Assembly: GCA_000092065.1 (NCBI GenBank)
Contig: CP000587.1
From: Ostreococcus lucimarinus
Taxonomy: Eukaryota
Direction: 5' to 3' (one strand)
Length of the DNA: 64,000 nucleotides
This document shows, one piece after another, positions 1-64,000 of the stretch (positions within the stretch are counted from its first letter, which is position 1; each line of letters starts with the position of its first letter). A model generated the notes under the pieces. The model worked only from the letters and a program-made list of their open reading frames with translations, did no database searches and was not told the origin of the DNA. The translations under genes were made by a program, and so were the position numbers.

Positions 1-1262
1 ACCGGTCGCTCGCGCTCGGCGCGCGACGTTCGCAGGTAGAAGACGCCCGTGTCGAAACTCGACACGCGATGGCGCTCGTGACTCGGACGAGCGTGCTGGG
101 CGCCGTCGCAAAAGCCGTGAGACTGCGCATCGATGATGTCTGGACCGTGCTGCAGATGTCGACTTTCCAAGAGCGCACTCCAGTAATGGCATTCCTTCCA
201 CAGCGGTACGATGACTACGAAACTGAGCGCCTCGTTCGCGTTCGCGGCGCGATCGAGCAAATCGTTCGCCTTTTCGACCGCGCGCGACATCGTTTCCGGG
301 ACGAAAGGCGGGTTCATCTCGAACGATCCGCGTTTTGGTGCAAAGTCGTCGCTAAAAAAGCTTCCGAGCGATCCGAAGAACGCGTCGACGTCTGGCGCGC
401 GGTCCTCGTCAAAACCAAATTGCGAACAAAATTGCCCGTACCGAGCGTTGAGCGGCGACGCGAAACACTCGCACGACACGCCCAACTTTTCGTTCAAAAC
501 ATCGAACGCATCCTCGGCGAGCGCGCTTTGGTATCCAGCCCCGCCCAGCGATTCGTATCGCATCAACAATGCGAACACGGCGCACGCGAACTTTTGGTAC
601 TCGTCTGAATCGACGTCCTCCGTCAACGGTTCACAGCCTCGCACTGTTCTGCAATATAAAGCGCGCAGTTTACCGAGATGTGCTTTCGCACACTTCACGT
701 ACGGTTTCTCTGTTCCCAATTGCATCGTCAAGAAAGCACCTTTGTCGCGAACGACGACGGCGTCGCGCGCCTCTCCGCCGTCGTCGCGCGCCTCGGCCCA
801 TCGAGCCGCGCTCTCCTTGGCGACCGCGAGCGCCTCCGCCGCCCCTTCCGCACCGTCTCGCTCGCTCGCCCCGTGTCTAATCAAATCTTTCGCCAAACCG
901 AGCCCCTGCGCCGGCAACACCGGCGCCGCGAGCGCGCCCGAGACGGCGCACCTCGCCAACCAACGCTCAAACAGCAGCAGCGGCGTCCCTCCCTCGTCGG
1001 TCCGCCCCGTCCTCGCCCGCGCGATGCGCTGCAGCGCGCTCCTCGCGCGCTTCACGCCGCGAAACAGCGCGAGCTCGCGCGCAGCCGCCCGACGCGCGTC
1101 GCCGACGTCGGCGCGCTCGCGCACGCCGCGCACGCGCACGCCCGTGGGGGTGTCCGAGCTCCTCCGGTCGTCCACGTCCAAGGCGCGCACGCGCGGGTCC
1201 CATATGCGCCGCTTGACGGCGTCGGTGGGCGCGCGATCCGCTCGACGCGCGCGCTTGGGCAT
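1..1262 (-). CDS. PCIF1-like N6-adenosine methyltransferase family protein (5' part; gene continues beyond window start)
   Basis: Manual minus-strand translation gives an uninterrupted protein-like reading frame from ATG (cat at 1260-1262) to position 1. An in-frame stop lies upstream at 1314-1316. It contains ...ECFASPLNARYGQF... and the catalytic-type motif FEMNPPFVPE (NPPF = (D/N)PP(F/Y/W) amino-MTase motif, as in PCIF1). Absent from the ORF track because the stop lies outside the window. The plus-strand ORFs 69..608, 211..1443 and 678..1388 are Ser/Arg-rich antisense artefacts. Confidence 0.5.
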   Translation of the reverse strand, partial: MPKRARRADRAPTDAVKRRIWDPRVRALDVDDRRSSDTPTGVRVRGVRERADVGDARRAAARELALFRGVKRARSALQRIARARTGRTDEGGTPLLLFERWLARCAVSGALAAPVLPAQGLGLAKDLIRHGASERDGAEGAAEALAVAKESAARWAEARDDGGEARDAVVVRDKGAFLTMQLGTEKPYVKCAKAHLGKLRALYCRTVRGCEPLTEDVDSDEYQKFACAVFALLMRYESLGGAGYQSALAEDAFDVLNEKLGVSCECFASPLNARYGQFCSQFGFDEDRAPDVDAFFGSLGSFFSDDFAPKRGSFEMNPPFVPETMSRAVEKANDLLDRAANANEALSFVVIVPLWKECHYWSALLESRHLQHGPDIIDAQSHGFCDGAQHARPSHERHRVSSFDTGVFYLRTSRAERERP

Positions 1263-1423
1263 CGCGCCGGCGTCGGACGCGGTCGGGTGTGCGGGAGACG
1301 CGCTTTTGAAAGATTACTCATGTCCAGCCGCGAGGAGTGGGTGGTTGGCAGATATTTTTCTCGAGCGGACGCGTTCGATGTTGCTTGATTATATTACGAA
1401 CCGGCTGTTGCTGTTCTACGCGC

Positions 1424-4400
1424 TCAAAGGCCGCCGGCGATGATTCTTGGTAGGATTGCGGTGGCGACACCGAGGGCGTAGTACGCCCAGACCGGAATGT
1501 CGCGCACGTCGACGACGGTGTCGCCCTTGGCGCGACCGTCCATCATGGCTTGCATCTTTTCGCCGTCGTCTGCGGCGGCGAGTTGCTTTTCGACCTTGCT
1601 GGAGATTTCGTCGATGGTAGACTCGTCGATCTCCATGGACGTGGCGTATCGGCGCTTGATGCGGTCCAAATCATCCGCAATCTTGCGCGATTCCTCGAGA
1701 ACCTTGCGTTCTTCGCCGTAAAGCGCCAAGAAATCGGCGAGCTTTTTCTCCGTGGCGCCCAACTTTTCGCGAACGATGATGAGTTGCTTTTCGTTAGTCT
1801 CGATTTGTGACTTGTACGTGGCCACGTCCTTGGTTTCGCTGCGAAGTCTCTGGATTTCCGCTTCGGCCACGTCCGCTCTCTTCTCGGCGCTAGAGACGTC
1901 AACAAGCGCTTGACGCGAGAGCTCGTCGATTTCGGATTCGTGCTTTTGCTGCATGGAGGCATACTTGGATTCGAAATCCGCCGTCAAGCGCGCGATCTCC
2001 GAAGCTCGTTGATTCTGTGCGTTTGCGAGCGCTTTGGTAAGGTCCGCCTGCAATTGAGCGAGCTCATCCTTGAGCTTTTGCATTTCAGCAGCCTTGGAAG
2101 CGTCGACGCTGGAGAGCTTATTTGCCAGCACAGACTTCTCCTCCGCGATGGCGGCGAGCGACTTCTCGAGCTCGGCGACGCGCGCTTGAGCAGCGTCCCT
2201 GGCGGTGGCGAGCGTTGCCAGCTCCTTGGGATCGACGGCGTTCTTCGTGAGAGTCGCGACTTCCTTCTCCAGTTCGCTCGCGCGAGCCAAGGCGGCGTCT
2301 CGAGCGCTGGCGAGCGTTGCCAGCTCCTTGGGATCGACGGCGTTCTTCGTGAGAGTCGCGACTTCCTTCTCCAGTTCGCTCGCGCGAGCCAAGGCGGCGT
2401 CTCGAGCGCTGGCGAGCGCTGCCAGCTCCTTGGGATCGACGGCGTTCTTCGTGAGAGTCGCGACTTCCTTCTCCAGTTCGCTCGCGCGAGCCAAGGCCGC
2501 GTCTCGCGCGTTCGTGAGAGAGGCCACTTCCTGCTCGAGCTTTTCGAGAGCTGCCTTGGCCGAAGCCGCGTCGTTGGAAGCGGACTTCGCGTCAGCGCTC
2601 GCCTTCGTCAGCGCAGCGTTAGTGTCTGCGATCGCCTTCTCGAGCTTGGCCTTTTCAGCTTCGAGCGCGGTCACCTTACCGGCGCTCGTCGTGTCGACCT
2701 TGGCCAATGCTTGCGAGAGCTCGGACTTGTGTTGCGCAACAATACTGCTCAACTCGTCGGCGTGAGCCTTCTTCAAATCTGCAGTCGCTTGTTTGACGAG
2801 CTTTTCGTATTCGGCGACCTCAGCTTCGAAGGCGGCACGAGCCTTGGCGGACTCATCCAAGAACATTTGCTCCAACTTCTTTCGTTGATCCTCGGCTTGG
2901 GCGATGACTTGACTTCGCGCTCGCTCGAGCGCCGTCTTCGAAGACGCTTCGAGTTCCGCACGCTGCGCTTCAGCATCCGTCAACGACTTGGCGAGTTTAT
3001 CCTTTTCGCTTTGAAGTTGCGCTTCGAGGGCGCTAATTTGCGCTTTGAGGTCCGACGCGTCGCTGGCATCCTTCAACGCCGCCACATGATCCTTGTTCAA
3101 TTTATCAATCTCCGCGGCGTGATCCTGTTGCAACTTGTTCAAAGTGGATTCATACGACGCCTTGGAGCTCGTCAACGAATTAGTGAGCTCGTCGACTTGT
3201 TGTTGCAACCCGGGGATGAGAGCCGCTTTGGTGAGAGCATCGGCGAGTTCTTTTTCAGCTTGTGCGGCGTTCTGCTTCTCGGCATCCGCGAGTTTCGCCT
3301 TGAGTGCGTCAATTTCTGCTTGCGCTTTCGTCAACTTGGCTCCGTACTCCGCTTCCACTTGTTCCTTCGCCTTTTGTAATGCGCTCTTTTGCTCAGTCTC
3401 GAGCTTGGAAATCTTCGAAAGCAAAACCGCATCGGCACTCTCTGCGGCTTCCTTTGCCGCGGTGAGATCTCTAGCGTTTTGAGCCTTGAGCGCGGCGACG
3501 TCCGCCTCGTATTGAGCCTTGGCGTCTGCGAGTGCTTTGCTAGCTGCCGCAACATCCGCATCGGTACGTTTGCGAAGCTCTTCGATTTGAGCGGCTAATT
3601 TGGCGTCAAGTTCAGCCTTTTGCTCCGCGAGTCGCGCTGAAATTTGGGCGTCAACATCGGCGAGCGATTGAACAGCTGAAGCCTTCGCCTTTTCGGCATC
3701 AGCCTTGGCCAAGGACAAATTCTGATCATGTTCTGCTTCAAGAGCGGCGATGCGAGCGCTGAGTGCGTCGCGCTCCGACGAGACAGCGGCCACGCCTTCC
3801 TTCGCTTGCGCATCGAACGCGCTTCTGAGCTCGTGCATCTCATCAGCGAAGTGCTTCTCCAACTCGGCAACCTTGTTTGCCGCCGCACTCTTCGCCTCAC
3901 TGAGCTGCGATTCCAATTCCTTGATTTCCTCTTCAGCCTCCTTGAGTTTGGCGTTGAGCGTCGCGATTTCGGCTTCAAATTGTGCCTTGGCATCGGTGCC
4001 CGCCGCGGCCGCCTTCAGTTCAAGAGCCTTAATTTCAGCCTCAAGCTTTTGAACCGTCGACTTGTACTCGCTCTCCGTCGAGCTAAACTTGGCTGTCAGG
4101 GCGTCGAGCTCCTTCTTGGCCGCACTCCCATCTTCAGCCTGGATAGCCGCGGCTTGGATCGCCTCGGCAGTGCGCGACTTTTCCGCCGCTAGTTGGCGCG
4201 CAGCGTCTTCACGCGCCGCAGCAAGTTGGTCTTCAAGGGATTTGGTCGTCTTAGCGAGGTCTGTCTCGAGTTGCGCCATCTTCGCCTTGATGGCTTCAGC
4301 TTGCGCAGCTTCGGCAGACTTCAGCTTGGACTGCGATTCAGCGATTGCCTTCGCGTGATCAGCGTTGATTCTTTCGATCTGCACCTTATGCGCGCGTTCG

Positions 4401-6766
4401 AGTTCATCCATCTTCGTCAACCACGTCTTCTCGACCTCAGCCTCTCGAGAAGCGAGAGCAGATTCAAGCGAAATCTGCGATTGCTTCTTCAATGCGTCGA
4501 TTTCGGCATCGTACGCTTGCGCCTTTTCCTTGGCAGCTTTCTCGGCGATCTCTAACGCATTGATTCTAGACTCGTACGACGAGACGAGCTTTTGCGTCTT
4601 TGAAGTTTCGGAATCAAAGAGCGCTTTCAAGGCGCGGCGTTCCGCCGCCATCGAGCGTGTAGCGTTCGCCAACTGCTTCTCAAGTTCGGCTTCGGCCGCG
4701 ACACGAGTAGCCTTGGCCGTGAACTCGAGTTGCGCCGCGAGTTCTTGCTTGGCGTCTTCCTTCAGCTGACGTACTTTGCTCTTGGTATCCTTTTCCATCT
4801 TTTCAACTTTGACGGCGTGCGCCGCGCCGAGGCGCTCCATCTTGCCTGACCAGAACAAGTTCAGCCTTTCTTCGGCACTTTCAATCTCCTTCTTCAAGTT
4901 GTCGCCCGTGAACATCTTCATTTTTTCGGATTCGGACTTGAGAAGATCGAACACCGCTCGTCGCTCATTCTTGGACATCTTGAGTTGCTTTTGAAGCTCC
5001 GCGATGGCGGCATCCTTTTCAGCCAACAGCTCCGCCGTCATTTCGAGCTCTTCTTCCTTCATCTCGGCGACGAGCTGCATCTTTTCAATCTCGTTGAGGT
5101 GAATTTGTTCAGCCACGGCATCGATAATTTCTTGCTTGGCGGCTACGAGATCTTGCGCAGCTCCTTCTTTGACTAGTTCGAGGCTCCTCGCGTGCGCGGT
5201 TTGCGCGGCGGCAGCGGCGCTCTCGTACGTCGCCTTGAGGACAGCCATCTCGGCGCGAATGGCTTCGACATCCTTGGCGCTCGCCGCCTTGGTTTGCTCG
5301 AGGCTGTCAGCGTGCGCCTTTTGGGCTGCATCAGCGGCACTTCGGTACGTCGCCTCTAAGGTCGCCTTTTCGGCCGCAAAGGCGCTCGCGCCGCGCTTCT
5401 CGGCTTCGGATTCGACTTGCTGCATCTTGGCCTGGTGCTCGCGCATGAGTTGCGCGATGGCTTCGGTATGCCTGGCGTCGAGATCGGCGAGCTTCTTCTT
5501 GGCGTCTTCATTTATTTTCATCTCCGCCTCAGTGATCGCCGCGCGCATCTCAACCTTCCAAGCCGCTTCCTTATCGTTCATGAGAAGCTCGAGCGCTTGA
5601 CGCTCCGCGAGAGCCTCGGCAATGGCGCGCTGCAACTCGCGTTCGGCTTCGAACTGCACTTCAGCCACGGCGGCGACGAGTTCGGCGGCGGATGTTTCTG
5701 CATTCGCAGCCGCCTCTTCGAGCTTGGAAATAAGCGATAACTTCTCGGCTTCAATGGCCGTGACCTTGGCGTGCCAGTCCGCGGCTTGCGCCTCCTTGAC
5801 GGAGATGGCTTTTTGAAGCTTGGAAACTTCAGAGTACATCATCGCTCTTTGGGCCTGGTACAACGCCTTGGCGGCGCGCACTTTGGACAATAGATCCTTA
5901 CGCTCGTCCGCAAATTTGCCTTCCATGCCCGCGACCTCAGTCTCGAGCTTCGAGATCGTTTCCTTGAGCAAAGCCGTGTCGCGCTCGTGCGCCTCGCGCA
6001 TGCGTCGCTTTTCGGCTTCAAACTGCGCCTTGGCTTGTTCGAGAGCCTTGGCCTTGTCGGCGGCGTGTGAGTTATTTTGATCGCGCAACTTTGTGATGTC
6101 CATCTGCAAACGGGCGATTTCACGCTTGTGGCGCTCCTCCACGCGCGACATTTCCATCGCAAACTGAGATTGCTTCTGCTCGAGCTCAGCCATCTCGGCT
6201 TCAAACTCGCGCATCATCACCTCGCGAAGCGCCTCGAGGCGTTCGAAAGACTTGGCCCCCCGAGCCATCGCCTGCGCGTGAACTTGCGCGTCGTACGATC
6301 CTTCAAACATGGACGAATCGGCGAGCGTGCGAACCAACCACGCGGCCGCGCACGTCGCCGCGCACGCCGCGCCCGCGCTGAGCACGCACGTCGCGCTCAC
6401 CTTGTACGCTTGGACGACGACGATGGACAACAGAGACCCGAACGCATACGTCACGCACATCGCCAACGCCCCCGGCGCGCTCGCCATCCCGCCAAATTTA
6501 CTCCACACGTACGCCGACACCAGCGTCGCGAGCGTCGCCGCGGACGCACGAATCGCGCTCGCCCCCGGCGTCGCCGCCCACGTCAATCCGCCCGCCGTCA
6601 CAAACGCGTAATCCGCCGCGCACACCGCCCCTACCACCGCTCCCGCCGTGAGCAGCGCCCGCATCGCGGGCGGCGTCGAATTCGGTCCATCATTCGACGA
6701 TCCCGACGGGACTCCCATCGTCGTCGTCGTCGTCGTCGTCGTCGTTTCGTTCGCCTCGTACGTCAT
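1424..6766 (-). CDS. giant membrane-anchored coiled-coil protein (~1780 aa) with internal 34-aa tandem repeats
   Basis: Track ORF 1424..7075(-). The first 103 codons are Arg/Ala-rich and probably 5' leader, so the likely ATG is at 6766 (MTYEANETTTTTTTTTMGVPS; alternative ATG at 6718). Downstream are several Ala-rich hydrophobic segments (putative TMs), then about 1,500 aa of heptad-rich E/K/A/L sequence, ending in a hydrophobic tail IPVWAYYALGVATAILPRIIAGGL. Three near-identical 34-aa repeats (ARDAALARASELEKEVATLTKNAVDPKELAxLAS) are encoded by a 102-bp tandem repeat. Confidence 0.65.
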   Translation of the reverse strand: MTYEANETTTTTTTTTMGVPSGSSNDGPNSTPPAMRALLTAGAVVGAVCAADYAFVTAGGLTWAATPGASAIRASAATLATLVSAYVWSKFGGMASAPGALAMCVTYAFGSLLSIVVVQAYKVSATCVLSAGAACAATCAAAWLVRTLADSSMFEGSYDAQVHAQAMARGAKSFERLEALREVMMREFEAEMAELEQKQSQFAMEMSRVEERHKREIARLQMDITKLRDQNNSHAADKAKALEQAKAQFEAEKRRMREAHERDTALLKETISKLETEVAGMEGKFADERKDLLSKVRAAKALYQAQRAMMYSEVSKLQKAISVKEAQAADWHAKVTAIEAEKLSLISKLEEAAANAETSAAELVAAVAEVQFEAERELQRAIAEALAERQALELLMNDKEAAWKVEMRAAITEAEMKINEDAKKKLADLDARHTEAIAQLMREHQAKMQQVESEAEKRGASAFAAEKATLEATYRSAADAAQKAHADSLEQTKAASAKDVEAIRAEMAVLKATYESAAAAAQTAHARSLELVKEGAAQDLVAAKQEIIDAVAEQIHLNEIEKMQLVAEMKEEELEMTAELLAEKDAAIAELQKQLKMSKNERRAVFDLLKSESEKMKMFTGDNLKKEIESAEERLNLFWSGKMERLGAAHAVKVEKMEKDTKSKVRQLKEDAKQELAAQLEFTAKATRVAAEAELEKQLANATRSMAAERRALKALFDSETSKTQKLVSSYESRINALEIAEKAAKEKAQAYDAEIDALKKQSQISLESALASREAEVEKTWLTKMDELERAHKVQIERINADHAKAIAESQSKLKSAEAAQAEAIKAKMAQLETDLAKTTKSLEDQLAAAREDAARQLAAEKSRTAEAIQAAAIQAEDGSAAKKELDALTAKFSSTESEYKSTVQKLEAEIKALELKAAAAGTDAKAQFEAEIATLNAKLKEAEEEIKELESQLSEAKSAAANKVAELEKHFADEMHELRSAFDAQAKEGVAAVSSERDALSARIAALEAEHDQNLSLAKADAEKAKASAVQSLADVDAQISARLAEQKAELDAKLAAQIEELRKRTDADVAAASKALADAKAQYEADVAALKAQNARDLTAAKEAAESADAVLLSKISKLETEQKSALQKAKEQVEAEYGAKLTKAQAEIDALKAKLADAEKQNAAQAEKELADALTKAALIPGLQQQVDELTNSLTSSKASYESTLNKLQQDHAAEIDKLNKDHVAALKDASDASDLKAQISALEAQLQSEKDKLAKSLTDAEAQRAELEASSKTALERARSQVIAQAEDQRKKLEQMFLDESAKARAAFEAEVAEYEKLVKQATADLKKAHADELSSIVAQHKSELSQALAKVDTTSAGKVTALEAEKAKLEKAIADTNAALTKASADAKSASNDAASAKAALEKLEQEVASLTNARDAALARASELEKEVATLTKNAVDPKELAALASARDAALARASELEKEVATLTKNAVDPKELATLASARDAALARASELEKEVATLTKNAVDPKELATLATARDAAQARVAELEKSLAAIAEEKSVLANKLSSVDASKAAEMQKLKDELAQLQADLTKALANAQNQRASEIARLTADFESKYASMQQKHESEIDELSRQALVDVSSAEKRADVAEAEIQRLRSETKDVATYKSQIETNEKQLIIVREKLGATEKKLADFLALYGEERKVLEESRKIADDLDRIKRRYATSMEIDESTIDEISSKVEKQLAAADDGEKMQAMMDGRAKGDTVVDVRDIPVWAYYALGVATAILPRIIAGGL
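2212..2517 (-). repeat. 3 x 102-bp near-perfect in-frame tandem repeat inside coiled-coil CDS
   Basis: The string gcgttgccagctccttgggatcgacggcgttcttcgtgagagtcgcgacttccttctccagttcgctcgcgcgagccaaggcggcgtctcgagcgctggcgagc recurs with starts at about 2212, 2314 and 2416 (period 102 bp), with one or two substitutions (T/A residue change). Confidence 0.9.
6721..6745. repeat. (GTC)8 microsatellite encoding the poly-Thr run of the coiled-coil protein N-terminus
   Basis: gtcgtcgtcgtcgtcgtcgtcgtcg seen directly. Confidence 0.9.
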
Positions 6767-7139
6767 CCGCAGCGACCCGTCGCTCGACGCGCGCGTCTCC
6801 GCGCGTCGCCCTCGCGTCGCGCCTCCCCTCGCCCATCCGCCCTCGCCCGGCCTCGCGCGCGCCGCGCCCGCGCGCGCATCGCTCCCGAATCCCATCCCGC
6901 GCGCCGTCGCGCCTCCTCGCACCACGCGCGCGCGCGTCGTCCGTCCCGGCGTCGCCTCGATCGGTGACGTCGCGCGCGTCGTCCGTCGTCCCGCGCGTCC
7001 CGCGCCTCGCACCGCATCGCTCGCCGCGCGCGCGCCCGCGAGCGCGCGCATCGACGTCACACCGCGCGTCGGCATCGTTCACGCGTCGCGCACTCGCGCG
7101 CGTCGACGCCGACGGTCGCCGCGCGCGCGCGATCGCGAT

Positions 7140-7330
7140 TGTCACCCATCGCGCCGCGCATCCAGCGTGGCCGCGGTCGGTCGCGGTCGGTCGATCGATC
7201 GCGCGCGATCGATCCGATCGATCGCGCGTCGATCGCGATCGCGATCGATCGATCGATCGCGCGATCGATCGCGCGCGATCCGATCGCGCGTCGCGCGCGA
7301 ACCCGCGAGAGATTTTTTCGATCGGTTTTA
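7140..7330. repeat. CGATCG/GATCG palindromic simple-repeat block in a divergent promoter region
   Basis: Dense reiteration of gatcgatcgcgcg, cgatcgcgatcgcgatcgatcgatcgatcgcgcgatcgatcgcgcgcgatccgatcgcgcg. It lies between the coiled-coil gene start (minus) and the candidate membrane-protein gene start at 7543 (plus). Confidence 0.8.
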
Positions 7331-7542
7331 TCGCGGCGATCGTCGACGATCGATGGCGATCTCGACGCGCGAAACGCGCGGTCGCGCGCGCCGGCGACCG
7401 ACCGTGCACGGTGGCGCGTGGCGCGTGGCGACGCGCCGAAAACCCGAAAATCCGGAGACGCGACGAGAGATCGCGGCGCGCGCGAGGGCGGCGACGCGAG
7501 ACGACCGACCGAACGACCGACCGAGAGAACGAAAAACGCGGG

Positions 7543-8347
7543 ATGGCGAGCCTGTTCGCGCGATGCACGCCGGGGACGTACGACGCGCTCGAAACGGCGG
7601 CGAAAGGGATGATGCACGCGCAGCTCGCGTGCGCGCTGCTCGGGACGTGCGGGTGGCAAGGGACGGGCTACCTCGCGGGAGTGGCGGCGATGTCGTGCTT
7701 CGGGTTGGTGGCCATCGAAACCGGCAAGAGTGGGCTGCTGAAGGTGCGCGAACGGCGAGGCGAACGGCGAAGCGGGTTTGAACTGAATTGACGCCGCGAG
7801 GCGACGCGACGCGACGCGAACGGGAGACTGACGGCGGCGGATTTCGACGCGCGACGCGCAGTACACGGCGGCGAGCTGCTGGTACACGCTCTGGCTCGAC
7901 ATCATATGGATGGCGTCGTACGCGACGGATAACATCAACAAAAACAACAACTGGAACTCTGGACATAGGCGAGGGAACGAGCTTTGCGTCGGGATGGTCG
8001 TGTTGATTTTCATGCTCAGGTTCCCGCAGTTTTTCGTGTGGCAAAAGCTGTGGCACTTAGGATTCAAGGCGAGTGGCGGTGCCGGGGCTCAACCCTCGAG
8101 ATACGTCGACTTCGCCACGAACCCGGTGGCGCGAGGTCAAGAGATGGGTTCGCCGAGGCCTCAAGGCGACGCGTTCGCGCAACCGCCTCGAGCGACGACA
8201 GCGACGCCGTCGTCCGCCCTCGCGACGGCCCCGGTGTCGCCCTCGCCCGCGCCGCCCGCCCCCGTGGTGAGCGCGCCTTCACCGCCGGCCCCAATCTCCG
8301 CCCCGGCCGTCGTCTCGTTCACTCCGAGTGGACCTGGCAACGTGTAG
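7543..8347 (+). CDS. candidate two-exon gene for a small multi-pass membrane protein (not in ORF track as a unit)
   Basis: Exon 1 is 7543..7743 (MASLFARCTPGTYDALETAAKGMMHAQLACALLGTCGWQGTGYLAGVAAMSCFGLVAIETGKSGLLK), followed by donor AAG|GTGCGCG. The proposed intron is 7744..7861, ending CGCAG. Exon 2 is 7862..8347 (YTAASCWYTLWLDIIWMASYATDNINKNNNWNSGHRRGNELCVGMVVLIFMLRFPQFFVWQKLWHLGFK..., stop 8345-8347). Three hydrophobic helices; the Pro/Ala-rich tail may be partly 3' sequence. This is a model inferred from frame continuity and splice-site resemblance to the other introns in this window. Confidence 0.35.
7744..7861 (+). other. putative intron (GTGCGCG...CGCAG) of the candidate membrane-protein gene
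   Basis: See the 7543..8347 feature. The donor matches the GTGCG-type donors of the five introns supported by protein homology. Confidence 0.3.
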
Positions 8348-9377
8348 GCGACGAGACGTGCCACGCTTACCCACGCGTGTGCGTGAGTATAATCATCCCG
8401 TTTGTGATAATCCAACGGAATAATACAATATATTTTCGAGCGAACGATTCTCTGATCCCGCGTCTGCGTTGCGCCATAAATTGGTTCGCTATAAATTGGT
8501 CTAATTACAATCACGTTTCGTCAAAACGTTCCGCGTCGCCGGCGCTCAACCGCCGCAGTTCAATTCTTCGTCTTCCGCGGTCGGATTCTACGCCGTGGTC
8601 TCTTTAGGTCTGCGATAAAGCATGATGTGCGGCTCCGGGCGATGGCTGCGCACGCGCGGTGTAAAACAAAGTCAGTCGGCGTCGCGCGTCGCGTCCGCGG
8701 CGCCGGCCTCGCGCGTCGAATCGAAACGACAGCCATCGCTCAAACGCATCCAAAATCACCCGCGCGCGCACTCGATACGTACATCGCGTAGTGTACCCAA
8801 CCTCGGGATTGTTGCACGCCCAATCCGCGCCATTCGGTCTGCGCGCGCGTCTTCGTCAGTCCTCCTTCGTCTCGCGGGGGAAAGAATCCCTCCTTCGCGC
8901 GCGCGTCGTCGACCCGTCGCGTCCTCCCCCGTCTCCATCCCTCGCGCGCACCTCGGTCAACAACCGATTCTTCGGCAACAACTTCGCGATATCCGGCGGC
9001 AACACCACGTGTCTGCGGTCGCGCGCGCGCGCCGTCGTCTCGTCAGTCTCGCAACGTTCGTTTCGTCGCGTCTCGTTTCGATCGTTTCCCGCGTCGCCCG
9101 TCGTCGTCGTCGCCGTCGCGCGCGGCGCCGCACCTGTACTCGTACACGTCGTCGTAGTATTTTTCGCTGTACTGAATCTGCGGCATCGCGCGCGCGGCGT
9201 TCGATCGCGCGGGTCGGTGTGCGGGACGTCCGACAGCTCGCTTTGAATTTTCCTTTCCGCCGCTCCGCTTCCGGGTGTGCGACATGGTCGACGTCGGCGC
9301 GTCGTGGTGCCCGGTTTCGTCGCCGCGAACGAGGCACCACCGCGCGACCGGCGTCGCCGGCACTCGCCCGCGCGACG

Positions 9378-10907
9378 ATGGCGACGGCGTCGACGACGCG
9401 GACGCGCGCGACGCGGCGCGCGCCCTGGACGACGACGCTCGCGTGCGTCGCGGTCGCGGTCGCGCGCGCGGCGCGCGCGCGAGCGGCGACGGGACGATCG
9501 CTGGCGATCGCGATGCGACGGCGGACGACGACCGCGACGGCGGGACGGCGACTGTCGCGGGCGGACGCGATCGAGATTCGGTCGTACGGCGCGCGCCTGG
9601 GGAATGGATACGGCTCCGGGCACGAGTTTTCGCTGACGGTGACGCTGCCGGGCGCGCAAAGTTTTGACCTCATCGTCGACACCGGGTCGCCGCTCACGTA
9701 TTTTCCGTGCGTCGGGTGCGACGCGGAGTTGTGCGGGTATCACGAGCATCAATACTACGATTGGCGGTTGTCGAACGATTTTCGGCTGTTGAACGCGTCG
9801 ATGAACGCCGCGGATGCCGCGTTTTGCGACGCGATGCCCGTCGCGCACAACGTCAGCGCCGACGGCGAGTGTTTATTCGGGCTGGGGTACCTGGACGGTG
9901 CGCGAGGAGGCGGGTCCATGATCGAAGATGTGGTCAGCGTCGGGGATGAATTGTCCCCGGCCAAGATGATTTTCGGGTGCGGTGGTGTCGTAGAAGCTGA
10001 TGGGGGGTTTGATCGACAAGACGGCATGGCTGGTTTCAGTCGAGGTAACACCGCGTTTCACACGCAGTTGGCGAAAGCCGGAGTTATCAACGCGCACGTT
10101 TTTGGATTCTGTTCAGAGGGAAGCGGCACGGATACGGCGATGTTATCGCTCGGTCGGTATGATTTCGGTCGAGATCTTGCGCCTCTATCGTATACACGGA
10201 TACTTGGGGCTGATGATCTCGCCGTTCGCACGATGTCGTGGAAACTCGGCGAAGCCATCATCGCGAGCTCGTCGAACGTCTACACCGTTCTTGATAGCGG
10301 CACCACGCTTGTTCTTCTACCCCCCGCTATGCGAGATGATTTTATCACAAAGTTAGTGGCACAAATGGCGGCTACCCATCCAGAACTTGAACTTTTTGAC
10401 GACGAAGATTTGGGGCAAATGTGTTTCTCCTCTGCCACGCCGGTGCTGACGGCGAAGCTTCGCGACGAGTGGTTTCCAAAACTAGCCATCACGTACGACC
10501 CAGATATCACGTTGATCCTTCCATCAGAGAACTACTTGAACAGTCATTTATACATACCACACACTTACTGCTTGGGAATCGACGAATCAGATGACGGGAC
10601 GATTTTACTCGGCCAACAAGCGCTGAGAAACACGTTCATTGAATACGACCTTGAGAATGATCGCGTCGGTGTGGTCGTCGCGCAGTGCGAAAATCTCCGG
10701 AAGAAGTTCGCGCCTGATACTCCTCATAATCCATGGAGGTTTGTCGCCACCATTTTCATCTTGTTATTCACGGCATGCGTTGTTAGCGCGGTGTCGTTCT
10801 GTTTGTACGCCAAGTTTGGGGGGCAAAAGCCGTTCAAGTACCGAGTGTTCCAAGTCTCCGATATACTCGATGAAGAGATAGAGATGGGTAACGTAGTGGA
10901 CACGTAA
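9378..10907 (+). CDS. pepsin-like (A1 family) aspartic peptidase with signal peptide and C-terminal transmembrane anchor
   Basis: Track ORF 8622..10907, but its first 252 codons are Arg-rich artefact. The first plausible ATG is at 9378 (MATASTTRTRATRRAPWTTTLACVAVAVARAARA, signal-like). The two catalytic motifs are LIVDTGSPLTYF and TVLDSGTTLVLLP. A C-terminal hydrophobic segment FVATIFILLFTACVVSAVSFCLY precedes a short basic tail. Confidence 0.8.
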   Translation: MATASTTRTRATRRAPWTTTLACVAVAVARAARARAATGRSLAIAMRRRTTTATAGRRLSRADAIEIRSYGARLGNGYGSGHEFSLTVTLPGAQSFDLIVDTGSPLTYFPCVGCDAELCGYHEHQYYDWRLSNDFRLLNASMNAADAAFCDAMPVAHNVSADGECLFGLGYLDGARGGGSMIEDVVSVGDELSPAKMIFGCGGVVEADGGFDRQDGMAGFSRGNTAFHTQLAKAGVINAHVFGFCSEGSGTDTAMLSLGRYDFGRDLAPLSYTRILGADDLAVRTMSWKLGEAIIASSSNVYTVLDSGTTLVLLPPAMRDDFITKLVAQMAATHPELELFDDEDLGQMCFSSATPVLTAKLRDEWFPKLAITYDPDITLILPSENYLNSHLYIPHTYCLGIDESDDGTILLGQQALRNTFIEYDLENDRVGVVVAQCENLRKKFAPDTPHNPWRFVATIFILLFTACVVSAVSFCLYAKFGGQKPFKYRVFQVSDILDEEIEMGNVVDT

Positions 10908-11062
10908 TATGTCACTTTAGTTAGCGCATACTTACCGCAGTAATAATGAACCGCCGCGTTCTCTCGAAAGCTATTCATCGCCTCTAGTCTCGAGAACTGA
11001 TCACGACAGAACGCGAGCGTAGCTAGGATGAATAGAAATTTATTACACGCGGTGACGTTGGT

Positions 11063-14029
11063 TTACTTTGGCGATAAAGCGGCGGTGACTGTGGTGAGAG
11101 CTTCGTCTAAGGCGGCGTCGAGTTGCGTGGCGTCGCGACCGCCGGCTTGGGCAAATCCCGGTTTCCCACCGCCGCCGCCGCCGCACTTCTTCGCCGCGGC
11201 GCCAAGGACTTGACCGGCTTTAAGACCGCCATCCTTTTGAACTTTGTCGTCAAACAGGGCGACGAGACCGACATTTGCACCATTTGCACTGCCGAGCACG
11301 ATGGCGGCGCCGTCACCGAGCTGCGCCGCGAGGTTTTCGGCGGCGACTTTGAGCGCGGCGGGATCGACGCCGTCGAGACGCGCCACGAGCACCTTCGCCT
11401 CGCCAACTTCGCGAGCTTGAGACACCAAAGCACCAGCCTTGGCGACGGCTAATTCCCCTCTCAGAGACTCTGCGAGCTTCTGCGTCGCGCGCAAGTCTTC
11501 TTGCAAACTCGACACGCGACCCGTGATTTCCTCCGGCGGCACGCGCAATGCGCTGGCGAGCTGCTTCACCACGGCGTCGCGTTGCTGCAAAAGCTCAACC
11601 ACGCCCGCACCCGCGACAGCTTCGATGCGTCGGATGCCGCTCGCGATGCCAGCTTCGCTCAATATTTTGAAGCCTCCGATTTCAGCTGTGTTAGACACGT
11701 GCGTGCCACCGCAAAGTTCCATGGAGATGCCCGGCACGTCGACGACGCGCACGACGTCACCGTACTTTTCGCCAAACATCATCGTCGCTCCTTTGTCCTT
11801 TGCGGCGGCGATGGGCATCTCTTCCGCGGTCAAAGCCGCGCTTTGCGAAATCCATCCGTTAACTAAGTTTTCGACCTCCAAAAGTTGAGCCTCGGTCGGC
11901 GCCTTGGGAGAATTGAAATCAAATCGAAGGCGGTCGAAACCGCACAGCGAACCGGCTTGGGAGACGTCTTCTCCGAGAACCTTCTTGAGCGCGGATTGAA
12001 GCAAGTGCGTGGCGGTGTGATTGCTCTTCGCGCGTCGGCGAGAGTTTTCGTCCACGTTCGCGGTTACCTGGCTGCCCTTCTTGATCGAGCCCTTCGTCAC
12101 GGTGGCCGTGTGTACGATGATGCGACCGCCGCCGGCCTTTTGCACATCCGACACCTCCAGCGTCGCGCCGTCGGCGGTGTGAAGCACGCCGTTATCACCC
12201 ACTTGACCACCACTTTCGGCGTAGAACGGCGTGACATCTAAGACTATATCCACTTTGGCACCCTCCGGCGCTTCCTCCACGGATTCTCCCCCGCAAACGA
12301 TGGCCAACACGTTGGAAACATCGCTCGACGTGCTTTCATACCCAATGAAGGTGCTCTTCGCCCCGAGCTCATCCGCGACTCGCGCCAACGCATTCCCAGC
12401 GGTGACGTCTACAGTTTGATGTGCGGCTTGACTCATCGAACGCTGCTCGGCCATCGCACTCTCAAAACCTTCCAAGTCCACCGTGATACCAGCTTCAGTG
12501 GCGACATCCGCGGTGATGTCAAGCGGGAAGCCATACGTATCGTACAGCGTAAAGGCATCCTTGCCGCTCAACCCCGTCTTTGTCTTCTTCGCCGTCTCGA
12601 TGAGCTCAGCGAGCATCTCTTCGCCACGACCGAGTGTCTTCTGGAAGCTCAATTCCTCGCGCTCGAGCTCGGCGAGAATGCGCGCCGAGTTCTTAGCGAC
12701 TTGCGGATCGCAACCTTCCGACATGGAAATCGCGACTTCGGCGATGGCCGGCGTGAACGCGCTCGCCCCTTCTTCGGGCTTGATCCCGAGCAAACGCCCG
12801 TTTCGCACAACTCGGCGAAGCAATCGTCTAACGATGTACCCACGCCCGATATTCGAGGCGAAAACGCCGTCGGAAATCATGTAACTCACCGCTCGCGTGT
12901 GGTCGCCGATGACTTTGAGCTGCTGCTTTTGCACGTCGTTGCACGCGTTGTAATCGATCCCAGCCATCGACGCCGCTTTATTAATGATGGGCATTATCAA
13001 ATCTGTTTCGTAATTGTTCGGCACGCCTTGAAGAATCTGCGCCATGCGCTCGAGACCCATGCCGGTGTCGATATTCTTATTCTTCAACGGCGTCACGCCG
13101 CCGTCGGCGTCGCGATTGAGTTCCATGAAGACCAAGTTGTAAAACTCGATGAATCGTGAATCATCATCCAAATCCGCACCCTCGAGCCCACGTTCTGGGT
13201 AAAAATCGTAGTACAGCTCCGAGCACGGCCCACACGGGCCCGTGGGACCGGCGGCCCAAAAGTTATCCTTCTCGTCCATGCGCTTAATGCGAGACTCGGG
13301 AACGCCCACGACGTCGCGCCAAATCGCAAACGCCTCGTCATCCTCGCGAAACACGCTCACCCAAACCCGCTCGGGGTTCAACCCAAACTCCCCAGTCGCC
13401 AACTCCCACGCCCACTGGCACGCGTCCTTCTTAAAATAATCCCCGAAACTGAAATTCCCCAACATTTCAAAAAACGTATGATGCCTCGCCGTGACGCCGA
13501 CGTTTTCAATGTCATTCGTCCGCACGCACTTTTGCGTCGTCGTCGCCCTCTCGTGCGCGCGCTCCCGCTGTCCCATGAACACCGGTTTGAATTGCAACAT
13601 TCCCGCAATCGTGAGCAACACCGTGGGATCCTCCGGGACTAACGAACTCGACGGCAGCACCGCGTGTCCGCGCGTCTCGTAAAATTTCAGAAACCTCTGT
13701 CGAATCGCCGCGCCGGAGTTATCCTTCCCTCGCGCGTTCGGGTTCGCGTTCGTCAACCGTTCGCGCTCGGTCGCCGCGCTCATGACGCGCACGGCGATCC
13801 CGCGTCCGTTGGCGCGTTGCGAGCGCGCGCGATGGATCGACGGCGACGCGACGGCGCTCGACGTCGTCGCGAACGCGGGTCGACCGAGCGTCATGGCGAC
13901 GAGGGATCGTCCGATGCGGCTCGGTGCGGCCGCGCCGAGGGACGCCGGGGGGGCGGAAGACGTCGCGCGAGTGCGGGTGACGCGCGTGATCGCCACCGCG
14001 GAGTCTCGGAGCAGGCCGAGACGCGTCAT
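11063..14029 (-). CDS. AARS: alanyl-tRNA synthetase (AlaRS) with organelle-type N-terminal presequence
   Basis: Class II AlaRS catalytic core (FLKFYETRGHAVLPSSSLVPEDPTVLLTIAGMLQFKP, FEMLGNFSFGDYFK), the editing domain (HTATHLLQSALKK ... CGGTHV) and the C-terminal DHHA1-like region are all present. The track start at 14305 is a GTG. The first ATG is at 14029 (MTRLGLLRDSAVAITRVTRTRATSSAPPASLGAAAPSRIGRS..., transit-peptide-like). Confidence 0.9.
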   Translation of the reverse strand: MTRLGLLRDSAVAITRVTRTRATSSAPPASLGAAAPSRIGRSLVAMTLGRPAFATTSSAVASPSIHRARSQRANGRGIAVRVMSAATERERLTNANPNARGKDNSGAAIRQRFLKFYETRGHAVLPSSSLVPEDPTVLLTIAGMLQFKPVFMGQRERAHERATTTQKCVRTNDIENVGVTARHHTFFEMLGNFSFGDYFKKDACQWAWELATGEFGLNPERVWVSVFREDDEAFAIWRDVVGVPESRIKRMDEKDNFWAAGPTGPCGPCSELYYDFYPERGLEGADLDDDSRFIEFYNLVFMELNRDADGGVTPLKNKNIDTGMGLERMAQILQGVPNNYETDLIMPIINKAASMAGIDYNACNDVQKQQLKVIGDHTRAVSYMISDGVFASNIGRGYIVRRLLRRVVRNGRLLGIKPEEGASAFTPAIAEVAISMSEGCDPQVAKNSARILAELEREELSFQKTLGRGEEMLAELIETAKKTKTGLSGKDAFTLYDTYGFPLDITADVATEAGITVDLEGFESAMAEQRSMSQAAHQTVDVTAGNALARVADELGAKSTFIGYESTSSDVSNVLAIVCGGESVEEAPEGAKVDIVLDVTPFYAESGGQVGDNGVLHTADGATLEVSDVQKAGGGRIIVHTATVTKGSIKKGSQVTANVDENSRRRAKSNHTATHLLQSALKKVLGEDVSQAGSLCGFDRLRFDFNSPKAPTEAQLLEVENLVNGWISQSAALTAEEMPIAAAKDKGATMMFGEKYGDVVRVVDVPGISMELCGGTHVSNTAEIGGFKILSEAGIASGIRRIEAVAGAGVVELLQQRDAVVKQLASALRVPPEEITGRVSSLQEDLRATQKLAESLRGELAVAKAGALVSQAREVGEAKVLVARLDGVDPAALKVAAENLAAQLGDGAAIVLGSANGANVGLVALFDDKVQKDGGLKAGQVLGAAAKKCGGGGGGKPGFAQAGGRDATQLDAALDEALTTVTAALSPK

Positions 14030-14136
14030 GGTGTGCGAACGCGCGCGATGACGTGTGCGCTTTATGCGAAGGTTTTGGGACGAGGGACGACGCTCGTCGC
14101 GATTGGTCGACGTGAAATCGATTGCAATACGGCTAG

Positions 14137-15435
14137 TTAATCTGAGAAGTGCGCGATGATGAGCTGTTTTAAAGTCTTCATTCTCTCCACGATCGCGGGA
14201 CTCATCATCGCCGCCGCGTCGCCGCGTAAATTCTTCTTGCCGGCGCTCTGGTGGAAATTCTCCACGATGACGTCGATGAGCTTGAGCAGGGCGGCGGGCT
14301 CGCACCAGAGTAAATCGGTGTTCGAGCCGATTTCCTCGAGCTCGGGACCGGGAGTGAAGGCTTCTTCTAACGCATTTCTTTGATCCTGGGGATCCTCTAA
14401 GGATAGAATGTACTTTAAGATGCGGACTTCCTTCGGTTGCTGGCGAGACGTCGTGTCCTTCATCTTGAAGTACAGGTGCGCCATGACGTCTTTGACTTCC
14501 TCGCTCGTGTACGGGCTCTCCTTCACGCTCATGTGTGCCTTAGAAGCGGTGAGGATTAAGGCGGGCGAAATTTGATTCGCCATCGCCAACTCATCGATTT
14601 TCGCATCCATGGCATCTAAAGAATCACACTGTAAAATATCTTGCAGCGTCTGCGTCGCCTCTTCGATCACCGCTTGGTCCTTCGAAGCCTCATCGTAGGC
14701 CTCACACAAACTCAGCAACAGCGCCGCATCCTTCGCCATCGACTCTTTCGCGTTGTCATCTTCACCTTGCGCCACGGCTTCCAGCTTAAACGTCAAATAC
14801 GTAAAGAATTCTGGCGAAAACTCCGCGCGTCTCGTCGCCACGAACCCTTCCCACATGTCCACCTCCTTCGCCCGCACTTCTTCTAACAGCGCGTGATACC
14901 CATCGACGCGCTCATCCAGCGCCATGAGTTTCCTTCGCAATTTACTCAATCGCATCTCATCGTCCGGATCCTCGCACTGCTGTGCGCGCGTTTTCACGCG
15001 TTCGAACAACCCGTCCCGAAGCTCGCGCCACTTGCCCGAAAACGCCAAGAGCCCAATCCAATCCTTCTCCTCTCTCTTATCGAACACGTCCGTGAGTTTG
15101 TCGTACATCGCGGGCGAGCGGTCGATGATTTGCTCGTTTTCGCCGTAGTATCGCTCGGGCTTGGCGCGAGGCGCGCGAGGCGTCGCGCGGCGACCGCGGT
15201 GAAGCGGCGGCGGCGGTCGGCGCGTCGTGGACGAAGACGTCGACTGCGGCGCGAGAGAGGCGCGCGCATCGCGCGTGAGCGAGGTGGACATCGCGCGCAT
15301 GGAGCGCGCGCGCGTGTAGGGGCGTGCGCGGGCGCGGTGGGCGTCTGCGACGCGCGGTGATGTGACGTCCCGAGGCGCGCGGGCGCTCGAGCGCGCCGGT
15401 TCGACGAATGTCCGTCGAGCGCGTGGAAAAGTCAT
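14137..15435 (-). CDS. conserved hypothetical protein, possibly plastid-targeted (S/T/R-rich N-terminus)
   Basis: Track ORF 14137..15453 begins at TTG. The first ATG is at 15435 (MTFPRARRTF...); alternative ATGs at about 15300 (MRAMSTSLTRD) and 15291. The body is non-repetitive and helical (YYGENEQIIDRSPAMYDKLTDVFDKREEKDWIGLLAFSGKWRELRDGLFERV...). No domain recognised. Confidence 0.55.
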   Translation of the reverse strand: MTFPRARRTFVEPARSSARAPRDVTSPRVADAHRARARPYTRARSMRAMSTSLTRDARASLAPQSTSSSTTRRPPPPLHRGRRATPRAPRAKPERYYGENEQIIDRSPAMYDKLTDVFDKREEKDWIGLLAFSGKWRELRDGLFERVKTRAQQCEDPDDEMRLSKLRRKLMALDERVDGYHALLEEVRAKEVDMWEGFVATRRAEFSPEFFTYLTFKLEAVAQGEDDNAKESMAKDAALLLSLCEAYDEASKDQAVIEEATQTLQDILQCDSLDAMDAKIDELAMANQISPALILTASKAHMSVKESPYTSEEVKDVMAHLYFKMKDTTSRQQPKEVRILKYILSLEDPQDQRNALEEAFTPGPELEEIGSNTDLLWCEPAALLKLIDVIVENFHQSAGKKNLRGDAAAMMSPAIVERMKTLKQLIIAHFSD

Positions 15436-15468
15436 CGAAGATATCGCTATCAAATCACAAGAATCGAA

Positions 15469-16287
15469 TCATAAATAATGCGCGCGATTACCCGAGCGCT
15501 GCTCGGCCGCGCGCCGCGCGGCGTACCTGGCGCCGACGGAATTTTTCCGATGATGCCACTGGAGCGCGAGAGGCAGCGCGCGCGTGAACAAAACGTAAAT
15601 CAAACCCACGCCGCCTCCTGCGAGCATGGCGACGCGTCCCGCATCTATTTTCGAACCTTTGGAAGCTTTACGCGATTTCTTGCCGCGCTTCTTCGACGGT
15701 TTCGACGTTTTCGCCTTGTCGGCCGATCCGCTTCGCCGCGCCGCGCGTTCGCTCGACTTGGCCGCCGCACCATCGAAACACCATCGCTCGCCCGGGGCGA
15801 CGTAATCCCATCCCGCGGCTTCACACATCTCTTTTCCCTTATCCCTCACGTCCCCGATCCACTCCGACAGTTTGGTGCAGATCGTATCGCTCGGTCGACA
15901 CGGCACCAACCGCCGCGACCCGTCCTCCGCGAAGAACTCATCCGCGCACGCCCTGTACACCCCATCGCACGCCGCCGCGCACACCGGCACGCCTTCGCTC
16001 ACCCCTACTCTCGCATCGCACACGCTGCACTCCAGCGCGCCCCACGCGTCTCGGCATCGCTCGCCGAACCCGTTCAGCTGCATGTGCACCGCGCGCACGC
16101 GCGCCGCGTCCGTCTGTTCCTTCCCGCAGCACGTCGACCCGCGATGGGCGTCGCAGAACGTCATCCCCGACCCCTTCGCGGGTTTTTGTCCGTGACGCGC
16201 GAACGGGGCGTGGCGCTCCTTGCTCGCGCACGTCGCGCCGTCCGCGGCGCTCGCGGTTTTCGCCGTCAGCATCACCAACGAAGCCAT
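15469..16287 (-). CDS. Cys-rich type-I membrane protein, tentatively folate-receptor-like domain
   Basis: Track ORF 15469..16446; the upstream 53 codons are Arg-rich. ATG at 16287 (MASLVMLTAKTASA, signal peptide). It has about 16 Cys with a CC doublet (TFCDAHRGSTCCGKEQ), and a C-terminal TM (VAMLAGGGVGLIYVLFTRALPLALQW). The folate-receptor assignment is a weak pattern match only. Confidence 0.4.
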   Translation of the reverse strand: MASLVMLTAKTASAADGATCASKERHAPFARHGQKPAKGSGMTFCDAHRGSTCCGKEQTDAARVRAVHMQLNGFGERCRDAWGALECSVCDARVGVSEGVPVCAAACDGVYRACADEFFAEDGSRRLVPCRPSDTICTKLSEWIGDVRDKGKEMCEAAGWDYVAPGERWCFDGAAAKSSERAARRSGSADKAKTSKPSKKRGKKSRKASKGSKIDAGRVAMLAGGGVGLIYVLFTRALPLALQWHHRKNSVGARYAARRAAEQRSGNRAHYL

Positions 16288-16607
16288 CGCGATCGCGACG
16301 CGCGCGCGCGGCGAGGCTCGACGCGCGCGCGAGGCGCGCATCGCGCGCGAGACGCGCGCGCGTCGACGCGCGCGCGCGCGAGACCGCGCGTCACGACGCG
16401 ACGCGCGCGCGGCGTCGGTGAGTGCGGTCGGACCGACGCGCGGCACACGAGCGCGCGCGCGCGAACGACGGCGTCGCGCGCGGTCGCGAGCGCGCGAACG
16501 CGCGGACGCGAACGCGCGCGAACGCGCGGCGGGCGCGAAGGGCGCGCGCGCGGTCGCGCGCGCGACGGGGAGACGCGAAGGGGGACGACGTCACGAAGGC
16601 GAGGAAG

Positions 16608-17378
16608 ATGCGCGCGGTCGACGCGCGCGCGGTGACGACGACGAAGGCGACGACGACGCGCGAGCGCGCGTCACGCGCGTCGCGCGCGTGGTCGACGCGA
16701 GGGAGGGCGACGAAACCGGCGCGGGACGAGAGAGGAGGGAGGCGAGGACGCGGCGGCGCGCTCGAGGCGGCGGCGGAACGCGCGGAGCGAAGCGAAAACG
16801 AAATCTTTAGCGTCGCTCGAGCGCCGGCGTGCGAACTGCTGTCGAATGAGAATGGGGCGTACACGGTGCGGGGGGAGATGACGCTGCGCGGCGTCGCGGC
16901 GTCGAGCGTGTATAATCTATTGACGGATTACGAGGCTTCGCCGCGGGCGTTTCGAGCGGTGCGGAGCGTGAGGGTGATCGAGTGCGAGGGTGATGCGTGC
17001 GTGGCGAGTAATATTTACATCGAGCAGGAGTGTGAATGGAAGTTTTTTGTTTTCGGAGGGGCGTTTCCGTGCGCGTTTGAGGTTGAGGAACGCGACGAAG
17101 AGATGAAGATGAAGTGTTCGCTCGCGCGGGGTCGGCGAGGCACGGGGTTTTTAAAACAGTTTGAGGGGTCGTGGTCGGTGGAGAATACGAGCGAAGGGGT
17201 GCTAATCGAACACACCCTGATGGTGAAGCCGAAACTGACCCCGCCGTACGCGAGTAAAATTTTTGTACAGCAAGTGGAGCAGATTCTCGAAGACGTGGTG
17301 AACGAAATCGAGACGTGGAACGGCGTCGTCTACGGCAAGCCTCCGCATCGCCAGGGCGTGGACGCCTCGATTATTTAA
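16608..17378 (+). CDS. SRPBCC (START/Bet v1-like, polyketide-cyclase-type) domain protein with transit-peptide-like N-terminus
   Basis: Track ORF 16422..17378. The first plausible ATG is at 16608 (MRAVDARAVTTTKATTTRERASRASRAWSTRGRATKPARD). The domain region is IFSVARAPACELLSNENGAYTVRGEMTLRGVAASSVYNLLTDYEASPRAF...FEGSWSVENTSEGVLIEHTLMVKPKL. Confidence 0.5.
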   Translation: MRAVDARAVTTTKATTTRERASRASRAWSTRGRATKPARDERGGRRGRGGALEAAAERAERSENEIFSVARAPACELLSNENGAYTVRGEMTLRGVAASSVYNLLTDYEASPRAFRAVRSVRVIECEGDACVASNIYIEQECEWKFFVFGGAFPCAFEVEERDEEMKMKCSLARGRRGTGFLKQFEGSWSVENTSEGVLIEHTLMVKPKLTPPYASKIFVQQVEQILEDVVNEIETWNGVVYGKPPHRQGVDASII

Positions 17379-17520
17379 TATTTAATATTCTTGAGTGTTT
17401 GTATCGTTAGTTTCGTCGTCATTGTTTGCTAGAACAATTTATATGTAATTTTTGAGTGCAGCTATACTCTGAGCATCTGGAGCTGGTGTCGTTTACAAGT
17501 ACAGTGCGCGGGGACGGAAT

Positions 17521-19497
17521 CTAAGCGGCGGACGTCAGCACTTCGCTCGCGAAGTACCGCACATCCGCATCGGGGTCGCTTTGAAGACCGACTAGAATAG
17601 GTCTGATTTCGCTCTGGAATTTTGCCACATCAATCGCCTTGATGAGCGGAGAGAGCGCCTTGGCGGCGTTGAAGCGCACGTTGGGCACGGTGTCCGTCGT
17701 AGCATGCTTGATGATTGGCAAGATTTCCCCAAGAATCACTTCTTCGCCGACCGCTGGGGCGAGAAGCGACACCGCTCGTAACACAGTCAAGCGATAGAGG
17801 TAGTGGTGTGACGACATGAGTTCCTTGATGCGTGGAAAAATGTATTCGAGCGCCCAGTCGGCTCCGAAAATCTCCGTCAAGCGGAACAAGTTATTCGCCG
17901 CAGCTTCGCGAATGGAATAAACTGAGTCTTGCAACCATTGCAGACAGAGCGAGTTTAGTAAATCATCACCGCTGTCTGATCCTTCGTCCTTTTGGAACAA
18001 GAAGGTCGTGCCGATCTGTTGCGCTAACACCGGAATGTATTCGATGATAGCTAATCGAACTCGCCAGTGCTTGTCTTCTGCTAATTCTTTGATCGCCGGA
18101 AGAAGCTCAGTAGAAAGCATCTCCACCCCGATTACCGTGTTCACTTGCTCGAGTTTGCTGATGATGTTCAGTCGCACATCCGGAAACTCATCCTTGAGCA
18201 AAATGAAAAACACCGGGAGCAGCTTTTCCACCGTCGTGTCTTTACCCATGGTTGGGGCCAAACCCAATACAGCCTCCGCAAGCGCGGCTCGCACGTGCTG
18301 AGACGAATCATTCGCCAGTTCGTGTACTTTCGGTAAGATCTTTTCCGCGGAGTACACCGCACCCGCGAGTGAGCAAAACTCTGAAATCTTACCGGCGGCG
18401 GAAATTCTAACTTCTCCCTCTGAGTCGCCGAGCAAGGCTACGTACGCGTCAAATAATCCCTTTGCCGCAACCTCTGCGCCTACTACGTCGCACATCTCAT
18501 ATATTTGCTGCGCCACCGCGTATCGAACGCGCCAACTCTTGTCGGCGGCGAGCTTGAGCACTATAGGGACGATCTTGTTCGCACAATCCGTCGCAGAGAG
18601 CAACTTGCCTAAAACCACGCAGTCCTCGACGACGAGCAACCGAACCGAATCTTGATCATCACTCGTGAGCGCCGCGAACATCGTCAGCAACTCGTTCACG
18701 ATGAAATCTCCCGAGCTCACTATGGCAATTTTTCCCAAGTTCTGCGCCGCCGCGCGTCGAACCATGGGCGTCTCGTCGGCGCACAAATCTCTAAACATCC
18801 CGGTCAACGTGTTACGCAACTCCAACTGCGACTCCTCCGAGCGTTCAAACGCGGTCGCGAACAACCCACACGCGCTCACTCGCGCCGTAAACCAATCACC
18901 TTGCGCTAATCTTTCGATCAAAGGCACAAAATATTTCCCAATCCCTCCCGGCGTCATCGCTCGACCCACCGCGCACGCCGTCTCCACCGCCTTGGCCCGC
19001 ACCACCGTCTCCTCTACCGTTATCAGCGTCTCCAACGGCGCCAGGATCACGTGCACGTGTTCCTCCCCGCCGACCGCATCGATCAACGTCGCCAATTCTC
19101 CCGCGATCGCCAGCAGGCACTCATCATCCTCGTCGTCCCGCTCCGCCAAAAACGGCACGAGTTCGCTCCGCGCCCGCTCCGCCCCCAGCGCCTTGGCGAT
19201 CGTCCCCAGCTTCGCGATCGACTTCAATCGCAGCTCCACGTCCTCGCTCTGCGTCGAGCGCGACGAAACGCGTCCTCACCATCGTCAGTCCTCGCGCGCT
19301 TGCCCCGCGCCGCATCGCCGCGTCACCGCGCCGCACTTTAAATCAAATCATCGCCTCGTCCCGATCGCGCGCGCGCCCTCGCGTTATCGCCGCCCGCGCT
19401 CGCGTTCGCGCACCTTGAGGTCATCGATCAGCGCCCCGACGGAGATGGCGTCGTCCTCTTCCGCGTGCGCGGTCGTGGACGGCGCGTCGTGCGACAT
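17521..19497 (-). CDS. PPP2R1: protein phosphatase 2A scaffold subunit A (PR65, HEAT repeats), two exons
   Basis: Track ORF 17521..19239 starts at GTG ([15 protein letters not shown]) and lacks the conserved PR65 N-terminus. Exon 1 is 19414..19497 (ATG 19497; [28 protein letters not shown]), followed by donor GTGCGC. The intron is 19249..19413 (165 nt), ending CAG. Exon 2 is 17521..19248. The splice junction gives ...[11 protein letters not shown]|[18 protein letters not shown], collinear with human [32 protein letters not shown]. Confidence 0.85.
19249..19413 (-). other. intron 1 of PP2A-A gene (GTGCGC...CAG)
   Basis: Inferred from restoration of the conserved PR65 N-terminus. There are stop codons in the CDS frame within the intron. 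Confidence 0.8.
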
Positions 19498-19591
19498 CGT
19501 GCGAGCGTCGCGCGTCGTCGTGTGCGTCGCGCGACCGCCGATCGGTCGATCGGCACTTCACCGCGCGCGCTCGCGGTCGTCGCGCCGCGCG

Positions 19592-20070
19592 ATGAATCAA
19601 CCGAGCCGCGCCGATCGGTTCGTCCTGCCCGAGGGCGAGCGCAAGCTGTCGTACGAGCGCGACACCAAGGTGGAGAACGCGGGGACGTTCGTGCTGCAGC
19701 GCGAGGACCACACGATTGGAAATTTGTTGCGAATGTGCGTGCGAGCGCGCGCGCGAAGCGAAAGACGCGGCGGGATGACGCGCGAATCGCGCGCGAAATG
19801 ACGCGCGGGATGATGCGAGCGCGAACGACTGACGATGACGACGACGGACGGCGCGAGAACTGTAGGGAGCTGCACAAGAACCCCGACGTGGTGTTCGCCG
19901 GGTACAAGAACCCTCACCCGACGGATCATAGAATCGTGCTCAAGGTGCACACGAACGCGAATACGACGCCGGTGCAGGCGCTGAGGGATGCGGTGACTAA
20001 TTTGCGAGCGGAGGTGGGCGATTTGTCGCAACAGTTTGCGGATGAGATTAACGCGCTTCGACGCGAATAA
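19592..20070 (+). CDS. RPB11: RNA polymerase II subunit RPB11 (RNAP_L/RPAC2 family), two exons
   Basis: Not in the ORF track as a unit. Exon 1 is 19592..19725 ([47 protein letters not shown] + 'at'), followed by donor GTGCGTG. The intron is 19726..19865 (140 nt), ending TGTAG. Exon 2 is 19866..20070 (g + [67 protein letters not shown]). The spliced product of 112 aa is collinear with RPB11 (EDHTLGN....[28 protein letters not shown]). Confidence 0.75.
19726..19865 (+). other. intron of RPB11 gene (GTGCGTG...TGTAG)
   Basis: Phase-2 intron. The split codon AT|G regenerates Met, giving [14 protein letters not shown], which aligns with RPAC2/RPB11 GNxLRxMxMKNPxV. Confidence 0.7.
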
Positions 20071-20172
20071 GATTTGGTCGCGACGTCGCGAAAGCGTTTT
20101 GTAAATAGATTTTAGAGTCAAAGAAAGAGTCGGATTACAACATTATTACTCCACCATCGTATTGGTGGATGT

Positions 20173-20173
20173 G

Positions 20174-20205
<32 letters not shown>

Positions 20206-20216
20206 TCAATTCGTAA
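20173..20216. repeat. (TGCG)n microsatellite in the convergent 3' region
   Basis: gtgcgtgcgtgcgtgcgtgcgtgcgtgcgtgcgtc. Confidence 0.9.
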
Positions 20217-20380
20217 ATAGTTGAAAAGTACATAGAAAACAGGAGCGACCAGCGTCTTGTCGTCGCCAAATATACATGTAAATCACGCCGCGTTCCGGTG
20301 AATCCGCGGCGACCTTATTATTCGTTATCATACTTGTTTTGATCGTCATACTTTGTTCGACGACGTTTTCTTCCGAAAAC

Positions 20381-20405
20381 ATCAATCAATCAATCAATCA
20401 ATTCA
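20381..20405. repeat. (TCAA)6 microsatellite in the 3' region
   Basis: atcaatcaatcaatcaatcaatcaa. Confidence 0.9.
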
Positions 20406-20414
20406 TAATCCTCA

Positions 20415-22526
20415 CTAGTAAATTGAGGGATGGGAGCTCGAGGAAGATACCGGCGGAGGACGGCCTTTCCAATTCTCAGAGAGTCGCTTGCCCGAGGTCA
20501 ACATCGATCCAGACGACGTCCTGGACAGAGGTGTATCACCCGATCCGTCGTGTGACATTCTCGAGCTTACGTTGAACTGTGATCTCTTTGAAAGCGATGG
20601 TTGACGCATCATGCTTTGCGGTAAAACCACAGGCGACCCACGTTCGCCGATGAACGACGCCACCGTGCCGTCGAACACTCGATTCACAGCTTCGTCCGTG
20701 ACGCAGAAAGACTTGATTCGCTCCATTTGCAACGTTTCGACCTTTGACAAAAGATCGGTGTGACGGAATAACATGATGTCAAACAACGCGCTCTCTTCGG
20801 ATCCGCGCTGGATACCGAGTTCAGCGAGCGTCGCGTCGCGCTCAAATTTCAGAGTGGAGCGTACGCCTTGCAATTCGTCGGCGACAGTCACGAGCCCGGC
20901 GCTCAAGCACGCGCTGATGAGCTCATCCAAGCTAATCATTCCACGATCGTGTGCCAACCCCATGAAACTTCTTGGCGCGGTTTCGTTTAAGAATTCAGAA
21001 AGCGAGCGAGAAGAATCCGAATTCGCCGTCAGATCCTCGTAACCGGGCGACATGGCGGTGTCATCGATACCGGGCGATCCCTCGGGAGAGTTCTGTGCGG
21101 ACTTGAGTAAGACCGCGCGATCATACTCTGTCTCGTCTACGTCCGCGGGAATGTTAAATCGTTCGAACGCGTCGGCGAGCTTGTTGAAAGATTCGCGCCT
21201 TTCTCTAGAACCGTCGGTAAAACTCCCTTCCTGGTGAGCCTCTCGCGCGTGCAACTCTCGGTACAACTTGTCGAGAACATCATGCGTTTGCGTCGCCTCT
21301 GCGTATCCCCTCGCGCCTCTTATCGTGGAATCTGAGCCAGACGTCGAGCCTCCAGCGTCGGAGTATCGCACCTTGTAAACCTTACCTCGCCGTACCGACA
21401 CGTCGGCGCGCATACCCAGCCATCGTCTCAGCACTTTCACATCCTGCGGTCGCAGCAACTCGGCTAACAACACTGCGGTGTGCTTTTCTAAACTTGCGTG
21501 CATAGTCAGCGCCGATAGTTGCCGTCTCGCTTCCCGTAACATGTGTTTCGGGACTTGAAGTTGCTCCGCTTGCGCCGCTCGCCTGTGCGCGGCATTTTTC
21601 TTTTGCTTGAGGCACGGATGCGCCGCCGCTTGCGCGGCGTTCATGCGATTCACGGGATTCAACCTGAGAAGCGAATGGACTAAATCACGAGTCAACGCAC
21701 TGATGGATTCATCCAAACTGTCGTACTCCGCACGAAGGACTTGAAATACCCCCTCGACTGAGTTCTGAAACGGCATCTTCCCCGAGCTCAACCAGTACAT
21801 AAATATCCCCACGGACCACATGTCCGACGCTTGCGAGTACTCACCACGCTCTTCGACTTCGGGCGCCTGAAACGAAGCCGCTCCCATGGGCGATGCCGAT
21901 GGTAAGCGCATTCCGGTTTCCGGACGAAGCTTTCGCACTCGGCCGAAATCAATGATTTTCAGCGTCACGTTTGCCGTCGCGTCGTCTGGCGCGTGTCGCA
22001 CCATGACGTTTTCCAGCGCCAAGTCTCGAAATACGTAGTCTTTCGCGTGCACGTACGCCACCGCGTTCGCGAGCTGTCTCATCAGATCCAACCGCACCTC
22101 GTGTTTCTTGTCTTCATTCGCGTCTTCGTAATCATTCAGCATCGTCAAATACTCCAACAACGACGTCCCGTCGACGAGCTCCATCACCAAGTGCACCTCT
22201 GCCGACGTTTGATACGCGCCGACGAACGCGACGACGTTCGGATGCGACATCGCGCTCAACGCCTCCACCTCCGCGTACGCCGCGATGCGATGCTCGTCCT
22301 CTCCGAACGCTCCCACGTGCGTTTCCTTCATCGCGCGTCGCGTCCCGTCGCTCGCCTCGACCTCGAACACCGTCCCCTGCTTCCCTCCCCCGATTTTCCT
22401 CCGCGCGACGTAATTCGCGTCCCATCGCTCGTCGATCCGCACCGCGCTCGGCGCCGACGTCGACGCTCGCGCGTCGCCCGCCTCCGCCGTCCCTCGCGCG
22501 CCCGTCGTCGACGCCGCGCACCCCAT
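20415..22526 (-). CDS. Ser/Thr protein kinase (CAMK-like catalytic domain) with N-myristoylation/palmitoylation motif and long C-terminal extension
   Basis: Track ORF 20415..22793; the upstream 89 codons are Arg-rich repeat. ATG at 22526 gives MGCAAS... (MGC N-terminus). Kinase subdomains: RKIGGGKQGTVFEV, AMK, HPNVV, HAKDYVFRDLALENVMV, IIDFG, APE, DMWSVG. About 430 aa of C-terminal non-kinase sequence. Confidence 0.85.
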   Translation of the reverse strand: MGCAASTTGARGTAEAGDARASTSAPSAVRIDERWDANYVARRKIGGGKQGTVFEVEASDGTRRAMKETHVGAFGEDEHRIAAYAEVEALSAMSHPNVVAFVGAYQTSAEVHLVMELVDGTSLLEYLTMLNDYEDANEDKKHEVRLDLMRQLANAVAYVHAKDYVFRDLALENVMVRHAPDDATANVTLKIIDFGRVRKLRPETGMRLPSASPMGAASFQAPEVEERGEYSQASDMWSVGIFMYWLSSGKMPFQNSVEGVFQVLRAEYDSLDESISALTRDLVHSLLRLNPVNRMNAAQAAAHPCLKQKKNAAHRRAAQAEQLQVPKHMLREARRQLSALTMHASLEKHTAVLLAELLRPQDVKVLRRWLGMRADVSVRRGKVYKVRYSDAGGSTSGSDSTIRGARGYAEATQTHDVLDKLYRELHAREAHQEGSFTDGSRERRESFNKLADAFERFNIPADVDETEYDRAVLLKSAQNSPEGSPGIDDTAMSPGYEDLTANSDSSRSLSEFLNETAPRSFMGLAHDRGMISLDELISACLSAGLVTVADELQGVRSTLKFERDATLAELGIQRGSEESALFDIMLFRHTDLLSKVETLQMERIKSFCVTDEAVNRVFDGTVASFIGERGSPVVLPQSMMRQPSLSKRSQFNVSSRMSHDGSGDTPLSRTSSGSMLTSGKRLSENWKGRPPPVSSSSSHPSIY

Positions 22527-22595
22527 CTCCGCGCCGTTCGATGGATTCGCGCGTCGGTCGCTTCGCGCCTCGGTCGCTTCGCGCGCGCGTCCCGT

Positions 22596-22690
22596 CGCGC
22601 GTCGTCGCGCGCCCTCGCGCGTCGTCGCGCGTCGTCGCGCGCCCTCGCGCGTCGTCGCGCGTCGTCGCGCGCCGTTCGCCGCCGCCCGCG
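22596..22690. repeat. about 3 x 30-bp tandem repeat in the 5' leader/promoter of the kinase gene
   Basis: cgtcgtcgcgcgccctcgcgcgtcgtcgcg reiterated. It translates in the artefactual upstream frame as GARRRATTRE x3. Confidence 0.8.
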
Positions 22691-23041
22691 CGCGCGTCCC
22701 CGACCGCGCGCCGCGCGCTGACGCCTCGCGACGCTTCGGCATCGCGCGACGCTTCGCTTCGCGCGAATCTCGCGCGGGCGTGGGTTCGGGCATGCGGCGC
22801 GCGTGGGTTCGGACATTCGGCGTTTATCTCTGTATGCACATACAGTCATACACCGTATACGATCACACACGCGCGCGCATCGCCTTTTCAGCGATCACAC
22901 CGCGGGATCGCGGCCGTTTGAAATCTCGCCGTTTGAAATCTCGCGCACGATGCCCGCGACGACGGATGCGCGCGCGCCGGCGACGGCGGCACACGCCGAC
23001 GCGATCGCTCGCGACGCCGCGCGACGCGGACGCGCGGCGAA

Positions 23042-26000
23042 ATGTCCGCGCCGCGCGCGGGGGTCGCGCGCGGCGCGCGAAACGCCGTGGGCGCGCCGCG
23101 ATGGACGCGCGGACGCGACGGCGACCGGCGAAAACCTCTGGCGACGCGCGCGCGCGCGCGCGACGACGGCCGGCGACGACGCGCGACGGGGACGCGATCG
23201 GCGCTGACGCGCGGGAGCGAGGGCGTTGAGGTGGCGAAACTGCAGCAGCGGCTCGCGGACGAGGGAATCGAGGACGGGGGCGCGGTCGATGGGTGCGTGA
23301 CGGCGATGAGCCGTTTATTTGAATTCGCGGCGCGCGCGCGGGACGCGGGACGCGAGGGCGCGAACGGGGAGGGCGGACGCGCGATCGAGCGGACGAGGAT
23401 GGAGAGGAGGGCGTTTGTGGACGATGGGGGGCGTTCGATGGGGAGACGCGACGCGGGATGACTGACGAGACGACGAGACGCGCGCGCGGCGATAGGACGT
23501 TTGACGAGGCGACGGAGCTGGCGGTGAAGACTATGCAGACGCGATACGGATTGCCGGCGAACGGGCAGTGGGGGGCGCTGGAAAGAATGATGTTTGAGGA
23601 GGTTGGGATTCATACCGATACGCCGAGGTTGGAGGCGTTGGCGCCGGCGAAGATGGGGACGCTGGCGGCGCGCGTGAGCGCGAGCGGCGGCGCGAGAGAG
23701 ACGCTGGCGCCGACGCTCGGCGCGAGAGACGGGGTGATGAGCACGTTCGGTTCCGCGGTCGCCGGCGCGGCGCTCGGTTTATCCGCGGCGTTTGTGATCG
23801 GTGCGGCGGATAACGCGCGTCGAGGGGGAGGCGTGCACGATTTCGTCGAAGACGCGCGAGTCAACTTGCTCGGGTTGGCGGGACTGTTTAAACCGTCGAA
23901 TTTCAAACGCCCGACGCGCGCGACCGCGGCGTACGATGACGACGTGGGTGGCGAGCAATACGAGGACAGACGTGATACGCGACGAAACGATGGTTGGGCG
24001 GACGATGACTGGCGCGGAAACGATCCCAGGCGCGGACCGGACGGCGGCATGCCGCCGGGCGCGAGCGAGGAGTACTACGGATACGACGCCCAGTACCACA
24101 CCTCGCGCACTCGCCGCTTGATGGCGGGCGCCGTATCCGCGGTGGTGGAGAGCGAACGACCGAAGCAGCGTCAAGGAACGTCGCGGCGACCGGGTGGAGG
24201 CGGTGCCAGGGCGCAGCGCGCACTCGCGGGCATGGATTTACAGCGCAAGCAGCAAGAGTTGGTAAACTCTCCCGAGCTCGAAGTTGAAGTCGAAGTCGAA
24301 GTCGGGGCGTCTTCGCGACCGATGGCGACGATGATGCAGCGCGTGCGACAAGGCTGGGATGCGAGCTTAGATGCGGTAGGCAACGTCATTCCGGATGCTA
24401 TCCCGCTCATCGGCAACGGGAGCGATTTCACCGCGCGAGCGCAACGCGAGCGCGACTTGAACGCTCGGCTCGCCGAGGCGCGTTACTACGCCGAGCTGGA
24501 ACAGCAAAAGCGCCTTAAGGCTGAAAAGGCGTTCAAGCAAAGTCATCAAAAGTGGCTCGATGCGCAGGCGGCGACGCGCGAGGTGCGCGCCCAGGCAGCG
24601 GCCACGGCGGCAAAATTGGGCGAACTCGAGGAGCGTCTGTTTAGCGAAGACATCTTCGACGACCACCCGGTGATGAACAAGGTGACGCAGTTGGAGAATT
24701 TGCTCAAGCAAGAAGCCAGAGAAGACAAAACGGCGGAACAACTGAAGAGTGAGCTCACTCAACTCGAAATGAACACCACGAGTCGCGTGAAGGATCTCGA
24801 GGAACAGGTCGCCGAGTTGCAACTCGAGCTCGAGACGCGCCCGGATTTACCGCGAGACATCTCCGCTCGCTTGGAAGCTCTGGAAAGCGCGATGACGAGC
24901 GGCACGTCTTACGATGCGGAATCGGCCACGGCGCGCGCAACTGGCTTGCAACAAAGCATTTCAGACGTGGGGGATGCGCTCGTGGAACTTCGCGACGGCA
25001 TGCGAGACGAGATGTACAAGGTGCAGAGCGAGCTCAACAACATCCATCCGCTCATGGATCACGGCGCTGGAAGAATTGATATTCTCTTCGCTAAACTTAC
25101 CGCGTTGGAGCACTCTGTGGATGCCATCAGCGACGGTGCGGCTTCGCAAATCGGACGCTTGTCTGCACAAATCGAACGACTGGAGAAGGCCCTCGCGGCG
25201 AGCTCGGGCGTCGTCTTCGAACCGTTCCCTGAGATCGAAGATATTGCCATCGAAGATCCGGCTCCGATGGTGGAGGAATTCGTCGAGAAAGAAGACGAAG
25301 TCACCACCGACATGTTTGCCCCGGTCGAGGAAGAACTCGCGGTTGAGGAAGACGTCGCGAGCAGCGTCGACAGCGCCGCGACGGATTTCTTTAGTTTGTT
25401 CCAAGACTCGGCGCAAATCACGCAAGCTATGCCGACGGCTGAACCGCCCCTCGAAATCGCGCCGATGCAAAAGGAAATCGTCAAAGAATCCGGCGTTTTA
25501 CCGCGCATCGCGACTGGGCGCGAGATCATGATCCAAGGTTTCCACTGGGAAAGCCACAACTTGGATTGGTACAAAATTGTGCAAGACAGACTTGGCGAAA
25601 TGAATCAAGCGGGATTTACTCAAGTTTGGTTGCCGCCTCCGGCGGATTCTCTCGCACCGCAAGGCTACTTGCCGCGCAATATGTATTCGTTGAATAGTGC
25701 GTACGGCTCTGAACAGGCTTTGCGAAACCTCATCGCGAACTGCAAGGAGCACGACGTTTTGCCCGTGCTCGACGCCGTGTTGAACCATCGCTGCGCCACG
25801 CACCAGGGCGCTGGGGGCAAGTGGAACCGTTGGGAAGGAACTGGTATGGACTGGGGTGAGTGGGCCATCGATAATAGGAATCCTGACTTCGCAGGTCAGG
25901 GTAACCACCCGACGGGCGATGAGTTCTCGGGGGCGCCCAACATCGATCATACGAATGAACGCGTTCGCAGCGACTTGGCCAAGTGGTTCCAATGGTTGCG

Positions 26001-26697
26001 AAACGACATCGGCTTTGGAGGAGTGCGCTTTGACTTCTCGAAGGGTTACGGCGGACAATTCGCCGGAGAGTACATCAAGGCGATGGATCCCGAGTTCGCG
26101 GTCGGAGAATACTGGGACACGCTCGCGTACGGCGCGGGATTGGAGTACAATCAAGACGCTCATCGTCAACGGATTGTTGACTGGATTGACGCGGCAGGCG
26201 GGAACTGCACCGCGTTTGATTTCACCACAAAAGGTATCCTTCAAGAGGCGTGTGGACGCTCCGAGTTCTGGCGTCTCATCGATAGTGAAGGACGCGCTCC
26301 AGGTGTGATTGGCTTGTGGCCGGCGCGCGCCGTGACGTTCATCGACAACCACGACACCGGCTCCACGCAAGGTCACTGGCCGTTCCCGAACGACAAAGTC
26401 GCCATGGGCTATGCCTACATCCTGACTCACCCCGGCACGCCGTGCGTGATGTGGGATCACTACTTCGATTGGGGTGAAAAGTTGTCGAACAACATCAAGA
26501 CGCTGATGGAAGCGCGTCAAAGTTGCGGCATTCACAGTCGAAGCAAACTTCAAATCATCGCCGCCAACGACGGTTTATACGCCGCTATCGTCGACAACAG
26601 GATGGCAGTCAAGCTTGGCCGCGACCACTGGTCGCCCGCCGGCGACGACTGGACCCACATTTGCGGAGATAATGACTGGAGCGTGTGGCGTCGTTAG
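23042..26697 (+). CDS. AMY: alpha-amylase (GH13, plant/plastid AMY3-like catalytic domain), two exons, with N-terminal transit-like peptide, PG_binding_1-like domain and central coiled coil
   Basis: Exon 1 is 23042..23292 (frame 2): MSAPRAGVARGARNAVGAPRWTRGRDGDRRKPLATRARARDDGRRRRATGTRSALTRGSEGVEVAKLQQRLADEGIEDGGAVDG, followed by donor GTGCGTG. The intron is 23293..23495 (203 nt), ending GATAG. Exon 2 is 23496..26697 (continues TFDEATELAVKTMQTRYGLPANGQWGALERMMF...). The junction reconstitutes one complete PG_binding_1-type fold pattern (G..V..LQ..L...G....vDG.F...T..AV..FQ...GL..nG..G). The C-terminal 400 aa is GH13 alpha-amylase (GFHWES..., VLDAVLNHRCA, GVRFDFSKGY, FIDNHDTG). Track ORF 23458..26697 covers exon 2 only. 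Confidence 0.85.
23293..23495 (+). other. intron 1 of alpha-amylase gene (GTGCGTG...GATAG)
   Basis: It joins two halves of a PG_binding_1-like domain that sit in different frames. Phase-2 split codon gg|g = Gly. Confidence 0.6.
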
Positions 26698-26995
26698 CGA
26701 GCGCTCCGTCTCGACTCAAACAAGAATCGCCGTCCACCGCGGCGCTGTATTTATTGAACATTAGCCGTACGCATCAGCTTTGCGTCACCACATCTCTCGC
26801 GCTGCGAAGCGTCGAGTTTAGCTCACGAGCTGTTGTATCACACTCACACACTCTCCCAACATCCATCCCCTCGAGCGTTCGCCATCCGCCGTCGCGTCTC
26901 GCCGGCGTCGAGCCGTCAACCGAATCGAACTATCGCCACACAACCGCGCGCGCGCGTTCGAGATCGTCCCGAACGCGCATCGGAACAGAGACACG

Positions 26996-28129
26996 ATGCG
27001 CGCCATCGCTTTCGCACCGTCCGCGCGCGCGCGCGCGCCCGCGCGCGCGCGCATTCCCGCTCGACGTCGCGGCAGGGACGAAAATAGCACCGCGCCGAGA
27101 CGCGTTCAAACGACGCTCGTGACGCCGCGGACGCGCGCGCTCGAGCGCGGACGCGTCGCGCGCACCGTCGCGGATGAGTACGCGATGACATCCGAGCGCG
27201 AGGGCGCGAACGAGGGTTTCGGAACGAACGAGGAGATGTCAGACGACGTGCGCGCGTTGACGACGCTCGTCGCCGATAGCGACGGCGGCGCGGCGTTGGG
27301 GGCTGACGCGCGGAAGGACGCGGATGCGATGATAGGGAAACTCGAGAGCGTGGGTGCCGACGCGATGGTGAAGCCGAACGACGATCCGAAGATCTTCGGG
27401 TATTACGATGTGAGTTACGTATCCGTCGGAGAGAAGCAAGTGGGAAATCCCGCGGGCGGACGGTTTCGGTCGCCGTTGGGACGGTTTTTGTTCAAGACGA
27501 TCGGGCTCGAGCAAAATTTGTTCGCACCTAATAAGATTGAGAATCGCGTGGCGTTCACGTTGTTTGGGTGCTTGCCGGGGGAGGTGACACTGGAAGGAAC
27601 GTTTGCGCCGGCGGAGGGCGTCGACGACGGACGTACGGTGAAGGCTTCGTTCGGACCACCGGGAATCTCCGTCGCGGGCGGGCCGAAGTTGCGAATCGGC
27701 CCAAAGTCTAGCGTCGTACTCAGCACGACGTATTTGGACGATCACGTCCGTTTGGGGAAAGGATCGCGCGGGAGCTTGTTCGTGTTCACGAGAAAGTCTG
27801 AGGAGAAGGCGGAGCGTGATCACAGACGGTGGGGCATCGGAGGATTGGCGATCGCCATCATGCTCTTAACCGCGCTCGGTCTCGGTATTTTCGGCGTGCA
27901 CGAGCTTAGAACGACGAGTCATACGCTGTATTCGGTAACGGTCGTGCTTGCGTCGGCGATTTCTCTCGCCATGGCGTACATTTTGCGCGACGGCGGAATC
28001 GTCGCCGAGGACGCCGACCTCGACGACGACGTTGGCGAGTTGAGCGAACAGCAAAAGGCGTTCCTCTCCAGAGGACGCGGCGACGGCGAGAATAAAGGCG
28101 AAAACGTGTTCAGTTCGCAAAAGGCGTAG
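26996..28129 (+). CDS. FBN: fibrillin / plastid-lipid-associated protein (PAP) with transit peptide and unusual C-terminal two-TM extension
   Basis: MRAIAFAPSARARAPARARIPARRRG... transit-like. The PAP_fibrillin body includes the hallmark C-terminal motif YLDDHVRLGKGSRGSLFVFTRK. It is followed by hydrophobic segments WGIGGLAIAIMLLTALGLGIFGV and LYSVTVVLASAISLAMAYIL. Confidence 0.75.
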   Translation: MRAIAFAPSARARAPARARIPARRRGRDENSTAPRRVQTTLVTPRTRALERGRVARTVADEYAMTSEREGANEGFGTNEEMSDDVRALTTLVADSDGGAALGADARKDADAMIGKLESVGADAMVKPNDDPKIFGYYDVSYVSVGEKQVGNPAGGRFRSPLGRFLFKTIGLEQNLFAPNKIENRVAFTLFGCLPGEVTLEGTFAPAEGVDDGRTVKASFGPPGISVAGGPKLRIGPKSSVVLSTTYLDDHVRLGKGSRGSLFVFTRKSEEKAERDHRRWGIGGLAIAIMLLTALGLGIFGVHELRTTSHTLYSVTVVLASAISLAMAYILRDGGIVAEDADLDDDVGELSEQQKAFLSRGRGDGENKGENVFSSQKA

Positions 28130-28202
28130 CTTCCTGGCGATCACGACAACTTTTAATTTTAAATTTAGTTTTGTCGCGCGAGCTGTGCTATTACATTCTT
28201 CA

Positions 28203-29057
28203 TCACTTCGGCTTGATAATATCAAGCGTGTCGCCATCTTCTAATCCGTACGTCTCCGGGGTCTCGTTCCCCCTGACCACGTCACCGTCACATACCACCG
28301 TGAGTTGTTCCGAACCGAGCAAACACGTCATCTCGCACCACTCCGCGCACTCGCGCCAAGCGCCGACGATTTTCGCAAACGTCCACGTCTCACCCACGCG
28401 CCGCTCAAACTTGTCACCATTCGGCAACTGAAAACTCACAGTTATCATATTTCCAGTCTCTTCATTCAAATTCCCCTCGATCACGTCTACGCCACCGTCC
28501 TTGTCGCCGTTATTCACCACCTCTCGCACGTCCTCGTCGTCCTCGTCGTCCTCGTCGTCGTCCACCGCGTGCGCCTCAACCGCTCGCGGCACGTACGCCG
28601 GCGGCGGTCGTTGCGCCAGCGCATCGCAGGCGCTTTTCAACGCTTGCACGCTCTCCAGCGTCGCATCGCTCGACCCCACGCCTCCATCGTCGCTCTTATT
28701 CTTTTTACTCCGCGGAAGCGACGCCGTCGCCTCGGCGAACCGCGCGTCCGCCGCCCTCCTCTTCGTCTCCCTCTTCTTCGCCGACGACGGCGAACCGCGC
28801 GGCGACCCGTCGGTGGCCGTGGCGATCATTTCGCTGATTTTCGCATCGAACGCGCGCGCGTCGTCGTCGTCGTCGTCGTCCGAGGACGCTTTTCCCGAAG
28901 TCAACTTGAGCGCTCCGCGCAACGGTGTCGATTTCTTCGTCCCTGGCGCGCGCGCGCCGGCGAGCGCGTCGTCGTCGTCGCTCCACGACACCTCTAAAGT
29001 CGTGTTCCTTCGCCCGAATAATCCATCGTCGTCGGAGTCGTCGTCGGATTCCGGCAT
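28203..29057 (-). CDS. acidic Ser/Asp-rich protein with C-terminal ubiquitin-like / SUMO-like (Rad60-SLD-type) domain
   Basis: ATG within palindrome ccggcatgccgg at about 29057. It has long D/E/S tracts, then the beta-grasp-like C-terminus MITVSFQLPNGDKFERRVGETWTFAKIVGAWRECAEWCE...LTVVCDGDVVRGNETPETYGLEDGDTLDIIKPK. A TGTAA is present in the 3' region on the minus strand. Confidence 0.55.
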   Translation of the reverse strand: MPESDDDSDDDGLFGRRNTTLEVSWSDDDDALAGARAPGTKKSTPLRGALKLTSGKASSDDDDDDDARAFDAKISEMIATATDGSPRGSPSSAKKRETKRRAADARFAEATASLPRSKKNKSDDGGVGSSDATLESVQALKSACDALAQRPPPAYVPRAVEAHAVDDDEDDEDDEDVREVVNNGDKDGGVDVIEGNLNEETGNMITVSFQLPNGDKFERRVGETWTFAKIVGAWRECAEWCEMTCLLGSEQLTVVCDGDVVRGNETPETYGLEDGDTLDIIKPK

Positions 29058-29173
29058 GCCGAGGCGCGACGTGCGGCGCGAAGCGAGCGTCGACGTCGTA
29101 CGCTTACATTCATTTACAATGACTCTACTTCGACAGTTGTGACAAAACGGTTTTCGCGATCGTTACTAGCGCT

Positions 29174-29653
29174 CTACGACGTCGCCGCGCTCGCGGCGGA
29201 CGACAGAATGATCCCGACGATCATGCCGTACAGCGCCAACGCCTCGGCGAAGATCAAAATCAAAATCACCCCGACGAACAATTTCGGCTGTTGCGCGTTC
29301 GCCCTGACGCCCGCGTCGCCCACGATCCCGATGCACATCCCCGCCGACAGTCCGCTCAGGCCGCACGCCAACCCAGAGCCGAGATGCGCGTATCCCTGGA
29401 ACAGCGTGTACGACGACGCGTCGATGTTCGTGCTGATCACCACCGCGATGATCAACCCGTATATCCCGAGCACGCCCGCCATGACCACCGGGACGATGGA
29501 TTTCATCACCAACTCCGGCCGCATCACCCCCATGGACGCGATGCCGACGCCGGACTTCGCCGTGCCGTACGCCGCGCCCATGCAACTGAACACGAGCGCG
29601 CTCGTCGCGCCCATGAACCCAAAGAACGGCGCGACTTCATCGCTCGTCGACAT
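29174..29653 (-). CDS. VHA-c: V-type H+-ATPase 16-kDa proteolipid subunit c
   Basis: Track ORF 29174..30031; the upstream 126 codons are Arg-rich. ATG at 29653 gives [74 protein letters not shown]...[39 protein letters not shown] (159 aa, four TM, conserved Glu in TM4). Confidence 0.9.
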
Positions 29654-29930
29654 CGCGCGTCGGATGTCGCGTCCCGCCGTTCGCCGCTCGCCCGGTCGTC
29701 GCGTTCGCGCCGTTCGTTCGCGCCGTTCGCCGCGCGTCGAGGTGCGCCGTCGCGCCGTCGCGCCGATCGCCGATCTCGAGATCTTCGCGTCGATCGAGGG
29801 CGTCCACGATGGTACATCTAGGGTTGTGCGACGCACAACCCTAGACATCGCCGATTTTTCGCCCGCGCGCGTCCGACGGTTGGCGCGATGGACGCCATCG
29901 CGTCGCGCGTCGCGTCGACGCGCGCGCGCG

Positions 29931-32900
29931 ATGCGCGCCGACGGCACCGCCGGCGACGGCGCGGTCGTCCTCGCGCGGCGCGACGTCCGCGCGCCCCACG
30001 TCGGCGACGACGACGACGACGGCGCGCGCATCGACGTCGCGTTCGCGACGCGCGACGACGCGGCGGACGGCGACGACGACGGCGCGACGACGCGAACGTC
30101 GCGCGGCGTCGTCGTGAGCTACGCGACGAGCGCGCGCGCGTGCGCGTCGACGCGCGCGGACGCGCGCGGGAGGTTCGAAGCGCGCGCGCTGCGCGTGGAG
30201 GGCGCGACGGGCGAACGCGCGGCGTGGGCGAGCGGGACGCGCGCGACGGGGACGCGGCGACTCGCGGCGGCGTTCGGACGAGAGGCGCGCGTCGCGACGG
30301 ACGACGACGAGGAGGCGGTGGTGTTCGAGGCGAACGTGCTCGCGATGTGCTTCACGCGAGAAGGGGCGATGGCGTGCGCGATGGACGACGGACGCGTGGC
30401 GACGCGAAGCGCGAGCGGCGGCGACGCGGGGACGCGGCGCGCGCGCGAAGGCGAGGCGAAGCGCGCGATCGTGAGCGCGGAGGACGGTGAGGACGGCGCG
30501 TGCGGGGCGGTGGCGGTGTGCTTCGACGGCGAGAGCGTGGTGTACGTCGCGCGGGCGGCGGTGGACGAAGCGGTGGACGCGCTGAGACATCCGGCGCGAG
30601 CGCGCGCGACGAGCTGGCGCGGCGGGACGTTGGCGACGCTGTGCGCGGACGGCGCGCTCAGGCTTTGGATGCGCGCGAACGGGCGGACGGAGTTGACGTG
30701 CACGATTCAAACGCCCAGGGGTGGGCTGGTTCCGGTCGTCGCGTTCGATTGGTTGGAGACGAGCGAGACGAGCGATAGTTTGTACGATCACGCCATCATC
30801 GGCGCCGACGGCGCGAGCGGGATTCACGTGTGGACGCTCTCCGACGTGGACGCCGCGCATCCGCTCAGCGCGCGTCGACCGGTGGTTTCCCATCGTGGAT
30901 CGATGACGTTTGAACGCGCGATGGATTTGACGCTGGCGGATGGAGTGGTGATTCGAGGCAGTTTGACGCAAAGCGACGACGACGTTCGCGTGCTCTTGGC
31001 GTCGAGGAGACTGGGCGTCGTCGTCGCGCGCGCGGCGCGAGATCGCCCGAACGTTTTAGAGAAGTTGTACGGCGTGTCTCTCCGTGGACACGCGACCACG
31101 ATCGTGGACGCGCGCGTGCACCCGACGACGGGCGTGCTCACGACGAAGGACGCGTCCGGAGTGTGTCGAGCGTGGAGACGCGACGCGCGCGGCGAAGTCG
31201 AAATCGCCGACGAAACGACGGACGCCGACGCGGCTGAGGCGATCGAATGCGCGCGAATGGAAAGATGTGGATCCGGCGCATCGGTCGCGGCGCGCGCTCA
31301 CGTCGGAGGTCGCGACGTGGAAGCGTCGAGCGATGGAAAGAGGTTTGCGTTCGTGGATGACGAAGGACGGCGCGTCGTCGGCGCCGTCGCCGGCGATTCG
31401 AAAGTCATCTTGGAACGCGTCGACGCGACTGCGTCAGTTCCGCGAGCTTCAGCCATATTTCGTTGGTTCGACATCGGGGGCGGTGCACACGCGCTCGCGA
31501 CCGCGATGGGGACGGTTTTAGAGGTATACGCGCCGTCACCATCGCTCTACGCGTCCAAGAAGACTCCGTGGCGGCGAATATTGCGCGTCGACGTCGCCGA
31601 ATTCGCCGGGCCGACGCAGAGCGCGATTTCGACTTTGACCTGGAGTCTTCTCGGAGATGTCGTGTACGTCGCCATCGATTGCGTGATACTCACCGTTGGT
31701 TTTGAGGGCGACGACTCGAAGTGTGGCGTCGCGCGGCGCGCCATTAGAGAATCGAAGAATCTACCCTCGTATCATCCGCGCGTGCTCATCGACTGGCTCA
31801 AGCGCGGGGAGCTGGATCGAGCGCGAAAGTCTCTGCGCGCGGTGATGAAGTACCTCGCCGCGAATGATTTTGACTCGCCGTGTCCATCGATTCCCCCGAG
31901 TGAGTTATGGGTCATGGATGACGACGTCGAAGACGTCACGGTGGCGTCGCCGGCACCGACGGCATCGACGGTGGACGTGCCCGAATTCGACATGTCTGCG
32001 TTCGGAGCGTTTGGCGGCGGCGCGCCCGCCGCGGCGACATTCTCGTTCGGAGCGGACTTCGATCAAAACGCAATGACGTCTACATCGCCGTCGACGGTTA
32101 ACGCTCGACGAGCCGGCCATGGTGACGCGTTCACGCAGCGCGAAGCCGAAGACGCGACCGAGTTACTGAGTTCGCTCGCGGATAAACTAGCGCTCGCCCC
32201 AGCGGAACGCGTGCAGTTACTAGGCGTTATCGACGCGCTTCGCAACATTGAGAGAGGAATTGCGACGCTTGGAAGCGCAGTGGATGAACCTGGCCGACGA
32301 TTTGCCGCGCTCTGGCACACGCGACGTTTGCGCCGCGTGAACGATCACGAAGGACCGTGCGGACAAGAGTTGGCTTGGGCGGCTCAGTGCGCGACGACCG
32401 TCGAACTTTTAGACAACGTACTCGATGGCTCGGCAGTGGACAGCCCCAACGCGGATTGGATGACGGTAAAAACGCTTGGCGTGCCGATTTGGTTGCGCGA
32501 TGATGGGACACTGCGAAGTCTGATTGAAGAGTGCGCCAAAGGAGAGTTTGCGAGGACGAAGAATGCCGACGATTGCGCCCTTCTCTTCGTGTGCGTCGAT
32601 CGCGTCAAGGTGCTGGCTGGGTTATATAAGGCGACGCAAAACAAGCCGCTCTACGAGTTTATGTGTCGAGATTTCAGCGAGCAGCGTCATCGCGACGCTG
32701 CGCTGAAGAATGCTTACGCATTACTGTCAAAGCATCGATATTCATTCGCGGCGGCGTTTTTCATTCTCGGCGGTCAACCGCTCGATGCGGCGTCCTTGGT
32801 GTGGAAACACGACCGCGATTTATCGCTCACGCTCGTCATTGCCCGGCTCGCGGCGAAGAAACACGTTGAAGGTACGCATTCAACGGTCGGGTATCTGACG

Positions 32901-35042
32901 AGTGACGTTGTGCCTGTGCTTCAGAATGATATTGCGCCGACGATGTCGGATCCGTGGACTCTCGCCGCGTTGCGTTGGCTCGCCGGCGACTTTAAAGGAT
33001 TTTTTTCATCCATGAATTCATTGATGGAAACGTACGCTGTGGATGCGACGGATTTACTGGTGCATATCGCATCAAGCTCGCGTGAAGAAGACACGGTTTC
33101 GAATGCGAAGACATTGTTGCGGTGCTCATCGGCGACGTTGTTGCATCCGCTGGAAGCGCTCGGCATGCCTTTGGCCGCACTCGAACGATTGCAGTCATGC
33201 GGGCAGGACTCCATTGAAGACGCTTGCAGACTCGCCGTAGGCTCGTTGCTGGCGGGACAAAAGTCAAGTGACGTCACTGACGTTGCACTCGAAGTATTCA
33301 CGCGCAAGCCGTGGAGTTTGAGTTCGGCGACAATGCGTTCAATTTTGCACCGAAGGTTGGACGTTGAACGTTTCGAAGGATTCGACGCGAATGAACGCAC
33401 ACTGAAAGATCTCAACACGTCTACACCCGTGAAATCGTTGCACGTAAAAACACCGTCTGTGCTGCCGACCGAGATTCATACAGTGAGCATTCCTCGCGTG
33501 CCGAGCGGACAAGACTTGACCATCAGTGGATCGCCGACGGAAAAAGTAGCTACGGCGCGAAACGCGTTCAGTAAACTTCGAAGACTAAGCGTGAAGGCGA
33601 AACGTCAGAAAAATTTCGGTATTGGAGAAAGCGCAGGAGATGACTCGCCAACTACGCCAAGATCGCCAGAGTTCGACAGTGGGACGAGGCAAGTTGGAAA
33701 TGATGACGCATCGGCCAAAGCTCGAGTCTTGCGAACGCCCGTCGACGTCGCTTCGTTACAAAACGACGGCTTTTACGACATATGCTTCAATCACGAGGTG
33801 CCCTACGAGTTAGGGTGCGCCAGCGTTCGCCAAGGTTTATCCGTGGTCAATCTTCGAAAGTTGAATGAAAACGATAACGAGTCGCACAAGGATGCGTGGG
33901 CGGTGCTCTTGCAAGCGCAACCGCCCATTTCAGGCTTCAAATCGTCCATGAATTCTTGGCTCCACGTAGAAGATGTGGCGTCTACGCCGGCGTCACCGCG
34001 AGGTGGTCACGGGCGCGAGCACGAGTGGGCGACACATGCAGGATTGGACATGACGTCGCTCACAGGAATCATCCCGCAGTCTCAAAGCGAATCCGTCGGG
34101 CGATCTCGAGCAGCGATTACACGAGAGCCAGCAAACGATGTCGTTGCACGAAGCGTCGCCGCACACCCATCGCGAAGCTTTTTCGCCGTCGGGACTTCGA
34201 TGGGTGGTGTGCAGTTGTGGGATTTTCATGGCGAAAATGCAGATCGATCGGCGGCAGTTCTGTCGCTCGGAGGCAAAAAGTCGACTTCCGGCACGGGAGC
34301 GAGCATGCGCTCGCTCGCGTGGTCCCCGCATGGCGCTCGTCTTGCGGCGTGCGCTTCCGATGGCAACGTCACGTTGTGGCTCGGTGACGCCCCGGACGTA
34401 GAACCGGCTGCGAGTAAAATGTGCGGATTTAAAGGTAGCAAGACCGAAGACGTGCTGTTTCTGTCGACAAACGTCATGGCTGTCGCGAGCTCGACTGGAA
34501 GTTCACTACAAAGGGCGCCCGAGTGCGTCACGCTCTGGGACGCCCTTCAGCCTTTTCACGCCTCGCCTGGGGTCATTCGTGCTCATTCTGGTGGATGTAC
34601 ATCACTCTCTCAGTTTCCATCACTCGTCGCTCCTCACGGCGTGCCCTGGCCTTTCCTCATCACCGGCGGTTACAACGGCGACGTCGCTGCTCACGATTTG
34701 CGAATGCTCGGCGGCGACGCCGAATCCACCGTGCTGTGGCGCTCATTCCCGCCACAAACGTCTACCATCACCTCCATAGCCGCAATTCACCACGAAACTA
34801 CCCCGCTCGTCGTCATCGCCGACCAGTCCGGCGATTTACTCGCCCGTTCTGCCCTCGACGGCGCCGAGCTGCAGCGCGTCAAATCCGCGCACGCGCCGCA
34901 GAAATTTCTCACCCCTCGCGGCGGCGGCGCCTTCGCCTCTCTCGGCGCTTCCAAAATCATCCCCATTCACGCCGGTATCTTAAGTGCCGGCGGTGACGGC
35001 ATCGTCCGTTGCTTCCGTCTAGACAAATCTCGCGTCGCCTAA
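29931..35042 (+). CDS. Rav1/DMXL (rabconnectin-3)-like WD40 protein, putative RAVE-complex V-ATPase assembly regulator
   Basis: Track ORF 29139..35042; its 5' third overlaps the V-ATPase c gene antisense and is an artefact. A plausible ATG is at 29931 ([14 protein letters not shown]...). N-terminal beta-propeller-like segments ([25 protein letters not shown]). The central region resembles Rav1p_C ([18 protein letters not shown]...[38 protein letters not shown]...[37 protein letters not shown]). C-terminal WD40 repeats ([44 protein letters not shown]). The family call is from memory of conserved motifs; the start is uncertain. Confidence 0.55.
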
Positions 35043-35126
35043 CGACGCGAGCATAGTCGCGTTGTCACCGCACCCACAGCGCAGTTCCCCGCCACGATCG
35101 CCCGCACATTCACGCGCGTCTCCACC

Positions 35127-35391
35127 ATGAGCGCCGCCGCCAAGAACAGCGCCGCGTACTGGCGCATCGCCGGCATGAGTTACCTCAAATACGCCAACGC
35201 GTGCGGCGAAGTCGTGCGTCAAAGCCTCAAGGAACCGTTCTTGACCCAGGTGCGAACGATCGATCGGCGTGCGCGCGAAACATCGACTAACGACGCGCGC
35301 GACGCGGATTCAACAGGCCAAGGCGCGCGAAACGGTGTATTACAAGATGACGAAGTACGCCGAAGGCAAGGCCGGGCAATCGGGTGCGTGA
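35127..35391 (+). CDS. ATP5E: mitochondrial F1-ATP synthase epsilon subunit (ATP5E/ATP15), two exons
   Basis: Exon 1 is 35127..35249 (MSAAAKNSAAYWRIAGMSYLKYANACGEVVRQSLKEPFLTQ), followed by donor GTGCGAA. The intron is 35250..35316 (67 nt), ending CAACAG. Exon 2 is 35317..35391 (AKARETVYYKMTKYAEGKAGQSGA*). The 65-aa product is collinear with plant/animal epsilon (AYWRxAGxSYxxYSxICAxxVRxxLKEP...). The track shows only read-through ORF 35127..35420. Confidence 0.7.
35250..35316 (+). other. intron of ATP5E gene
   Basis: GTGCGAACG...TTCAACAG. Phase 0. Confidence 0.6.
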
Positions 35392-35904
35392 ACGATCGAC
35401 GACGGCGGGAAGAAGACTAGGGCTTGAATTTCGCGAGCGGGACGCGCGAGGCGTCGCGAGACGCGCGGGACAAAATTTCACGAATCGGGATCGCGCGCGA
35501 CGCGCGCGACGGTGAAAAACGATAGTTTGACGACGACTGACGACGGATCGCTCGCATCGCGCGCAGTGATCACGGAAGTGTTGCCGAAGTAGACGCCTCG
35601 CGCGCCGCGAGCGCGTTCGCCTTCGTTCCTCCTTTGTAGTGTGTACTTGACTATTGATAGCCCAACAGCCTCGACTTTCACAGCCCAACACCCACCCTGA
35701 CGTAATTTCGTCACGTTCGAGCAAATGAAGTCGTCAAGCAAATGAAGCCGCTCGTCCTCGAGTGATCCTCGAAGAGTCCTCGTCCTCGAATAATCGTCCA
35801 CGAACATGTATCCATCAAATCTTCGTCGCGGAAGCATCCGACGGCGGATCTGTAATCACGAAAAAAAAACGTTATCGCTATTTACATCTTCTACTTCGCC
35901 TGGT

Positions 35905-36294
35905 CTATCGCGACAATTCGTTTCGCTTGCAGCTCGTCAACAAGTCGGCGTACGGCTGGCACTTGGCCAAGTCGTCTGGAGAGTTTGAGATGCACTCGCC
36001 GAACGCCTTCGCCGCCTGCGCGCACGGGTTCGGTTGTTGCGGCGCTTCTGACGACGGTACGCTTTCCGTGGCGTAACCCGAGCCGCCGGAGCTGCCTAAT
36101 AAGCTCGCCGTGGCGGCGCGGCCGAGCGAGCTGCCGACGCCCCAACCGAAGCCTTGGTAGATCATACCGGCTAATCCGCCGACGAGCGAGCCACCGGACT
36201 GTTGCTGTTGCCTCGCGGGGGGTGGCGCGCCACCGAAACGACCTCGGTTGCCCGGAGGCGGGGCGCCGAAACCGCCGGAACGTCTTCGACCCAT
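35905..36294 (-). CDS. CHCH-domain protein (twin Cx9C), CHCHD2/CHCHD10/Mix17-like mitochondrial IMS protein
   Basis: ATG at 36294. Gly-rich N-terminal half (GGLAGMIYQGFGWGVGSSLG). Twin Cx9C motifs: CAQAAKAFGEC ... CQPYADLLTSC. Confidence 0.65.
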   Translation of the reverse strand: MGRRRSGGFGAPPPGNRGRFGGAPPPARQQQQSGGSLVGGLAGMIYQGFGWGVGSSLGRAATASLLGSSGGSGYATESVPSSEAPQQPNPCAQAAKAFGECISNSPDDLAKCQPYADLLTSCKRNELSR

Positions 36295-36412
36295 CTTGTT
36301 CGTGCGCTTCGTTGTGAGGGGGTCGAAGGCACCTTTGCGGACGTCTTTGCGTCGGGTCGGTTTGATTTAAATGCGGTGCGTGTGATTTACTACAGTGGCC
36401 TAAAACAAACGA

Positions 36413-38950
36413 CTAAGCGAAGGCTTGAGCGGTGGTTTCACCGCCACCTTCGTTCGAGAAGAATGGGGCTGGGAAATCGTCCGCCGAGGTGTCTTCGGCG
36501 ACGTCTTCGATGCCAGAGCCGAATTCGACGTCAAACGTGCGCGCCATAGTTTCATTGGCTGTCGTCACGGAAATCAGCTCCTGGTCGTCGTCGTAATCAA
36601 AGTTCACGGTGTCGCCCGAAGATGCAAATCCGTCGAGCATGCATTCGGCGAGATTGTTCTCCAATAAACCTCGCACGCATCGACGCATTGGTCGGGCGCC
36701 AAAGCGAGGCGAAAAACCATTGGAGTATAAAAGTGATTTGAATGAATCGGTGAAATCGAGCGTGATCCCACGAGCGAGCGCACGCTTGGAAACCGATGCG
36801 AGCATGAGATCCGCGATGGCGCTGACCTCGGGTCGTTCCAGCGGTCTGAAGATGATAATTTCATCGAGGCGGTTCAAAAACTCAGGACGGTACTCCTTGC
36901 CCAACTCTCGCTTGACTTGCGTTTGAAGTTTTTTGTACTTTTCCTCATCTTCGCCTTCGCCGCTCATGGATTCTAAGATCTCACGACTGCCAATGTTACT
37001 TGTCATGACGAGCATGGCGTTCGTGAAATCCACCGTTCTACCTTTGCTATCGGTCAAGCGACCGTCTTCCAAGACTTGGAGCAAAATGTTAAAGACGTCT
37101 GGGTGCGCCTTTTCAATTTCGTCCAACAACACGAGCGAGTGCGGGTTCGTGCGCACAGCCTCCGTGAGCTGTCCACCCTCACCAAATCCAATGTATCCAG
37201 GCGGCGGACCGATCAATCTACTCACCGAATGCGATTCCATGTATTCGCTCATGTCTATGCGCACCATCGCCTTTTCGGCGCCGAAGTATGTCTGAGCCAC
37301 CGCCTTGGCGAGTTCAGTCTTACCAACGCCCGTGGGACCACTAAATATAATGCTCGCCACCGGTTTCGACGCATCTGCCAGCCCAGCCCGCGCGCGGCGA
37401 ATGGCTTGTGAGATCGAACGCACGGCTTCGACTTGGCCGATGACGCGCTTGCCGAGCTCTTGTTCAAAGTTCATCAACGAAAGCGACTCATCTGCGCTCA
37501 ACTGTTGCACGGGCACGCCCGTCCACTGCGCCACGACTTCGGTGATGTGACTCTCGTCAACCAACGTACTATCACCGGGCGTGAGTTGCACCAAAGCGCC
37601 GGCTTCATCGATGACATCGATAGCTTTGTCTGGTAAGAATCTGTCGTTGATGTATCGCGTGGAGAGCGAGACGGCGGCGCGCAACGCCTCGTCGGTGAAG
37701 GACACGCCGTGGTGCTCTTGGTAAGTGTCCTTCAAACCGCGCAAAATTGTGAGCGTTTGCTCTGGACTGGGTTCGATGACGCGCACGGGTTGGAATCTAC
37801 GTTCCAAAGCCGCATCCTTTTCGATGTGTTTCCTGTACTCGTCAATCGTCGTCGCCCCGATGCACTGCAACTCGCCTCTTGCGAGCGCGGGCTTCATCAA
37901 GTTACCGGCATCCATACCACCATCTTCTCCGGTACCACCGGCGCCAACGAGCATGTGAATCTCATCGACGAATAAAATAATATCTCCCGCTTGTTTAACC
38001 TCCTCCATGACATTCTTCATCTTTTCCTCGAACTCGCCGCGGTATTTCGTGTCGGCGAGCAAGAGACCAATTTGCAAGCTCACGACGCGTTTTTCCTTCA
38101 AGCTCTCGGGAACGTCGCCTTTAGCGATCATCATCGCTAAACCTTCGGCGATGGCCGTCTTCCCAACCCCGGGTTCGCCCACCAAACACGGATTCGACTT
38201 GCGTCGTCGCACCAAAATCCGCATCACTCGCGTCACCTCTTCGTCCCGGCCGAGCACTGGATCTAATTTACCCTCGCGCGCCTCCGCCGTCAAATCGATA
38301 GAGCAATCCGCCAACGTCTGCTTCTTCGTGTTCCGCGTCTTCTTACCCGCCCCCACGAGTTCTCGCTCATTCGCTCCAGTGATCTCCTTCCTGAGCACCT
38401 TCAAATCGCACCCCTCCAGCGCCGCCATCGTCGCGCGCGCCCCGCTCGCCGGTTCGTCAATCATCGCGAGCGCGAGCTCCTTGCTCCCAACCTCGCTCCC
38501 ACTCGCACTCGCGCGTTCAAAAACCTTTTTCAGCTCATCGCTAAGCGCCAGCAACCCCTCGGCGCTCGGTTTATTAAACGGATTCATCAGTTCCAGTTCG
38601 CTCACCCCCGCGCGTTCGCCGAGCGCGCGTCGCGTCGCCTCCTCCGTCACCCCGTGCTTGTGCAATGCCTTGCTCGTCCGATCGCGATTCCGCGTCAGCG
38701 CGAGCAGGACGTGTTCAGAACCGCATTCAGCGCTTCGAAATTTCTTCGCGAGGTCCATCGCGTCCTTGACGGCGACGACGGCGTCGCCGTCGAATGTTTC
38801 AAAGAATCCACACCGCGTCACTTTTCGCGGTCTCGACGCCTTCGCGACGCCACGCGCGCTCGTTTTCGCGCGAGACTCGCGCAGGGCGTCGAAGAACGAC
38901 CCACCGCGCGATCGGCGCGCCGTGCGCGCGTCGAGCGCGGCGCATCGCAT
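36413..38950 (-). CDS. CLPD: Clp/Hsp100 ATPase, ClpA/ClpD-type (two AAA+ modules, no long M-domain), plastid-targeted
   Basis: Track ORF 36413..39355 starts at GTG, and its first ~110 codons are antisense to the ECH CDS. In-frame ATGs lie at 39226, 39061, 39034 and 38950. I report 38950 ([43 protein letters not shown], 48-aa transit-like) because it does not overlap the ECH CDS. Two Clp_N repeats, then NBD1 ([16 protein letters not shown], Walker B ILFVDEIH), a short linker without UVR/coiled coil, then NBD2 ([17 protein letters not shown], sensor [14 protein letters not shown]). Confidence 0.85.
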
Positions 38951-39032
38951 CGCGCCGCGCGTGGTTTTATGACGCAAGTCGACGTCACGACTGCGGTGCG
39001 CGACACATCGCGCCTTCACGCGCGCGCGACGC

Positions 39033-39869
39033 ATGCGACGCCCCACGTGCGCGGTCGACATCGACGCCGATGGCGTCGGCGTGCTTACGCTGTCGCGCCC
39101 GCACCGCGCGAACGCGCTGAACGAAGAAATGTGGACCGACTTTGCCGAGTGTGTGAAGTTTGTGGGACAGTCGAACGCGCGATGCGTCGTCGTGCGCGGC
39201 GATGGTCGGCACTTCTGCGCCGGCATCGACGTCGCGGATGAGGCGACGTTGAAATCGACCCTCGGCGACGTCGGCGACGTCGGCGCGGCAACGTGCGAGG
39301 GACGCCGGCGGGAGAGTTTGTTGAGGAATATTAAGAGGTTGCAAGACGCGTTCACGGCGCTCGAGCGGGACGTGGAGTGTCCGACGATCGCGTGCGTGCG
39401 AGGGGCGTGCTACGGAGCGGGGGTAGATATGATCACGGCGTGTGATTTGAGGGTGTGCTGCGGGAAATCGGCGCGGTTTTGCGTCAAGGAGGTGGATTTG
39501 GGCATCACCGCCGACGTCGGCACGCTTCAGCGCTTGCCGTCGATTATTGGCTTCGGTAGGGCGGTGGAACTGGCGATGACCGCCAGGGAGATGGACGCGA
39601 AAGAGGCGCTCGCGATTGGATTGGTGAGCGAGATTTGTGACGACGTTGAAGCACGCGCGATGGCTCTCGCGAAAATGTTGGCGAAGAAGTCGCCTCTCGC
39701 GCTTAGAGGCACGAAACGAACACTCCTGCGGCAGCGCGACGACCCAAACGTCGCGCGCGGGCTCGACTACGTCGCAACGCACAACGCTGCCATGCTGATG
39801 AGCAACGATTTAAACGAAAGTTTGCGCGCTAGATTCGAGAAACGCGAACCGATATTCGCTAAGCTCTAG
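39033..39869 (+). CDS. DCI1: enoyl-CoA hydratase/isomerase (crotonase) family, dienoyl-CoA isomerase (ECH1/DCI1)-like with C-terminal PTS1 (-AKL)
   Basis: MRRPTCAVDIDADGVGVLTLSRPHRANALNEEMWTDF...FCAGIDV...ACVRGACYGAGVDMITACDLRVC... It ends ...EKREPIFAKL* (AKL is a peroxisomal PTS1 variant). Confidence 0.8.
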   Translation: MRRPTCAVDIDADGVGVLTLSRPHRANALNEEMWTDFAECVKFVGQSNARCVVVRGDGRHFCAGIDVADEATLKSTLGDVGDVGAATCEGRRRESLLRNIKRLQDAFTALERDVECPTIACVRGACYGAGVDMITACDLRVCCGKSARFCVKEVDLGITADVGTLQRLPSIIGFGRAVELAMTAREMDAKEALAIGLVSEICDDVEARAMALAKMLAKKSPLALRGTKRTLLRQRDDPNVARGLDYVATHNAAMLMSNDLNESLRARFEKREPIFAKL

Positions 39870-39913
39870 CTGTTGTACAACAAATTCGCTAGTCAGTTCA
39901 AGTATTCGAGTCG

Positions 39914-40537
39914 CTAATCGAGACGCTCGCCTCGTCCTTCAACCGCCCCTCGCACGGGCGTCAGCAATCCATTCGCGCTCAAACTAATTGTCGCTGGGTC
40001 CCGCACCAAGTCGAACGCCAACAACTCTAAATCGTCGTCCACATAGCATTTGCCGTCTGCCCGTGTCTCGAGCGAAGACCAACTCCTCGTCGACGCGCCG
40101 ACCAGTCCCCCTCCCTCGTAAATCTCCCGTATCGCCCGCCCGCTCTCCGTATCCAAGATCTTGACGTATCCCATCAGCGTCCTATCTCCATCGCACCAAT
40201 ACACATCCACGACTCGACAGCACGCGCGCGTCTCGTCGTCGGCGTCCCGGAACTCGGCCTCGTCCGTAGCCGCCGGGTGTTCCAACTTCCCGTACGCTCG
40301 ACCGCGCCGCACGCGCGCCGCGACGTACGCCGCGACTTCCCTGTGCAGTATGGGTTTCGGATACACCCGTCCGTTGCGATTCACGCGATCGCACCGTGCG
40401 AGAACGCCGTGTAAATACAGCTCGCCTTTGTTGTTCGCCAACGACCGCGCGAGCGCGTCGACGCGCGATCGGCGCTCGATCTCGGCCTCGTCCGCGAGCG
40501 CGCGCTCGACGGTGTGCACGGACACGCACACGCCCAT
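39914..40537 (-). CDS. HK97-family (peptidase S78/U35-like) prohead serine protease homolog
   Basis: Track ORF 39914..40624 starts at TTG. The first ATG is at 40537 (MGVCVSVHTVERAL..., 207 aa). Composition is non-repetitive. Blocks resemble S78: ELYLHGVLARCDRVNRNGRVYPKPIL (vs GYAxVFN...GxF), GKLEHPA (vs LWxHD), CDGDRTLMGYVKILDTESGRAIREIYEGGGLVGASTRSW (vs DExGL.....L..T..G.....l...G...g.SiGF), DDDLELLAFDLVRDPATIS (vs L.EVSlVt.PA). The identification is from memory of family conservation, not a database hit. Confidence 0.45.
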   Translation of the reverse strand: MGVCVSVHTVERALADEAEIERRSRVDALARSLANNKGELYLHGVLARCDRVNRNGRVYPKPILHREVAAYVAARVRRGRAYGKLEHPAATDEAEFRDADDETRACCRVVDVYWCDGDRTLMGYVKILDTESGRAIREIYEGGGLVGASTRSWSSLETRADGKCYVDDDLELLAFDLVRDPATISLSANGLLTPVRGAVEGRGERLD

Positions 40538-40714
40538 CGCGCGCCGAGGTTCGGCGTCGAACGCGCGACTTCGCGCGTCGCCGTCTGCGGATAAAGCGCG
40601 CGCGTCCCGCTCTGAGCGGGACAACCCGACGTCTCGGCGCGAGCCTCGTCGCGAGGCGTGCGATCGCGCGCGACTGAAGAGTGCTCGCGCGCCGTCCTCG
40701 GGGCGTCGCGCGCG

Positions 40715-43117
40715 ATGTCCTCGCTCGAGGCGATTCGCTACGCGCGCGGAAACCTCGAGCTGCTCGATCAGCTCGCGCTGCCGCTGGAGACGAAATACAT
40801 CGACGTGCGCGACTGCAACGCGTGCTGGCGATGTATCAAAGATATGAACGTGCGAGGAGCGCCGGCGATCGCGATCGCAGCGGCGCTGGCGCTGGCGGTG
40901 GAGCTAGAGGCGAAGCGAGGGACGCTGACGACGTGCGAGGCGGCGGAGGCGTTCGTGCGCGAGCGGTTTGATCACATGTACACGTCGAGACCGACGGCGG
41001 TGAACTTGGGGGAGGCGAAAAATAGGATACAAGCACTCGCAAAGCGATTGAGTGAAAGCGGAGACGTGTCAGGGATGATTGAAGGGGTGATTGAAGGATG
41101 CGAGGCGATGCACGCCGAGGACGTGGCGTCGTGCAGAGCCATCGGAGACAAGGGTGCTGCGGCGCTGTTGCGCGCGTGCGGCGCTAAAGATGGAGAAAAT
41201 ATCAAAGTGATGACGTGCTGTAACACTGGATCGCTCGCGACGGCGGGCTACGGTACTGCGTTGGGGGTGATTCGTGCTCTTTGGGAGTCGGGGCGACTCG
41301 AGCGGGCGTATTGCTTGGAGACGCGGCCGTACAATCAAGGGTCGAGGTTGACCGCGTACGAGCTGGTGTACGAAAAAATTCCAGGGACGTTGATTTGTGA
41401 TAATATGGCGGCGGCGCTCATGGCACGAGGAGACGTGGACGCGATCGTCGTGGGTGCGGATAGAGTCGCCGCAAACGGCGACTTTGCTAACAAAATCGGC
41501 ACCTATTCGCTCGCGGTGAACGCGAAGCATCACGGAGTGCCCATGTTCACCGCAGCACCGGTGACGACGTTAGATCCCGAGACGGCGACTGGGGCAGATA
41601 TTCACATCGAAGAACGACCGGGCGAAGAAGTGACGCACTCGCTCGGTAAGCGTGTGGCGGCGGAAGGAATAGACGTGTGGAACCCATCCTTCGACGTGAC
41701 CCCTGCGGCGCTCCTCACGGGTGTCATCACGGAGCACGGTGTGATTGAAAAGAACGCCAGTGGATTGTTTCCCGTTGCAGACTTCGTAGCTCAAGCAAAG
41801 GGAGGTACATTGACGGTCGCAAAGCCGAGCGGTCCACCGGGATTCATCGCACTTAATTGCGAAACCGTACTCGATTACGCAGCGTCAAAGGAAAACGTTG
41901 CCAAAGTTTTGGGAGGCGCCTCGACGCGCGCGTCGTGGTCGGCGAAAGAAATCGGTGACGGTAACATCAACTTTGTCTACATCGTCACCGGTGCGTCTGC
42001 AAATAAATCCGTCATCGTGAAGCAAGGTTTGCCATTCGTACGCTGTGTTGGCGAAAGTTGGCCCCTCACGCAGGAGCGCGTTCGATATGAAGCCGAGGCG
42101 CTCATTCAAGCGCACAAATTTTGCCCCGAGCACGTCCCGGAAGTGTACGTGTACGACGCTACGATGGCAACTATCGTCATGCGATACCTAGAACCACCGC
42201 ACATCATCCTCCGAGGCGGTATTATTGAAGGTAAAGTGTACCCAAAGTTGGCCGAACACGTCGGCGAATACTTGGCGACGACACTCTACAAGTCGTCCGC
42301 GTTGGCCGTCGGCGGTGCCGAACTTCGACGCGCACGTCAAGCTTTCGGGCAAAACGAGGATATGTGCGAGCTCACTGAACAAGTCATCTTCACCGAACCG
42401 TACGGTAAGGCTGATAACAATCATTGGACGACGCCACAGCTCGACGACATCGTCGGCGAGATTCAATCCGACGCCGCACTCAAGCGCGCCATCAACGCGC
42501 TGAAGGAAAAATTTATGACTGAAGCGCAAGCGCTGCTGCACGGCGACTTGCACACCGGCTCTTTGATGTGCACGGAGACGACAACATTCGCGATCGACAA
42601 CGAGTTCGCGTTTTATGGGCCGATGGGATTCGACATTGGCGCATTTTTAGCAAACCTACTGTTAGCCTACTTCTCTCAAAACGGTTGGGCGAAGTGCAAC
42701 GGAGAAGATCGCGGCGCACAACGCGACTGGCTCTTGAGCGCTTTTGCGTCTACGTGGGGTATATTCGAAAAACGTTTCTTAGAACAGTGGAACGAACAAG
42801 GAGTGCGCGACGACTGTGGTGGTTTGTCGCCCGCAATTTTGTACGGTAAAGATGTGAAGAGCGGCGCGAGCGCTCTCGAGGAACATCAACGCACGTTCAT
42901 GCGAAAGATATGGGCCGATACTCTCGGTTTCGCGGGTGCTAAAATGATTCGTCGCATCATCGGCATCGCGCACGTCGCTGATTTGGATAAGATACCAGAC
43001 GCCAACGTACGCGCCCAGTGCGAACGCGCGGCGTTAAAGTGCGGTCGCGAGCTCATGCTCAACGCGACGACGCTCACGCCCGAGTCGATCGTCGACGTCG
43101 TGAAAAGCTGCGAGTAG
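40715..43117 (+). CDS. mtnA-mtnK: fused methylthioribose-1-phosphate isomerase (MtnA, eIF2B-like) + methylthioribose kinase (MtnK) bifunctional methionine-salvage protein
   Basis: Track ORF 40658..43117 starts at GTG. ATG at 40715 gives MSSLEAIRYARGNLELLDQLALPLETKYIDVRDCNACWRCIKDMNVRGAPAIAIAAALALAV (canonical MtnA N-terminus), through ...TRPYNQGSRLTAYEL...GADRVAANGD...FDVTPAALLTGVITEHGV. Then a linker at about aa 375-395. Then the MtnK-type kinase (SAKEIGDGNINFVYIV..., LHGDLHTGSLM, APH-like), ending ...VVKSCE*. Confidence 0.8.
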   Translation: MSSLEAIRYARGNLELLDQLALPLETKYIDVRDCNACWRCIKDMNVRGAPAIAIAAALALAVELEAKRGTLTTCEAAEAFVRERFDHMYTSRPTAVNLGEAKNRIQALAKRLSESGDVSGMIEGVIEGCEAMHAEDVASCRAIGDKGAAALLRACGAKDGENIKVMTCCNTGSLATAGYGTALGVIRALWESGRLERAYCLETRPYNQGSRLTAYELVYEKIPGTLICDNMAAALMARGDVDAIVVGADRVAANGDFANKIGTYSLAVNAKHHGVPMFTAAPVTTLDPETATGADIHIEERPGEEVTHSLGKRVAAEGIDVWNPSFDVTPAALLTGVITEHGVIEKNASGLFPVADFVAQAKGGTLTVAKPSGPPGFIALNCETVLDYAASKENVAKVLGGASTRASWSAKEIGDGNINFVYIVTGASANKSVIVKQGLPFVRCVGESWPLTQERVRYEAEALIQAHKFCPEHVPEVYVYDATMATIVMRYLEPPHIILRGGIIEGKVYPKLAEHVGEYLATTLYKSSALAVGGAELRRARQAFGQNEDMCELTEQVIFTEPYGKADNNHWTTPQLDDIVGEIQSDAALKRAINALKEKFMTEAQALLHGDLHTGSLMCTETTTFAIDNEFAFYGPMGFDIGAFLANLLLAYFSQNGWAKCNGEDRGAQRDWLLSAFASTWGIFEKRFLEQWNEQGVRDDCGGLSPAILYGKDVKSGASALEEHQRTFMRKIWADTLGFAGAKMIRRIIGIAHVADLDKIPDANVRAQCERAALKCGRELMLNATTLTPESIVDVVKSCE

Positions 43118-43202
43118 TCGCGAGTTGGCTTATATTAGTGCAGTATAAATACAACAACTACAACGAAATAACAACACGCGCGCGTATGCTTTCTATACAT
43201 GA

Positions 43203-45947
43203 CTACCTCGTCTTGCGTTTGTCCAACCACTTTGTGGCCGACGACTTCGTAGACGATCGCGCATCTTCGCGGCGCACATCCTTTGCCTCGACTTTTGGCC
43301 CGTAAGGGATGTGTGATCGAGTGATTTGCATCAAACCAAAAGCAGAAATCGGCATGAATGATATTTTTCCTCGATCACGTGTCGCCGCATCCGCGAACTC
43401 CGCCTCAATCTGTCTATATATTTGATCTCGCGTTTTGGGATTGCCCGCGTTGACAAAGTCAATCACGATGATTCCCGAAATATTCCTCCGCCTAATTTCC
43501 GCCGCTGCGGTGCGAGCAGCCATGACATTGATTTCCGCCACACTCATACGGCTCGAGCCGGTGTTTACATCGATCGCTGTCAGCGCTTCTGTGGATTGAA
43601 TCACGAGCTGCGCCGACTGCGTATCTGGAATCGTCACGCGTTCGCTAAACGTCCTCGCGCGTCGGATCAAGTTTTGCATTTTCACTTGAGACCCCACGCG
43701 GACGACGGTTTGCATTTCTTCGGTATCCGCGCGCAGCGTCGACACGCTCTTTGTGATTTCTTCAAGTTCTTCCGGCTTGCTGTCGTTCGGCATGACGATG
43801 CTGTGAATGTTCGTGCTCGCGAGCTCGCGAAGAACCATTCCTTTGAAATTTGTGTTGTCGCGCCACAATAATCGCGGCACCAAAGGCTGCTGCCGCTTCC
43901 GCGACTTCGTGACGGATTTCGCAGCACTGATGCACATAGACTTCCACCGACGCGTGAGTTCGCTTACCTCGCGCGTGACCACGTCCGGAGGCGCGCTCGC
44001 GCTCGCGGAGCGCATGATGAGATGCGCGCCGCCGCCGTGAAACCCGGTGAAAAGAGGCGCTTCATTCTTATCTTTTATCTTCTCGAGGCCATATCGCCAC
44101 GTTTGCTTCAAAGTATTCTCGCCCCACTGCGCGAGCGAGTCGCGCGTCACGACGCTCAATTTCTTACTGGCGTGCGCGCTTACCCCATTCGCCGTGCCTT
44201 TGAAAACCGTAAACCGTCCGGTGAGGCTCGGCTCCGCCGTCGCGATCGCGCCTTTGTGTTCCCGTGAATCTCGAATGATTTCAAGAATCACGGCATCGCC
44301 GATGTTATACATTCCAAAGGCTTGCTTACCAGCGCGCGCAAGCTGGTCGTTCATATCCGAATGCATCATGGAGCTGATGAGCTTCATCTCGACGTCTTCG
44401 TCTTCATCCGGTAGAGACACTTCCGACGCCTCGATGACGACTTTGTCGCTCTCTTGGCCTTTCCACCAAGCCGCCGGCTGTGACAGACCGTCGCGCAGTA
44501 ACACCGTCTTTGTAAACTTGCCATTCTTCGTCGCCACGCCGACGAGCAGTGATTTCATGTTCGGCACCTTGCTCACCACCGTACCGAGATAGACGTCGCC
44601 GACGCGCATCGCTTGGTCGCCTTCTTCTTCGTCGCGAACGTTTTCCAAAATCTCCACCGCCTCACCGTCCTCCGTCAGAACCGCGCAGTCGTCGCTCGGG
44701 AACCAAATCTCCGTCTTCACGTTCCGATCGTCTCTCGCGCGCAGAGACTTGCTCGCACCGCCGGTGTAGTACTGAAGCACTTGTTTCAGCGCCGGTTCGT
44801 TCATGCGAAACGTATCCGTCAGAGACGTAAACTCTCGCTTCTCTTCGGTCCACACGTCGACAACCTCCACCATGAACGCGTAGCTCGGAAGCATTAGCGC
44901 GCTCGTCCCACTTCTCCACACGTAGGTCGGCCCCGTGCTCTCGGCGACGTCGTCAATCACCGCGAAATTATACTCGCACACCACGCACTCCTCGCCGACC
45001 ACGCGACTCGTCGGCACCTCCAAACAAACCGTCGCGCTCCACCAATCGTTCCCTTCGGGCGCGCACCGAATCGACCCTCCCAGCACTCGCCACGTCCCGA
45101 GCTCGGCCGTCGACCCGACGAGCACGACGCGCTGCCCGAACCGCGTTCGTTTCCGCACTCGAAACGTCGTCACGCATCGTCCCGGCGTCCCGATCAGCGC
45201 GAACGCCCCTCCGTCCCCCCTCGCGAGCCCTGGTCCGCTCCCCGACGTCGACGTCATTCTCGCCCCCTCCTCCTCGCTCCGACTCGCCCGTTCCTCTTCC
45301 TCGAACCGATTCGCCCTTCGTCCCGCGCGTCTCTCCTCCCCCGCGCCCGTCCCGCGCGATCGTCCGCTCTCCAGCACCACCGCCATGTCCGCCCGCGCCG
45401 TCGCGCGCGCCTCCTCCGACGCCTCGCGCCCCTCCCCCGCTTCCTCACCCGTCGCCCGCGTCCATCGCGCGTCCATCGCGTCCATCGCGCGCCGATCCAT
45501 CGCGCGCCAGCGCGGCATCGTCGTCCCGAACCGTCGCGCCCCCGTCCTCGTCGCGCGCGTCCGCCTCGCGCCGCTCGCGCGCGCGCCGCGCACGCGCGCC
45601 ATCGCGTCCACCGGCATCGGCGCTCGCGCGCGCGCGTCGGCGTCGCGGTGCGTCGCGGTGCGTCGCGATTCGATCCGTCGTCGCGCTCGCGAAATATCTT
45701 TGTCGTCGTTCGAATCGAATCGAATCGAATCGCGCGCGCGCGCGGCCCGCGCGTCCGTCGCGCGTCCATCGCGTCGCTCGATTCGCGATCGTCGTCGACG
45801 TCGCGATCGGTCGCGATCGGTCGCCGGGTCGTCGCGCGTCCGTGAACGCGTCGATTCGGATTCGTCCCGCGCGGGACGCGATGGCGCGACGGCGCGAACG
45901 ACGGATGGCGCGGCACACGACGACGACGGCGACGACGACGACCGCAT
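43203..45947 (-). CDS. RNE: RNase E/G-family endoribonuclease (plastid-type) with N-terminal CBM20 starch-binding-like domain
   Basis: ATG at 45947 (MRSSSSPSSSCAAPSVVRAVAPSRPARDESES, transit-like), then about 200 aa of R/D/E-rich low complexity; an alternative ATG lies at 45257 (MTSTSGSG). CBM20-like: RFGQRVVLVGSTAELGTWRVLGGSIRCAPEGNDWWSATVCLEVPTSRVVGEECVVCEYNFAVIDD...YVWRSG. S1 domain: GDVYLGTVVSKVPNMKSLLVGV. Catalytic core: IDVNTGSSRMSVAEINVMAARTAAAEIRRRNISGIIVIDFVNAGNPKTRDQIYRQIEAEF...ISAFGLMQITR (cf. E. coli IDINSAR...GGLIVIDFIDM...ISRFGLLEMSR). Confidence 0.75.
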   Translation of the reverse strand: MRSSSSPSSSCAAPSVVRAVAPSRPARDESESTRSRTRDDPATDRDRSRRRRRSRIERRDGRATDARAARARDSIRFDSNDDKDISRARRRIESRRTATHRDADARARAPMPVDAMARVRGARASGARRTRATRTGARRFGTTMPRWRAMDRRAMDAMDARWTRATGEEAGEGREASEEARATARADMAVVLESGRSRGTGAGEERRAGRRANRFEEEERASRSEEEGARMTSTSGSGPGLARGDGGAFALIGTPGRCVTTFRVRKRTRFGQRVVLVGSTAELGTWRVLGGSIRCAPEGNDWWSATVCLEVPTSRVVGEECVVCEYNFAVIDDVAESTGPTYVWRSGTSALMLPSYAFMVEVVDVWTEEKREFTSLTDTFRMNEPALKQVLQYYTGGASKSLRARDDRNVKTEIWFPSDDCAVLTEDGEAVEILENVRDEEEGDQAMRVGDVYLGTVVSKVPNMKSLLVGVATKNGKFTKTVLLRDGLSQPAAWWKGQESDKVVIEASEVSLPDEDEDVEMKLISSMMHSDMNDQLARAGKQAFGMYNIGDAVILEIIRDSREHKGAIATAEPSLTGRFTVFKGTANGVSAHASKKLSVVTRDSLAQWGENTLKQTWRYGLEKIKDKNEAPLFTGFHGGGAHLIMRSASASAPPDVVTREVSELTRRWKSMCISAAKSVTKSRKRQQPLVPRLLWRDNTNFKGMVLRELASTNIHSIVMPNDSKPEELEEITKSVSTLRADTEEMQTVVRVGSQVKMQNLIRRARTFSERVTIPDTQSAQLVIQSTEALTAIDVNTGSSRMSVAEINVMAARTAAAEIRRRNISGIIVIDFVNAGNPKTRDQIYRQIEAEFADAATRDRGKISFMPISAFGLMQITRSHIPYGPKVEAKDVRREDARSSTKSSATKWLDKRKTR

Positions 45948-47454
45948 GGGGTGCGCGAGCTCGAAAACGGGCGACGCGACGGCGCCGGCGCGCGACGACG
46001 GCGCGCGCGACGACGGCGCGGCGACGACGAGGACGCGAGACGGGGACGATGGATCGGCGCGCGCGGCGACGGACGGCGACGGCGACGGCGCGAGCGGGAC
46101 GACGGCGGACGCGATGGCGGACGGGTCGAGCGCGATGCTCGCGCGCGCGGTGACGACGTACGAGGACGCGACGACGGCGGCGATGCACGCGGCGGCGGCG
46201 AGGGTGCGCGAGCGATGGGGGACGACGAGGGACGCGGGCGCGGCGTGGCGGTTTTGGCTGGCGGAGGAGACGACGGTGAGCGCGCTGACGACGCCGCTGG
46301 GCGGGAGCTCGATCGAGGTCGGCGCGAGGGATGACTTGTCGGTGATGATGTGCGCGCACGACGCGCTGGAGGCGCCGGTGGGGGGGTGGGAGGGGCGAGT
46401 CGCGTGCTGCCCGCGAGCGTTCGCGGTGGACGCGCACCTGACGGTGGACGGGAAGAGGTTTGAAGACGCGCACGCGTGCGCGGGGGAGCCGGATTACGAT
46501 CGCGAACGCGCGATCGAGGCGGGACTCGACGATGCGGGGCTTTACGCGAGCGAGGCGCGTGAGGCGGCGCGACGGGTGTTGAGGCGCGAACGCGACGGCG
46601 GCGGCAAACCGTGGTGCACCGTCTTCGGCTCGCGCTTCTCCGAGGGTAATCACTTCGTGCATTTACCGTTGATCGCGGATTACCTCGACGGGGCGATTTT
46701 GGATCCGTTTAGTAAATCGTACGCGCACTCGCTGATGTGGCGTTGGGCGGAGGTGTGCGAGAAAATCGGCCCGGGCGAGCACGAGGTGACGCTGCGATGC
46801 GCGCCGCTCGGCGTGTTCGTTCCCGCCGCCGGCGCGTGTCGTTTGGTCGGGTACGACGAAGCGAAGCACGGCAGTGATAAGGGATTCAAAGCGTTCTTAC
46901 AATCGCTCGATACTGAGTACGAGACGTCGGCGAGCGCGGCCGGGATGAGTGCGACGTTTACCATCAAGTTGCACCCGAATCATTGCGCCGGCAAGAAGAT
47001 TGAGCGGCGAGCGCAAGAGTGGGCGCCGGATTGGCCCGCGGATGAAATCGCGGAGTGCTACACCACGGCGCTACAGTTAGCGAATACCGGCCCACCAGGT
47101 GCGATGGCGGCACAGATGACCCCGGGCGCGACGTGTTGCCACGTCGTTTTACCCACCACAGATGGACACAGCGGCATCGCCGAAGTCAAGGACCGCGACG
47201 GTCGAACGCTGTACCACGAATTCCACGCGTGGGGCTTGTTCCGAGGCGTCGACGGCGAGCTGGAAGCGCGTACTGGCGCTCAAATCAAGTTCCGCTGCGT
47301 TAAGTCGTGCGTGAACGGCGAACCGACCGGGGTGTGGATGGCGAAGGACTACGATCCACGTCCGTGCAACGGGCTTTTGCTGAAGAACAAATTTATCGAT
47401 CAGGCCATCGCTCGCGACGATGAGCACATAAAGATCCCGAGTGGCGTGGCCTAG
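45946..47454 (+). CDS. N-myristoylated/palmitoylated (MGCASSK) protein of unknown function
   Basis: Track ORF 44935..47454; its first ~337 codons are antisense to the RNase E CDS and low complexity. ATG at 45946 gives MGCASSKTGDATAPARDDG... The body after about 46190 is non-repetitive (WRFWLAEETTVSALTTPLGGSSIEVGARDDLSVMMCAHDALEAP...GNHFVHLPLIADYLDG...). No family recognised. The start is inferred. Confidence 0.45.
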   Translation: MGCASSKTGDATAPARDDGARDDGAATTRTRDGDDGSARAATDGDGDGASGTTADAMADGSSAMLARAVTTYEDATTAAMHAAAARVRERWGTTRDAGAAWRFWLAEETTVSALTTPLGGSSIEVGARDDLSVMMCAHDALEAPVGGWEGRVACCPRAFAVDAHLTVDGKRFEDAHACAGEPDYDRERAIEAGLDDAGLYASEAREAARRVLRRERDGGGKPWCTVFGSRFSEGNHFVHLPLIADYLDGAILDPFSKSYAHSLMWRWAEVCEKIGPGEHEVTLRCAPLGVFVPAAGACRLVGYDEAKHGSDKGFKAFLQSLDTEYETSASAAGMSATFTIKLHPNHCAGKKIERRAQEWAPDWPADEIAECYTTALQLANTGPPGAMAAQMTPGATCCHVVLPTTDGHSGIAEVKDRDGRTLYHEFHAWGLFRGVDGELEARTGAQIKFRCVKSCVNGEPTGVWMAKDYDPRPCNGLLLKNKFIDQAIARDDEHIKIPSGVA

Positions 47455-47509
47455 GTACTCATCTCCATCTAATATTGACTTAATCCTACAAACGTGGACG
47501 CGTCGTCGT

Positions 47510-48664
47510 CTAACTGTTGTTTTCCGTCGCTCCGTACGAATCGTCATTGAATTCCGCGAAGAGCCAATTCTCGTACTGCTTGGACTTCTTCCCCGATCCA
47601 TACATCATGACTGCGTTTACGACGAGAGACGCGATGCCAAGGAACGCGACGCCTGCACCCACGGTCGTGGACAGCGCGAGAACGTCGAACTTACGCCCAA
47701 CTCCATCCACTGCAAAGCGAATCCTCGGCCCGTAGCCCTTGACCAAAAGCCTCACGTCTTTGGAATTTCCCGTTTGGTTGTACGTCACGCCTTGCATCGG
47801 TGCCGGTTCGCCCACGTTATGCGCAGAGACCCAACGGATATTATAGCCTTTCGACAGTGTGTTTATCTCCGAATCGGTGACTTGACGCACCTTATACGGC
47901 GTCTTCGGCGCGCACGATTCGATGCCTCGATCGAGATCGCAGTCAAACTGCACGTCCAAGCGACCGTCCCAACCTTTCTTCGCGATATCTTCCACGCGCA
48001 TTCCGCCGCTCGCGAGCAAATCATTCAAGGTCCATAAATTCCATCCCATCGTAGGCTCAGTACCGTTCAAGTTCGTCCACAGTAAGTTCCCGTCGCCCTT
48101 TTTATTTGGGATTCCTGGAAACTCGACGCTGATTCGAGTAAAGACGGTGAAATTTCCCACATTTTCCAGCACGTTCACACGGTCGTCCTCTGGTTCACCA
48201 GGACACCAGCCCTCGATTTCGCACCGCTTTTCTCCCGAGCTTCCGCCCGCGTCCACGCACGCTCCCGTCATCCGCCCGCTCGCGCTAAACGCCCCCGCTC
48301 GACAAATCGACGCGTCCTCCGTGCACGCCTCGTCGTCGTCCATTCCCGGGCACCGTCCTCTCGCTTGCAGCGTCGTCATCAGCGCCGTCGCCACAAAAAA
48401 TCCACTCGGTTCATATATCACCAAATCATTCGCGTCGTACACCGTCTCCAGCCCCGTCGCCGCGTCTCGCAGCACCGCCTGGCCTTTGATTTTCAAACCA
48501 ATGTTCCCAACCGCCTGCGACCGCAGCTGGTAGCCGTGCTTGAGGTACACCAGATACCATCCGACGTAGCTCAGAACGACGCCGACGATGGCGTAATACA
48601 GCGCGCCGAGTCGCCACGAGCGAATGACGACGCTCTTTTGCGTCGTGTACGACAGTCCCACCAT
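47510..48664 (-). CDS. P2X: P2X purinoceptor-like ATP-gated cation channel
   Basis: ATG at 48664. TM1 region YTTQKSVVIRSWRLGALYYAIVGVVLSYVGWYLVYLKHGYQ (cf. P2X YETxKSVVVKSW...). Ten extracellular Cys. Signature GWDGRLDVQFDCDLD (P2X GxxGxxxxxxxCDLD), NFTVFTRISVEF, K..Y.IRWV. TM2 VGAGVAFLGIASLVVNAVMMY. Confidence 0.85.
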   Translation of the reverse strand: MVGLSYTTQKSVVIRSWRLGALYYAIVGVVLSYVGWYLVYLKHGYQLRSQAVGNIGLKIKGQAVLRDAATGLETVYDANDLVIYEPSGFFVATALMTTLQARGRCPGMDDDEACTEDASICRAGAFSASGRMTGACVDAGGSSGEKRCEIEGWCPGEPEDDRVNVLENVGNFTVFTRISVEFPGIPNKKGDGNLLWTNLNGTEPTMGWNLWTLNDLLASGGMRVEDIAKKGWDGRLDVQFDCDLDRGIESCAPKTPYKVRQVTDSEINTLSKGYNIRWVSAHNVGEPAPMQGVTYNQTGNSKDVRLLVKGYGPRIRFAVDGVGRKFDVLALSTTVGAGVAFLGIASLVVNAVMMYGSGKKSKQYENWLFAEFNDDSYGATENNS

Positions 48665-48899
48665 GGTTCAACACCCAGGCGAAGGCGTTCCGACGCGTCG
48701 CCGGTCGCGTCGCGTCGCTCGCGTCGCGTCGCGCGGGCGTCGCGCTTCGAGCGCGCGCGTCCGAGCGCGCTCGGCGCCGTCGCGTCGGCGCTCGGTCGAG
48801 CGCGTCGCTGTGCGGACGCGAGCTCGCTCGCTCGGCACCGCGCTCGACGCGCGTCTCCGCACTCGACGCCGCGTCGCCGTCGCCGCGCTCGGCGTCGTC

Positions 48900-50699
48900 A
48901 TGGCGCCGTCGACGCCCGCGGCGCGCGTGCCGACGATGCGCCGCGCGCGCGAGGACGAACCGGTGACGAACCTGTCCGTCGCCGCGCTCGGCGCGCTGTT
49001 TCTCGCGAACATCGCGCTCGTGATCCTGGGCCTGATTCTCATCGTCGTCGGACGACGCGCGGGAGGCGTCGGAAGCGTCTTCGCGCACGGCGGACTGGAC
49101 GATCCGCTGTTTGAGAACCCAGGGACGTCGGCGAGCGTGATCGGGACGCTGCTGTGCGCGCTGGCGAGCTATGGGTTGGCTGGGTTGTATCACCGAAACA
49201 AGACGTACTTGTTGTCGTATCACGTGTTGAGCATATTCATGCTCGTCGGGATCATTTACGCGTGCGCGGTGATGAACATATATAAAAGCGCGAGCGCGGA
49301 CATGGTGAGGAATTATTGGCACACGTTTCAACAGAACACGAACATCACGGGGATCACGCGCGTCGGTCGGCCGACGCGGTTGGACCACGCGGTGTGGATA
49401 ATGCGAGTGGAGGAAGCGCGCGCGGAGGCGAGGTTGTTTTTGAGAACGGTGGCGTCGTGCATGGGGGCGTCGATATTCTTCATTCTCACCGCGCTCGGGT
49501 GTACTGCGTACATTATGGGATTGAAGTACACGGGGGTGTACGTCGGGATAACCACAAACGTGGCGGGCGTGGCGTTCGCGCTGACGCTCTTTGTACTGTG
49601 TTACTACGTCGCCAAGTCTACATACAACGTTCCAGATGCAGTGTCGATGAAATTTGACGTCGCGTTCATGCACGACGTCGGTGTAAGCGTGCCCCCAGAG
49701 GCGACGACTTTGTTCAACACGCTGAGAAAGTCGCCGGATTTAATCTTTCAGACAGCCGATCCATCAAACGGTCGTCGCCGACTGTTGCAGAGCGGCGATA
49801 ACTCGACACAGTCTCCGCCGACGCCGCCATCGCCTTCACCGCCGCCGCCGCCATCGCCTTCACCGCCTCCTCCTCCGGACGCCGACTGGCAGGCGCAGTC
49901 GGTGTGGGTGTTTGAGGAGCGTCACGTGCGAGTCGATAACGTGCAGTACAACTTGACTTTCAAGTTGGCGTTGGCAGGAATCAGTGGCGATGATCTTGAT
50001 GAGTCTTTCAGCGCGTGGGCGGCGAAAAAGATTGCCGATTTCGGTGAAATCACGCCAGACAAGGTTTACGTGTCTGAACTCAAGGCGGGTGCAGAGCACA
50101 AAATTGGTGGCGTCTGGGCGCCGCGATTTCTCGCCGCCACTGCGTTCATTATCGCATTCTTTAACGTCTATGGCCTGGTGGCCATTTACAAGGACGACAG
50201 GTTCTTGATGGCGACGCACTTCTGCTTCTCTTTTACTGGCATCCTGTTGATGATCATCGCGGCGGCGCTCGTGAGCAAACACGCCGATGCGACGTCGCGA
50301 CTCATCAGCAACAACTGGCATTCGATACAGAACAAAGTAATTGGTGCAGGCGTAGAACCTGTCGATGCCGGTGCTTTCGCGCGAGCGCACTTCAAGGCTG
50401 CCGCGGCGCTCGGCATCACCGTCATCGTCTTACAGGTCACGTCCATAGTCGCCACGCTGTTAAACTTTTTCAGCAACGAACCGTCTTACACGCTTCTTAC
50501 GCCGGGAAAAAGCGGCTCTAACAGCAACGGTGCGACGATTGGTAGATTTGCAGGCGTCGAGCTCGATTCCTTCGACGAAGAATACGGCAAGCGAGGCAGC
50601 TTGAGTCAACAACGCGGGCACACTCGACGAGGCAGCGACGGCTTGGTGCCGTTGGGCAATCTCGCCACGCCGCCGAGTAAACACTTTTCGATAGATTGA
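48900..50699 (+). CDS. 8-TM membrane protein with two tetraspanin-like 4-TM halves joined by a Pro/Ser-rich linker
   Basis: Track ORF 48624..50699 overlaps the P2X start. A plausible ATG is at 48900 (MAPSTPAARVPTMRRAREDEPVTNLSVAALGALFLANIALVILGLILIVV); alternative at 48936. Each half has 4 hydrophobic helices (..CALASYGLAGLY.., ..LSIFMLVGIIYACAV..; second half ..FLAATAFIIAFFNVYGLVAIY.., ..FSFTGILLMIIAAALV..). The linker is SPPTPPSPSPPPPPSPSPPPPP. Confidence 0.45.
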   Translation: MAPSTPAARVPTMRRAREDEPVTNLSVAALGALFLANIALVILGLILIVVGRRAGGVGSVFAHGGLDDPLFENPGTSASVIGTLLCALASYGLAGLYHRNKTYLLSYHVLSIFMLVGIIYACAVMNIYKSASADMVRNYWHTFQQNTNITGITRVGRPTRLDHAVWIMRVEEARAEARLFLRTVASCMGASIFFILTALGCTAYIMGLKYTGVYVGITTNVAGVAFALTLFVLCYYVAKSTYNVPDAVSMKFDVAFMHDVGVSVPPEATTLFNTLRKSPDLIFQTADPSNGRRRLLQSGDNSTQSPPTPPSPSPPPPPSPSPPPPPDADWQAQSVWVFEERHVRVDNVQYNLTFKLALAGISGDDLDESFSAWAAKKIADFGEITPDKVYVSELKAGAEHKIGGVWAPRFLAATAFIIAFFNVYGLVAIYKDDRFLMATHFCFSFTGILLMIIAAALVSKHADATSRLISNNWHSIQNKVIGAGVEPVDAGAFARAHFKAAAALGITVIVLQVTSIVATLLNFFSNEPSYTLLTPGKSGSNSNGATIGRFAGVELDSFDEEYGKRGSLSQQRGHTRRGSDGLVPLGNLATPPSKHFSID

Positions 50700-50822
50700 A
50701 CGAGACATTCGTCGTGGAATCGGTCGCGCTCACCGCACATGCACATGAATAGCACATAGCCGCGCGCCGCTGCTGTAAAGATTAAACGTCTGGTACAGTA
50801 TAAACTATCATACAGGAGTGCG

Positions 50823-51686
50823 TCACGAATCGCGAACGTACGCGTCGAAACCATCCATCGCGGTGAGACCTCGGACGGCACCTCTATCGTCGAACGGTGT
50901 CCAAGACGCATCGTCGGGCGCGAAGATGCGCACCGTACGCCCGCTGCCATCCACCGCGCTGAAGTTGAACCTCGCTATCGTTCGCGTCATCGCGTCCAAC
51001 GCCTTTCCCGCCGACTTCGGCGACCGGTGCAGCACAGCGGCGTCCTCGAAAACACACAAAACACCACCGCGCGCGTCGATCGGCACGAAATTCCCCTTTC
51101 GCACCGATTTTGACAATATCCCTTGATTCTCAAAATCAACCTCGAAAGTCTCCGTCGTCGATTCCTCGTCCTCGTCGGCGTCCACGAGCGCGTGCTCGAA
51201 CCATTTCCCTCCGCTCGCCTCTTCCTCCTCCTCCTCCGCCGCCAAAATCGCGTGCGCGACGTACGCCCCCGCCATGTACCCATCCCTGTGCCACATCACG
51301 TTCGTCCCTCGATGCGGCGCGAACACCCCCGCGTCGCCCGCCGCCGTCGCCGCCGTCGTCGTCCCGAAGAGCGCTCGAAAGATCCTCTCGTGGATGAACG
51401 TCTCCAGCGCCGCGCGCGCCTCCGCGCGCTCGCCCGCGCGCGGCGTCATCGCGCACCCCTCGGCGTTCGCCGTCCACGCGCGCGGCGTCCCCATCGTCGC
51501 GCGCAGCGCGTCGAACGCCTCTCTCTCTCTCTCGCGCGCGCCCGTCCCTCGCGCGCGCACGCGCGCGAGCGGCGGCGCGCGCGTCGAGCGGCGGCGCCTG
51601 TAGCACACCACGTCGACCCCATCGCTCGTCGCGCGCGCGCACGCGTCGACGTCGTCGCCGAACGCCGCGCGCGTCGTCGTCGGCAT
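50823..51686 (-). CDS. possible 2OG-Fe(II) oxygenase superfamily protein (HxD...H...R pattern)
   Basis: Track ORF 50823..52499; the upstream ~270 codons are Ser/Ala/Arg low complexity. ATG at 51686 (MPTTTRAAFGDDVD...); alternative MGTPRAWTAN. Candidate facial triad/2OG ligands: VMWHRDGYMAG ... AVLHRSPKSAGKALDAMTRTIARFNF. Weak call. Confidence 0.35.
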   Translation of the reverse strand: MPTTTRAAFGDDVDACARATSDGVDVVCYRRRRSTRAPPLARVRARGTGAREREREAFDALRATMGTPRAWTANAEGCAMTPRAGERAEARAALETFIHERIFRALFGTTTAATAAGDAGVFAPHRGTNVMWHRDGYMAGAYVAHAILAAEEEEEEASGGKWFEHALVDADEDEESTTETFEVDFENQGILSKSVRKGNFVPIDARGGVLCVFEDAAVLHRSPKSAGKALDAMTRTIARFNFSAVDGSGRTVRIFAPDDASWTPFDDRGAVRGLTAMDGFDAYVRDS

Positions 51687-51711
51687 CGAGTTCGTTACAG
51701 CGCGTCGCGCG

Positions 51712-53025
51712 ATGCCGCGCGCGGCGGCGCTCGCGCGCGCGCGCGCGTCGTCGACCGTCGCGACGGACGCGCGACGTAGGCGTCGAGCGCTTCGACGCGC
51801 GTCGCGCGCGCCGTCGCGCGTCGACGACGACGCGGACGCGTTCGCGACGCTCGACGACGCGCGACGACGCGACGAAGCGCTCGACGCGTACGTCGCGCGC
51901 GTCGTCGAGGCGCGCGCGCCGCGCGCGAGCGACGTCGGAGCGATGATCGTCGCGAGCGCGAGGGCCGGGATCGAGCGCGGACGGGCGAGGCGGGGCGAGG
52001 CGGTGAGCCGCGAGGCGAGGATGGCGGCGGCGAAGGCGCGAGGCGACGCGGCGACGGCGTTCAACGCGGCGATCTCGGCGTATAATCGCATGGGAATGTC
52101 GGAATCGTGCGTGGCGTTGATGGAAATGATGCGCGATGCGCTCGACGTGGCGCCGGACGTGGTGACGTACGCGCTGTGCGCGAGCGCGTTGACGAGGGAG
52201 GGGAGACTTCGCGACGCGGAGGCGACGCTCGAGCGCGCCTCGGAAGCGTTGCGAAGAGGAACGCGGCCAAATAGGAAACAGAAGAAACGCGCGAAGAATG
52301 ATGATGAATGGTCGATGGTCGTGTTGAGAGATAGCGACGGGATCGCGGCCGTTGTTAAGCCGGCGGGCGTGCTGACGCATCCCGTCGAAGGCGGCGGGAG
52401 TGAGCTCACGCTCATGGACGCCGCGCTCTCGCGCTTTGACGGACAGCTGAGCGATTTAAACGGCTTGGATAAGCGCGGAATTGTGAGTAGATTAGACAAA
52501 CCGACGTCTGGGGTGGTGTTGCTGGCGAAAAATAACGCCTCTCACGCCGAACTCTTGACGCAATTCTATCAGCGGTGTGTGGTGAAACAGTACTGTGCTT
52601 TGCTCGACGGGACGCTCCCCGCCTCCGGCTCGGAGAGCACCCCGCTCGACGGAAGATCGGCGACGAGTGAGTACGAAGTGATGGAAACGTTCATCGGACC
52701 GTCGTGGTCATATTCTCTCGTGCGCGTCGAGCCCAAGAGCGGTCGAAAACATCAGATACGGCGGCACATGGCTTTGCTCGGTGCGCCGCTCGTCGGCGAT
52801 CCGCTGTACAGGACTGCTCGCACGAAGCAGATCAATCCGAACCCGCCCGAGTGTGTGTTGAAGGCGCTGTCGGTGGGAAAACCCGGAACGATATTCTGGC
52901 TTCACGCCAGTGCCGTAGAATATAGCGGTATGCCAAACGGAGAGCGAATTGTCGTCTCCGCACCGTTGCCGAGCGCGTTTGAGACGCTCCTGGCGAGTCT
53001 TCGCGCTGGCGCGCGAGACGAGTAG
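51712..53025 (+). CDS. RluA-family pseudouridine synthase with N-terminal PPR-like helical repeats (organellar)
   Basis: ATG at 51712. R/A-rich presequence. PPR-like segments: AFNAAISAYNRMGMSESCVALMEMMRDALDVAPDVVTYALCASALTREGRL. Catalytic RluA motif: GIVSRLDKPTSGVVLLAKN (Asp in RLDxxTSG). Then HQIRRHMALLGAPLVGDPLY. TGTAA in the 3' region. Confidence 0.75.
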   Translation: MPRAAALARARASSTVATDARRRRRALRRASRAPSRVDDDADAFATLDDARRRDEALDAYVARVVEARAPRASDVGAMIVASARAGIERGRARRGEAVSREARMAAAKARGDAATAFNAAISAYNRMGMSESCVALMEMMRDALDVAPDVVTYALCASALTREGRLRDAEATLERASEALRRGTRPNRKQKKRAKNDDEWSMVVLRDSDGIAAVVKPAGVLTHPVEGGGSELTLMDAALSRFDGQLSDLNGLDKRGIVSRLDKPTSGVVLLAKNNASHAELLTQFYQRCVVKQYCALLDGTLPASGSESTPLDGRSATSEYEVMETFIGPSWSYSLVRVEPKSGRKHQIRRHMALLGAPLVGDPLYRTARTKQINPNPPECVLKALSVGKPGTIFWLHASAVEYSGMPNGERIVVSAPLPSAFETLLASLRAGARDE

Positions 53026-53122
53026 GATAGATTTTGGAAAACGAATCAGATTATATTAACGGTGTAATTGTTGACCTCACTGCGACGAGTTAAGCCTCTA
53101 GTTTTGTTCTATCGCGCGTTGC

Positions 53123-55131
53123 TTAGTTGCCGTAGCCCGAGTTGTCCATCGGCGAACCGCCAGCTGCGGGCTCTTCATCCTCCGGGATTTCGCACACCAC
53201 CACGTCGGAAGTAAGGAAGATCTTCGCGACGGAGCAAGCGTTCTCCAAAGAGCAACGAATGACCTTGGTCGGATCGAGCACACCACCCTTCATGAGATCC
53301 TCATACTCCCCAGTCGCCGCGTTGTAACCAAAGTTCGGGTCCTTAGAGGACATGACTTTCTCGCACGCGACGGAACCGTTCACACCGGCGTTGTGCGCGA
53401 CGAGACGGATCGGGTAGGACAAAGCACGCTTGATGATGTCCGCACCGACTCGTTGCTCGTCGTTCTCCAAGGTTGCCTTGATTTCATCGACAGCCGCCGC
53501 AAGCTTCAAGAAGGTGCAACCACCGCCAATGACGATGCCTTCTTCGACGGCGGATTTCGTGGCGTTCAACGCATCCTCGACACGAAGTTTCTTCTCCTTG
53601 AGCTCAGTCTCAGTTTGAGCACCGACTTGGATAATGGCAACACCACCCGAAAGACGCGCCGCACGTTCGTTGAGCTTCTCCTTCTCGTAGTCTGCTTCGG
53701 TGGCTTCGACGAGGCGGTTAATTTGTTTGACGCGAGCAGCCACTTCGGCGGCGGTGTCGCCGGCGCCAACAATGGTGGTAGACTCCTTGCCGAGTTCGAC
53801 GCGCGCGGCGTTACCGAGCACTTCGACGCCGCACTTGTCCAAGCTCAAGCCGAGCTCTTCCTTGACGACGGTACCACCGGTGAGGATGGCGATATCTTCA
53901 AGGTATTGGCTCTTACGCTCGCCGAAACCTGGCGCCTTGATGGCGGTGATCTTGAGCGAACCGCGAAGTTTGTTCACGACGAGCGTCGCGAGGGCTTCTT
54001 GTTCGATGTCTTCGGCGATGATCATGAGCGGGAAACCTTGCTGAATTGCGGCTTCAAGGATGCCAATCATGTCGCGAGCAGTGCTAATCTTCTTGTCAAC
54101 GAGCAGCAACTTACATTGATCGTACACGCACGTCATGCGCTCGGGATCCGTGACGAAGTACGGAGAGATGTAACCGCGATCGAATTGCATCCCTTCGACG
54201 ACGATCAGGTTGTTGTCGACGGATCGCGCCTCCTCGAGAGAGATCACACCCTTGCGACCAACCTTGGCCATGGCGGCGGCGATCATTTCACCAACTTCCA
54301 TGTTACCGCCGGCGGAGATGGAGGCAACCTTCGCAAGTTCCTCGTCGGCGACGTCCTTGGAGAGCCCTTTAAGAACTTCAACGAGCGCCTTAACCGTCTT
54401 GTCCATACCGCGCGTGAGCTGCACGGGGTTAGTACCAGCCATGACAATCTTCATACCCTCCGCAATCATCGCCGCAGAGAGCACGGTGGCCGTCGTGGTG
54501 CCGTCGCCTGCTTGGTCGTTCGTCTTTTGCGACGCTTGTCTCACGAGCTTCGCACCGACGTTTTCAACCGGGTCTTCGAGGTCAACCTCCTTGGCCACGG
54601 TCACACCATCGTTCACAATCTTCGGAGAACCGAACTTGGACTCCAAAACGACGTTACGACCCTTCGGTCCGAGCGTCACGCCCACGACGCTCGCGAGTTT
54701 ATCGACGCCCTTTTGCATCTTCTTCAACGCCGACCCGTCGTTTTTGTTGAAGTACAAATTCTTCGCCGCGGCAACCACGCTCAACGGCGCGCGCGTTCGC
54801 GCGCCACCAGCGCGTCGCACATTGACGGCGATCGTTTTACCTACGCATTCATACGATTCACGGCGTCGTCATCGTCAGTCTCTCGCGCCTTCGCCTTTGC
54901 GCGCGCGTCCCGCAGTCCAAACCTTCTCCAGGCGATAGAATCATCCTTCGAATGCTTCCAATCGTCGCCCTCGCGTCTGATCCTTCGCCGCGCCGCGCAT
55001 CCGACGCCCTCAAATCATGAAGTTACTCATCACGTTCCATTCGCATCGCATCGCGTCGCGCGGGTCGGTCGCAACGCACCGTCAGCGACGCGCGTTCGCG
55101 CGGAAAAAGTGGCGGCCGTGGCGCTGCGCAT
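53123..55131 (-). CDS. CPN60B: chloroplast chaperonin Cpn60 (GroEL family, beta-type), two exons
   Basis: Track ORF 53123..54820 starts at GTG with a stop 17 codons upstream, so it has no initiator Met. Exon 1 is 55080..55131 (ATG 55131; [17 protein letters not shown] + g), followed by donor GTGCGTTG. The intron is 54841..55079 (239 nt), ending CGTAG. Exon 2 is 53123..54840 (gt completes Gly; [101 protein letters not shown]...). The phases match (1+2). The resulting 44-aa presequence is transit-peptide-like. Equatorial/apical GroEL motifs ([20 protein letters not shown]-terminal Gly/Met-poor tail ...[12 protein letters not shown]). Confidence 0.85.
54841..55079 (-). other. intron 1 of Cpn60 gene (GTGCGTTG...CGTAG)
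   Basis: Inferred from the need for an ATG-initiated transit peptide, plus phase and splice-motif consistency with the other introns in the window. Confidence 0.55.
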
Positions 55132-55588
55132 CGAAAAACGCAGCCGCGCGTCGTCGTCAGTCCTCGCTCGCGTCACGAATCGTCACGAATCGGTCGTGAA
55201 AATATTTATTCATCGATCGTTTGTCCTCGCCTTCGTCGCGCGCGCGTCGTCGCGTCGCGCGCGCCGCGTCCCGCGCCCGCGAGGGATGTCGCCGCCAGGG
55301 TCGGGCGGGCGTCGTCATCGCGTCACGCGACGCGTCTCCGACCTCCGCCCGGCGTCGTGGCGCGGCGCATTCGCGAGAAAGAATATCTTTTCGTGCGTGT
55401 ATGCGTACCTCATCGTCGTCGTGGCGAACATCGTCGTGTGCGTCGTCGATGAATGGCGACGCGATGGGGCGCCCTTCGCGAAAACCTTAACTTGAAATAA
55501 AAATGGGTTCGGACATTTGAGACGTATTTAAGAAGTGGTATCACGTGGCCATGGGCGACGGGATCGACACGGCGCGCGCGAGGCGCGG

Positions 55589-57763
55589 CTACGGACGCGC
55601 GGTGGCGAGGACGTCGTCGTCGATCTCTCCTGTCAACACGCGATGGATGTGACGCTCTTTCTCGCGACCGAGCTCGGCGAGTGGGGAATCGGGGATGGAC
55701 CAGATGCGGACGGCGCCGTCGGCGGAGGCGGAGACGAGCGCGCGGGCGTCGGGAGCGAAGGCGACGGCGACAACGCGGGCGCAGTGGCGAGGGGTGATGG
55801 CCGTGAGGTCGCCGGATTCGTAATCGAATACCTTTACGATGCGGTCGGTACCGGCGATGGCGATGGAGGCACCGTGGGGGTGGGCGATGGAGAGAGTCGC
55901 GAGCTCGGCGTCGGCGGGATCGTCGACGACGCGAAGCGTGGAGGCGTCCGCGGGGTCCCACCAGGTTATCTTGCGGTCGGTTCCCGTGGTAACGATTTGT
56001 TTCTCGTCGGGATGTACGCCTATGGCTTTAAAGTACGTCGAACCGAAGAAAGAGACTTGGCGCGTGCGGCGAAGGATGTCCCAGACGACGCACGAGCCGT
56101 CGTCAGAGGCGGTGACGGCGGAGGCGTCGTCGTTGAACAGGGCAATGTCGTTCACGGACGATCGGTGTTCTTTCATGGACGCCTCGAGCGTGATGATGCT
56201 GCCGTTAATCACGTTCCACAGTCGCACATTACCCTCTGAACCACCACTGATGATTCCAGAAGAGTCTTTCATCCCTCGCAGCGCGGTCACTTTATCGTGC
56301 GCGTTGGCGGCGACGAAGAACAACTCGCCAGTCTCGCGATCGTGCGCTCGAATCTTCCCATCGTCCCAGCCGCTGAGCAAGGTATCGCCATCGGGCATGA
56401 AGCTCACGCACAAACATTTCGACGTGCAAGGTTTGACGTCAATCTTCAGCAACAGTTTTGCCGTATCGGTTGCCCACACGCGAACCTCCGAGCCGCCGCC
56501 CGTGGCAAAGTATTGGCTTTGCTTTCGAGGGAAAGCCACGCTCGTGATCCCGAACGCGTGCGAAGACTGTTCGCAGATAATTTCGGGAAGAATCAAGCAC
56601 TTGGATGTCAAGGGATGTTGGGCACAGTATTCCAAGCGCAGCACCTCTCCGCTCGAAGTGCCGCAATAGACGTCAAACGTCTGCGAAGCGTCGCGGTAAC
56701 ATTCAGCACCTATATATCCATTCCTCAAACTCAGGAGAGCTTCGTGCACGTACTTGCGCTTCGCGTAGTCACTCTTGCACTTTTTTGGATACTCCAAGCC
56801 TTTGACATTGGATTGAGGCGACCTCGCGACGGCTACACTCGTCACCGCCCCGTCGCCTACGGTGCGGCAGGCTTCAAATTGAAGTACGCAAGAACCGTCT
56901 TCGCGCCTCATCAGCGACAAACTTCCATCGCCTGCACCCGCGAGCAAACCATTACGTACTATTGTGAGCGAAGAAACGCCTCGCGATATGTACTTTTTCA
57001 GCGTGAAAGACTCTTTGATGACGCGATTGGGAATGGATACGCACAGCACATCCGCGCTCGCCGTTCCCAAATACGCGTACTCGTCGTTCTCATCGACCGC
57101 TATCGATAAGATATCCCTCTTAAGAATACCCAGCTTAATAGGTTCGAGTTGTAGTCGCTTCGTCATAGCGTCGTACTCCCACGCGCTCACGGCTAATTCG
57201 CCAGCGGTCAAGAAGTGCGTGCTAGAATGGCGCAAGAACGCCACCGTTCTGACTTTACCGTCCAAAGGTGCTGGAGAGCCGCAGAGTGCGTTTCCATTAG
57301 AAACATTCCACATGACGACCCTACGATCATTATCACCACCGATACTGGCGAGCGCGCTCTCATCCGTGCTAAACGCCAACGCGACGACTTCTCCGATGTG
57401 CAAGGAGAGGCGCCTCGCGACGGCGTACGTCGTCCCGACGGCCTCGTTGCAAGCTTCCCAGAGTATGATTTCCGCGACGCCACTGGAAATGCTCTCGCCA
57501 GAAGCGATGAAACGACCCGATGAAGACACTGCCAACGCTGTGACTTCTCCGGCGTGACCGTGGAGAAAAGTAATGTGTGACGTTTGGTGTTCCCGCGTGG
57601 GCGCTCCCTCCCTCGCCTTGGAGTCAGTGCGGGGGCGAGAGATGGCTATGGTTGCGCCGAGGGGGTAGACTCGAGACTCGCCGTCGGGATGAAGATGAAA
57701 GCCATTACGCACGGATCCAGCGAAACCGACCGCGGCATCGAGAGTGAGCTCCGGGAGGGACAT
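55589..57763 (-). CDS. CFAP52: WD40-repeat cilia/flagella-associated protein CFAP52 (WDR16)-like
   Basis: ATG at 57763. N-terminus MSLPELTLDAAVGFAGSVRNGFHLHPDGESRVYPLGATIAI (cf. CFAP52 LEAVIGFNGHV..HPD..HLIYPLG.TV). Further collinear blocks: ILWE, VVMWNVSNGNALCGSPA, LSGWDDGKIRAHDRETGELFFVAANAHDKVTAL, ISGGSEGNVRLWNV, LEASMKEHRSSVNDIAL, VTASDDGSCVVWDILR, IVTTGTDRKITWWD, RIVKVFDYESGDLT, SASADGAVRIWSIP. Confidence 0.75.
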   Translation of the reverse strand: MSLPELTLDAAVGFAGSVRNGFHLHPDGESRVYPLGATIAISRPRTDSKAREGAPTREHQTSHITFLHGHAGEVTALAVSSSGRFIASGESISSGVAEIILWEACNEAVGTTYAVARRLSLHIGEVVALAFSTDESALASIGGDNDRRVVMWNVSNGNALCGSPAPLDGKVRTVAFLRHSSTHFLTAGELAVSAWEYDAMTKRLQLEPIKLGILKRDILSIAVDENDEYAYLGTASADVLCVSIPNRVIKESFTLKKYISRGVSSLTIVRNGLLAGAGDGSLSLMRREDGSCVLQFEACRTVGDGAVTSVAVARSPQSNVKGLEYPKKCKSDYAKRKYVHEALLSLRNGYIGAECYRDASQTFDVYCGTSSGEVLRLEYCAQHPLTSKCLILPEIICEQSSHAFGITSVAFPRKQSQYFATGGGSEVRVWATDTAKLLLKIDVKPCTSKCLCVSFMPDGDTLLSGWDDGKIRAHDRETGELFFVAANAHDKVTALRGMKDSSGIISGGSEGNVRLWNVINGSIITLEASMKEHRSSVNDIALFNDDASAVTASDDGSCVVWDILRRTRQVSFFGSTYFKAIGVHPDEKQIVTTGTDRKITWWDPADASTLRVVDDPADAELATLSIAHPHGASIAIAGTDRIVKVFDYESGDLTAITPRHCARVVAVAFAPDARALVSASADGAVRIWSIPDSPLAELGREKERHIHRVLTGEIDDDVLATARP

Positions 57764-57839
57764 GTTGTGAGGTAGTCTAATTTTAGCGGTCTGGCGGTGT
57801 GTGTCCTTCGTATGGAAATTGGAAAATCAACAATTCTAA

Positions 57840-60800
57840 CTAATTCGTCATCTCCTCGCCTTCTCCTCGTAATTCTCGCCTGTGAACGATTTCTTCGGAG
57901 AATGCGCACGTTGCATCCAACAATGTCGCCGCGGCGTAGGCGATTCGCACGACTGGGAAGTCCTCTTGCGGGTTCAAGTACTCTCGGAATTGGTCTCGTT
58001 GAAGGGAGCCCTTCCAGATGGAAATGTCTCCGACGTCCTCGGGGGCGTTTTCGTCGTTATTCCAGCTATCATCGACTTCCTCGTCTTCGTCCTCGTCCTC
58101 GTCGTCGTCTTCCTCGCTATCGAGTTGTTGACGACGACGTTCTTCCACGGCTTCAGCGATGATTTCCTTCGGCAACAAAGCTGCGAGTTTTCGACGAGCG
58201 AGCTTCCACGAACTCATATCCTTACCCGTGTGCTTCAAAACGAGCGCCTCGAGCGTGGCCTTCGAGAGTTCATCCGGCGCTTCCGGTTGCTTTTCACGCT
58301 CAATCTTTTCACGCTCAGCCGCAAGCTTGAACTCTTTGATTTGGCATTCAAAGTATTTCTCCTCGAGGTGAAGAAGACTTTCGGCAACGTACGAGTTATG
58401 GGCATTCTTCAACTTGTTGCGGAACGTTCTCCAGTCAACGTCGGTTTCCAGACCAATTCGCTCAGCGTTGATGCACATAGTGTCCATGCACTTTCTCGCA
58501 GCGGTGATGACTGCACCTTCGTCGCAAGCGAGATCAGCAGCGGGACGCGTGGCGACGTACGCGTCGTTGGACGGAGCCGTGCGAGATCTCGCAGAACGAC
58601 GTTCACCACCCTCAAGCTGCGCCGCAAATCGCGCATCACGTTCTTCTTGAGTTTCTGCCAATAGTTTGAACGCGTCAGCGATGGTAACCTTGCGCTTCTC
58701 GAGCTGCTTTTTCAAACCGAGTTCGCGAACACCTTTTTCGCACAGCGCATCCACCAAAGCGTCGACGGCTTCCTGCGAGTTGTACACGCCCCATTCGCCC
58801 GAGAACGACTGCACGTACACGGCATCTTTACGTCCGCCAAAATTCCACCAGTAAGTCGCGAGATGTCGATCCATACCGAGAGGTCTCGCTCGAACCTGGC
58901 ACGCCGCGTCTTCCGCCGCGCGCTTAATCTCGCGATCCCGACTGCGCTTCTCCTCCAGCTCGAGCTTCCGTCGGGCCTCTTCTTCGACAGCTTCTTTCTT
59001 GCGCTTGATCTCCGACTCAGTCGCTTTTTGCATGCGGACTTCCTTCGAACGATCGCTCTCGTATTCTTCGCGTTCGCGATCGAGTTCTGCTTGAACCTTG
59101 GCGACTTCGTTCTTCCAAGCCATGAGCGTGTGTCTGTCATCCGGATGGCCCTTGTACTCGCGAAGGCGTTCCGGCAGCTCAAACATAGGCTCAGACGCAT
59201 CCTCCATCGTGACATCTTCCTTGACTTCGTCGTCCTTGGTTTCTTTTGCGTCTTCTTCGATCTTGACATCGCCCTCTGGGTTTGCGCCCACCTTGGCCGC
59301 CTCAGCCGCCGCTTTCGCGGCGCGTTTCTCCTCGGCGATTCGTTCACGCTCTCGTTTTCGCTCTTCTTTCTCAGCCTTTTCAACGATACGTCGGTTTGCG
59401 ACAGCTTTAAGTCTGGCCTCGTGGCGTTCGCTTCGGAAAATGTCCGCTTGCTGCATGCGTGACGAGATGATGTCGCGGCACACGTCGCCTTGAAGTGCCA
59501 AATCGGCCAAAGCTCGAAGTAAAACGAGATGATCGGCGTTTGAAAGTTTGTCCCACGTACTCTTTGCAAGTTTGGTGGCGACCTCGACCGCTTTTTTTCC
59601 GTGTGCTTCTTCACCCCCGTGCAAGATGAGTTTGCGGGCCACCTCCGGCCAGTTGAGATTGTTCACGATGCGGTTCAAACGCGCCACGAAACGCCCAGGA
59701 CCACTCGCCGCGGGAGTCAATGCTTCGTAAATGATGCTCAAGTATAGCTCGGCGAGCGTCGATCGAGACTTGGGGGTATTCTCAAACATCGCGTTCACGC
59801 CTTCGACATTGGTCAATCCTTGCGGCGCTTGAATTCCAGCGCCAAAAACGCTGATAAACTCGGCGACGAAAGCTTCTTCCGCGAGGACTTGCCCGTTTGC
59901 CAACGGAACCGGAGCTGGAATTGGTTTGAGCAAGGTTTCTAGAGGTACACCCGTCTCCTTTGACTCCTCCGCGAGCTCGACGGCTAAAATGTCGTCGTCT
60001 AAAGGATAGCGCGCAGCCTTTTCCTTGGCCGCCTTTTCCTCCGCCTTGGCCTTGTCTCGTTCGGCTTTTTCAGTTTCGCGCTGTTTCGCTCGCTCAGCCT
60101 TTTCTTCTTCTTTCAAGCGGTTCTTCTCCTCAATCAGACGAGCGCGTTCGGCGTCGCGTTCTCCCTTGGCCATGAGCCTGAGTTTTTCCCGTTCAATCTG
60201 ATTTTCAATCGCGGCCAACTTTTGCCCGAAGAGCTGCGTCATTTTCTCGTCGAGGGCGGTGATTTTCTCATTCACAGCCTTGATCGCGTCTTCACCTTCG
60301 ACTGAGGCCTTTTCTTTCATCAATTGAATTCGATCTCGAGTGATTTCGTGGACGATTTCTGCGCGCTCGACGGTGCCTTCCGCCAACCTGAGCTGTTGCT
60401 GAGCCTTGCTGACGGCGCTCGTGAGCTGTTCGCGCTTTTTGTTCAACTTCGTCGACGCTTCGCGAATTTCCTTCTTGCGTTGCGACACGTACACGTCCTG
60501 CGCTCTCTTCACACGAGCGCGCTCGGTTTCCACAGATTTCCTCCACGCGATTAAAAACTTGCGATCATCCGGTCCCGTGTACACGCGGTACTCCTTATCC
60601 AGGACGTCGCTCGGCGCCTCTGGCTCGCACAAGATGTCTTCGGCACTTTTCGACTGCACGACGCTATCCGTCGAAGGATTGGCTTCGAACTCTTCCAACG
60701 CCTTGCTAGCCCTTTCAAGCGCGTTCTTCGCCTTCTCCACCTGCTGCTTGGCCTTTTTCAAGTCGCCCGCGTTCTGCTTGAGCTTTTCCGTCCACGCCAA

Positions 60801-61481
60801 AAGCATGGCCTTTTCGTCGCCGTCCATCGACTCTAAAATCGCGGAGAACCCTCCTCGCACGCGCGGTGCTTTCGCCTTTCTCTCTCTCGGTTCCTTCTCG
60901 CTCTCCGCCTTGCGCTTGGTTCCCGCGGGCAGTCCGACGTGCGCGCGCAACGCCCACTTGTTTTTCGTCCCCGGCATCCGCACGAAGCACTGATCGTGCG
61001 ACAACCCACTGGCCAACACCGTCTTATTCTTCCCCACGTTCACTCCAGCCTTGGTGCCCATCTCGTAAAGTTCGTTCGCGTCCATCAATTTCGGCCACGC
61101 CGCCTCGAGCATTTTAAACACCTCCGCCTTCAGCGTCCCCGCCTTGAACCGCGCTCGATCGGCATCGATGGAAAACGCGCTCGCCTCTACCGCGGGCAAA
61201 CCTTCAACGTCCGCCCCCTCGATCCCACCGACCTGCGCGCCGCGCTCCGTCGATCGCGACGCCCGTCTTCGTCCGCGCGAGACTTCAAAGTCGTCGTCGT
61301 CGTCGTCGTCGTCCCCGTCGCCGTCCTCTCCATCTTCCTCCTCCTCCTCCTCGTCCGAGTCTTCGACGTTCGCGTCGTCATCATCTTTCGCGCCGTCGTC
61401 GCCCGCTCGCGCCCGCGCCGCGTCCCCCCCTCGCGCGTCGTCGTCGTCGTCGTCGCGTCGCGCATCTCTCGCGAGCGTCAT
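57840..61481 (-). CDS. DDT/WHIM(WSD)-domain chromatin protein (ISWI-partner-like) with acidic N-terminus and long charged coiled-coil regions
   Basis: Track ORF 57840..61676; a plausible ATG is at about 61481 (MTLARDARRDDDDDDARGG...). It has D/E tracts and a WHIM/WSD-type motif LGMDRHLATYWWNFGGRKDAVYVQSFSGEWGVYNSQEAVDALVDAL (cf. LGxDRxxxRYWxF). Extensive E/K/R-rich helices. C-terminus ...FREYLNPQEDFPVVRIAYAAATLLDATCAFSEEIVHRRELRGEGEEMTN*. The start is uncertain. Confidence 0.55.
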   Translation of the reverse strand: MTLARDARRDDDDDDARGGDAARARAGDDGAKDDDDANVEDSDEEEEEEDGEDGDGDDDDDDDDFEVSRGRRRASRSTERGAQVGGIEGADVEGLPAVEASAFSIDADRARFKAGTLKAEVFKMLEAAWPKLMDANELYEMGTKAGVNVGKNKTVLASGLSHDQCFVRMPGTKNKWALRAHVGLPAGTKRKAESEKEPRERKAKAPRVRGGFSAILESMDGDEKAMLLAWTEKLKQNAGDLKKAKQQVEKAKNALERASKALEEFEANPSTDSVVQSKSAEDILCEPEAPSDVLDKEYRVYTGPDDRKFLIAWRKSVETERARVKRAQDVYVSQRKKEIREASTKLNKKREQLTSAVSKAQQQLRLAEGTVERAEIVHEITRDRIQLMKEKASVEGEDAIKAVNEKITALDEKMTQLFGQKLAAIENQIEREKLRLMAKGERDAERARLIEEKNRLKEEEKAERAKQRETEKAERDKAKAEEKAAKEKAARYPLDDDILAVELAEESKETGVPLETLLKPIPAPVPLANGQVLAEEAFVAEFISVFGAGIQAPQGLTNVEGVNAMFENTPKSRSTLAELYLSIIYEALTPAASGPGRFVARLNRIVNNLNWPEVARKLILHGGEEAHGKKAVEVATKLAKSTWDKLSNADHLVLLRALADLALQGDVCRDIISSRMQQADIFRSERHEARLKAVANRRIVEKAEKEERKRERERIAEEKRAAKAAAEAAKVGANPEGDVKIEEDAKETKDDEVKEDVTMEDASEPMFELPERLREYKGHPDDRHTLMAWKNEVAKVQAELDREREEYESDRSKEVRMQKATESEIKRKKEAVEEEARRKLELEEKRSRDREIKRAAEDAACQVRARPLGMDRHLATYWWNFGGRKDAVYVQSFSGEWGVYNSQEAVDALVDALCEKGVRELGLKKQLEKRKVTIADAFKLLAETQEERDARFAAQLEGGERRSARSRTAPSNDAYVATRPAADLACDEGAVITAARKCMDTMCINAERIGLETDVDWRTFRNKLKNAHNSYVAESLLHLEEKYFECQIKEFKLAAEREKIEREKQPEAPDELSKATLEALVLKHTGKDMSSWKLARRKLAALLPKEIIAEAVEERRRQQLDSEEDDDEDEDEDEEVDDSWNNDENAPEDVGDISIWKGSLQRDQFREYLNPQEDFPVVRIAYAAATLLDATCAFSEEIVHRRELRGEGEEMTN

Positions 61482-61751
61482 CGCGCGTCCCTCGCGATCG
61501 CGCGCGTCGTTCCCGCGATCGCGCGCGTCGCTCGCTCGCGTTCCGCCGCGCGCGGACGATCGAGACCGACGCGCGCGCTCGCGCGTGTCGCGCCTCGGCG
61601 CGGCGTCGTGTGTCGCCGCGCGCGTCGCGCGTCGCCGCGCGCGGTCGTCGCGGTCGTGTTTCCAAATTCTACACACGGACCATTCGCGAGGGTTTAGGGT
61701 TTAGACGCGCGCGCGCCGATCGCGATCGACGTCACGCCACGACTCGACGCG

Positions 61752-62435
61752 ATGCGCGCGGCGACGACGACCCTCGCGCCCGCGCGCGCGACGACGCGCA
61801 GGACGCGAACGACGCGGACCGATGCGCGACGCGCGGTGACGCGCGCGGCGACGAAAGCGACGACGGACGTGACGACGACGACGCGGCGGGAACTCGCGGC
61901 GAAGACGCTCGCGGCGATGGCGCTCACGGCGACGCCGACGATCGGCGCGTTCGCGGGACCGGCGCACGCGCTGAGCGGGATGAACGCGGTGAAGGACACG
62001 CGCGAGGGGTACGAGTTCCTGTACCCGGTGGGATGGCAAGAGATTCAGGTGGACGGGCAGGCGGCGGTGTACAAGGATATCATCGAACCCCTGGAGAGCG
62101 TGGCGTTGAACGTGTACCCGACGCAACGGGAGAGCGTGAAGGACATCGGAACGGCGGATGAGGTGGCGAAGACGCTGGTCGGGAAGGCGCTCACCGCGCC
62201 GGGGGCGCAGGCGAAGGTGCTGGCGACGAGCGAACGCACGGATAAGGACGGACACCTGTATTACCAGTTTGAGTTTGTCACGAAGACGCAGAGCTACGAG
62301 AGACACGCGCTGACGGTGGTGACGGTGACGCAAGGAAAGTTCTACACGCTCACCACGGGCTCGAGCGAGAAGCGCTGGAAGAAGATGAAGGAACGCCTTC
62401 TCGCGACGGTTGGCTCGTTCAGCGTCTACTATTAA
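61752..62435 (+). CDS. PPD: PsbP-domain thylakoid-lumen protein (PsbP-like/PPD) with bipartite transit peptide (Tat RR motif)
   Basis: ATG at 61752. S/T/R-rich stromal-targeting part, then TRRELAAKTLAAMALTATPTIGAFAGPAHA (twin-Arg + hydrophobic + AxA). PsbP fold motifs: EGYEFLYPVGWQEIQVDGQAAVYKDIIEPLESVALNVYPT ... DGHLYYQFEFV ... RHALTVVTVTQGKFYTLTTGSSEKRWKKMKERL...SFSV. Confidence 0.8.
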   Translation: MRAATTTLAPARATTRRTRTTRTDARRAVTRAATKATTDVTTTTRRELAAKTLAAMALTATPTIGAFAGPAHALSGMNAVKDTREGYEFLYPVGWQEIQVDGQAAVYKDIIEPLESVALNVYPTQRESVKDIGTADEVAKTLVGKALTAPGAQAKVLATSERTDKDGHLYYQFEFVTKTQSYERHALTVVTVTQGKFYTLTTGSSEKRWKKMKERLLATVGSFSVYY

Positions 62436-62544
62436 ACGCGTAGGCGTCGCCGCGAACGAGCGCTTCTATCGCGAGCCGCAGCTTCCTTTGAAATTATTGA
62501 TATGAAATAATACAAACACAAACAAAATCAACCATCGCGAACCA

Positions 62545-64000
62545 TCATACACTGCGCGGTTTCGGCGCGCGCTTACCACCGCCGCGTCGCGGAGCGCATT
62601 CGGGCGCGGCGCGAACGACTTCGCCCCCCTTCGTCGCGATGTCGTTGATCTTCACCCCGAGATTCCTCTCGAAACGCTCGAGCACGAACGCCTCTTGCGG
62701 CTCCGCGATGGTAACCACCACACCAGGGCTTCCCATGCGCCCAGTTCGCCCGGCGCGGTGCACGTAATGGGTCTCGTCCGTCGGCAGCTCGAGGTTAAAG
62801 ACGGCGTCGCAGTCGTCCACGTCCAATCCGCGCGCGGCGAGGTCGGAGACCACGAGCGCGCGAAACTCGCCGCGACGGAACTTGGCGAGTTCTTTTTGTC
62901 GTTCCATTTTATCCATTCCCCCGTGCAAGACACCCACTGGCATGCGCCGCGCGCTGAGTTTAGCCTGGACCTCTTCCAAGCGTCGACCAAAGTTGCAAAA
63001 AATCAACGCACGTTGCACGTCGGTGGCGTGAATGGCGCGACGAAGTTCGTCCACTTTGTGTCGGCGCTCAGAAATCACAGAGCAGTGCGTGATGTGCGGA
63101 GGGAGGCTGACGACGCCCTGCATGCGCTCCTGCCGCGCCGCCGCCGACGCGCTCTTCTCGTCTCTCGCGTCGGCGACGTCCGCTTCCTCTACTTCCTCGT
63201 CCTCCCCGGGCGTCGTCAAAGCCGTCGGCGACGGCTTGTCGTACGTCGCGACGATGTGCGTCAGGTTTGGCGCGAGATACGAGTACGCATCGAGCGTTTC
63301 TTGCTTCAACGTCGCGCTCACGATGACCGTCTGTCGTCCGCCCGGCACCGCTTTGCCCGTGTGTTCGCTGATTCTCGCCATGTCTCTTCGAAAGTTACTC
63401 GCCAACAGATCGTCCGCCTCATCGACGACCAACGTTTTCACCCCGTGCGTTTGTAAAATGCCCGTGCGCGAGAGCTCGGCCAATCTTCCCGGCGTCCCGA
63501 CGACGATGAGCGGGCGCTTTCGTCGAATCGCCTCCTCCTGCCTCTTCGCGTTCGCCCCTCCGATCGCCTGCTGCGTGATCTCCCGCCCCAGATCTCCCAA
63601 CAACCGCTCAACCTGTCGCACGATCTGCATCGCCAACTCCTGCGACGGCGCGACGACGAGCGCTCGCACGCCGTTCCCCGCGTCTCTCCGCACCGTCCCC
63701 GTCTCGTCGTCCACGATGTCGCAAATCACCGGCAGCAGATACGCCAGCGTCTTCCCGCTCCCCGTGTGCGACTGCATCGCCACGTTCTCCCCCCGCGCGA
63801 TCGCCGGCATCGCCGCGCGCTGCGCGATCGACGGCGTCTCGACGCCCGCGCGCTCGAGCGCGCGCGTCAGCCGCGCGCCCACCCCCAGATCCCTAAACGT
63901 CGTCCGCGCCGCCGCCTCCGCGCCGTCCGTCGTCGCGCTCGCCCGTCCCGCGTCCCGCGCGAGTCCACGCGCGTTCGTTCGCGCCGCGCCGTCGCGCGTC
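62545..64000 (-). CDS. DEAD-box ATP-dependent RNA helicase (3' part; gene continues beyond window end)
   Basis: Track ORF 62545..63882 starts at GTG. The frame stays open upstream to position 64000 (…TTDGAEAAARTTFRDLGVGARLTRALERAGVETPSIAQRAAMPAI = Q-motif region). Motif I SHTGSGKTLAYLLP, Ia PSQELA, II DEADDLL, III SAT, V ARGLD, VI HRAGRTGRMG. Confidence 0.85.
   Translation of the reverse strand, partial: TRDGAARTNARGLARDAGRASATTDGAEAAARTTFRDLGVGARLTRALERAGVETPSIAQRAAMPAIARGENVAMQSHTGSGKTLAYLLPVICDIVDDETGTVRRDAGNGVRALVVAPSQELAMQIVRQVERLLGDLGREITQQAIGGANAKRQEEAIRRKRPLIVVGTPGRLAELSRTGILQTHGVKTLVVDEADDLLASNFRRDMARISEHTGKAVPGGRQTVIVSATLKQETLDAYSYLAPNLTHIVATYDKPSPTALTTPGEDEEVEEADVADARDEKSASAAARQERMQGVVSLPPHITHCSVISERRHKVDELRRAIHATDVQRALIFCNFGRRLEEVQAKLSARRMPVGVLHGGMDKMERQKELAKFRRGEFRALVVSDLAARGLDVDDCDAVFNLELPTDETHYVHRAGRTGRMGSPGVVVTIAEPQEAFVLERFERNLGVKINDIATKGGEVVRAAPECAPRRGGGKRAPKPRSV

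Follow-up and report, generated by a model that had tools for sequence, protein, structure and literature searches.

The gene on the minus strand of this locus is the Ostreococcus lucimarinus orthologue of RNE, the nuclear-encoded plastid endoribonuclease of the RNase E/G type, and the CBM20 that it carries is an ancestral feature of plastid RNE. We assign a probability of roughly 85% to the whole reading, i.e., a plastid RNE orthologue with an ancestral CBM20, which starts at ATG 45518 or 45386 and is located head-to-head with a gene whose product begins with MGCASSK. Positions refer to the window, the entire 64-kb stretch of DNA analysed, in which the following features are discussed:

43203..45518, minus strand: RNase E/G coding sequence from the best-supported start, ATG 45518 (MPRWRAMDRR)
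45386, minus strand: alternative RNase start ATG (MAVVLESG)
45257, minus strand: RNase start in the NCBI model XP_001418923.1 (exact-sequence look-up)
45183..45518, minus strand: N-terminal presequence of about 70-112 aa, poorly conserved
44850..45197, minus strand: CBM20 module (Pfam PF00686 match itself 44949-45170)
44232..44606, minus strand: S1-like RNA-binding region, split by an insertion of about 70 aa (family profile, local match)
43314..44228, minus strand: catalytic region of RNase E/G with 5' sensor and DNase I-like subdomain (PF10150, aa 574-878)
45519..45945, no strand: shared divergent spacer of low-complexity tandem repeats, putative bidirectional promoter plus 5' UTRs
45692..45699, plus strand: AAATATCT, "evening element" core motif of plants, within the spacer's most AT-rich island
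45945..45948, no strand: CATG palindrome (direct reading), coincidental
45946..47454, plus strand: uncharacterised Mamiellales-restricted protein of 502 aa, N-terminus conserved as MGC(A/S)xS(K/T)

Read at its full length, the minus-strand open reading frame (ORF, 43203..45947) encodes 914 aa beginning with MRSSSSPSSS and contains an exact match to XP_001418923.1 (UniProt A4S070), a "CBM20 domain-containing protein" of O. lucimarinus CCE9901. In the Pfam scan both RNase_E_G (E 4.5e-41, 141.5 bits, aa 574-878; cut-off 25.5 bits) and CBM_20 (E 2.2e-07, 31.0 bits, aa 260-333; cut-off 23.3 bits) scored above the curated cut-offs, and thus the original prediction of an RNase E/G with a CBM20 module ahead of the S1 region and the catalytic core is borne out, for the nuclease also by motif alignment. 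The IDVN and VIDF motifs align to D303/N305 and D346 of E. coli RNase E, with the codons for D793/N795 at 43563-43571 and for D830 at 43458-43460 on the minus strand, and the 5'-sensor residues R646/S647 are encoded at 44007-44012. Solved RNase E structures were matched with E 4.5e-13 by the single sequence and 1e-18 by the family profile, and the alignment to the E. coli structures 2vrt and 2bx2 spans D303, N305, D346, and R169/T170. The catalytic and 5'-sensor residues are invariant across the family alignment, and the metal-binding Asp/Asn/Asp and the 5'-sensor Arg are intact in the Ostreococcus enzyme, as in the N-terminal catalytic half of E. coli RNase E, RNase G, and the compact cyanobacterial RNase E. 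The S1 domain that had also been proposed gave no Pfam S1 match in the ORF at E<=1, but the family profile matched residues 36-229 of the RNase E chain 4oxp_A, the S1/5'-sensor region, with E 3.6e-06, and the S1-like region locally matched E. coli residues 95-131. Judged from the profile, this agrees with an S1 domain interrupted by an inserted segment, and the same S1 insertion has been reported for plant RNE. Furthermore, RNase_E_G_Thio has no Pfam match in the ORF, and on direct reading of the sequence both the Zn-link (CPxCxGxG) and the small domain are absent; shortly beyond its DNase I-like subdomain the protein stops, with a basic, clade-specific tail (...WL..RKTR). The order of modules is a fast-evolving presequence of about 70-112 aa, CBM20, the RNase H-like/S1 (split) region, the 5' sensor, and the DNase I-like subdomain. 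The N-terminal CBM20 and presequence as well as the S1 insertion and the missing Zn-link and small domain set the protein apart from E. coli and cyanobacterial RNase E.

The closest named relatives in an exhaustive profile search are plant chloroplast RNEs: after the Mamiellales family come streptophyte chloroplast RNE proteins (Chlorokybus, Selaginella, Riccia, Ceratopteris, Populus, Setaria) together with metagenomic sequences, the Selaginella match being annotated as "ribonuclease E/G-like protein, chloroplastic." Arabidopsis RNE (At2g04270), rice OsRNE, and the Populus protein, which has the same annotation, have the same succession of CBM20, inserted S1, and catalytic core and, like the Ostreococcus protein, no bacterial degradosome scaffold. 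At about 770 aa compared with about 1000-1400 aa, Ostreococcus RNE lacks the Zn-link variant, the thioredoxin-like small domain, and the C-terminal extension of the plant type. CBM_20 and RNase_E_G were found together by Pfam in all 11 Mamiellales homologues (11/11) and in Chlorokybus, Riccia, Ceratopteris, Diphasiastrum, Populus, Setaria, and two algal sequences, while Pfam gave no CBM20 match in the RNE of Cuscuta and Calypogeia. To judge from these sequences, plastid RNEs from prasinophytes to angiosperms have CBM20 plus RNase_E_G as their standard layout, and the view that this coupling is unusual does not hold within the lineage. The combination is in fact already known, since CBM20 appears in UniProt protein names and rice OsRNE has been described with an N-terminal "CBM2" and RNase E/G. 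CBM20 is ancestral to plastid RNE because it occurs from Mamiellales to Populus and Setaria and is reported in rice; it would have been joined to RNE before the divergence of chlorophytes and streptophytes and then kept.

For the translation start, sequence comparison supports ATG 45518 or 45386 better than 45257, whereby the choice between the former two and the exclusion of the latter draw essentially on one close relative, L001, and on codon statistics. The L001 protein shows 91% identity over the whole ORF and 96% in the conserved part. L001 also has ATGs 45518, 45500, and 45386, but position 45257, the start of the deposited model XP_001418923.1 and the fallback (MTSTSGSG) of the original prediction, is not conserved and reads GCG there, past which the L001 ORF runs on upstream in frame. 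Since the next in-frame Met downstream would truncate CBM20, translation in L001 has to begin 72 aa or more ahead of the motif. A start at 45257, about 25 aa before CBM20 and with everything upstream as 5' UTR, would also agree with the weak protein-level constraint ahead of CBM20, but it is unlikely to be the right one: the indels between 45257 and 45518 keep the frame (6 and 18 nt), as all those downstream of ~45525 are multiples of three (6, 6, 18 nt), codon usage in the RNase frame peaks further upstream at 45378-45497, and all orthologues have an open extension of at least about 100 aa including a Met. Moreover, 25 residues are short for a plastid presequence. Still farther upstream, ATG 45947 with its "transit-like" MRSSSS was considered as the RNase start and rejected as spurious, as there is no coding signal upstream of ~45620 and in L001 the equivalent region is interrupted by an in-frame stop and by indels that shift the frame (1, 1, 1, 5, and ~23 nt, upstream of ~45525). 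The ORF is open at this position and begins with an ATG, and candidate RNase ATGs are found 4 nt (L002) and 33 nt (L004) from the MGC ATG in relatives, so that extremely short spacers do occur in the clade. However, this openness is compositional and uninformative, because past 45947 the minus frame continues without interruption for another 183 codons, antisense to the plus-strand gene, until the stop at 46496. The codon-usage log-odds in the RNase frame are positive only below ~45620 and negative or near zero from 45977 to there, the region consists of short tandem repeats, and no homologue has anything that corresponds to its 230 aa. A start at 45947 with overlapping start codons and fully overlapping 5' UTRs is therefore highly improbable.

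The CATG at 45945-45948, which gives the plus-strand ATG 45946 and the minus-strand ATG 45947, is really present (the plus frame reads ...DDDDRMGCASSKTGD), but it is no overlap of start codons, since ATG 45947 is spurious. Because an ATG with a C in front always creates a second ATG on the opposite strand, the overlap is no more than chance; of the two starts one was indeed wrong, as had been allowed for, and it is that of the RNase. ATG 45947 would be a by-product of the CATG around the true start of the neighbor, lying in a stop-free, GC-rich repeat spacer.

Ahead of CBM20, all orthologues have a non-conserved extension of about 100-130 aa. Substitutions in the presequence relative to L001 are even over the codon positions (9/12/11 and 5/9/6) and there is therefore little protein-level constraint, whereas in CBM20 they fall mainly on third positions (4/1/10). 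For 45387-45518, 0 synonymous and 18 non-synonymous codon changes were counted, i.e., no protein-level constraint, and this stretch may belong to the 5' UTR. We presume that the presequence targets the protein to the plastid; its acidity is unusually high for a transit peptide.

The best match of the CBM20 module among solved structures, by sequence, is the starch-binding domain of Aspergillus niger glucoamylase (1ac0, E 0.0012), the prototype of CBM20. Relative to this domain Ostreococcus keeps the equivalents of W543, W563, and W590, including the site-1 tryptophans (W286 and W344), and has about 10 extra residues inserted before the EYNF strand. Site 2 is gone, its tyrosines not being retained: Y527 is replaced by F, and the loop of Y556 is absent. 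Across the RNE CBM20s the equivalent of W543 is kept in 10/10 and that of W590 in 8/10, site 2 is lost in all ten, and the family signature is E-Y-N-[YF]-F with the site-1 Trp pair retained and without site 2. Arabidopsis GWD3/PWD is likewise plastidial, with a single N-terminal CBM20 on a non-amylolytic enzyme and site 1 only, and it still binds glucans weakly (PMC6243121). GWD3 acts on starch, whereas the partner domain in RNE is an RNA endonuclease, and glucan binding was measured for GWD3, whereas for the RNE CBM20 we infer it by analogy. By this analogy CBM20 may lend RNE a weak, reversible affinity for alpha-glucan or starch, which would tie the place or the regulation of RNA cleavage in the plastid to the starch granule or to carbon status. 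It is also quite conceivable, though we lean against it, that the RNE CBM20 binds no glucan and was co-opted for protein-protein contact, oligomerisation, or RNA contact, e.g., as a stand-in for the Zn-link and small domain that are missing in Ostreococcus or for docking of a partner such as RHON1 in vascular plants. This would fit the loss of site 2 in every RNE CBM20 and the altered polar residues of site 1 (K578 to N and N595 to S in Ostreococcus, K578 to N in six of ten, from Ostreococcus to Populus), as well as the missing second Trp (W590 equivalent) in Riccia and Diphasiastrum. The plant RNE literature regards the extension at the N-terminus as a potential scaffold with no assigned function, and a parallel is given by a starch-branching-enzyme homologue that has taken on a role in the splicing of plastid RNA, as reported in a preprint (bioRxiv 10.1101/2025.01.08.628318). 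Against co-option, most lineages from one end of Viridiplantae to the other have kept the Trp pair of the glucan platform, and GWD3 is an example of glucan binding through site 1 only. In the literature we found no functional study of an RNE CBM20, and the AlphaFold2 model of the RNase (pLDDT 52) was too poor for viewing the glucan site.

RNE and the MGCASSK gene are ordinary head-to-head neighbors with a spacer of about 430-560 bp. Five loci share the gene order tetraspanin-P2X-MGC<->RNE-MtnA/K, and the conserved pair would share a divergent promoter region. Codon usage is positive in no frame from ~45620 to ~45920, the spacer consists of tandem arrays, namely (CG)n, (TCGAA)4.6, (ACG)8.7, (GCGTCGCGGT)2.8, and (TCGCGATCG)4.4, its alignment to L001 contains frameshifting indels, and the in-frame stop of L001 is located at 5791 between the MGC ATG and the first RNase ATG. 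No Rfam family came anywhere near threshold in the spacer. The evening-element core occurs only three times in the window and is conserved in L001 (5797); a perfect AAAATATCT is present in the equivalent spacer of L004 (4954), and the motif is absent from L002, L003, and L005.

The plus-strand start at 45946 stands as originally proposed, since the MGCASSK motif is conserved in 10 of the 13 aligned sequences and the codon-usage signal of this gene begins at ~45920. The folded part of the protein belongs to no Pfam family and resembles no solved structure convincingly, unlike the known dual-acylated MGC- proteins such as G-alpha-i (MGCTLS), plant CBL1 (MGCFHS), and the Src-family kinases, with which it shares an N-terminus of the type M-G-C-x-x-S-K. 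Its MGC(A/S)xS(K/T) motif fits the consensus for N-myristoylation and Cys3 palmitoylation, a predicted lipidation. Gly2, Cys3, and Ser6 are shared throughout the family, and a disordered linker (about 48 aa) comes next. In the NCBI model XP_001418692.1, of 446 aa, translation begins only at M57, so that the conserved acylation motif is missing.

The minus-strand ORF 43203..45947, whose direct translation is a 914-aa protein with the N-terminus MRSSSSPSSS (residue numbers below refer to it), was predicted to encode an RNase E/G (RNE) with an IDVN...VIDF core, and this assignment holds. In the Pfam scan of the 914-aa ORF, RNase_E_G (PF10150) matches aa 574-878 over profile positions 1-268 of 270 (E 4.5e-41, 141.5 bits, curated cut-off 25.5 bits). 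D793 and N795 (AIDVN) correspond to D303 and N305 (AIDIN) of E. coli RNase E in the alignment to RNase E structures, and D830 (VIDF) aligns to D346 (VIDF) in the structure-sequence alignments; these three metal-binding residues are invariant among the 11 homologues aligned. Moreover, R646 and S647 (LIMRSA) align to the 5'-monophosphate sensor R169/T170 (LIVRTA) of the E. coli enzyme, with R646 being invariant and position 647 being either Ser or Thr in the family alignment. Whereas the catalytic core is thus confirmed, the S1 domain predicted along with it gave no Pfam match at E<=1 in the 914-aa ORF, and the S1 label is supported indirectly, through a match of the family profile to residues 36-229 of the RNase E chain 4oxp_A (E 3.6e-06). 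The S1-like region carries an insertion of ~70 aa in Ostreococcus RNE; an S1 insertion has been reported for plant RNE. The protein ends 36 aa past the RNase_E_G match. A Zn-link (CPxCxGxG) is absent from the tail, which has no Cys at all, and Pfam found no RNase_E_G_Thio match, i.e., no thioredoxin-like small domain, in the Ostreococcus protein, in contrast to some streptophyte RNEs with weak matches to this family. Since it stops 36 aa after the DNase I-like subdomain with neither Zn-link nor small domain, Ostreococcus RNE is a minimal RNE, which closes with the following element:

43203-43310, minus strand: C-terminal basic tail, A-[ST]-x-W-L...R-[KR]-T-R, clade-conserved and invariant in the family alignment

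In E. coli RNase E the Zn-link and the small domain mediate oligomerisation; Mamiellales RNE has neither of them and a basic tail instead.

Upstream of the nuclease core, the HMM match on which the predicted CBM20 had been made to depend is present: CBM_20 (PF00686) matches aa 260-333 of the 914-aa ORF with E 2.2e-07 and 31.0 bits, above the curated cut-off of 23.3 bits. The closest solved structure by sequence is the starch-binding domain of Aspergillus niger glucoamylase (1ac0, E 0.0012). The RNE modules of ten lineages were aligned with this domain; the domain sequence used agrees with the PDB alignment over its first 60 residues. Of the site-1 tryptophans, the W543 equivalent is present in all ten RNE CBM20s and the W590 equivalent in eight of them; their Ostreococcus counterparts, W286 and W344, do not vary across the Mamiellales alignment, and the equivalent of the core W563 is kept in most modules. 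The polar residues of site 1 are changed in Ostreococcus RNE, with N327 in the K578 column and S349 in the N595 column, and K578 is replaced by Asn in 6/10 modules, in lineages as far apart as Ostreococcus, ferns, Populus and Setaria. The site-2 tyrosines Y527 and Y556 are lost in 10/10, Ostreococcus having F270 in place of Y527 and a deletion of the Y556 loop. Between the window and L001, the syntenic locus of a close sister lineage, the CBM20 differs by 10 synonymous and 4 non-synonymous codon changes, mostly at third positions, which, as far as this comparison goes, shows the module to be under purifying selection. An AlphaFold2 model of the whole RNase, built from an 18-sequence alignment, reached a pLDDT of 52 and has a run of beta strands in the CBM20 region at pLDDT of only ~45-55. 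As this is too poor for a fold search or for site inspection, we make no structural claim for the CBM20.

Judged by these site residues, the RNE CBM20s resemble a regulatory plastidial CBM20 in that they retain site 1 but not site 2. The same site-1-only profile has been reported for the low-affinity CBM20 of the plastidial GWD3 (PMC6243121). Our best guess, with a probability of roughly 0.25-0.4, is that the RNE CBM20 binds alpha-glucan weakly via site 1 and would thereby position or regulate RNE relative to starch. That it is a working low-affinity glucan sensor or tether, which physically ties RNA cleavage in the chloroplast to the starch granule or the diurnal glucan status, seems unlikely to us at present. 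The main rival explanation is that the CBM20 has been co-opted as a module contacting protein or RNA. A glucan tether, if it existed, would connect carbon storage directly with the expression of plastid genes, a connection not explored in the RNE literature; Ostreococcus, whose plastid contains a single starch granule and whose RNE is minimal, would be the simplest organism in which to show it. In the full-text literature on RNase E together with CBM20, starch-binding or starch granule, no functional study of the RNE CBM20 or of glucan binding was found. For Arabidopsis RNE a "large N-terminal extension... of so far unknown function" is described (PMC2486463, PMC3458557). Plastid localisation of RNE has been shown for Arabidopsis and rice only; a non-conserved N-terminal presequence is present in Ostreococcus RNE according to the family alignment.

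The coupling of CBM20 and RNase E/G was originally regarded as unusual. It looks odd, but it is the normal architecture of green-lineage plastid RNE. PF00686 and PF10150 occur together in each of the 11 close homologues, which come from Mamiellales genomes and metagenomes and are 53-99% identical. Word-indexed homologue searches returned Mamiellales relatives and a few bacteria only, and it took an exhaustive HMMER profile search, covering 1.84 billion representatives, to reach the streptophyte RNEs. There, a sharp drop follows the Mamiellales clade, and the named members of the next-best group (E ~1e-41 to 1e-30) are streptophyte chloroplast RNEs:

Streptophyte members of the next-best group, with database names where given, and their Pfam domains
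Chlorokybus atmophyticus: CBM_20 and RNase_E_G confirmed
Selaginella (P0072), "ribonuclease E/G-like protein, chloroplastic": no CBM_20 match at E<=0.01
Riccia fluitans, "CBM20 domain-containing protein": CBM_20 and RNase_E_G confirmed
Ceratopteris richardii, "CBM20 domain-containing protein": CBM_20 and RNase_E_G confirmed
Diphasiastrum: CBM_20 and RNase_E_G confirmed
Populus trichocarpa, "ribonuclease E/G-like protein, chloroplastic", also "CBM20 domain-containing protein": CBM_20 and RNase_E_G confirmed
Setaria viridis: CBM_20 and RNase_E_G confirmed

Both domains were also confirmed by Pfam in two algal sequences without names. Besides the Selaginella sequence, a CBM_20 match at E<=0.01 is absent from Cuscuta campestris P0116 and Calypogeia fissa P0100, although relatives of these three RNE proteins do carry CBM_20; truncated gene models or secondary loss could account for the absences. 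Photosynthesis is reduced in Cuscuta, a parasite. In the ten-lineage alignment the Asn in the K578 column yields an E-Y-N-[YF]-F signature that Ostreococcus shares with ferns, Populus and Setaria, and this argues for one ancestral fusion. On this sequence evidence, the minus-strand protein is the Ostreococcus orthologue of the Viridiplantae plastid RNE, and the CBM20 is, by the same evidence, ancestral to it and has been kept since before the chlorophyte-streptophyte split. Translated from ATG 45257, the ORF exactly matches XP_001418923.1 of O. lucimarinus CCE9901 (684 aa, "predicted protein"), which UniProt lists as A4S070, "CBM20 domain-containing protein"; by this name the CBM20 on Ostreococcus RNE had already been flagged by automatic annotation. 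The combination is therefore already known and database-annotated, and finding it here is ordinary.

The second part of the original prediction was that the start codons of the RNE gene and of its plus-strand neighbour overlap. By direct reading, the CATG at 45945-45948 has the plus-strand ATG starting at position 45946 and the minus-strand one at 45947, and the plus strand reads ...DDDDRMGCASSK, so that ORF, start and CATG are all found in the sequence as described. Nevertheless, 45947 is rejected as the start of the RNase on several independent lines of evidence. The minus frame stays open for 183 codons past 45947, antisense to the plus gene, until a stop at 46496 (43203-46496), and the plus ORF is open upstream to 44935, through the antisense of the CBM20 (44935-47454); stop-free antisense frames of hundreds of codons through both genes and the spacer between them indicate that this openness reflects composition. 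The genome has ~60-65% GC, and long ORFs are no evidence of coding here. In the RNase frame the codon-usage score is negative or ~0 from 45977 down to ~45620 and positive below, and no frame is positive between ~45620 and ~45920. This segment consists of short tandem repeats, namely CG runs, (TCGAA)4.6, (GCGTCGCGGT)2.8, (TCGCGATCG)4.4 and (ACG)8.7. In L001, whose protein is 91% identical over the whole ORF (96% in its conserved part), the ATG of the plus gene (5562) and the first RNase ATG (5983) are separated by an in-frame stop at 5791. Furthermore, the DNA alignment of the window with L001 has frameshifting indels of 1, 1, 1, 5 and ~23 nt upstream of the ~45525 equivalent, and downstream of it indels of only 6, 6 and 18 nt. 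Finally, no distinct homologue has anything that corresponds to the first ~150 aa of the extension, the portion lying upstream of ATG 45518. The "overlap" at the CATG is coincidental, an ORF-calling artefact of a stop-free, repeat-rich spacer.

The fallback start at ATG 45257, which is that of the NCBI model, is likewise doubtful: it reads GCG in L001, where the in-frame Met codons ahead of the CBM20 are limited to those equivalent to 45518, 45500 and 45386. Across five orthologous loci a Met is found 102-132 aa before the conserved GRC(V/I/L)xTFRV motif, which matches ATG 45518, located 112 aa before it. Compared with L001, 45387-45518 differs by 18 non-synonymous codon changes and no synonymous one, with an even spread across codon positions, and due to this lack of protein-level constraint ATG 45386 (MAVVLESG) stays a live alternative. 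With either start the coding sequences of the two genes are 428-560 nt apart, and the NCBI RNase model would probably be truncated by 43-87 aa. The pair 45617/45602 (MPVDAMARV), which prokaryote-style gene callers used for 804-aa entries, was rejected, with ATG 45617 not being conserved and 45602 being out of frame in L001. A spliced 5' exon was also rejected, because translation of the window reproduces the NCBI single-exon model exactly and, between the CBM20 and the stop, no more than short gaps interrupt the alignment of the ORF to its homologues. A 3,068-nt Logan contig with a 99% identical gene is genomic DNA rather than a transcript, as it extends into both neighbouring genes.

That one of the two starts is wrong had been offered as the alternative to an overlap, and this proved right; the plus start at 45946 is upheld. 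The plus gene (45946..47454) encodes a 502-aa protein, and its N-terminus MGC(A/S)x(S/A/G)(K/T/...) is kept in 10/13 aligned sequences, with identities as low as 47%. In the plus-gene frame the codon-usage log-odds is positive from ~45920, and 45946 is the first in-frame Met with coding signal; conserved motif and codon-usage onset together mark it as the real start. MGCASSK, with M-G, Cys at position 3 and Ser at position 6, agrees with the N-myristoylation and Cys3-palmitoylation consensus, and from this general consensus a myristoyl/palmitoyl membrane anchor is predicted. The NCBI model (XP_001418692.1, A4S071) has 446 aa and starts at the internal Met57; it would appear to be 56 aa short and to lack the conserved acylation motif and the disordered linker. 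In the NCBI models of both genes, the start is probably set wrongly. AlphaFold2 predicts the MGC protein with a pLDDT of 82 as a compact fold behind 48 disordered residues. No Pfam family was found in the window protein and 12 homologues, no convincing relative among solved structures, and the homologue search returned Mamiellales-type sequences only. The neighbour is a clade-restricted protein that is predicted to fold confidently and has no recognisable family.

Within the spacer, one short motif stands out:

45692-45699, plus strand: evening-element-like AAATATCT, the plant evening-element core, in the most AT-rich island of the spacer

The motif occurs 3 times within the 64-kb window. It is conserved in L001 (5797) and present as AAAATATCT in L004 (4954), and absent from the three other related loci (2/5 have it). 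It could act as a clock-related cis-element for one or both genes. Rfam gave two chance-level matches on the spacer, far below threshold, and a bacterial promoter/terminator scan, irrelevant for a eukaryote, found nothing. In L004 and L002 a spacer of at most ~110 nt is possible.

The order of the genes for tetraspanin, P2X receptor, MGC protein head-to-head with RNE, MtnA-MtnK fusion, Peptidase_S77-like protein, enoyl-CoA hydratase and ClpB-like protein is conserved in 5/5 loci fetched, in L005 as far as this shorter contig reaches. As it is kept in all five loci, the head-to-head pairing of MGC protein and RNE is old. Three of the neighbours in more detail:

40658-43117, plus strand: single ORF fusing an IF-2B-type methylthioribose-1-phosphate isomerase (MtnA-like) to an APH-type kinase (MtnK-like)
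39914-40624, minus strand: ORF whose syntenic gene in related loci is labelled Peptidase_S77
47510-48664, minus strand: P2X-receptor homologue, tail-to-tail with the MGC gene

The MtnA-MtnK fusion unites two consecutive methionine-salvage steps in one polypeptide and is conserved in all related loci, judged by Pfam labels on called genes. Peptidase_S77, the prohead-protease family of phage T4, would not be expected in a green alga, and the window ORF contains an internal ...RRAMGVCVSVH..., possibly a second MG-start acylation motif. The P2X assignment comes from Pfam, which labels the gene P2X_receptor at the syntenic loci; Ostreococcus is known to have P2X receptors.
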